Shown here: piece by piece, positions 1 through 20,000 of the stretch
Numbering within the stretch: position 1 is the first letter of the stretch
Layout of the letters: each line of letters begins with the position of its first letter
From: an uncultured virus (IMG/VR IMGVR_UViG_3300025154_000007)
Lineage: Duplodnaviria; Heunggongvirae; Uroviricota; Caudoviricetes
Reading direction: 5' to 3' (one strand)
Length of the DNA stretch: 20,000 nucleotides
Virus record (IMG/VR): IMGVR_UViG_3300025154_000007
Made by a program: the position numbers and the translations under genes
Notes under the pieces: model-generated
What the model was told of the DNA's origin: nothing
Seen by the model: only the letters and a program-made list of their open reading frames with translations
Databases searched by the model: none

Positions 1-177
1 ATGCAAAACCACATAATAATTATCCAATGTAGCGTCAAGCGGAAAAAGATTCGGCGGCATGATTATAAATTTCGTATTCTGGTACAAACTGCCGATGAAT
101 AAAAAATACATAGGGAATAAAACTATAGCCGCCAAAATGATTATAAGTATCTTACTGAATATAACACGTTGCTTCAT
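1..177 (-). CDS. Carbohydrate ABC transporter permease, MalG/UgpE-type (N-terminal part; runs off the window edge)
   Basis: Manual translation MKQRVIFSKILIIILAAIVLFPMYFLFIGSLYQNTKFIIMPPNLFPLDATLDNYYVVLH shows the typical 'LFP.Y.....SL ... PP..FP...TLDNY' N-terminus. ATG overlaps the TGA of the upstream permease (ATGA, 174-177). Confidence 0.85.
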   Translation of the reverse strand, partial: MKQRVIFSKILIIILAAIVLFPMYFLFIGSLYQNTKFIIMPPNLFPLDATLDNYYVVLH

Positions 178-1028
178 TTATTTATTCCAATTTCTATTTT
201 ATTTTTTAATAAAGTCATTCCTATGGTAATGAATAATAAAATGATCGCCCCCGCACTTGCCATCCCGTGTTTTGACAAAGTAAACGCCATATCATATATA
301 TTATATACAATCGTGGCAGTATATTCGTAAGGAGCCAAAAACTGTATTGTTTCAAAAATAGCCATTGCGTTTATCGCGGACATGAATCCGAGCATCATCA
401 ATATGGGGAATATCTGCGGAAGTATTATTTTTATTTTTATCTGGAACCATGAAGCTCCGTCAATTTGCGCTTGATCAAACATTGACGTTTCAATTGACAG
501 AATGGAAGCCAGAATCATTATCGCATTTGTTCCTAGGGATGCCATTATGACCACAAAAGAAATAGCCGGTATCCCGGTAATACCTTGTGCAAACCAGACA
601 ATTGATTTTATGCCACAAATATTCAGCAACCAATTCAACGGCCCATTCAAATGAAAAATCCATTTCCACATTGAAGCTATAAATACACCAGCCGAAATTA
701 TCGGAATATAAAAAGCGAACCGAACGAAATCATGCCATTTTTTTGAAAGATTGCAACTGAGCAATGCGAGAAAACCAGCCCCGCCAATCTGCCCGATGAC
801 CAATAAAATAATATAAAAAAGACTATTGAATATTGATTGAATAAATGCCTTATTTGAAAACAAGTTTATGTAGTTTTTCACCCCTACAAACTTGGAAGTT
901 ATAAAATTGGTTTTTTGCATGGATAAAATAAACAATTCATACAAAGGCCAAAATATAAATAATCCCGCCAACAATACGGCAGGAAGCAAAAAGATATATT
1001 TTATTTTATCTCCGGCATGTTTTATCAA
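174..1028 (-). CDS. Carbohydrate ABC transporter permease, MalF/UgpA-type
   Basis: 'FLLPAVLL...FIFWP', 'FVGVKNY..LF', 'FYIP.IS', 'W.WIF...GPLN' and an EAA-loop variant 'SMFDQAQIDGASWFQ...IILP'. About 6 hydrophobic segments. TTG start with GGAG RBS. Confidence 0.92.
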   Translation of the reverse strand: MIKHAGDKIKYIFLLPAVLLAGLFIFWPLYELFILSMQKTNFITSKFVGVKNYINLFSNKAFIQSIFNSLFYIILLVIGQIGGAGFLALLSCNLSKKWHDFVRFAFYIPIISAGVFIASMWKWIFHLNGPLNWLLNICGIKSIVWFAQGITGIPAISFVVIMASLGTNAIMILASILSIETSMFDQAQIDGASWFQIKIKIILPQIFPILMMLGFMSAINAMAIFETIQFLAPYEYTATIVYNIYDMAFTLSKHGMASAGAIILLFITIGMTLLKNKIEIGINK

Positions 1029-1289
1029 CTATTTTCTCCAATAGTGCATTATTTCATTTAAGGTCATTTTATCTTTTGAATAATGATATACCGGGATTCC
1101 GTCTTTTTTATCCAACTTATACAAATTGGATTTATAGTCGAATATATCCCATGATTCAAATAATTTTCTATAATTATTTCCATTGGCAATATAATTAAAT
1201 TTCCTTACTTTTTTATTCGCTAAATGTTTTCCATATTTGCCATAACCGCCGCTTTTAATTATCGGAACTTTTTTCATGCTTCTGCTCAT
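1029..1289 (-). CDS. Small basic phage-type hypothetical protein (86 aa, MSRSMKKVPII...)
   Basis: GGAGG RBS precedes ATG at 1289. The pattern 'MSRS.KK.PI...ANKKVR...YRKLFESWDIFDY' resembles a recurrent phage hypothetical family (from memory, not searched). Confidence 0.7.
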   Translation of the reverse strand: MSRSMKKVPIIKSGGYGKYGKHLANKKVRKFNYIANGNNYRKLFESWDIFDYKSNLYKLDKKDGIPVYHYSKDKMTLNEIMHYWRK

Positions 1290-1311
1290 AAGTTCCTCCA
1301 TTATAAAATAT

Positions 1312-1338
1312 GCCGGTTTAAGGTTCACCGGCAACCTT
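1312..1338 (-). other. Compact two-stem (H-type pseudoknot or alternative hairpin) element between the solute-binding gene and the next gene
   Basis: Minus strand reads AAGGTT-GCCGGT-G-AACCTT-AA-ACCGGC: two interleaved perfect 6-bp stems, followed by ATATTTT. Confidence 0.5.
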
Positions 1339-1345
1339 ATTCTAT

Positions 1346-2620
1346 TTACTCTTCCAGGGCTTCGTTCAGCGCCTTTTCATATTCAGCAATCGCGGCTTCC
1401 GGCGCAATAGCCAAATTCAAAACCTTTTGGAGGATCGGGAAATGAACCGGCCTTGTCGCGGAAAACTTCGCATTCGTCAAACCGACATCGAACAAGCCAT
1501 TATTTTTCATGATGCCCATGATTGCGTTCAGATTCTTGTCATCCATAAGCATCTTGACATCGGATCGATTCGGAATGACCGAAGCCAATGACATTTGACT
1601 TTGGATATAACCATCATTCATATATTCCACCAATCGGGCGGCGACTTTATCTTTCGCGGTTCCCGTCTTGTGAATTACAAACGCGGCATTCATCATATAT
1701 GTAGGCACATTCTTAACGGAAAAATCACGCGGGAACGGAACATACTTTACTTCAAACGGCTTCGCAATAAACTTTTGCTGAATGGCCGTATCCCAATATG
1801 GGCCCATCCATGCCGCGAAAAACGCTGTAGCCGCATAATTGCCCTTCGCCCATTCCGCCGCGTAATCATCGTCATTCAGCATCGCCGCGCCATCGGGAAT
1901 ATATTTATTTTTAGCAAGCGCCTGAAAAAATTCATACGCTTTGGCACCTCCGGTTTCCCTTATCGTAGTACGGGAATAATCGCCCGGCTTATAAAACTTT
2001 GCTCCGAATGAAGCAAACCAATTATTGATCAAATAATCACCAGACGTATTGGCGGCGAACATTCCAGTAGCAAACTTCTTTCCGCCATAATAATCCTTCA
2101 CTTTTTCAGCCATGACAATGAAATCGAAAATAGTCCAATTATCAGGAACGACATATCCGATTTCCTTCATCATATCCATATTGATACACATACCTTGCGG
2201 AGCGCCGGGAACAGGAAGCGCAAGAACTTTACCATTCCGCTTATACGGATCGAGTACGCCAGAATTATACTTTCCCAAGTCCCGGATATAAGTATCAAGC
2301 GGCAGGGCATATTCCGGCAGGATCAATTTGGATGACCGCACCAGAGTATCGTTATAAATATTCGGGGCCTGCCCGGAAGCCAAAAGCGCATCAAGGGAAA
2401 GCGTCGCCCCAGTCTTCAAATCAACCTGAAGCAATTCCACCTTGGCATCGGGAAAATCCTTCAAAAGCTTGGGAAGTGCGTAATCATAATAAAAAGACTT
2501 TCCTTTCATTTCACCGGAAAGCAAAATCATCTTTGTATCGGTAGTCAAGAAAGTAATATTCTGCGCAAAAGAAAAAACCGAAATAAAAGCCGCCATGAAA
2601 ATAAATAGATGTTTCTTCAT
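1346..2620 (-). CDS. Extracellular/periplasmic solute-binding protein, family 1 (sugar / sugar-phosphate ABC)
   Basis: Signal peptide MKKHLFIFMAAFISVFSFA|Q, plus 'LLASGQAPNI', 'ALPLDTYI', 'NGKVLALP', 'INMDMMKEIG..VPDNWT'. 424 aa, adjacent to permeases, GGAG RBS. Confidence 0.9.
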   Translation of the reverse strand: MKKHLFIFMAAFISVFSFAQNITFLTTDTKMILLSGEMKGKSFYYDYALPKLLKDFPDAKVELLQVDLKTGATLSLDALLASGQAPNIYNDTLVRSSKLILPEYALPLDTYIRDLGKYNSGVLDPYKRNGKVLALPVPGAPQGMCINMDMMKEIGYVVPDNWTIFDFIVMAEKVKDYYGGKKFATGMFAANTSGDYLINNWFASFGAKFYKPGDYSRTTIRETGGAKAYEFFQALAKNKYIPDGAAMLNDDDYAAEWAKGNYAATAFFAAWMGPYWDTAIQQKFIAKPFEVKYVPFPRDFSVKNVPTYMMNAAFVIHKTGTAKDKVAARLVEYMNDGYIQSQMSLASVIPNRSDVKMLMDDKNLNAIMGIMKNNGLFDVGLTNAKFSATRPVHFPILQKVLNLAIAPEAAIAEYEKALNEALEE

Positions 2621-2643
2621 TCTTTTCTCCTATAGAATTTTAT

Positions 2644-3330
2644 TTAAAAAGAAACCTTGACGGAAGCGCACCACGTATCATCGAACAAAACATAATTCAT
2701 TTCAAAAACAATCCCCGCAATAACCGAAGCCTTGACTCCGAAATCGGAAGTAAAATCTTCCGTCTGAAAATTATAAGCGGTATTGTAATAGGGCTTCAAA
2801 TATTTATCACCGCCGAACTTATAATCTACGCTTCCGGCAACGTCATACGTCGGAGAATCAATAAGCTCATCGGCGGTAAATGTTCCCGAAAGTCCGACCG
2901 GTCCGAATACACTTCCCGATGCGACATCAAAAGTTCCGACAAAATCCGCCGTTCCCTTCGCCGGATCATTGACGACATCCGTATACGATACCGCCGGAGT
3001 CAAAGTAAAAATATCCGAAAGATTCAAATCATAGGCGAGCTTCCCCTTCCAGGATTCATTTAGCTTACCCGTCACCGTAAAAGAATTGACGGTGTATGAC
3101 GCAGTAAAAGTCGGCCAACCCGAAGATACCACCCCGTTATCAACCGCAATTGATTGTTCCAGCCCGATAGAAACCGGCCCCTTGACCGGCATCGCGTAAT
3201 CGAACGAAGTTGAATTGCTGTAAACACCTTCATCCGTATACGCAAACTTTGAACTGCCGGACAAACCGACTTCCGCAAAAGCAAATCCCGCAATGAGCAC
3301 CAACGCAAAAATAATAAAAATTTTCTTCAT
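2644..3330 (-). CDS. Putative outer-membrane beta-barrel / porin-like protein
   Basis: Signal peptide ending AFA|E, amphipathic beta-strand pattern rich in G/S/T/Y/F, and C-terminal 'ASVKVSF' (terminal Phe, beta-signal-like). ATGA overlap with the upstream ORF. Confidence 0.7.
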   Translation of the reverse strand: MKKIFIIFALVLIAGFAFAEVGLSGSSKFAYTDEGVYSNSTSFDYAMPVKGPVSIGLEQSIAVDNGVVSSGWPTFTASYTVNSFTVTGKLNESWKGKLAYDLNLSDIFTLTPAVSYTDVVNDPAKGTADFVGTFDVASGSVFGPVGLSGTFTADELIDSPTYDVAGSVDYKFGGDKYLKPYYNTAYNFQTEDFTSDFGVKASVIAGIVFEMNYVLFDDTWCASVKVSF

Positions 3331-3509
3331 GTTTTTTCTCCCAAAGACAAATATTCAGGTTCGACCCAAACCACGATGCCACCCGGAATAGTTGCGCACA
3401 TTGCGGTTCCCAACAATACATTGAAAATAATAAATACCAAATCTTCACCCGTCCGATTGTCAACTACCTTCGTTTCCGCCTTTACCTCCTGAATCTGTTC
3501 TGCTGTCAT
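3327..3509 (-). CDS. Hypothetical protein (60 aa, MTAEQIQEV...)
   Basis: ATGA overlaps at both ends; AGGAGG upstream of ATG 3509. Confidence 0.6.
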   Translation of the reverse strand: MTAEQIQEVKAETKVVDNRTGEDLVFIIFNVLLGTAMCATIPGGIVVWVEPEYLSLGEKT

Positions 3510-3706
3510 TTCTGATTTTCCTCCTTTTCTTCCGCCAATTCCAATTGATCGCAATTAAGCCATAATATATTTCCATTAAGGTATTTACATTTTACACCAC
3601 GATGGGAAAAATCATAGTCATATTTTATAAATATAAATATTTCACCGGTTTTAATATATCGTAATTTGGTTCCCGGTTCCATATCTTCAAACTGTTCTAC
3701 AATCAA
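3506..3706 (-). CDS. Hypothetical protein (66 aa)
   Basis: TTG start overlapping the upstream stop; AGGA RBS; part of a coupled small-ORF run. Confidence 0.6.
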   Translation of the reverse strand: MIVEQFEDMEPGTKLRYIKTGEIFIFIKYDYDFSHRGVKCKYLNGNILWLNCDQLELAEEKEENQK

Positions 3707-3972
3707 ATACTATTCCTTTTATCAAAAAATCTATTTCTTATATAATTAACGGGCCGCCAAAACACATTTCCTACAATTCTAAGCCGCAACGTAAAAAAGA
3801 AATACTTAATCGGATGCTTTTTATTTTCAAGTTGTATTGTTTTGAACCAAAGCGTATCTTCAATATTAACATATTCTTCGACCTTCTTAATTCCTTCTTT
3901 TTCACATTCTTCTAATACTCCATCTTCTTTCAAAAAATCATCAAAAGAACTGCCAATATTTTCTTTTCCCAT
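3703..3972 (-). CDS. Hypothetical protein with N-terminal 'NIGSSFDDFLKEDG' motif
   Basis: AGGAG RBS. The N-terminal motif resembles that of some small XRE/antitoxin-like proteins, but no HTH is evident. Confidence 0.65.
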   Translation of the reverse strand: MGKENIGSSFDDFLKEDGVLEECEKEGIKKVEEYVNIEDTLWFKTIQLENKKHPIKYFFFTLRLRIVGNVFWRPVNYIRNRFFDKRNSI

Positions 3973-3976
3973 TTAA

Positions 3977-4189
3977 TTACTCCTTTTTCAAATTATCTTT
4001 GTTCAAAAACAACACGGGAATATTTATCATTTTAATCATATTATCAATAACGGTTTTATCATTCGCATTTTTATATAATTCGGACATGGCATTGAACATT
4101 TCCGTAAGTTCCTTATACGGCGGATTTATAATTTCATATTTTTGATCAGGAGAAAACACCATTCCACTACCCATAATAGTTTTCTTCAT
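3977..4189 (-). CDS. Hypothetical protein (70 aa)
   Basis: ORF track; AGGAG RBS; abuts neighbours. Confidence 0.65.
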   Translation of the reverse strand: MKKTIMGSGMVFSPDQKYEIINPPYKELTEMFNAMSELYKNANDKTVIDNMIKMINIPVLFLNKDNLKKE

Positions 4190-4825
4190 CTAATTGCTCC
4201 TTTCAATGACTTTAGATACTCCGGTTTTATTGTCCTTGCTAACTTCAAATATTTTATCGGCAATATTGCAGACATCGGCACTGTAAACCGAATTACTGTT
4301 TATTATAAATTGCAAGCCTAATTCCTTTGACAACTTCCTTATTATTTCAAATCCTTTTACATTCAATTCACGCGGCTGAAGGAACTTAAATGGCTCATCC
4401 AATATAATCACATTATCGGATTTTCCCAAACTCCAAGCCGCAATCCGCAAAGCAAACGAAGTCAAATCGACCAAGCCACCGCCGCATTGATTCATGGGGT
4501 CATCCAATTCTATTCCATTCTGCCGCAATACCAATTCCGCTTCCGTCTTTCCGCGCTTTATTTCAAAGTTTACATCGAAAACATATTCATCCGGGAAACA
4601 AGTATCTAAACATAAATTAACCAAATCGGATATTTGGTATTTTATTTGCTCTTGCGTATCCTTGGCTACCTGCTGGATAAATGCCTGCGCCTTTTCCAAT
4701 ACGATAATATTATTATTCGTACTAAATAGATTATTTTCATAATCTTGTAGCTTCGATGCCAAAAGCTCTCTTTTACCTTTCATTTTATTTATCTTTTCGG
4801 AATAAATATTTGATTGGAAATTCAT
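4190..4825 (-). CDS. sbcC: SbcC/Rad50-like ATPase, C-terminal half (coiled coil, ABC signature, Walker B)
   Basis: N-terminal coiled coil, signature-like 'NQCGGG' followed by 'SFALRIA', and Walker B/D-loop 'IILDEPF'. No Walker A. Start reassigned to ATG 4825 (AAGGA RBS). Confidence 0.85.
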   Translation of the reverse strand: MNFQSNIYSEKINKMKGKRELLASKLQDYENNLFSTNNNIIVLEKAQAFIQQVAKDTQEQIKYQISDLVNLCLDTCFPDEYVFDVNFEIKRGKTEAELVLRQNGIELDDPMNQCGGGLVDLTSFALRIAAWSLGKSDNVIILDEPFKFLQPRELNVKGFEIIRKLSKELGLQFIINSNSVYSADVCNIADKIFEVSKDNKTGVSKVIERSN

Positions 4826-4992
4826 TATATGTCCTTTATAGCGTCTAAAACACAATCAATCTGTAAAAAACTATCAAGCACAGATTTTATATAATTTTCA
4901 TCTTGAAAACTATTATAAATAGTCATTAAAGCATTGCCATACCATTTAACGCCCTTAATATAATAAGAAAAAGCTACACTAATTCTTTTCAT
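4825..4992 (-). CDS. Hypothetical protein (55 aa, MKRISVAFSYY...)
   Basis: Manual translation; fills the gap exactly, with a TAATG overlap to the downstream gene. Confidence 0.55.
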   Translation of the reverse strand: MKRISVAFSYYIKGVKWYGNALMTIYNSFQDENYIKSVLDSFLQIDCVLDAIKDI

Positions 4993-5205
4993 TTATTCAT
5001 CTTCTACATAAATATAATAATAAAGACCAGTACTAGAAATATTTTTAGCATTTGGAAATTGTTTCTTTATTCCTTCCAAGCCTATACCAGCTTTAACAAT
5101 ATAAATTTTCCCTGCACCCTCATCGGAATAAAGTCTACGCATACCGACAATCTGACAACTAGAAAATAACATAGCCACTAAAACAATAAAAATAAACCCT
5201 TTCAT
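4993..5205 (-). CDS. Putative small lipoprotein
   Basis: MKGFIFIVLVAMLFSS-C: hydrophobic signal with lipobox Cys; GGAGG RBS; ATGA overlap. Confidence 0.65.
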   Translation of the reverse strand: MKGFIFIVLVAMLFSSCQIVGMRRLYSDEGAGKIYIVKAGIGLEGIKKQFPNAKNISSTGLYYYIYVEDE

Positions 5206-5441
5206 ATTTCCTCCCAATCGCATAGAGCTTGTAATTTAGAAACTAGCTTTTCTTTTTTCTGGTTACATTTTTGCAAACTATCCCTATATTCTTTCATCTT
5301 TTCATCTATCCCATCTATATCTATTTCATAATCTTTTTTTACTTGTTCTTCAATTTTAGCCTTGGCGCCTTCCGCCCTGGCCTTATTTGTTTTAGCAGCT
5401 TCGATCTTTTCGCGTAATGCGGTAAATTCTTTAACTGTCAT
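5202..5441 (-). CDS. Small coiled-coil protein (79 aa)
   Basis: Heptad-rich K/E/A sequence; ATGA overlaps; lies within the SbcCD cluster. Confidence 0.7.
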   Translation of the reverse strand: MTVKEFTALREKIEAAKTNKARAEGAKAKIEEQVKKDYEIDIDGIDEKMKEYRDSLQKCNQKKEKLVSKLQALCDWEEI

Positions 5442-5839
5442 TTGTTTTCCGCCAAATACGACTCAACTTCCGGCATATATTGTTCCCAATCTTCTTTTTC
5501 AATTCTCCCGTTAATACCATCATACGTAATCACTTTATCTCGAATATTAGCTTTATTTATAGTTTTTTTATCCGTGTACTCGTCATTTAAATGACTAAAA
5601 TCAAAAATGTAATCGCCGATACTGTAACAACCAAATAAAACTAAACCTAATATTCCGTATAAAAAAGGAAGTATTAATATAAAATTGAATATATATCTAC
5701 CAACTAATGGAAGATCGCTGCATAAAAAAGGCGTGTTTATTGTAAATAAATGAGTAATAATAAAGTGCAAACTTATACCCGTTAATACTAATAATACATT
5801 ACCCATACGCAATAATATACCTTTAATACGCAACCGCAT
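5438..5839 (-). CDS. Hypothetical membrane protein (2 predicted TM segments)
   Basis: Two hydrophobic stretches; AGGAG RBS. Confidence 0.65.
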   Translation of the reverse strand: MRLRIKGILLRMGNVLLVLTGISLHFIITHLFTINTPFLCSDLPLVGRYIFNFILILPFLYGILGLVLFGCYSIGDYIFDFSHLNDEYTDKKTINKANIRDKVITYDGINGRIEKEDWEQYMPEVESYLAENK

Positions 5840-5841
5840 AA

Positions 5842-6726
5842 TTATTCTCCTTCTACCAAAGATCGAATCATTTTGATAGTATCTTCATCCAAGGTTTTCT
5901 TGTTTTTCTTTATCGCACGTTCAATGTTATCAATAATGGATAAGCTAATATTTGTACTTTTCTTGATTCCTTCCACAAATGCAGTTATTCTATTATCCCT
6001 TTCCTCTTCTTTTTTTAAATATGCGTCATCAATCATTTCTATATTATCATCCAAATATATTCTTTCTACTATTTCTTTTTCGGTATCGACATAAAAAACA
6101 GAAGGCTTATATTCTTTTTCATCGGAACTTTGGCGAATAGTACATCCACCATTAATTACATGACGGCCGTCTTTTTCGTAATGGAAGCACTTGTGATTAT
6201 CACCTGTAAAAATGTATTTATAATCAGGGTACTTTTCTAATAATTGACTAGCCGTTATTCCGTCGCAATTAGGCGGAATACCTTTCAAGGCCTTAAACAC
6301 TAATTGATGAATAAATAAAACGTCATCTAATGGCCCGCTTACTTCGGTATTAAAATCTACCCATGCGCCAAATTCAGACATCCCATGAACTATTTTATTA
6401 TGCTTTTTCGATAAACTAAAAAATACTCCGATAGAACTATTATTTACATTTTCCATAGAATGGAATTGCAAATCGTGGTTACCGGCTAAAATATGAACCT
6501 TCTTATTTATATTTGAAAATTCCTCTATCAGCATTATCATCAAATATTCCGGTACGGTTCCTTTATTGAATAAATCACCAACTATACATAAAGGAACATT
6601 ATATTTATTGGCGATGGAAACTATATTCCTGATCATCAATCTTTGCGTTTCATCCCAATCATTATCCGTTCGACAGCGAGGCAAATCGGGCCGGATATGC
6701 AGATCGGAGCAGCTAATTATTTTCAA
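5842..6726 (-). CDS. sbcD: SbcD/Mre11-like metallophosphoesterase nuclease
   Basis: All five calcineurin-like motifs: SDLH, GDLF, GNHD, FIHQ, GDNH. Flanked by the SbcC halves. Confidence 0.9.
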   Translation of the reverse strand: MKIISCSDLHIRPDLPRCRTDNDWDETQRLMIRNIVSIANKYNVPLCIVGDLFNKGTVPEYLMIMLIEEFSNINKKVHILAGNHDLQFHSMENVNNSSIGVFFSLSKKHNKIVHGMSEFGAWVDFNTEVSGPLDDVLFIHQLVFKALKGIPPNCDGITASQLLEKYPDYKYIFTGDNHKCFHYEKDGRHVINGGCTIRQSSDEKEYKPSVFYVDTEKEIVERIYLDDNIEMIDDAYLKKEEERDNRITAFVEGIKKSTNISLSIIDNIERAIKKNKKTLDEDTIKMIRSLVEGE

Positions 6727-7232
6727 TTATGTATCCTTATTCCCATTTCGTGCCTAGATTCAAAAATATCGGCTATTTTTTCTGTTTCCATCAACATTTC
6801 AGCAGTAATACTTTCGACAATGTTATTTAAATTACTATAAAAAAAATTTAGATACACCTCATTACCAATCGAATAATATTTTTGATTCCTACTTGAAAAT
6901 ATACTATCATCATGTCTTAATTCAGCAATATATTTTTTATTTTTATTATAAATATATTTTTTAATGCCATGTAAATATTGCGGATAATTATATAATTTTA
7001 TATCCAACTTTTCAGTGTAATATATATTATTGTACGTTACTAACAACATATATTTATTATTTTTAAATGATTTTTCCTCAACTGACCACCCAAATTTGTA
7101 CCATAAATCATGAAACAATATAAATACATTTTTTATCTTATCCTCTTCTTCTTTTTCAGATAAAGAAATTCGTTTTAATGCTATATCAATACTATTTAAC
7201 ATTATAGCCGTATCACCATTATTTGTAATCAT
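6723..7232 (-). CDS. Hypothetical protein (169 aa, AT-rich)
   Basis: ORF with overlapping start/stop at both ends. Confidence 0.65.
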   Translation of the reverse strand: MITNNGDTAIMLNSIDIALKRISLSEKEEEDKIKNVFILFHDLWYKFGWSVEEKSFKNNKYMLLVTYNNIYYTEKLDIKLYNYPQYLHGIKKYIYNKNKKYIAELRHDDSIFSSRNQKYYSIGNEVYLNFFYSNLNNIVESITAEMLMETEKIADIFESRHEMGIRIHN

Positions 7233-8149
7233 AGTTTACCACCACAAATTGGACAAGTATCTGGCATTTGTTTTTCCAGCTTTTCTATCAATGCGCTATT
7301 CTCTTTTATCTTTTGTACCTCGGCATTATAATTTTCCAGGCAATCATTCAAGTTTTCTATATTATCCAATAATTCTTTTTCTTCTTTTTTTATTTCATCC
7401 AATTGTTCTATTGTTTCTTCAATATTTTTAAATGGTATTTTTAAATGATTTTGTATTATTTTTACATATTTTTTATAATCGACATTCAATGTTTCCAGCC
7501 CGTCAATTTTATCTTCGATGGATTCCGCCAATATTTCAACTTCATTTAATTGATTGTTCAGCCTTTCAGCTTCATCCAGAATAACAAATGTTTCCAGTTC
7601 CTTTTCTATGGAAATTATTTCGGCCTCATATTGTTTTATGTCCTGATTATATTTTCTTCTTTTGCTTTCGGCGTTGTTTAATATTTTGTCGATAAGATCC
7701 AGGCGGATTTCTTTGTTCAGGAATCTGGCAACCTCGGAAGCCGATTCAGATAAAAGAAAAGGCGCATCCATTTGACGCTGGATATTCACTTCGCCGATAT
7801 TCAATATTTTTTCTACTTGTTCGGGAACATCCATCCCGATAGCTTCCAAAGTAATATCGTCATTTATTTTATAGCCGTTAAGATCAGGATTGCGTATTCT
7901 TTTAATCGAATTATTTTCGTTGGTAATTTGTGCGGAAGTGGATTTAAGCGGATTACCTTTCTTGTCCCGATTCCAGTAAGAAATAAATGACAGGCCGGAA
8001 GGACGGTTATAAATAGCCCAGAACAATCCACGAAGGATCGCCGTCTTGCCGGAATTGGAATGGCCGATTATTGCATTGACGTTGGGAGAAAAGTTCAGGG
8101 TACTTTTTTTATGGCTTTGGAAATTACGAAGAATTAGACTTGAAATCAT
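7229..8149 (-). CDS. sbcC: SbcC/Rad50-like ATPase, N-terminal half (Walker A, coiled coil, zinc hook)
   Basis: 'MISSLILRNFQSH', Walker A 'GHSNSGKT', Q-loop 'NIQRQ', long coiled coil, ending 'CPICGGKL*'. Confidence 0.9.
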   Translation of the reverse strand: MISSLILRNFQSHKKSTLNFSPNVNAIIGHSNSGKTAILRGLFWAIYNRPSGLSFISYWNRDKKGNPLKSTSAQITNENNSIKRIRNPDLNGYKINDDITLEAIGMDVPEQVEKILNIGEVNIQRQMDAPFLLSESASEVARFLNKEIRLDLIDKILNNAESKRRKYNQDIKQYEAEIISIEKELETFVILDEAERLNNQLNEVEILAESIEDKIDGLETLNVDYKKYVKIIQNHLKIPFKNIEETIEQLDEIKKEEKELLDNIENLNDCLENYNAEVQKIKENSALIEKLEKQMPDTCPICGGKL

Positions 8150-8376
8150 TTAATATCCTCTAATTCTATATCTTTAGAGGTTACTATTTCAAATTCAAAA
8201 ATACGTCGGACAATTTGGTCTATAGTAACTTTTTTTTGTCTTATCTCGCCGGTTTCCTGATTTACTAAATTAATAGTCACAGTATCCATGCCATGAATAG
8301 TTATAATACAATTACCATAAGCTATTTCTAATATAGATATCCAAGGTTTCGCAATTCGTTTCTTTTGTTTCGCCAT
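8146..8376 (-). CDS. Hypothetical protein (76 aa)
   Basis: AAGGAG RBS; ATGA overlap with sbcC-N. Confidence 0.7.
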   Translation of the reverse strand: MAKQKKRIAKPWISILEIAYGNCIITIHGMDTVTINLVNQETGEIRQKKVTIDQIVRRIFEFEIVTSKDIELEDIK

Positions 8377-8416
8377 CTTTTATTCTCCTTCGGTTTACCG
8401 ATCGGACGTCATCTAT

Positions 8417-8425
8417 ATTATAGCA
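8417..8425 (-). promoter_or_regulatory. Extended -10 promoter (TGcTATAAT) for the SbcCD/ABC transcription unit
   Basis: Minus strand TGCTATAATATAG lies about 40 nt upstream of ATG 8376. Confidence 0.55.
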
Positions 8426-8445
8426 TATCGACGAAGAAAATAAAA

Positions 8446-8542
8446 GCGGGCCGAAAAGGCAGGTACGGTATCCAGTCGGCAATCGAGCAATTACCGGCTT
8501 TCCCATGTTCCTTTTGCTTTCCTTACCTTTTCTCCAGTCCGC
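8446..8542 (-). ncRNA. Candidate structured small RNA (about 97 nt)
   Basis: 5' GCGGACUG..GAAAAGGUA pairs with 3' UGCCUUUUC-GGCCCGC; internal hairpin CGGUAAU/AUUGCCG. Starts 6-7 nt after a TATAAT box and ends at UUUUAUUUU. Confidence 0.55.
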
Positions 8543-8548
8543 AATAAT

Positions 8549-8574
8549 ATTATAGATTCAGATCCCACAATTTA
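8549..8574 (-). promoter_or_regulatory. Promoter, TAAA-N16-TATAATA motif
   Basis: TAAA (8574-8571), 16 nt, TATAAT (8554-8549) in the context ATCTATAATATT; directly upstream of the candidate sRNA. Confidence 0.6.
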
Positions 8575-8951
8575 TCCAGCATAATATCCGATAATGCCGC
8601 TAAATGAACCGCCGCGAATTCCTCATGCTCGAACATATCCCGGATTTTCAAAGATTTACACAAGGTAAAAATAACATGATTGCATTCATGCATTATTATA
8701 TATCGGTTAAGTTTATCTTTTGAAAATCGCAATGTTCCGTATATACTCCTTCTATTGGTATGATTATATTTCCGGTTAGGCGAAAACATTGCCCGGCTTG
8801 CAGTATAAATAGGATCATTGCTGAATGACTTTACTATGCAATCTTCGTGGTATTCTTTTGCGGTATCGTAAATATCGATTTCCAGCCTGATTATATGATC
8901 CCTTTGCTTATACTGGGCCGAATAATTCAGGAAACGGATTTCTTTGGACAA
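8550..8951 (-). CDS. HExxH-containing (zincin-like) hypothetical protein
   Basis: 'IIMHECNHV' followed by 'EEFAA'; TTG start with a G-rich RBS. Confidence 0.65.
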   Translation of the reverse strand: MSKEIRFLNYSAQYKQRDHIIRLEIDIYDTAKEYHEDCIVKSFSNDPIYTASRAMFSPNRKYNHTNRRSIYGTLRFSKDKLNRYIIMHECNHVIFTLCKSLKIRDMFEHEEFAAVHLAALSDIMLDKLWDLNL

Positions 8952-8978
8952 TTATGAATCCCCCCTTTTGTTAAAAAT

Positions 8979-9006
8979 ATTATAGATTCAAACTATCAAT
9001 GTTTTA
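8979..9006 (-). promoter_or_regulatory. Promoter, TCTATAATA motif
   Basis: TGAATCTATAATATT, identical over 15 nt to the copy at 8546-8560; upstream TAAAA. Confidence 0.55.
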
Positions 9007-9289
9007 TTGTTTCGCAATATTCGCAGATATTATATTTCTTTTCACTCATTTTATGACAATGCGGGCATTCCTCTTCTTTTTCCGTAATTCTCAATTCAGT
9101 TGACGAAACAGGTTTATTTGGTTCAACGGGTATTTTCTTCTTTTTCTTTATTGCGCCGTATATTGTTATACCCAGAAATGCCGCAAAGAAAATAGGCGCA
9201 GGAATTGTTCCGTAAGAACAGATTGAAAGTATCAGCGCAATACCGTACAAAAGAATCAGAATAATCGGAAGGAAGAAAACATATACCAT
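8996..9289 (-). CDS. Membrane protein with C-terminal zinc ribbon
   Basis: Two hydrophobic helices, then CPHC-x9-CEYC; AAGGAG RBS. Confidence 0.7.
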   Translation of the reverse strand: MVYVFFLPIILILLYGIALILSICSYGTIPAPIFFAAFLGITIYGAIKKKKKIPVEPNKPVSSTELRITEKEEECPHCHKMSEKKYNICEYCETIKH

Positions 9290-9301
9290 GATAATTCTCC
9301 T

Positions 9302-10207
9302 TTAAATATTAGCTTTCAATATAGCGCTAATTGATCTTGCATCCTTTTCCCCTTTCGATAAAGATAACAATTCTTTATAGATAGCTTTCAAATTATCTAA
9401 GGCGATAGTATCCTGCTTTAATTGTTCTTCACGAAGATCAATCATATGCTTTAATTGAATTAAACTTGCCCTTTCAAACGGAATACGCAAATATTCAGTA
9501 TTACCGTTATATTCATCTTGATAAGTTACAAATCTAGGTGCTTGCCTTTCTCCTATCGTATCTATTTTACACTTTAATATCGCAGTCCTACATATTTCAT
9601 TTACTCCGTTTTTATACTCACTAATAACATTTTTATAATCTTTATTTCCACCACTAACAATATCAATTAGTTCATCCCCAACTTTATCAATAGTAAAAGG
9701 CTTATTACGTGTAGATAAATCATCAATTATAACTTTCATCGCCTCTTGAACTGAATAATAATGGCCTTTAGAATCCACTGATCGCGCCACGTAATCTTGG
9801 GCACCCATACCCGTATTAATACCTAATTGTTTTGCTTGTTTCAACGCCAAATCAGTTATATGTTTATTATATATTTGTTTAGCGGTTATGCAGTCAGGAT
9901 ATTTATTAAGGTACAACAAAACATCTTCACCATTTTCAATAAAGAAATTACCCATTCCTTTTTGAAAACCTTTAGTTTCTTTATCTATTTCAAATAAACG
10001 AATAATACACGTTATTTCCAATTGTAATAACTCTATTCTCATTTTATAAATGTATCCCATAGTCTTCCAATATTGGCGCATTGCTTTTATTTTAGTTAAA
10101 AATACTTTAAGCGCCTCAGTACTGGAAATGGCCTTTATTTCTTTTGTCATTTCTCCCAATTGAGAATAAATATCTGATATGCCCGATAGAACCAATTCAT
10201 TAGTCAT
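9302..10207 (-). CDS. Hypothetical protein (301 aa, helical)
   Basis: Long ORF; AGGGGG RBS; no recognisable motif. Confidence 0.7.
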   Translation of the reverse strand: MTNELVLSGISDIYSQLGEMTKEIKAISSTEALKVFLTKIKAMRQYWKTMGYIYKMRIELLQLEITCIIRLFEIDKETKGFQKGMGNFFIENGEDVLLYLNKYPDCITAKQIYNKHITDLALKQAKQLGINTGMGAQDYVARSVDSKGHYYSVQEAMKVIIDDLSTRNKPFTIDKVGDELIDIVSGGNKDYKNVISEYKNGVNEICRTAILKCKIDTIGERQAPRFVTYQDEYNGNTEYLRIPFERASLIQLKHMIDLREEQLKQDTIALDNLKAIYKELLSLSKGEKDARSISAILKANI

Positions 10208-10226
10208 AAATCCCCCTATACAGAAA

Positions 10227-11189
10227 TTAAAATCCCCACTCTTTCTTGATGACGCCTAATTTATTTTTTTTATCTTCTATCCTCTGTAATTTATTTTTTT
10301 CTTTTTCACTGGCCTTATAATTCAAAATTATAGATTTAGAACTATCACAAGTATGTTTTTTGTTTAATTTCTGTAAACTACCACATTCAAAGCACCAATA
10401 ATAGCCAGATTTAAACAGCGCCGAACTAAAAAGATCATCGCAATAACCGCAAATATTTATTTTTGTGTCTTTAAAAAAAGGAACAGTGTCGTAATCTGTC
10501 ACTTCAATTTGCGATTGACGATGAAAACGGCCTGATCCTTCATAATATCTTCCGCAAATTAAGCAATAATCATTACGTTGATAGTCATTCCTCATATAAG
10601 GCATTTTACGGCCTTTGTCATACATATAACGAAATTGAATTAATTTACTTATCTTGTGTCGTATTCTAGGCACAAAATAATGTTTTCCGTCTAACATTTC
10701 TAACATAATACGATTATCATCGTAAAAACTTCTTTTAATATTAAAGGCATTATTTATATGGAATTCATTAGCATGATCATTGTAATTATGATCATCGTTT
10801 ATTAAATAATGATTCGACTTTTTAGCTAATAAATCCCCATAAAATTCATATGATAAATGTTCTAATTTTTCTTTAATAGTACCATTTTTATATTTATTAT
10901 AAGTATCAGTAGTGACTCTTCTATTTATTTCCTTTTCTTCATATCCACGCCGTAAACTTCTTTTTATATGATTAGAATAATAGTACATTAATTTATTAAT
11001 ATTATATATTGAGTGAATACCCCGTATTTTATCATACACACTTTCAATAAATTCATTTTCTTTATTTTCTTTTTCCTCTGGAGAACGGGTCGAACCCAAT
11101 CCCCAATGCATTATCGCTTTTCGCATTTCAATATGATCTAAATATGTAAGAACATCTCCAAGTTTAGCGAACAATTTTTCAGCTTTCAC
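10227..11189 (-). CDS. Hypothetical protein (320 aa) with several CxxC pairs
   Basis: CLIC, CGYC and CFEC..H.C motifs suggest zinc binding; GTG start, GGTGG RBS. Confidence 0.7.
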   Translation of the reverse strand: MKAEKLFAKLGDVLTYLDHIEMRKAIMHWGLGSTRSPEEKENKENEFIESVYDKIRGIHSIYNINKLMYYYSNHIKRSLRRGYEEKEINRRVTTDTYNKYKNGTIKEKLEHLSYEFYGDLLAKKSNHYLINDDHNYNDHANEFHINNAFNIKRSFYDDNRIMLEMLDGKHYFVPRIRHKISKLIQFRYMYDKGRKMPYMRNDYQRNDYCLICGRYYEGSGRFHRQSQIEVTDYDTVPFFKDTKINICGYCDDLFSSALFKSGYYWCFECGSLQKLNKKHTCDSSKSIILNYKASEKEKNKLQRIEDKKNKLGVIKKEWGF

Positions 11190-11233
11190 TATAAACCACC
11201 CTTAAAATATGTAAGTTAACTACTTACAGTTGT

Positions 11234-11259
11234 ATTATAGACGAAAAACATTCTTTTTA
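11234..11259 (-). promoter_or_regulatory. Leftward promoter, TAAA-N16-TATAATA motif
   Basis: TAAA (11259-11256), 16 nt, TATAAT (11239-11234) in CGTCTATAATAC. Confidence 0.6.
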
Positions 11260-11547
11260 TCATTTCAAAACAATTATTCCGCATAAAGTCCAAAAGTTTT
11301 TGAACGTGTTTCTATATATTTATTTTAATATATTGGAAGCGGTTTTATTGTTTTGGGTGACGTATATAGAAGAAAACATTGATTTTGAAAAAAGGAGCGT
11401 ATACTATAGTATATGGTACCAGCGTATACAGGAGTATATGCTTATATATAAGAAATAGACTAATCTCAAGAAATAAGTTATCTCTAAAGAGATAATAAGA
11501 ACCTTGCGGTTCATCAATCCCTTTTAAAAACCTTTTATAGCCTATAG

Positions 11548-11574
11548 CAAAAAACCAGAACATCGTCTATAATA
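11548..11574 (+). promoter_or_regulatory. Rightward promoter, (C)AAA-N16-TATAATA motif
   Basis: CAAA (11548-11551), 16 nt, TATAAT (11568-11573) in CGTCTATAATAT. Confidence 0.55.
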
Positions 11575-11647
11575 TGAAGTATAGGAAAGCAAGCGACCTT
11601 TGGCCGGGTTTCTTGCACGATCTTTTCTAAACGGGTCCAGATTCGAC

Positions 11648-11728
11648 AAGCCCCTTTGGGCGGCTCGCTGATTCTGGTATTGAGGACCAAATACTGGAAG
11701 AGGGGCCACGAGCCACCCAAAGGGGTTT
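11648..11728 (+). promoter_or_regulatory. Long leader hairpin sequestering the RBS of the 437-aa gene
   Basis: AAGCCCCTTTGGGcGGCTCG pairs with CGAGCCaCCCAAAGGGGTTT; inner stem TTCTGGTATT/AATACTGGAA. Ends 3 nt before TTG 11732. Confidence 0.65.
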
Positions 11729-11731
11729 TAT

Positions 11732-13045
11732 TTGAATGATTTAATATCTATTAAAAAACAAATACTATTAAATACGTATAGAAAAGAAATATGGGATTTT
11801 TATAATTTTTCTATAATAGAATTATTTATATTTGACCGCTTTTTCAATTGGGCTTCTACGGGGCAAATGATTTTTATTATGCACGATGGCAAGAAATTCT
11901 TTTTGATTGATTATTTTTATATTGCCCCTTCTTGGGGAATGTCGGAGATTTATTTGAAAAAGATAATGCTGGGATTATCCGGCTCAATGCCCAAAAACGT
12001 TTCTACTAATCTTAAATATCCGTTGATAAGACTTACCCAAAAAGATGAATATAAAAAATGGAAGTCTTATTATGGGTTTGAAATCGGCACAATGAACACT
12101 TTGATTTCTTGGGATAGTCTAAGTCTGAAAAGAAAAGCATTCCTAGAGGAGTTTATAAATATGGACGGCCTGTTTACCGAATTGCCCATCCAGCCGAAAC
12201 AAATAATAAAAGACAAGGATTTCCATAAAGTCCCCGCCCATTCAGTTTGCCTTGATCTTTACAAATCACTTTTACAAATAAATACAAATAACGGAAAGCG
12301 TTTATTTGTAAACCATATCATACCCGCCGATGCCCATCATTACAACGCCACCTATGCGCATTTCCAGGACGCAATCTTTTGTCTTTATGAAGGTAAATTC
12401 CTTACTACCTACAATTCCGATAAAATGGTCGAATGGTTCCGAATCAAATATAAATATTATTTAAATAATGAATCTATAAAAGAAAAAATACGATCCTGTA
12501 AACATGACTGGAATAAAATAAAAGAAATAGTATTGGAAGCCGGGAACAATTACGCTTTATGGTTTGATGTCAATTCCGAACAATATGATAAAGATGCATT
12601 ACCTAGATCCATCGTAGATTGGATATATTCCGCTCATACGGAGACTTCAATGTTCTATGTTTCATTATTGCAACCGCCGACATCCGCACGGGAAGCCGAG
12701 GCGGAAAGATTGTTCAACAGGATCAACCCGAAATACCGGAAAATATTCTATTCATTGAAACAGGAAAGTTTCGACGGCTACACATTCTGGAATAAAATAA
12801 ATGACCTGATAAAATGGTATGATAAATATTGGGGAAGATTGACCAGACAGGATATTAATTGTGCTTATTGGCTGGATGGAATAACGGCTAATTTCCTGAA
12901 TAACTATAAAGAATGGCTTATGGCTTTCACCGATGAAAAACCCTTCCTTAAAAATATCGGAATAAATAATAATACCTTCGATTTATATATCAAACAGAAA
13001 ATAAAAGATCACGGTATCGAAATCGAAATCCCAAGGAGTTTGTAA
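11732..13045 (+). CDS. Hypothetical protein (437 aa); possible replication/origin-associated protein
   Basis: Long ORF with TTG start. The functional guess rests only on its position next to the palindrome-rich divergence region. Confidence 0.7.
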   Translation: MNDLISIKKQILLNTYRKEIWDFYNFSIIELFIFDRFFNWASTGQMIFIMHDGKKFFLIDYFYIAPSWGMSEIYLKKIMLGLSGSMPKNVSTNLKYPLIRLTQKDEYKKWKSYYGFEIGTMNTLISWDSLSLKRKAFLEEFINMDGLFTELPIQPKQIIKDKDFHKVPAHSVCLDLYKSLLQINTNNGKRLFVNHIIPADAHHYNATYAHFQDAIFCLYEGKFLTTYNSDKMVEWFRIKYKYYLNNESIKEKIRSCKHDWNKIKEIVLEAGNNYALWFDVNSEQYDKDALPRSIVDWIYSAHTETSMFYVSLLQPPTSAREAEAERLFNRINPKYRKIFYSLKQESFDGYTFWNKINDLIKWYDKYWGRLTRQDINCAYWLDGITANFLNNYKEWLMAFTDEKPFLKNIGINNNTFDLYIKQKIKDHGIEIEIPRSL

Positions 13046-13336
13046 ATGGATAAATTATTGGAATTGATATCTAAATGCAAGTGCCATATTTCTTTGGAAA
13101 TAAATGAGCATAGAAATTATTACGCTACAGTGAAGGAAACATTGGATGAATTAAATTCATTGGAATGCCCGCCTAGTTATGATGAAGAAATAAAAAATAA
13201 AATGATAAAATGGGATACAATAATATCATTGCAATTCTATCCTATTACCCCGATTGGTTTTTATAGTTTGTTAGATTCTGATTTGGACAGCATTTTAACC
13301 AGGGCTTTGAATTGTCTAAAGGAGGAAAATAAATGA
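13046..13336 (+). CDS. Phage-type hypothetical protein (96 aa)
   Basis: AAGGAG RBS; 'NEHRNYY.TV' and 'LQFYPITPIGFY' motifs. Confidence 0.7.
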   Translation: MDKLLELISKCKCHISLEINEHRNYYATVKETLDELNSLECPPSYDEEIKNKMIKWDTIISLQFYPITPIGFYSLLDSDLDSILTRALNCLKEENK

Positions 13337-13620
13337 TTTTGAAACCCGGAACAACAGGATGGAAATGGTCCGATGATATCAAAAATAAAATCCGTGCAAC
13401 CTGCCTGAAAATTGACCGAACAAAAGAATGGCGCGAAAAGCGGATAAATGCATCGAACGAAGTCTGCAACAAAAAAGTAATTTGCATCGAAACCGGAAAA
13501 GAATATAAATCGGAATCTGCCGCCGCAAAAGAATTGAAAGTAAAACCGATCCAGATATCGCGGGTTGTCCGAGGCGAGCGGCATACGGTGCATGGTTTAA
13601 GTTTTAGGTTTATCGTATGA
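13333..13620 (+). CDS. NUMOD1/IENR1-type DNA-binding protein with a NUMOD3-like N-terminus and no nuclease domain
   Basis: 'KKVICIETGKEYKSESAAAKELKV....ISRVVRGERHTVHGLSFRF' fits the NUMOD1 HTH pattern; AGGAGG RBS. Confidence 0.8.
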   Translation: MILKPGTTGWKWSDDIKNKIRATCLKIDRTKEWREKRINASNEVCNKKVICIETGKEYKSESAAAKELKVKPIQISRVVRGERHTVHGLSFRFIV

Positions 13621-14012
13621 AAATGTACGATTGTCCGAAATTCAATATTTGTTCAGCTCCGTTATGCCCGCTGAATAAAAACAGTTTGAAAAATGGTGAA
13701 TGGTATCCGAATGATGAAATATGCCATAAAGTTTCGGAACGGAAAAACAAACGCTGGATAAAAATACAGCGACGTATCCAGAAAAAGACAAACGGCAATC
13801 CAGATATCGGAGAATTCAATTTTGCAATGCTCGAAAGGATCAAGGCAGTAGGTTCAAAAATCCACGGCTTGGGTGATATCCGCAAACCACCGCTTTTGCG
13901 TACATGGCTCCAGAATCATCCGCCTATCGATACTAAATCCATGACAGTAATCAAACGGCACTGGGAAGCAGGTAAACGACTTGCTGAGTACAGGGTTAAA
14001 TCGAATGTCTGA
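13617..14012 (+). CDS. Cys-rich hypothetical protein (131 aa)
   Basis: 'CPKFNICSAPLCPL...IC' cluster; ATGA overlap. Confidence 0.65.
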   Translation: MKMYDCPKFNICSAPLCPLNKNSLKNGEWYPNDEICHKVSERKNKRWIKIQRRIQKKTNGNPDIGEFNFAMLERIKAVGSKIHGLGDIRKPPLLRTWLQNHPPIDTKSMTVIKRHWEAGKRLAEYRVKSNV

Positions 14013-14325
14013 CGCCAAAAAGTACCGGTTTTCCTTACGGAATTTGACCAAGCTTGTGTTTGACGTATCTTTCCTAGTCCGAGGGTTTGGGTATCTTTTT
14101 TCATCGCATTTCAGCGGTTATGGATCGCGTCCTCGGAACGATACCCAGTATAAGTTCAAGGATCGTACGTAAAACGGGTTAATTGTTTAATTCTATATAG
14201 TGTAAGGGGTTATTTTATCATGATTAGTGCCATTTACCTTCAAAAACAAATAAAAATATTTTTACGATTTTTTATAACTCTATATACTATATACATTTAT
14301 AAATGTTTTATAAGTGCGTTTTTTG

Positions 14326-14355
14326 TTTACAAAATTAGAAAACCCGTGATATACT
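14326..14355 (+). promoter_or_regulatory. Host sigma-70-type promoter heading the small-ORF cluster
   Basis: TTTACA (14326-14331), 18 nt, extended -10 TGaTATACT (14347-14355); AT-rich upstream; AAGGAG RBS follows. Confidence 0.6.
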
Positions 14356-14380
14356 ATAGATAGTTAGTAAGGAGAGCAGT

Positions 14381-14578
14381 ATGGAAATGACGGCAGCGGT
14401 AAAAGATAAGGTGACTGGAGAAAAATCCTCTATAACCCGCGACTGGGATATGACTAAAAAAGAATTTAGAGTCGAGCTTAATCGAAATGGCTATACGGTT
14501 ATTGGTAGGATTTTTACTGAGGAGGATATGAGCACTCGTCGTGGTCGTCTTTATTGGTGCCATGGGGTAAAAATTTAA
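14381..14578 (+). CDS. Hypothetical protein (65 aa)
   Basis: AAGGAG RBS; first gene after the promoter. Confidence 0.7.
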   Translation: MEMTAAVKDKVTGEKSSITRDWDMTKKEFRVELNRNGYTVIGRIFTEEDMSTRRGRLYWCHGVKI

Positions 14579-14631
14579 TCGTAGATAGCCGCCTACGGGC
14601 GGTAATGCGGCGAGCCGGTCCAAAGCCCGGC
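14579..14631 (+). ncRNA. Twister-like self-cleaving ribozyme, circularly permuted (P1 closed by a hairpin)
   Basis: UCGUA-GAUAG-[CCGCC UACG GGCGG]-UAA-UGCGGC-GA-[GCCGG UCCAAAGC CCGGC]. Shows the twister UAA cleavage motif, P2 UGCGG/UCGUA, P4 with an L4 close to GGUNNCAAGCCC, and GC/GC T2. The T1 pairing is imperfect. Confidence 0.65.
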
Positions 14632-14644
14632 AAAGGAGCTTTTT

Positions 14645-14836
14645 ATGAAAGCATTGATGGCTGATTCGGTTTATGGCGTTTACGAAGTAGACGGGTTCAT
14701 CGGCGATACGTAAATCAGGATGGCGATATCCTATTTCGCCCTTAAAACTCTAGGCGACGATACGATCATCGCAGCGTGGGTTTCCGAAGAAATATTCGCC
14801 AAGATCGATGCGGAATACGGGATCAAAAAATTATGA
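14645..14836 (+). pseudogene. 63-codon reading frame with an in-frame TAA at codon 23 (pseudogene or readthrough gene)
   Basis: AAGGAG RBS; MKALMADSVYGVYEVDGFIGDT*IRMAISYFALKTLGDDTIIAAWVSEEIFAKIDAEYGIKKL*. The final TGA forms an ATGA overlap with the next gene. Confidence 0.55.
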
Positions 14837-15021
14837 AAATCAAAAAAGAATGCGAACGCCGAAGCCTTCGCGGATGCGCCGGATGCCCGGCCCTTCATTC
14901 ACTCTGCGACAAGGAAAAAGTCCCGTCAAAAAGAAAAACCCAAAATGATAAAATGTCCCTTGAAATGGCAAAGGAAGCCGAAGAGGCTTTCAAGTTTTCT
15001 TTTATTCAGGAGGGTAATTGA
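14833..15021 (+). CDS. Small Cys-containing hypothetical protein (62 aa)
   Basis: MKIKKECERRSLRGCAGCPALHSLC...; start via ATGA overlap. Confidence 0.55.
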   Translation: MKIKKECERRSLRGCAGCPALHSLCDKEKVPSKRKTQNDKMSLEMAKEAEEAFKFSFIQEGN

Positions 15022-15022
15022 A

Positions 15023-15181
15023 ATGGTAGTAGTTATTGAAATAGACGACGGTTCTTTTTCTACGGGCGAATTGTATGGCGATAAAATAGAAGAAAAAATA
15101 ACAATAAAAAATAAGGATGAAAATGGGATGCCATTTTATCAAAGCGGAAAATTCGTAGAAATACTTGAAGGGGGAAATTAA
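15023..15181 (+). CDS. Hypothetical protein (52 aa)
   Basis: AGGAGG RBS, MVVVIEIDDG... Confidence 0.65.
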   Translation: MVVVIEIDDGSFSTGELYGDKIEEKITIKNKDENGMPFYQSGKFVEILEGGN

Positions 15182-15331
15182 ATGGCGGCTAACGTAGAAA
15201 CCTGTTTCCTTTATCGACGGGAACAAACTTCTCAAATCGGCGCAGGAAGCAATCGAAAAAGTAGCGGCTTGAATTTGGATTATATGGCGCGGACGACAAA
15301 GGGCGTCGGCCATAAAGGGGGCTTGACATGA
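15182..15331 (+). CDS. Hypothetical protein (49 aa), possibly a degenerate gene
   Basis: AGGGGG RBS; ends in an ATGA overlap. The +1 frame also looks protein-like. Confidence 0.4.
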   Translation: MAANVETCFLYRREQTSQIGAGSNRKSSGLNLDYMARTTKGVGHKGGLT

Positions 15332-15453
15332 AATATAAGAAGCGGATGGAAAATCTTGAAGCGCGGCGCAAGGAATATGAAAAGATGAAGGCGGAAGGGA
15401 AGGACGTGCATAATTATTCCGGCTTCAAAATGCCCGGAAGCAACAAAAAGTAA
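15328..15453 (+). CDS. Small basic hypothetical protein (41 aa)
   Basis: MKYKKRMENLEARRKEYEKM...GFKMPGSNKK; AGGGGG RBS. Confidence 0.6.
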   Translation: MKYKKRMENLEARRKEYEKMKAEGKDVHNYSGFKMPGSNKK

Positions 15454-15464
15454 AGGGGAATATC

Positions 15465-15623
15465 ATGCAGATGAAGAAATGGAACAGGAAGAACGGCGGA
15501 TACAAGGCGAAATCGCAGGCCGAGTGGTTTTATTTTTACATGAGGACATCCGGCGAGGATAAAGCCCAAAAATATCTGGAAAAGATCCAGACTGAAAAAA
15601 TGACCGCACTGATGAGCCGCTGA
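15465..15623 (+). CDS. Hypothetical protein (52 aa); 3' end overlaps the hammerhead
   Basis: AGGGG RBS; MQMKKWNRKNGGYKAKSQAEWFYFY...TALMSR*. Confidence 0.55.
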   Translation: MQMKKWNRKNGGYKAKSQAEWFYFYMRTSGEDKAQKYLEKIQTEKMTALMSR

Positions 15624-15657
15624 AATTGCGGCGAAACCGGCTCCTGCCGGTATGCGG
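15604..15657 (+). ncRNA. Type I hammerhead ribozyme
   Basis: Stem I CCGCA/UGCGG; core CUGAUGA (15609-15615); stem II GCCGC-UGAAAUU-GCGGC; GAAA (15633-15636); stem III CCGGC-UCCU-GCCGG; cleavage triplet GUA (cut 3' of 15652). All core nucleotides are intact. Confidence 0.93.
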
Positions 15658-15682
15658 GAAATATTGATTGAAAGGAGTCAAG

Positions 15683-16606
15683 ATGAAAGCGTATAAAGTT
15701 TTTGATTCAGAATGGAAATGCCGGGGATTCCAGTATAAAGTTGGCGAAACGTATGAGATGAAAGAAAAACCGATTTTATGTGAACAGGGATTTCATGCCT
15801 GCAAAAAAGTAAGCGATTGTTTCAATTACCAAGAATTCAATCCAAAAAACAAAGTTGCCGAAGTTGACTTGATCGGGGATATCGTTGGCGCAGACGGCGA
15901 TAAACAGGCAACGAATAAAATAAATATAATAAAAGAAATCAGCTGGGGCGAGATGCTTGAATTAGCAAATTCCGGTTTGGGGAATAGTGGCTACTGTAAT
16001 AGTGGCGACTGGAATAGTGGCGACCGGAATAGTGGCCACCGGAATAGTGGCGACCGGAATAGTGGCGACCGGAATAGTGGCGACCGGAATAGTGGCCTAT
16101 TTAATAGTGGCGACCGGAATAGTGGCCACCGGAATAGTGGCGACCGGAATAGTGGCTACTGTAATAGTGGCTACTGTAATAGTGGCGACCGGAATAGTGG
16201 CCACCGGAATAGTGGCCACCGGAATAGTGGCGACTGGAATAGTGGCGACCGGAATAGTGGCCTATTTAATAGTGGCGACTGGAATAGTGGCCTATTTAAT
16301 ACCGATGAACCTTTTATACGGATGTTTAACCGTGATACTGCATTTAAAAGAAAGGAAATAAATATTCCACAATGCTTCTATTTTGATTTAACTTCCTGGA
16401 TCGGGCATGATACGGCTACGGATGAAGAAAAAGAAACTTATAAAAAAGAAATAGAAGTATGCGGCGGCTTCCTGAAAACTATTTCTTATAAAGACGCATT
16501 CAAACGTGCATGGGAAAATGCGAGTGAGTCGGAAAAAGAAGAAGTGAAAGAGCTTCCTAATTTTGATACTGATATATTTTTTGAAATATCAGGTATCCGC
16601 ATTTAA
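15683..16606 (+). CDS. Phage pentapeptide-repeat (NSGxx) protein with DUF7666-like N-terminal domain
   Basis: 'KAYKVFD..WKCRGFQYKVGETY......LCEQGFHAC', then (NSGxx)n and a C-terminal 'LPNFD.DIFFEISGI'. Start moved to ATG 15683 (AAGGAG RBS). Confidence 0.88.
   Translation: MKAYKVFDSEWKCRGFQYKVGETYEMKEKPILCEQGFHACKKVSDCFNYQEFNPKNKVAEVDLIGDIVGADGDKQATNKINIIKEISWGEMLELANSGLGNSGYCNSGDWNSGDRNSGHRNSGDRNSGDRNSGDRNSGLFNSGDRNSGHRNSGDRNSGYCNSGYCNSGDRNSGHRNSGHRNSGDWNSGDRNSGLFNSGDWNSGLFNTDEPFIRMFNRDTAFKRKEINIPQCFYFDLTSWIGHDTATDEEKETYKKEIEVCGGFLKTISYKDAFKRAWENASESEKEEVKELPNFDTDIFFEISGIRI
15983..16297 (+). repeat. Coding tandem repeat, 21 x 15 bp (AATAGTGGC-NNNNNN)
   Basis: Invariant 9-mer plus one of five hexamers: GACCGG, CACCGG, GACTGG, TACTGT, CTATTT. 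Confidence 0.97.
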
Positions 16607-16620
16607 TCAAAGGAATTAAT

Positions 16621-16797
16621 ATGATAAATGAAAATGTATATATTTTATGTTTTGACAGAGTAAAATATATATTCGACCGGGAAAACAACAAATATAAAAA
16701 GCAGACTTCGTTTCCCGGCAAATGTGGATTGATCGAAGATTCCAGCAAGGAAGAATTCGACAAGGCAATAAAACAATCCCAGGAGGTGTCGGTATGA
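16621..16797 (+). CDS. Hypothetical protein (58 aa)
   Basis: AAGGA RBS; MINENVYILCFDRVKY...; ATGA overlap with the next gene. Confidence 0.6.
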   Translation: MINENVYILCFDRVKYIFDRENNKYKKQTSFPGKCGLIEDSSKEEFDKAIKQSQEVSV

Positions 16798-17108
16798 CAC
16801 TCGCGGAAGATTTGGATCGGCGTAGCAATCTGTTGCTTTCGCCGACTTCGCGGAAATGTTCCATGGATTGTATCAAACTATGGATCAAAAAATACAATGA
16901 ACTTAAAACTTTCAAGTGGCAAATGAGCATCGAAGAATTGGAACATCCGGCAGATGAACGTGAAAAAAAGAAACTTGATTCCATGGGCATAAATATAAAA
17001 ATATTGGGCGGGAACAATCTCCATGTCTACAAGGAAGTCCACGACAACAAAACCGGAAAGCGGTTGACTTGGGCGGAATTGATCGAACGCGCGAAAGGGA
17101 GGAAATAA
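16794..17108 (+). CDS. Hypothetical protein (104 aa, MTLAEDLDRR...)
   Basis: AGGAGGT RBS before ATG 16794. Confidence 0.7.
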   Translation: MTLAEDLDRRSNLLLSPTSRKCSMDCIKLWIKKYNELKTFKWQMSIEELEHPADEREKKKLDSMGINIKILGGNNLHVYKEVHDNKTGKRLTWAELIERAKGRK

Positions 17109-17109
17109 A

Positions 17110-17505
17110 ATGAGTATTATTGATTTAGGCGACGATACCATAACAATTATGGTTAAAATGGCAAAAGGAAATCCTGGCGCGGTAACGGCTTTGATTGTAT
17201 TATTTGACAATACTACTGAAATTGATCCTGATAATGCATTTGGCCCATTCGGCGGAATTATTCTTCTTGATACATTCGGGATTTATGGAACGGATATCTA
17301 TGTTTTATATAATGACATTTGCGCTAGACAAATTCATTTGATGCTTGCCGTACTGCGTGCCGGACAATTGGGTATCATTTCTTCTTCGGTAATCAAGGAC
17401 GCGGCTTCACGGCAGGATCGAACCGGGAAAACTTTGATTAATGCTCAAGGGCTTTACGATAAAGTAAAGGAACAATTACCGAATTTTGATTCAGGGAGAA
17501 AATGA
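17110..17505 (+). CDS. Phage-type hypothetical protein ('MAKGNPGA' family)
   Basis: 'KMAKGNPGAVTAL' and 'LDTFGIYGTDIYVLYNDIC' motifs; GGAGG RBS. Confidence 0.78.
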   Translation: MSIIDLGDDTITIMVKMAKGNPGAVTALIVLFDNTTEIDPDNAFGPFGGIILLDTFGIYGTDIYVLYNDICARQIHLMLAVLRAGQLGIISSSVIKDAASRQDRTGKTLINAQGLYDKVKEQLPNFDSGRK

Positions 17506-17506
17506 A

Positions 17507-17827
17507 ATGACGCATCCACAATTCACTTCGCAGGCGGCTTATGACAAGACGCACCAAAGAATCAAGGAATTGAAAAAGGCGTATCTTTCAAAAGAATTAA
17601 AAGAAAATGATATCAAGGATATTTTGCGAAGCGAGCTTGGCTACAGCGATTGGGGCGCAAACCATTTCATCCAGAACATAAAAGATGAAACGGAAGCGAA
17701 CAAAAAGCGCATGGCCGAAATAAAGAAAACGAAAAAGCTGATAAAAGAAAGCAAGAATCCTGATGAAATCCAGGAAATGAAAAGCCGGATCAAGTACCTG
17801 GAAATGATGATTCAGGAAACCAAATAA
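17507..17827 (+). CDS. Hypothetical helical protein (106 aa)
   Basis: GGGAG RBS; MTHPQFTSQ... Confidence 0.7.
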   Translation: MTHPQFTSQAAYDKTHQRIKELKKAYLSKELKENDIKDILRSELGYSDWGANHFIQNIKDETEANKKRMAEIKKTKKLIKESKNPDEIQEMKSRIKYLEMMIQETK

Positions 17828-17839
17828 AGGAGTACGAAA

Positions 17840-18031
17840 ATGGATAATTTTTTAATTGGAAAAAAGGTAAAAATATTGGTAGATAATATTTATAAAAATA
17901 GAACTGGAATTATTCAAATGATTTATCCGCGAGGTTTATTTACAGATCGCACTATTTATCAAATAAAACTAAATGAACATCTATCTGGACAGTATACTGA
18001 TACCCAATTTGAATTATTGGAAAATCAATAA
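17840..18031 (+). CDS. Small KOW/SH3-like hypothetical protein
   Basis: 'IGKKVKIL...YKNRTGII' pattern; AAGGAG RBS. Confidence 0.6.
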   Translation: MDNFLIGKKVKILVDNIYKNRTGIIQMIYPRGLFTDRTIYQIKLNEHLSGQYTDTQFELLENQ

Positions 18032-18304
18032 ATGGGTAGGCTGAAAGGCGCCAAATTGACTTCCGAACAAAAAGAAGGGATGGCGCTGAAAAGAGCGTCA
18101 AAAGCCAAGAAACTGGAATCGCAAGTAAATATCCCGATCATAAAAAAGAAAACAAATGAAGTATTGGTGGCGGCTTATGGCTATACGGAAAATGATACCC
18201 ACCCGATACCAATATTTTCATCAGAAATAAATAGCTTTAAAGGTAAAATGTTCAAGACGTTGGAAAAGGCTTGTAGAAAATTTGAAGAAGAAAGGAGTAA
18301 TTAA
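18032..18304 (+). CDS. Basic hypothetical protein (90 aa)
   Basis: ORF track; abuts neighbours. Confidence 0.65.
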   Translation: MGRLKGAKLTSEQKEGMALKRASKAKKLESQVNIPIIKKKTNEVLVAAYGYTENDTHPIPIFSSEINSFKGKMFKTLEKACRKFEEERSN

Positions 18305-18469
18305 ATGTACACACATGAAGCCGATGGGAAAGATGATTATAACTATTGGAGAAAAGAAAGATTGGATTATTTAAATAAACTAATAGAAAATGGGGCTGAC
18401 GACATCGAAGATTATACAGAAGCTAATTTTCTTTTAAATGAAATAAAAAAAGAGAATGAAAAGAAATGA
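18305..18469 (+). CDS. Acidic hypothetical protein (54 aa)
   Basis: AAGGAG RBS; MYTHEADGKDDY...; ATGA overlap with the sigma-like gene. Confidence 0.6.
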   Translation: MYTHEADGKDDYNYWRKERLDYLNKLIENGADDIEDYTEANFLLNEIKKENEKK

Positions 18470-19104
18470 TTGATGCAACCGAAGCATTCAAACAATACCA
18501 GCCTTTAATAGAAGGCTTTACCTGGAAGGCCACAAAAAGATATCGTTATCTGGAACATGAAGATATCAAGCAACAGGCGTATTTAATTTTCTGCGAAGCT
18601 ATTGAAAGATTTGATCCTAGTATGGCTTATGAAGGAAAGGAATCAAAACTATTTTGCACATTTTTATATAATAGGCTTCGGACGCTGAATGATTATTGCA
18701 ACTATAATACCAAATATAAATTAACATATAGTATAGATAATGGAAGCGTAATAAAATGGAACGATAAATCTCCTTATTTAAAAATAAATAGCAAAAGATG
18801 CGGCGAAGAATTATTTATAGATTATGATAAACAAGAAATTGAAGATGCACGTTTTGAACAATTTGAAGCGGCGATGGACAGGCTGGAAAGTTGTCTGGAT
18901 CTTTCCGATGATGCGCAGGAACTTATTGATTTTCTGATAAGCCGGGAATGGGAAATACCGGGAATCGGAAGGGTGCCACATTTATCTTCGGCGAAAAAGT
19001 ATTGCCGATACTGGAAAGGCTGGGCGCATAAACGGACGGAAGCGGCATGGAACGAGGCAAAGGATTGGTGGCAATCCGGCAATCATTTTTTACAAGGAGC
19101 TTAA
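18466..19104 (+). CDS. Phage sigma-70 family (region 2-containing) factor
   Basis: 'YQPLI........Y..LEHEDIKQQAYLIFCEAIERFDP......F.TFLYNRLR' matches the region 2 pattern DLxQEaxxxxxxAxxrFDp..F.Ty. The C-terminus is divergent. Confidence 0.75.
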   Translation: MIDATEAFKQYQPLIEGFTWKATKRYRYLEHEDIKQQAYLIFCEAIERFDPSMAYEGKESKLFCTFLYNRLRTLNDYCNYNTKYKLTYSIDNGSVIKWNDKSPYLKINSKRCGEELFIDYDKQEIEDARFEQFEAAMDRLESCLDLSDDAQELIDFLISREWEIPGIGRVPHLSSAKKYCRYWKGWAHKRTEAAWNEAKDWWQSGNHFLQGA

Positions 19105-19106
19105 AA

Positions 19107-19232
19107 ATGCTTAACTATCCAGACGATGAAGAAAAAGATTATTATTATAATAATGAGTTTGATGATTATATCGATTCGGATAAGCCAATAAAAGATTGGG
19201 TTATCGAACAAGTATTAAGGTATTACATTTAA
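19107..19232 (+). CDS. Small acidic hypothetical protein (41 aa)
   Basis: AAGGAG RBS; MLNYPDDEEKDYYY... Confidence 0.55.
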   Translation: MLNYPDDEEKDYYYNNEFDDYIDSDKPIKDWVIEQVLRYYI

Positions 19233-19316
19233 AAGTAATTCAATTATTTATCAGAATGGGTAAAGCCATTTGGTTTACGTTGATCGATATTGACAGAAAA
19301 TATAAAAATAAAGACG

Positions 19317-19343
19317 TAAATAAGTGATCCATTGTCTATAATA
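19317..19343 (+). promoter_or_regulatory. Promoter, TAAA-N16-TATAATA motif
   Basis: TAAA (19317-19320), 16 nt, TATAAT (19337-19342) in GTCTATAATATT. Confidence 0.6.
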
Positions 19344-19392
19344 TTATAAAGCGCTTAGGACGCTTTTAAGTTCTTGTTCGGAGGGTAAAATC

Positions 19393-20000
19393 ATTTGTGA
19401 TTTTGTAAGTTGGATTACGGCTGGAAGAAAACTTTATTGGCTTGAAGATGATATTATTGAAACAGCCGGATTAGATTTTGAAAATGCCATCGGACATTCG
19501 GCTATCGAGGATTATTATAAAATAAAAGGCGTCCATCATGAGAACTGGCAAAAAGTCCCGATTCAAATCGCCAAAAGAATAAATTCCGGCAATATGGATA
19601 AAATGGCTAAAACTTTTGGCGTTGCCGGTGTACGATATGACGCCAAAGGCTATTGCAAAAATGAATGGTGGTTGAATGCCCAAAAATTTATAAACGGCAT
19701 AGCGAATGTAAAATGGTTTGATAATCATGTGGAAGTAAAAGAAAACTGGAAAGTATTCGATACTTATTCCGCCGCATGGTCCGCCGCATGGTCCGCCGCA
19801 AGGTCCGCCGCAAGGTCCGCCGCATGGTCCGCCGCAAGGTCCGCCGCAAGGTCCGCCGCATGGTCCGCCGCAGAGTCCGCCGCAAGGTCCGCCGCAAGGT
19901 CCGCCGCATGGTCCGCCGCATGGTCCGCCGCATGGTCCGCAGCCGCTATTATTTCCGAAGATCCGATTGCAATTGATTATTTCAATAAAGTTTGGGAAAT
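19393..20000 (+). CDS. Phage protein with (SAAW/SAAR)n tetrapeptide repeats; probable ATT start; runs off the window edge
   Basis: Open frame (I/M)CDFVSWITAGRKLYWLEDD...GHSAIEDYY...VKWFDNH...YSAAWSAAW...; GGAGGG RBS 7 nt before ATT. Missed by the ORF track. Confidence 0.75.
   Translation, partial: MCDFVSWITAGRKLYWLEDDIIETAGLDFENAIGHSAIEDYYKIKGVHHENWQKVPIQIAKRINSGNMDKMAKTFGVAGVRYDAKGYCKNEWWLNAQKFINGIANVKWFDNHVEVKENWKVFDTYSAAWSAAWSAARSAARSAAWSAARSAARSAAWSAAESAARSAARSAAWSAAWSAAWSAAAIISEDPIAIDYFNKVWE
19768..19935 (+). repeat. Coding tandem repeat, 14 x 12 bp (TCCGCCGCA-TGG/AGG/GAG)
   Basis: Invariant 9-mer; third-position codon order W W R R W R R W E R R W W W. Confidence 0.97.

Follow-up and report, generated by a model that had tools for sequence, protein, structure and literature searches.

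Does the 173-nt spacer between the open reading frames (ORFs) at 8550-8951 and 8146-8376 house a dedicated RNA, and if so, to what kind of RNA does it belong? The window, the whole 20,000-nt stretch of an uncultured virus (Caudoviricetes) analysed here, carries all of its local genes on the minus strand from about position 1 to 11563, and the record nearest to it (G001), 100% identical, is of the same phage. The ORF upstream of the spacer (133 aa) gave weak matches only, to PHROGs of unknown function, and no relatives of its product were found in viral contigs. The downstream ORF (76 aa) matched no family and is followed by an sbcC-N-like gene (7229-8149) and an sbcD-like gene (5842-6726), both named from PHROG matches to sbcC and sbcD. 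The original prediction had read the spacer as a stand-alone small RNA with its own promoter and suggested several possible roles for it. The structured minus-strand element with its promoter and U-tract was confirmed as real, and the interpretation as a whole was partly supported.

Along the minus strand, the spacer runs from TATAAT through seven bases to GCGGACUG-GAG-AAAAGG, UAAGGAAAGCAAAAGGAACAUGGGAA and a hairpin (8499-8474), and then through GGAUACCGUACCUG, CCUUUU-CGGCCCGC and UUUUAUUUU to an extended -10 element, TGCTATAAT, and the Shine-Dalgarno (SD) leader of the next gene. TATAAT (8554-8549) overlaps the TAA stop (8552-8550) of the upstream ORF, and a scan for consensus promoters reported TGGATA-N18-TATAAT with 10/12 matches. 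Judged from the spacing to this box, transcription would start about 7 nt past TATAAT at G8542, the first base of GCGGACUG, as had been predicted. The -10 sequence CTATAATAT occurs five times in the window (0.63 expected), every time on the strand of the local genes, and GAATCTATAATAT stands upstream of both the RNA and its upstream gene. Pairing between GCGGACUG and CGGCCCGC includes one A.C mismatch and one U.G, and past the GAG bulge AAAAGG pairs with CCUUUU. The features of the element are as follows, all on the minus strand:

8547..8555, minus strand: promoter -10 element CTATAATAT (TATAAT 8549-8554), overlapping the stop of the upstream 133-aa ORF
8535..8542, minus strand: 5' strand of the outer stem extension, GCGGACUG, pairing with 8446-8453
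8526..8531, minus strand: 5' strand of P1, AAAAGG, followed by U8525 in an invariant U.G with G8460; covariation
8513..8524, minus strand: purine-rich junction or bulge AAGGAAAGCAAA, near-invariant and conserved in all members
8507..8512, minus strand: 5' strand of P1a, AGGAAC, with a conserved A8509.A8464 mismatch; covarying pairs in 49 sequences
8502..8506, minus strand: AUGGG, comprising a bulged AU, GG that may pair with CC at 8467-8468, and G8502; invariant in 49/49
8474..8499, minus strand: P2 hairpin, whose sequence and length differ among members
8461..8472, minus strand: conserved 3' block GAUACC-GUA-CCU (GAUA loop, CC, 3' strand of P1a)
8446..8460, minus strand: G8460, 3' strand of P1 (CCUUUU, 8454-8459) and 3' strand of the outer stem (CGGCCCGC, 8446-8453)
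8436..8445, minus strand: U-tract UUUUAUUUUC (UUUUAUUUU at 8445-8437), directly after the closing stem; putative termination site
8377..8425, minus strand: outside the RNA, extended -10 element TGCTATAAT (8415-8425) and conserved 5' UTR CCGAUCGGUAAACCGAAGGAGA

The U-tract behind the closing stem was thus found where it had been predicted. The promoter and 5' UTR in the last line belong to the next operon (76-aa ORF, sbcC-N, sbcD), in agreement with the claim that the next gene has its own promoter.

Folded as a single sequence, the element reached a minimum free energy (MFE) of -30.8 kcal/mol (z -0.27) and was no more stable than shuffled sequences. What sets it apart from chance is therefore its homologues and their covariation, not its thermodynamics. 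The predicted six GGA motifs were counted in 8445-8542 (mean of mononucleotide shuffles 2.6, P ~0.012), with seven in 8437-8574. The 10-mer AGGAAAGCAA does recur on the plus strand at 11583-11592, as had been noticed (two matches vs 0.07 expected; two or more in 0/200 shuffles). In a related phage, G006, the homologue of the 437-aa gene is not preceded by such a leader, so the 10-mer at 11583 is unsupported as a linked site.

No family in Rfam 15 matched the RNA, whether the window was searched at the gathering score or 8250-8750 at E values up to 10, and none matched at the element in carrier contigs or in eight other members (E up to 1). SCARNA7 noise was the only Rfam output in 8250-8750 (E up to 10). 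The families without a match included CsrB, RsmY and RsmZ (gathering score or E up to 10), 6S (RF00013), tmRNA, Y RNA, pRNA and the riboswitch families. They also included the known self-cleaving ribozymes (twister, hammerhead, hatchet, pistol, twister-sister, HDV-like and hairpin; thresholds E 10 for 8250-8750 and E 1 for the eight members). ARAGORN and the Rfam tRNA model called no tRNA over the element, in the window or in the members, and called the flanking tRNAs normally. We rejected a coding function: the ORF that opens at the conserved AUG and spans 64 codons in the window, which the original prediction had named as a possible conserved feature in its own right, extends for 4-22 codons in ten other members.

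The element is not confined to this phage. It belongs to a set of at least 50 distinct homologous sequences, plus a truncated copy (L123), from viral and metagenome contigs and from three cultured phages. Of the 15 viral and 27 metagenome loci with relatives of SbcC-N, L018 alone has the element. The SbcC of L018 is 78% identical to that of the window, and the block GAATCTATAATATTATTG is identical and includes the -10 box, although the gene upstream is unrelated. The outer stem of L018 has been rebuilt by compensatory change (GUAGGUUG pairs with UAACCUAC) and P2 is a different, longer hairpin. Both single-stranded blocks are retained, as are the U-tract (UUUUAUUUAUUUU, in the same place), the downstream promoter and the leader, and sbcC follows directly, the 76-aa ORF being absent. 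Retention of the element together with its -10 box next to an unrelated upstream gene supports the claim of a discrete small RNA with its own promoter, more than a leader or terminator. A collection of homologues upstream of phage sbcC-N genes had been proposed as a check; in 40 other sbcC-related loci the covariance model of the family, R1, found no copy (best E 0.74 and 4.7).

Scanning viral contigs with the conserved blocks revealed the same core in unrelated contigs. A looser pattern filtered by R1 added at least 40 further members, at least 36 of them distinct, and pattern scans of viral contigs combined with R1 gave at least 47 distinct members. BLAST with variant members led to the cultured phages, and R1 confirmed the RNA in all three of them: Cobetia phage Carin-5, Ralstonia phage RSP15 (Ackermannviridae) and Vibrio phage 1.121.O._10N.286.46.C4 (host Enterovibrio norvegicus). 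Hosts are named for two of the three (Cobetia and Enterovibrio), and the Ralstonia record names none. The carrier contigs range from 29 to 54% GC. A search of nine viral records gave one significant copy in each (E <1e-4), with a single second match at chance level (E 0.87). The window scores 88.8 bits against R1 (E 3.7e-20), a match by construction given that it is a training sequence, and by inspection it has all the family features (P1, U.G, junction, P1a with A.A, AUGGG, P2 and GAUACC). No protein family was common to more than three of 11 RNA-bearing contigs, most of which are fragments (blastp, 1e-5).

Several narrower searches returned little. Neither 7000-10300 nor the element matched INPHARED phages by blastn, an exact 27-mer had no occurrence in viral contigs, and the spacer, compared by blastn with 15 sbcC-related loci, gave short chance matches only. 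Scanning for the 3' block alone gave 43 loci, comprising seven known members, the truncated L123 and chance matches. In prokaryote genome contigs, a gapped pattern specific to type I, which misses the commoner AGA/UCA and AGC/GCA variants, gave one chance match in coding sequence.

The members share the near-invariant core GGUAAGGAAAG-N-AAA(A/C)GGARNAUGGG...GAUACC-NYACC(U/G)GCC. In an alignment of 49 sequences, 95.6% of the cells in the consensus pairs can pair, vs 75.1% in shuffles, and the covariation score was 0.486 vs 0.133, a value reached by 0/500 shuffles. With partners slid by 1-3 columns as a control, 36-52% of cells paired. Nine pairs change on both sides. Six of the eight P1 pairs are among those that do so across the 49 sequences, and P1 itself is 6-7 bp or longer and free in sequence. 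P1a is formed by (A/C)GG-A-RN paired with NY-A-CC(U/G) around the conserved A.A mismatch. Here pair 36-114 is AU in 38 sequences and CG in 11, pairs 37-113 and 38-112 are always GC, pair 40-110 is GC in 38 and AU in 11, and pair 41-109 is mixed (AU 21, CG 19, GC 3, UG 3, GU 1, other 2). These results support P1 and P1a; a covariation check had been proposed with the original prediction. The invariant U.G and other G.U pairs are compatible with the minus strand alone.

Between the invariant U.G and P1a lies a one-sided, purine-rich junction of 12-13 nt (AAGGAAAG-N-AAA), and inside P1a the invariant AUGGG stands opposite GAUACC. GG/CC pairing at 44-45/107-108 is a possible part of the consensus model, at positions that never vary (49/49). 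P2 closes near both ends of its segment in 43/49 members (MFE) in spite of unrelated sequences of 14-55 nt. Two members, L138 and L141, carry an extra hairpin inside the purine-rich junction (~32 nt and ~110 nt), which identifies the junction as a reduced three-way junction. The predicted closing stem enclosing a purine-rich stretch and a hairpin is therefore present, but the inner pairing UA/UG drawn after AAAAGG is not in the conserved register, and the P1a register differs from that of the single-sequence fold. Two other registers were rejected: the one that RNAalifold gave from nine sequences (AUGG with CCGU), which left 38/49 and 26/49 cells unpaired in the larger set, and UAAGG with CCUG, which breaks in L141.

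The apparent invariance of the core is partly a matter of ascertainment, as the scans fixed TAAGGAAAG.AAA and GATACC. Columns that were not fixed are nevertheless invariant too (GG before UAAGG, GG-A in P1a, AUGGG, A-CC and G-C). The phages found by BLAST have other letters at fixed positions (UAAGAAAAG in Carin-5; AAAGG and UAUACC in the Vibrio phage), showing that pattern-fixed positions can vary. As to a possible antisense role of the junction, 8-mers complementary to it were modestly above the composition expectation in carrier genomes. Because these counts include the complementary strand of the RNA gene itself, the slight excess yields no clear antisense target.

An ordinary intergenic terminator hairpin with chance motifs, and no dedicated RNA, would accord with the unexceptional fold energy and with a stem and U-tract behind an ORF. 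It is barely credible in view of 50 homologues in unrelated contexts and covariation that no shuffle reached. We also rejected an intrinsic terminator as the whole content of the element: the ~40-nt core is conserved in members without a U-tract, and a simple terminator scan called none at the element.

CsrA is common in Proteobacteria. A sponge that titrates CsrA/RsmA in the manner of CsrB or RsmZ, as the original prediction proposed, would be in keeping with the six GGA motifs of the window copy, the two A(N)GGA motifs invariant in the family and the proteobacterial identity of the known hosts. However, four of the six GGA stand at freely varying positions. Of the two that are invariant (UAAGGAA and A(A/C)GGAR), the latter is paired in P1a, which leaves one conserved accessible site where known sponges have many. 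Strict conservation over ~40 nt also far exceeds what CsrA binding needs, so that the RNA shares GGA motifs with CsrB, RsmY and RsmZ without matching any of their models, and we consider a CsrA sponge very improbable.

6S RNA is roughly 180 nt long and has a large central bubble, unpaired on both strands and flanked by long stems. A miniature 6S-like decoy of RNA polymerase holoenzyme, also proposed originally, would explain the long closing stem formed by the paired 5' and 3' ends and the unpaired central region, and RNA polymerase is a conserved target. The fold supported by covariation has a one-sided bulge, though, instead of a bubble resembling an open promoter, and at ~100 nt the RNA is about half the length of 6S and has no 6S match; we consider this reading still less probable than a CsrA sponge. 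With only two of six GGA invariant and one of those paired, both original readings are unsupported.

Where the family is kept is more informative. We tallied tRNAs on the same strand around 45 distinct cores, with duplicates merged and with L045 and the three cultured phages left out. A tRNA ends no more than 20 nt before UAAGG in 20/45 cores, at a distance of 6-16 nt, mostly 9-11 nt, which corresponds to P1 plus 2-4 nt. Downstream, a tRNA starts within 60 nt of the core in 17/45, mostly at 15 nt, and 30 of the 45 have a tRNA within 450 nt. The element exactly fills a ~90-nt gap between two tRNAs in L212, L197 and L185, and in G004 it lies between tRNA-Asp and tRNA-Met in a set of 26 tRNAs (18 before it, 8 after). 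The identities of the adjoining tRNAs vary. The link to tRNAs is frequent, not obligatory, since neither of the carrier genomes that are complete (G002 and G005) contains a tRNA.

Other members lie behind promoters. In L065 (record G006) the RNA lies behind TTGAAA-N18-TATAAT (TTGAAAGAT..TGTATAATA), which matches that phage's own consensus, with four further copies in the same record; here too a small ORF and an sbcC-like gene lie downstream of the RNA. TATAAT stands 5-8 nt before P1 in L188, L191 and Carin-5. Many members, including some driven by promoters, lack the U-tract after P1. Flanking genes differ between members, and in every case the element shares its strand with the genes or tRNAs downstream. 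Occurrence of the core both behind phage-consensus promoters and as a tRNA-sized slot in tRNA arrays agrees with the prediction of a stand-alone unit, and comparison across the family shows the predicted 5' end to lie at P1, set by a promoter or by an upstream tRNA.

We conclude that positions 8542 to ~8440 (minus strand) very probably encode a structured RNA of ~100 nt that belongs to a conserved phage-borne family matched by no Rfam 15 model. Its context makes it likely that the phage produces it as a stable RNA in its own right. In the window, transcription would start at the phage-type CTATAATAT promoter near 8542 and end at the closing stem and U-tract; in many other phages, the RNA would be transcribed together with tRNAs and released by tRNA-processing nucleases.

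As for what the RNA does, we tentatively propose a stable, tRNA-sized, trans-acting RNA that binds a host component conserved across very different hosts. The proposal follows from helices that are free in sequence, a junction and loops that are nearly fixed, hosts that are very different and carriers that share no phage protein. The helices would form the scaffold, and the junction and internal loops, which are invariant, would provide a binding surface. Because of where the RNA is kept, the target would most plausibly belong to the translation machinery or to the machinery that processes or targets tRNAs, with the RNA acting as a decoy or modulator during infection. A more novel reading, possible but doubtful, is that of a new phage RNA class residing in tRNA slots, either as a decoy for a conserved host enzyme that acts on tRNAs or as a small ribozyme that matures tRNA arrays. 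A decoy would neutralise, for example, a defence nuclease that targets tRNAs, or else a factor of tRNA processing or translation, and the RNA may, as originally suggested, be an anti-defence RNA. If the decoy or the ribozyme reading is true, phages whose hosts range from 29% to 54% GC would have retained the near-invariant 40-nt core.

On its own, the idea of a new self-cleaving or RNA-processing ribozyme, which might free the 3' end of an upstream tRNA or segment the transcripts of tRNA arrays, is unlikely. The anatomy is typical of small ribozymes, with near-invariant junction and loop nucleotides, helices of free sequence, a stem that may be inserted and a patchy distribution in phages, and 20/45 cores begin 6-16 nt after a tRNA 3' end. 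The window also holds a Twister-P5 ribozyme at 14580-14630 (Rfam, gathering score). No ribozyme and no Twister-P5 counterpart was found in ~257 kb of other carrier contigs, however, so that the element does not co-occur with twister. Furthermore, no Rfam ribozyme matched the element, and several members start right behind a promoter, where cleavage at the 5' end would serve nothing. A preprint reports that theta ribozymes, which are minimal HDV-like ribozymes, adjoin viral tRNAs (10.1101/2023.06.13.544163). They resemble the new RNA in being small conserved RNAs directly beside viral tRNA genes, and differ from it in fold: the new RNA has no HDV-like match, and its supported fold is that of a bulged rod instead of a nested double pseudoknot.

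The constant strand relation to downstream genes or tRNAs would also suit an element that acts in cis on transcription or processing, such as a terminator or insulator, a put-like RNA, or a stability element for tRNAs or mRNAs. RNA polymerase and tRNA-processing enzymes are widely conserved, and could account for an invariant core; the put RNA of HK022 is the comparison for an RNA that modifies RNA polymerase. In the window and L018 the closing stem and U-tract are followed by a new promoter, and in several phages the element comes directly after a promoter. A plain terminator has no need of a ~40-nt invariant core, though, and many members have no U-tract. Nor is the antiterminator variant easily reconciled with the mid-array position in G004, an antiterminator being expected at the start of an operon, or with the terminator-like U-tract right after the RNA in the window. 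We therefore regard a cis-acting element as unlikely.

An aptamer for a small molecule or ion, working as a riboswitch on the downstream gene or as an unattached sponge that takes up a signalling nucleotide, is distinctly unlikely. It would fit the invariant junction and loop nucleotides among variable helices, and two members have a suggestive downstream arrangement: L044 has an SD and ATG 25 nt past P1, and L045 a terminator-like hairpin followed by an SD and ATG. Yet the downstream neighbours are heterogeneous, the next feature being a tRNA in at least 17/45, and a consistent expression platform is not present. In the window, moreover, the next gene has its own promoter, and no riboswitch family matched.

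On strong comparative evidence, we regard the RNA as a new family or class, absent from Rfam 15. In the library searched, no paper has the core strings in its full text, and keyword searches found no description of the motif, nor does the part of 10.64898/2026.09.22.753630 covered here give one. A catalogue of candidate structured RNAs derived from IMG/VR (PMC10690425) contains orphan motifs that are comparable, having been found by conservation and covariation in viral contigs, some of them near tRNAs. The core strings are absent from the six of its supplementary files that were searched, and the RNA may be an unnamed entry in the catalogue.

What makes the family of interest is the combination of an RNA of ~80-100 nt and a near-invariant 40-nt core common to phages that have no common protein. 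Such an RNA likely touches something fundamental in the host cell, or has an activity of its own. It would add an RNA class to phage biology, and it bears on what phage tRNA clusters encode besides tRNAs. The tRNA cluster of phage T4 encodes stable small RNAs that are not tRNAs, species 1 and 2. Likened by description only, these resemble the new RNA in being small stable RNAs located with, and presumably processed together with, phage tRNAs; unlike them, the new family also occurs as a promoter-driven stand-alone unit in tRNA-free phages (G002 and G005). As three cultured phages carry the RNA, its expression, its partners, possible catalysis and its effect on infection are directly testable.

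The motif CTATAATAT occurs five times in the window against 0.63 expected, with all copies on the local gene strand, and it looks like the −10 consensus of this phage, without a clear −35. Two of the copies are on the plus strand, the first of them in front of a leader:

8415-8423, minus strand: CTATAATAT
8547-8555, minus strand: CTATAATAT
8977-8985, minus strand: CTATAATAT
11567-11575, plus strand: CTATAATAT
19336-19344, plus strand: CTATAATAT
11567-11731, plus strand: CTATAATAT promoter and leader preceding the 437-aa gene, which starts at 11732

The leader between this promoter and the 437-aa gene is about 155 nt long and folds far more stably than shuffled sequences (minimum free energy −64 kcal/mol, z −4.78, 0/200 shuffles), and it was without a match in Rfam at the gathering score. 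The 10-mer AGGAAAGCAA, which the original prediction had placed at the leader's 5' end, was indeed found at its start. No leader of this kind was present in the related phage G006, the record of member locus L065.

Between the small RNA and the sbcC-N-like gene (sbcC), the window carries a second leader and a short ORF:

8380-8405, minus strand: leader CCGAUCGGUAAACCGAAGGAGA of the gene following the small RNA
8146-8376, minus strand: 76-aa ORF

The CCGAUCGGUAAACCGAAGGAGA leader is shared with L018 (706-730), a locus of a related phage, and contains a small hairpin immediately 5' of the Shine-Dalgarno sequence. L018 lacks the 76-aa ORF, the leader there directly preceding sbcC, and in L065 an 82-aa ORF occupies its position.

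The window also encodes a type-P5 twister ribozyme spanning the full model length:

14580-14630, plus strand: type-P5 twister (48.4 bits, gathering score 37.6, E 1.7e-07)

Among other carriers of the RNA family, phage G004 has 26 tRNAs and a permuted tmRNA of betaproteobacterial type (locus L172, 14725-15097; 116.6 and 128.9 bits), the latter hinting at its host. Some family members are preceded by tRNA-like 3' halves with a terminal CCA, uncalled by ARAGORN, and three members share the hairpin GGUCAGRGGGUUGAUCRCCYCUG directly 5' of the closing stem P1. Upstream flanks with notable elements are as follows:

L082, about 1090-1165
L189, upstream of 370-475
L216, L220 and L234, upstream flanks

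Within the variable hairpin P2 (entries L225, L241, L204 and L298), one subset shares CGAAA...GAGUAG, which we take to resemble a loop-E or S-turn module, and another shares GUGACAC...GAAACG.

Follow-up and report, generated by a model that had tools for sequence, protein, structure and literature searches.

Twister ribozymes, which were reportedly described by Roth et al. in 2014, form a class whose tendency to cluster close to phage genes is already known. The permutation called type P5 is catalogued by Rfam as Twister-P5 (RF02684, clan CL00120) and features the strand order P2-3', L1-3', P1 hairpin, UAA, P2-5', L2 and P4/L4. In type-P5 connectivity the chain ends fall at the P5 position, while the P5 helix itself is optional for type-P5 membership and is outside the Rfam model. 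The family also features conserved L1 and L4 nucleotides, the T2 pairs and a U/A at the cleavage site. Pseudoknot T1 joins the L1 3' strand to L4 through three Watson-Crick pairs and an A.A pair, and in T2 the GC of L2 pairs with that of L4. The twister class has been reviewed in PMC5408937. The A on the 3' side of the cut is the general acid (PMC11662667, PMC5408937), the G that opens the L1 3' strand is the general base (PMC11662667), and the cleavage site is defined according to PMC5408937. The Osa-1-4 twister from Oryza sativa is of type P1, with a chain that ends in P1 and a T1 made up entirely of G-C pairs. Its L1 3' strand reads G45 A46 G47 G48 G49, and the rescue values of double mutants assign the pairs G47-C27, G48-C26 and G49-C25 (PMC5113685).

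Self-cleaving ribozymes have been suggested to process polycistronic phage transcripts, hammerheads in PMC3088659 and twisters in PMC6765202, and the proposal dates from the 2011 work on prophage hammerheads (PMC3088659). In that paper, hammerheads flank prophage genes, and the HHphage hammerhead is located 13 nt upstream of the start codon of an early gene in the haloviruses HF1 and HF2. The hammerhead is structurally unrelated to twister. The locus described here resembles these cases in that a polycistronic phage transcript contains a ribozyme shortly before a start codon, and in the proposed role, which is processing into single-gene mRNAs. Cleavage of HHphage in vivo is backed by a mapped transcript 5' end (PMC3088659), whereas cleavage of the twister described here is predicted from sequence.

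Identity and anatomy of the element

The window analyzed is a stretch of 20,000 nt of DNA from an uncultured virus (IMGVR_UViG_3300025154_000007), for which the first-pass annotation had proposed a circularly permuted twister-like ribozyme. A cmsearch with the Rfam twister models bears this out: positions 14580-14630 (+) match RF02684 over model positions 1-58 of 58, with 48.4 bits against a curated gathering score of 37.6 (E 1.7e-7 for 20 kb), and the P5 model is the best clan member retained by cmscan. The Rfam search of the 20-kb window returned no other RNA family at the gathering score and none at E<=1. A near-identical virus record, G001, contains the identical Twister-P5 match, and the remaining 24.8 kb of that record gave no further ribozyme. 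The segment order is that of type-P5 connectivity with a loop-closed P1. Judged by its sequence, the element is a genuine member of the type-P5 twister family and displays every sequence-level feature of that type save a perfect T1, in which two of the three pairs form. The standard catalogue already picks up this ribozyme class, to which the element adds one more phage copy; alone it changes little. The element is built as follows:

14580..14630 (+): type-P5 twister ribozyme, whole Rfam model (RF02684 match)
14580..14583 (+): P2 3' strand CGUA, pairs with UGCG at 14606-14609 (model alignment)
14584..14588 (+): L1 3' strand GAUAG (model alignment; roles from PMC11662667 and PMC5408937)
14589-93 with 14598-602 (+): P1 hairpin CCGCC/GGCGG, five G-C pairs, C(UACG)G loop (model alignment and fold)
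14603..14605 (+): cleavage-site UAA, predicted scissile bond U14603/A14604 (model positions 30-32)
14606..14614 (+): P2 5' strand UGCG at 14606-09, then L2; GCGAG at 14610-14 (model alignment)
14615..14630 (+): P4 CCG/CGG and L4 (model alignment and fold)

The elements that had been listed earlier, namely the stop codon, P1 with its C(UACG)G loop, the UAA, P2, P4 and the RBS, are all found in place. The cut had been predicted at 14603/14604, and the RF02684 model puts the scissile bond at the same step, as U14603, A14604 and A14605 align to model positions U30, A31 and A32. In the L1 3' strand, G14584 occupies the general-base position, A14585 is an A.A partner, and U14586, A14587 and G14588 form the T1 strand, on the roles given in PMC11662667 and PMC5408937. 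L4 is GUCCAAAGCC (14618-27); its residues C14620, C14621 and A14622 provide the other T1 strand, while G14625 and C14626 provide the T2 strand. The A.A partners that go with T1, A14585 and A14623, are both present. T2 is formed by G14610-C14626 and C14611-G14625, and the T2 columns are invariant in the alignment of relatives, in which they were fixed by the search pattern. The three T1 pairs are U14586-A14622, the A14587.C14621 mismatch and G14588-C14620; a T1 mismatch had been noted before, and it proves to be both present and unusual among relatives. P1 has five G-C pairs, P2 has four pairs of which one is a U.G wobble, and P4 has three pairs (14615-17 with 14628-30) that can be extended to five through G14614-C14631 and G14618-C14627. 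The P2 wobble is U14582.G14607, at a pair (3:51) that is C-G in 82 of 83 distinct relatives among the matches listed.

The folding energy of the element region is unremarkable (z -1.31, with 22 of 200 shuffles folding equally well); therefore, the evidence for the ribozyme is the covariance-model match together with the conserved core rather than thermodynamic stability. The minimum-free-energy fold features a shifted helix that pairs 14579-82 with 14610-13, and the native P2 has a probability of about 0.25 when tertiary terms are left out. Misfolding caused by the P2 wobble was considered as a defect and rejected: the native secondary structure costs 6.3 kcal/mol, a value inside the spread of the family (median 4.0; 6.3 or more in 20 of 93 copies among the matches listed). 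A P5 helix between UAAAAA (14568-73) and UUUUUA (14640-45) was also dropped, being no better than shuffled flanks; the flank-flank duplex gives z +0.21 for the window and a family mean z of -0.01 (n=93, among the matches listed). In the nascent RNA, CGUAG (14580-84) can pair with CUACG (14593-97), a complementarity that is created by the same U14582 that weakens P2. The resulting hairpin is the best fold of the RNA up to 14597 (-4.1 kcal/mol), and P1 replaces it once 14603 is reached (-11.9 kcal/mol). The minus-strand image of this hairpin (14580-14597) was flagged as terminator-like.

The flagged minus-strand hairpin, the occurrence of two G-C-rich hairpins between genes and a folding energy that is not exceptional could all be accommodated by a non-ribozyme element, in which the hairpins serve as a transcription terminator, an attenuator or a site bound by a protein, and the resemblance to twister arises by chance. 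This explanation is hardly credible, since the covariance-model match is full-length at the E-value given above and the catalytic and T2 nucleotides are all in place. Moreover, no T-run lies directly 3' of either hairpin on the + strand, and the terminator scan lists none on the + strand at 14580-14640. Comparator loci that were parsed in the same way are Rfam Twister-P5 at the parsed coordinates in 20 of 20 cases, with 46-71 bits, a range in which the 48.4 bits of the window lie at the low end. A covariance model cannot score pseudoknots, so the A.C mismatch is hardly penalized in that score.

Placement in the putative phage operon

The ribozyme is tightly packed between two small genes. The layout is gene 1 stop codon, 1 nt, ribozyme, 2 nt, RBS and start codon, with the following flanking features:

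14326..14355 (+): promoter-like TTTACA, 18-nt spacer and TG-extended TATACT (TGnTATACT), consensus match 10/12
14381..14578 (+): gene 1, 65-aa ORF (ORF call), stop TAA at 14576-78
14633..14647 (+): RBS AAGGAG at 14633-38, 6-nt spacer, gene 2 ATG at 14645-47
14645..14836 (+): gene 2, split into ORFs of 22 aa (14645-14713) and 38 aa (14720-14836) in the same frame

The survey of relatives puts figures on how strictly type-P5 twisters are fitted in between the upstream stop codon and the RBS that follows. Among the matches listed, a Shine-Dalgarno sequence with a start codon is found within 60 nt downstream in 77 of 92 phage and metagenome type-P5 copies and within 30 nt in 71 of 92, as compared with 17 of 92 and 16, respectively, in the upstream control flank. 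An ORF end (open frame of at least 20 codons) is located from -40 to +12 nt of the ribozyme start in 90 of 93 type-P5 copies among the matches listed, versus 48 of 93 in the reverse-complement control. The distance to the upstream ORF end has a mode of 0 to -1 nt, and the window, with -1 nt upstream and +2 nt to the RBS, represents the family norm of placement between stop codon and RBS. These figures sharpen the long-standing proposal that twisters process polycistronic phage messages.

The survey also revealed a recurrent downstream motif, absent from the window, that complements the 5' end left on the cleavage product. CGCA is found between ribozyme and RBS in 42 of 92 type-P5 copies and its reverse complement, TGCG, in 6 of 92, among the matches listed. 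A frequent form, CCGCAU(U), is the complement of the 6-7 nt with which the 3' cleavage product begins (AAUGCGG). In 19.6% of the copies among the matches listed, the complementarity to this part of the core reaches significance (z below -1.64). CGCA-type motifs are found within the 40 nt downstream of P4 in L007, L014, L015, L020, L021, L037, L102, L103, L116, L129, L136 and L138, among others. CCGCAU(U) is a candidate for a helix at the new 5' terminus after cleavage or for an alternative fold. For the window, pairing of the new 5' end AAUGC (14604-08) with GCAUU at 14651-55 was considered and dropped (z +0.09). Twister arrays were also seen, in L035, L007/L040, L134, L135 and L138 as well as in one 5.5-kb viral contig (L014, L015). 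The 5.5-kb contig has five core hits spaced ~520-650 nt apart, others have two or three copies, and in L138 a Twister-sister ribozyme (62.2 bits) is found ~320 nt from the Twister-P5. Thus, multi-ribozyme arrangements are common in these contigs; the window phage has a single copy.

The first-pass annotation had placed the ribozyme between the first two early genes. This is plausible given the promoter-like site, the small ORFs and the replication module of G001, while the word early is read from the layout. The site at 14326-14355 is suggestive of a promoter that would head the rightward run of small genes; three promoter-like sites occur in the whole region where 4.3 are expected. Further small + strand ORFs of no known family follow gene 2, and genes 1, 2 and 3 gave no Pfam or PHROG match at E<=0.001. 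In G001, which is 99.9% identical, a replication module continues on the same strand and encodes a primase, helicases, a DnaB-like helicase, a DNA polymerase, a clamp loader and a UvsX-like recombinase. This layout would fit an early or middle phage operon, with the timing suggested by the layout itself. Although the source of G001 lists it as a provirus, the element encodes a polymerase, a primase and a clamp loader of its own.

Gene 2 is interrupted in the window, whereas G001 and three sequencing runs carry it as a single ORF of 63 aa. The three DNA runs feature an extra T after 14706 and one base fewer at 14728 or 14730 relative to the window; together with the single ORF in G001, this identifies a local double frameshift in the window, which is either an assembly error or a variant. 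In two of the runs a minor variant was found in which 14345-14830, which contains gene 1, the ribozyme and gene 2, is replaced by 39 other letters. It joins 14344 to 14831, and the 39 letters end in the same AAGGAG RBS context. The contigs of this variant have depths of 3.6 and 5.2, as compared with 20-28 for the main form. The existence of a variant that lacks the cassette of gene 1, ribozyme and gene 2 indicates that the cassette is dispensable.

Several other genes were recorded in the window. At 15668-16606 (+) a 312-aa protein features an N-terminal DUF7666 and a long run of pentapeptide-like NSGDR/NSGHR repeats, and the internal similarity of the repeat DNA gives many off-diagonal blastn matches. 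Among the genes of the minus strand are an ORF resembling an ABC-transporter permease (BPD_transp_1) and an SbcC-like AAA_23 ORF that is adjacent to an SbcD-like metallophosphoesterase, and an I-HmuI NUMOD-like homing-endonuclease domain is encoded by a small ORF on the + strand. The regions in question are 174-1028, 5842-8149 and 13333-13620.

Conservation of T1 among relatives

A core-pattern scan of IMG/VR viral contigs returned at least 124 stretches. The L4-variant pattern of the window was found at 3 loci in viral contigs and 12 loci in metagenome contigs, and at 0 loci in genome contigs. T1 was compared in the 128 unique core hits among the matches listed, from which duplicates and the near-identical copies L001 and L139 were left out and in which T1 of six type-P1 rows was assigned by eye from the sequence. 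Within this set, T1 is fully Watson-Crick in 123 of 128 hits, with seven triplet combinations; two of 128 (L017 and L052) have one wobble, and three of 128 (L030, L135 and the window) have at least one mismatch. In L030, which combines GAGGA with CCC, the mismatch is an A.C at the third T1 pair.

A MAFFT alignment was made of the 93 type-P5 sequences among the matches listed, 83 of which are distinct. The search pattern fixed many columns on the 3' side of this alignment, but positions 49 and 50 were free, as was the entire 5' segment. Among these 83 sequences, pair 7:50 is GC in 69, UA in 10, AU in 1, CG in 1, GU in 1 and other in 1, and pair 8:49 is UA in 61, GC in 15, AU in 3, CG in 1, UG in 1 and other in 2. 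The T1 covariation score is 0.177 versus 0.035 for shuffled alignments, and none of 500 shuffles scored as high. These pair counts and the covariation indicate that T1 is clearly under selection in the type-P5 family. The middle pair, 8:49, is missing in only two of the 83 distinct sequences among the matches listed, the window and L135, and it is here that the window features A.C instead of the Watson-Crick pair of the RF02684 family. By comparison with these sequences, the U-A of the window at 7:50 is a compensated natural variant and the A.C at 8:49 is exceptional. The window twister is ordinary in kind and in place, and the T1 mismatch is the exception.

The closest class of relatives shares the L4 of the window, UCCAAAGCC, with A at position 50 and a compensating U at L1 position 7, and it resembles the window in its core and in its placement next to an RBS. 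In contrast to the window, which has A at position 8 and U at P2 position 3, this GAUGG subclass has G at position 8, which makes T1 perfect, and C at P2 position 3. Its members are L002, L003, L129, L131, L132, L134, L136, L137 and L138 of type P5 and L004 and L133 of type P1. Ten of the 11 other distinct sequences with this L4 have GAUGG in L1 and a perfect T1. The eleventh, L135 (574-628), has GAGUG in L1 with an L4 CCA, which leaves two T1 pairs broken; Rfam still gives it 59.7 bits, and it appears to be related to L045 but to have a changed L4.

Copies of the window's own type are nearly identical to it. In metagenome contigs, L139 is the only one, and it is 99.8% identical. At 99.8-99.9% identity, L139 and G001 reveal nothing about selection on the A.C variant. 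A blastn search with 14200-15700 gave no match in the phage collection, and a search of viral contigs for relatives of gene 1 found none. Across 14574-14641, the contigs from three DNA runs of groundwater metagenomes have no variant letter, so T14582 and A14587 are not assembly errors.

The T1 mismatch and the predicted cleavage

The L1 3' strand GAGGG (G45-G49) of Osa-1-4 corresponds to GAUAG in the window; the rice twister is of type P1 and the window copy of type P5. The G47U+C27A double mutant, which reproduces the U-A pair of the window, keeps a relative activity of 0.83 (PMC5113685). G48A, the equivalent of the A.C mismatch, has a relative activity of 0.14, as compared with about 0.05-0.07 for the dead A7U mutants, and the compensating change in G48A+C26U restores 0.82 (PMC5113685). 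The assay lasted 2 h, and the authors point out that a modest drop in activity means a much larger drop in rate (PMC5113685). The window presents a natural A.C variant at the T1 position that is most sensitive to mutation in the rice twister, and it provides a clean test of how much weakening of the pseudoknot a natural type-P5 twister tolerates.

A second data set comes from a high-throughput study confined to natural type-P1 twisters. Its PK2 is the pseudoknot called T1 here. In that study, one PK2 imperfection lowers the mean fraction cleaved only from 0.76 to 0.65, with means of 0.63 and 0.57 for the two middle PK2 locations; C.A belongs to the mismatches that are better tolerated, and P2 imperfections are tolerated as well (PMC11662667). 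The published experiments disagree on how harmful a T1 mismatch is (PMC5113685 versus PMC11662667).

The weakened T1 (U-A, A.C, G-C) and the P2 U.G wobble lead to the expectation that cleavage is slower than in typical members of the family; set against the published activities, the window copy probably still cleaves. The favored reading, which is considered fairly likely, is that of a type-P5 twister between gene 1 and gene 2 with a predicted cut at U14603/A14604 that is slower than typical and separates the two cistrons. The two genes would belong to one rightward phage operon with a promoter-like start ~250 nt upstream. Once the polymerase has passed ~14630, the RNA would fold P1, P2, P4, T1 and T2 and would cut itself between U14603 and A14604. 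Going by the chemistry of twisters, the upstream product would be the gene 1 mRNA, closing with the G-C-rich P1 hairpin and a 2',3'-cyclic phosphate, and the downstream product would open with a 5'-OH and carry the P4 hairpin 2 nt from the RBS of gene 2. Cleavage would thereby make the stability of each cistron independent of the other and would set the leader of gene 2, and mRNA stability or translation might be affected.

The comparison with the closest class offers a serious alternative, although a less likely one: the window copy may have decayed from an active type-P5 twister of the GAUGG/UCCA class and may now be a mere intercistronic spacer with hairpins. Two transitions, C to U in P2 and G to A in T1, would have lowered cleavage below what is relevant for the lifetime of an mRNA. 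Both differences from the consensus of the closest class (CGCAGAUGG) are indeed transitions that weaken pairing, and the activity left by G48A in Osa-1-4 is low. The middle-pair mismatch is also one of just two cases in the 83 distinct relatives among the matches listed. All other conserved positions are intact, however, and P1, P4 and T2 are perfect, a state that one would not expect if the copy had long been decaying neutrally. The loss of the cassette from a related variant in the same samples and the break of gene 2 in the window's own sequence would also fit decay, but the break is found neither in G001 nor in the runs, and identical ribozyme letters are fixed in the contigs of all three runs. 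Additionally, natural twisters with one imperfection in the T1-equivalent pseudoknot, C.A included, mostly still cleave in the high-throughput data. Weighed by these comparisons, the window copy is probably a ribozyme that processes the transcript between cistrons at a reduced rate, and it may be decaying.

The mismatch might instead make cleavage conditional, with the T1 A.C forming a protonated A+.C wobble or needing higher Mg2+, such that the fate of the gene 2 message depends on conditions; in another form of this idea, the ribozyme would act as a slow timer where the early operon begins. A+.C and G.U wobbles share one shape. G.U wobbles are tolerated in T1, and several samples have the variant fixed. 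The idea that conditions might activate slow variants of phage ribozymes was raised by Perreault et al. (PMC3088659). Even so, a conditional ribozyme is considered quite improbable, as the A.C variant is found only in near-identical copies, and in the GGG/CCC background viral contigs contain 0 cases of A.C versus 7 with a perfect pair.

A broader and more speculative proposal is improbable as well, if slightly less so: the T1 A.C would represent tuning and not decay, making the ribozyme a slow or condition-dependent (pH or Mg2+) cutter at the head of an early operon, and type-P5 phage twisters in general would set the 5' leader of the next cistron. The tight packing of stop codon, ribozyme and RBS, together with the conserved CCGCAU(U) motif found in some of the type-P5 copies, suggests such a leader-setting role. 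If tuning were true, the timing of the 5'-OH, hairpin-capped leader of gene 2 would depend on the state of the infected cell.

Two contigs touch on the locus beyond its near-identical copies. A 324-nt low-depth contig from run X3 matches 14607-14637 of the window with one change, covering the 3' half of the ribozyme and the RBS. The match is preceded by 10 unrelated letters that do not contain UAAU and is followed by unrelated sequence, and the contig may be a diverged relative with a disrupted ribozyme. A separate contig has a gene 1 homologue that is 86% identical and ends at ~14574-77.

Follow-up and report, generated by a model that had tools for sequence, protein, structure and literature searches.

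A type I hammerhead motif at a gene boundary of a provirus operon, and the placement of stop codons across its family

When the last codons of a gene also form the 5′ half of a self-cleaving RNA, does cleavage depend on the ribosomes that terminate there, or is the overlap incidental to a ribozyme that cuts the transcript constitutively? This question is raised by a locus of an uncultured virus of the class Caudoviricetes (IMG/VR record IMGVR_UViG_3300025154_000007), of which a stretch of 20,000 nucleotides, hereafter designated as the window, was analyzed. A sequence-only reading of this window had described a hammerhead ribozyme overlapping the stop codon of a small open reading frame (ORF).

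The hammerhead motif and its family

The motif is located on the plus strand and is composed of the following elements, read from the sequence unless otherwise stated.

15604-15657, plus strand: type I hammerhead ribozyme (sequence, MFE fold, covariance model R1, descriptor control)
15604-15608, plus strand: 5′ strand of stem I, CCGCA, pairing with 15653-15657
15609-15615, plus strand: core strand, CUGAUGA
15616-15620, plus strand: 5′ strand of stem II, GCCGC, pairing with 15628-15632
15621-15627, plus strand: loop II, UGAAAUU
15628-15632, plus strand: 3′ strand of stem II, GCGGC
15633-15635, plus strand: core GAA
15636-15641, plus strand: 5′ strand of stem III, ACCGGC, including A15.1 and pairing with 15646-15651
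15642-15645, plus strand: loop of stem III, UCCU
15646-15651, plus strand: 3′ strand of stem III, GCCGGU, including U16.1
15652, plus strand: H17, an A, with the predicted cut between 15652 and 15653 (A15652/U15653)
15653-15657, plus strand: 3′ strand of stem I, UGCGG

The core of hammerhead ribozymes is characterized by the residues C3 to A9 and G12 to A14, an A15.1-U16.1 pair, a residue H17 that is not G, and the base pairs adjoining the core. Here, the core strand at 15609-15615 reads as C3-U4-G5-A6-N7-G8-A9 (CUGANGA), G12-A13-A14 are found at 15633-15635, A15636 and U15651 form the A15.1-U16.1 pair, and H17 is A15652, giving a GUA triplet. Both pairs adjoining the core, G15616-C15632 (10.1-11.1) and A15608-U15653 (1.1-2.1), are standard. 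With an open stem I that bears the 5′ and 3′ ends and with stems II and III closed by loops, the motif displays a type I topology, its stems I, II and III having 5, 5 and 6 bp, respectively, when A15.1-U16.1 is counted in the latter. Folding of the 54-mer gives precisely this three-way junction as the MFE structure (-26.3 kcal/mol, z = -3.66, with 0 of 200 shuffles as stable), which is retained upon folding with 181 nt of context.

A relaxed type I descriptor, comprising the core, GAAA, a U followed by H, and three stems of at least 4 bp each, identified this one site in the 20-kb window and gave 1 match per 1000 random 20-kb sequences (first-order Markov with the window's dinucleotide transitions, both strands). 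A family pattern (core + N4 + TGAAA + N6 + CGAAAC), derived from the window's own core and loop II, was found in at least 120 rows of viral contigs and in 64 stretches of a one-genome-per-species collection, including Legionella, Clostridia, Thaumarchaeota and others. Among the matches listed, 189 carry this pattern (124 viral, 64 genomic and the window itself); all five stem II pairs (5/5) occur in 171 of these 189, a pairing that the pattern does not demand, and 151 pass the type I descriptor.

Covariance model R1 is based on 40 unique short viral examples, from which 7 rows with a MAFFT 3′ misalignment were removed, leaving an alignment of 33 rows that excludes the window. In this alignment, 97.9% of the cells pair, versus 25-37% with slid partners, the rows having been pre-chosen by the stem descriptor, so that pairing in stems I and III was partly selected for; changes on both sides were observed in 12 of the 15 pairs. 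R1 matched the window at 15598-15663 with 64.5 bits and a rough E value of 1.4e-18, over model positions 1-64 of 64, and this was its only match within 56,199 bases.

Models available in Rfam are poorly efficient in detecting this motif. At the gathering score, the search with Rfam 15 made no hammerhead call (clan CL00010) on it, and the listing at E values up to 10 comprised a partial Hammerhead_3 (RF00008) match with an E value of 1.1 and no match to Hammerhead_1 (RF00163). The gathering score of the Rfam hammerhead models was reached neither at 15585-15642 of the window nor in any (0/20) of 20 sister family loci (L005...L194), the best score among them being 28.7 for Hammerhead_1, versus 34, in L025. 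The catalytic core is identical to that of Hammerhead_1 and Hammerhead_3, and stem II and loop II of the window resemble the Hammerhead_3 consensus; in contrast to these models, above whose gathering scores it does not rise, the window has a type I motif with an open stem I of 5 bp followed by unpaired A-rich flanks. Since the Rfam 15 hammerhead models miss this subfamily at their thresholds, routine annotation leaves such sites unmarked.

These results bear on several points of the sequence-only reading, which had placed a complete type I hammerhead, with its full core and a GUA triplet, at 15604-15657 and its cut after 15652. The complete motif is supported by the sequence, the MFE junction and the R1 score, and both coordinates match the sequence as read here. 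Of the three 5-bp stems that it had described, stems I and II are as stated and stem III is 6 bp long if A15.1-U16.1 is counted. It had also proposed cmsearch with the Rfam hammerhead models as a check, and this failed to recover the motif above gathering, with Hammerhead_3 giving the best score (22.3 versus 48.5 bits).

Fast hammerhead cleavage at low Mg2+ requires a tertiary contact between stem I and loop II. In type I hammerheads of the Schistosoma type, stem I is open and about 5-6 bp separate the core from the unpaired 5′-strand bases that contact loop II. The window shares the open stem I, and its presumed partners are the A at -1, the U/A at -2 and loop II (UGAAAYY); in contrast to the Schistosoma type, no continuation of stem I is evident. 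An A at -1 is present in 76 of the 82 family clusters, and the window combines this A with the most frequent loop II, TGAAATT (30/82 clusters). As judged from these conserved flank and loop bases, the contact required by natural hammerheads may be formed here. The window motif is probably a member of an abundant phage and prophage subfamily, defined by stems I (open) and II of 5 bp each, a loop II UGAAAYY and a conserved A located just 5′ of stem I, an assignment made jointly with the functional reading given below.

Ribozymes and genes of the provirus operon

The genetic surroundings of the hammerhead comprise the following features.

14326-14355, plus strand: promoter-like site, TTTACA, 18 nt, TATACT with TG; a weak consensus match in the AT-rich gap before the first small ORF
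14580-14630, plus strand: twister-P5 ribozyme (Rfam RF02684; 48.4 bits versus a gathering score of 37.6, E 1.7e-07)
15465-15623, plus strand: small ORF of 52 aa ending in TALMSR, with a Shine-Dalgarno-like AAGGGGA upstream
15595-15600, plus strand: A6 run, directly preceding the UGA at 15601-15603
15601-15603, plus strand: UGA triplet at -3, directly 5′ of stem I and one base out of phase with the small ORF
15671-15677, plus strand: Shine-Dalgarno sequence AAAGGAG, read from the sequence
15683-15685, plus strand: ATG of the downstream gene; in the protein read from it, the match to Pfam DUF7666 begins with residue 1
15683-16606, plus strand: downstream gene, 307 aa, with a DUF7666 N-terminal domain and Pentapeptide_2 repeats, phrog_14105 (Pfam, PHROG)

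The nearest record (G001) is a 39.8-kb IMG/VR provirus with 100% identity over the 1401 bases tested. The twister-P5 starts 1 nt past the TAA (14576-14578) of an ORF located at 14381-14578 and precedes the hammerhead by about 1 kb, both ribozymes being encoded on one strand of a single operon of small genes. The interval between them contains about seven small, closely packed ORFs, and family searches (Pfam, PHROG) gave no match for those of them that were scanned. Rfam analysis of the whole 39.8-kb provirus revealed no ribozyme beyond the twister, and R1 detected only the window's hammerhead in the window and the second half of this provirus (L130). A blastn search of region 13000-18000 against a collection of named phages gave no match. 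The promoter-like site at 14326-14355 is not significant alone, with 20 such consensus sites found versus 20.2 expected. An ATG with a Shine-Dalgarno sequence is located 15 nt past the twister-P5, and the succession of stop codon, ribozyme and next gene is the same there as at the hammerhead. Elsewhere in the window, adjacent Metallophos and AAA_23/SMC_N-like ORFs on the minus strand (5842-8149) resemble an SbcCD-like nuclease pair, and an ABC-transporter permease fragment (174-1028) may be host DNA at the provirus edge.

In 39 of the 82 family clusters, the 100 nt past the cut include a Shine-Dalgarno sequence and the start codon of an ORF with at least 40 codons, at a median of 35 nt. Two ideas concerning the downstream region were rejected. 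Sequestration of the ribosome-binding site in the leader left after cleavage found no support in folding, which gave no significant structure (z = -0.35). A tie between the ribozyme and the DUF7666/pentapeptide gene was dismissed on the basis of three viral relatives of this gene (41-64% identity) with neither a hammerhead nor another ribozyme upstream.

We regard it as probable (at roughly 0.7) that this type I hammerhead is active and cleaves itself constitutively, being located between two co-directional provirus genes and dividing a polycistronic mRNA together with the twister-P5. As predicted from the sequence, the 54-nt motif would fold soon after transcription and undergo a single irreversible cut after A15652. 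The upstream piece would comprise the whole small ORF with its stop codon and would have the hairpins of stems II and III and a 2′,3′-cyclic phosphate at its 3′ end, and the downstream piece would start with a 5′-OH, 30 nt before the ATG, with a leader carrying the ribosome-binding site. The two ribozymes would split one long transcript into units with independent stability and translation, and the hammerhead would resemble a natural 'insulator' or an intercistronic processing site that does not depend on the host. With RiboJ insulators and with the RNase III sites between phage T7 early genes, a cut made tens of nt upstream of a ribosome-binding site uncouples the gene, and the upstream piece retains a 3′-terminal hairpin; the likeness to the window is a mechanistic analogy only, neither of the two being a family that its element could join. 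The effect of cleavage on gene expression is a matter of conjecture; in Firmicutes, a 5′-OH end can be destabilizing (glmS ribozyme, RNase J1).

The layout of ribozymes punctuating phage operons has been known since 2011, the main text of Perreault 2011 (PMC3088659) describing prophage hammerheads that flank genes, with three such arrangements cleaved in vitro, and proposing the processing of transcripts into gene-length mRNAs, a function that was left unproven. Two reviews likewise discuss the processing of phage transcripts in their text and consider the function of bacterial and phage hammerheads as still open (PMC6155905, PMC6765202). With at least two self-cleaving ribozymes on one strand, among small genes and in a provirus, the window qualifies as a cluster of the type described by Perreault. 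As far as prophage and phage ribozyme clusters are described in the text of these sources (PMC3088659, PMC6155905, PMC6765202), the window shares their canonical core, intergenic position, co-directional small genes, provirus context and nearby second ribozyme class. Nothing essential differs from the clusters presented in the text of Perreault 2011 (PMC3088659), the particulars of the window being the 20-nt ORF overlap and the stop in loop II. The locus is one more clean, if ordinary, example of a known layout.

Stop codons at the 5′ edge of the ribozyme

The small ORF reads ACC GCA CUG AUG AGC CGC UGA across stem I, the core and stem II, with its last six codons and its stop inside the 5′ half of the hammerhead. 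Its UGA (15621-15623) corresponds to bases 1-3 of loop II. With 29 nt separating this stop from the cut, the ORF would remain complete on the upstream RNA after cleavage. Two statements of the sequence-only reading concern this boundary and agree with the present analysis: that the ORF ends in TALMSR with its UGA in loop II, as is confirmed by the sequence and the ORF list, and that a new 5′ end would arise 30 nt before the pentapeptide-repeat gene, which is the length of leader separating the predicted 15652/15653 cut from the ATG at 15683.

The position of upstream stop codons was compared across the family, which comprises 83 clusters including the window. The upstream ORF was defined as the longest ORF with a stop at or after -60 relative to base 1 of stem I and with at least 50 codons. 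Such an ORF was present in 66 clusters, in which its stop was distributed as follows.

At or before -16: 9 of 66 clusters
At -15 to -4: 11 of 66 clusters
At -3: 14 of 66 clusters
At -2: 13 of 66 clusters
In the core UGA: 9 of 66 clusters
In the loop II UGA: 1 of 66 clusters (this window), a lower bound, as the longest-ORF rule is crude
Elsewhere inside the ribozyme: 2 of 66 clusters
Beyond the cut: 7 of 66 clusters

The upstream ORF stops exactly at the 5′ edge of the ribozyme (-3/-2) in 27 of the 66 clusters and further upstream in 20. Irrespective of ORFs, a stop triplet occurs at -3 or -2 in 51/82 clusters, versus a background of about 4.9/82 per position. At the level of the family, the regularity is that stops are fused to the 5′ edge of the ribozyme far above chance and that ORFs seldom read in; we infer that its normal layout is a stop codon, then the ribozyme. 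The term 'stop codon' has 0 occurrences in the main text of Perreault 2011 (PMC3088659), a count that applies to the main text as distinct from its supplements. Stops are built into the hammerhead sequence in two frames, UGAUGA in the first and the UGA of loop II in the second, and it is at this latter UGA that the second-longest ORF (50-74 codons) of five loci (L035, L134, L155, L177 and L188) terminates.

Because the family-typical UGA at -3 is present in the window but lies one base out of frame, the overlap looks like a phase accident, rescued by the built-in UGA of the ribozyme. The 20-nt overlap would then be incidental to cleavage, an out-of-phase ORF being caught by the loop II UGA that every member carries. 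With one A less in the A6 run, a state that may be ancestral, the small ORF would end at the UGA at 15601-15603, as in the canonical layout. The longer C-terminus is kept in all four variants (4/4) of the protein. Relatives of this ORF were found only in its own 90% cluster (4 near-identical members, with the representative on 15 contigs), and it has no Pfam or PHROG match. A 29-mer specific for stem II matched one identical metagenome locus and nothing in the one-genome-per-species collection. In a Clostridia MAG (L134), the same AUGA flank is found and a long ORF ends at that UGA, which is suggestive only.

The other reading of the overlap, as a device coupling cleavage to translation, had been put forward in the sequence-only reading. 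Ribosomes translating the small ORF or terminating on it would open the ribozyme from stem I through the core to stem II, so that cleavage and downstream expression would track its translation. The arrangement lends itself to this proposal: given the footprint of a ribosome, one that terminates with six codons and a stop inside the ribozyme would have to melt its 5′ half, and the excess of stop triplets at -3/-2 suggests that a ribosome meets the ribozyme in most members. However, an overlap as deep as that of the window was counted in a single cluster of the 66; the core UGA is the stop in nine further clusters, and in 47/66 the ORF is already closed 5′ of the ribozyme. The small ORF lacks relatives outside its own cluster, leaving no conservation behind a regulatory leader. 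Furthermore, the A at -1 is kept even when no stop triplet is formed, which suggests that the junction sequence is constrained at the RNA level, and cleavage being irreversible, one chance to fold would suffice, with a ribosome probably occupying the stop only briefly. Considering the rarity of the loop II stop and the isolation of the ORF, this coupling is not upheld as the function of the overlap, and translation-gated cleavage appears unlikely.

A broader version, in which the junction of stop codon and hammerhead is a selected design of this phage family, is equally doubtful. Transient melting of stem I by each terminating ribosome might make folding and cutting coincide with the first translation round, or the cut might shape the protection of the upstream 3′ end. 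If this were true, the window would be a natural extreme variant, in which ribosomes run 20 nt into the ribozyme. As a natural exception, it could serve to examine whether ribosomes and ribozymes disturb each other.

Remaining alternatives and other loci of the family

Constitutive cleavage between the two genes, which we favor, has also to be weighed against an inactive motif, whose GC-rich hairpins would serve as a terminator, an attenuator or a nuclease site, or which would be a decayed copy. A consensus scan indeed listed 15642-15659, a stretch shared with stem III and the 3′ strand of stem I, as a terminator-like hairpin, and the scores obtained with Rfam stay below threshold. Yet, the terminator count of the region does not depart from background (9 versus 6.1 +/- 2.7) and the tail of this hairpin, AATATTGATT, is a poor U-tract, two reasons for which a terminator at this position was rejected. 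More generally, every catalytic position is intact and R1 fits the motif from end to end, which would be unexpected for a decayed copy or a plain hairpin, and inactivity is thus highly unlikely.

Finally, the two ribozymes, located on one strand about 1 kb apart on either side of the small ORFs, might excise an RNA of about 1 kb (ca. 14.6-15.65 kb) whose ends, 5′-OH and 2′,3′-cyclic phosphate being substrates of RtcB-type ligases, would be sealed by a host ligase to give a circle or some other distinct RNA species, but nothing in the sequence brings both ends together, and circular or spliced products, raised as a possibility in the main text of Perreault 2011 (PMC3088659), are described there as undetectable, making this scarcely credible.

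Beyond the window, two loci of the family display additional RNA elements. The largest viral cluster among the matches listed, represented by L013, comprises 27 loci with a stem I of TGTCA and has no long ORF upstream. In L013, the hammerhead (280-340, minus strand) is located about 50 nt downstream of a match to alpha or permuted tmRNA (393-563, minus strand; 58.9 bits), which is cut by the end of the locus. Rather than standing behind a protein gene, the ribozyme of this cluster may serve to trim a phage-borne tmRNA at its 3′ end. Legionella and other Legionellaceae account for about one third of the 64 genomic pattern matches, and in Legionella moravica (L135), a RAGATH-32 RNA (97 bits) and a partial RAGATH-13 (L135:179-257 and L135:1-46, both on the minus strand) are found within 300 nt of the family hammerhead.
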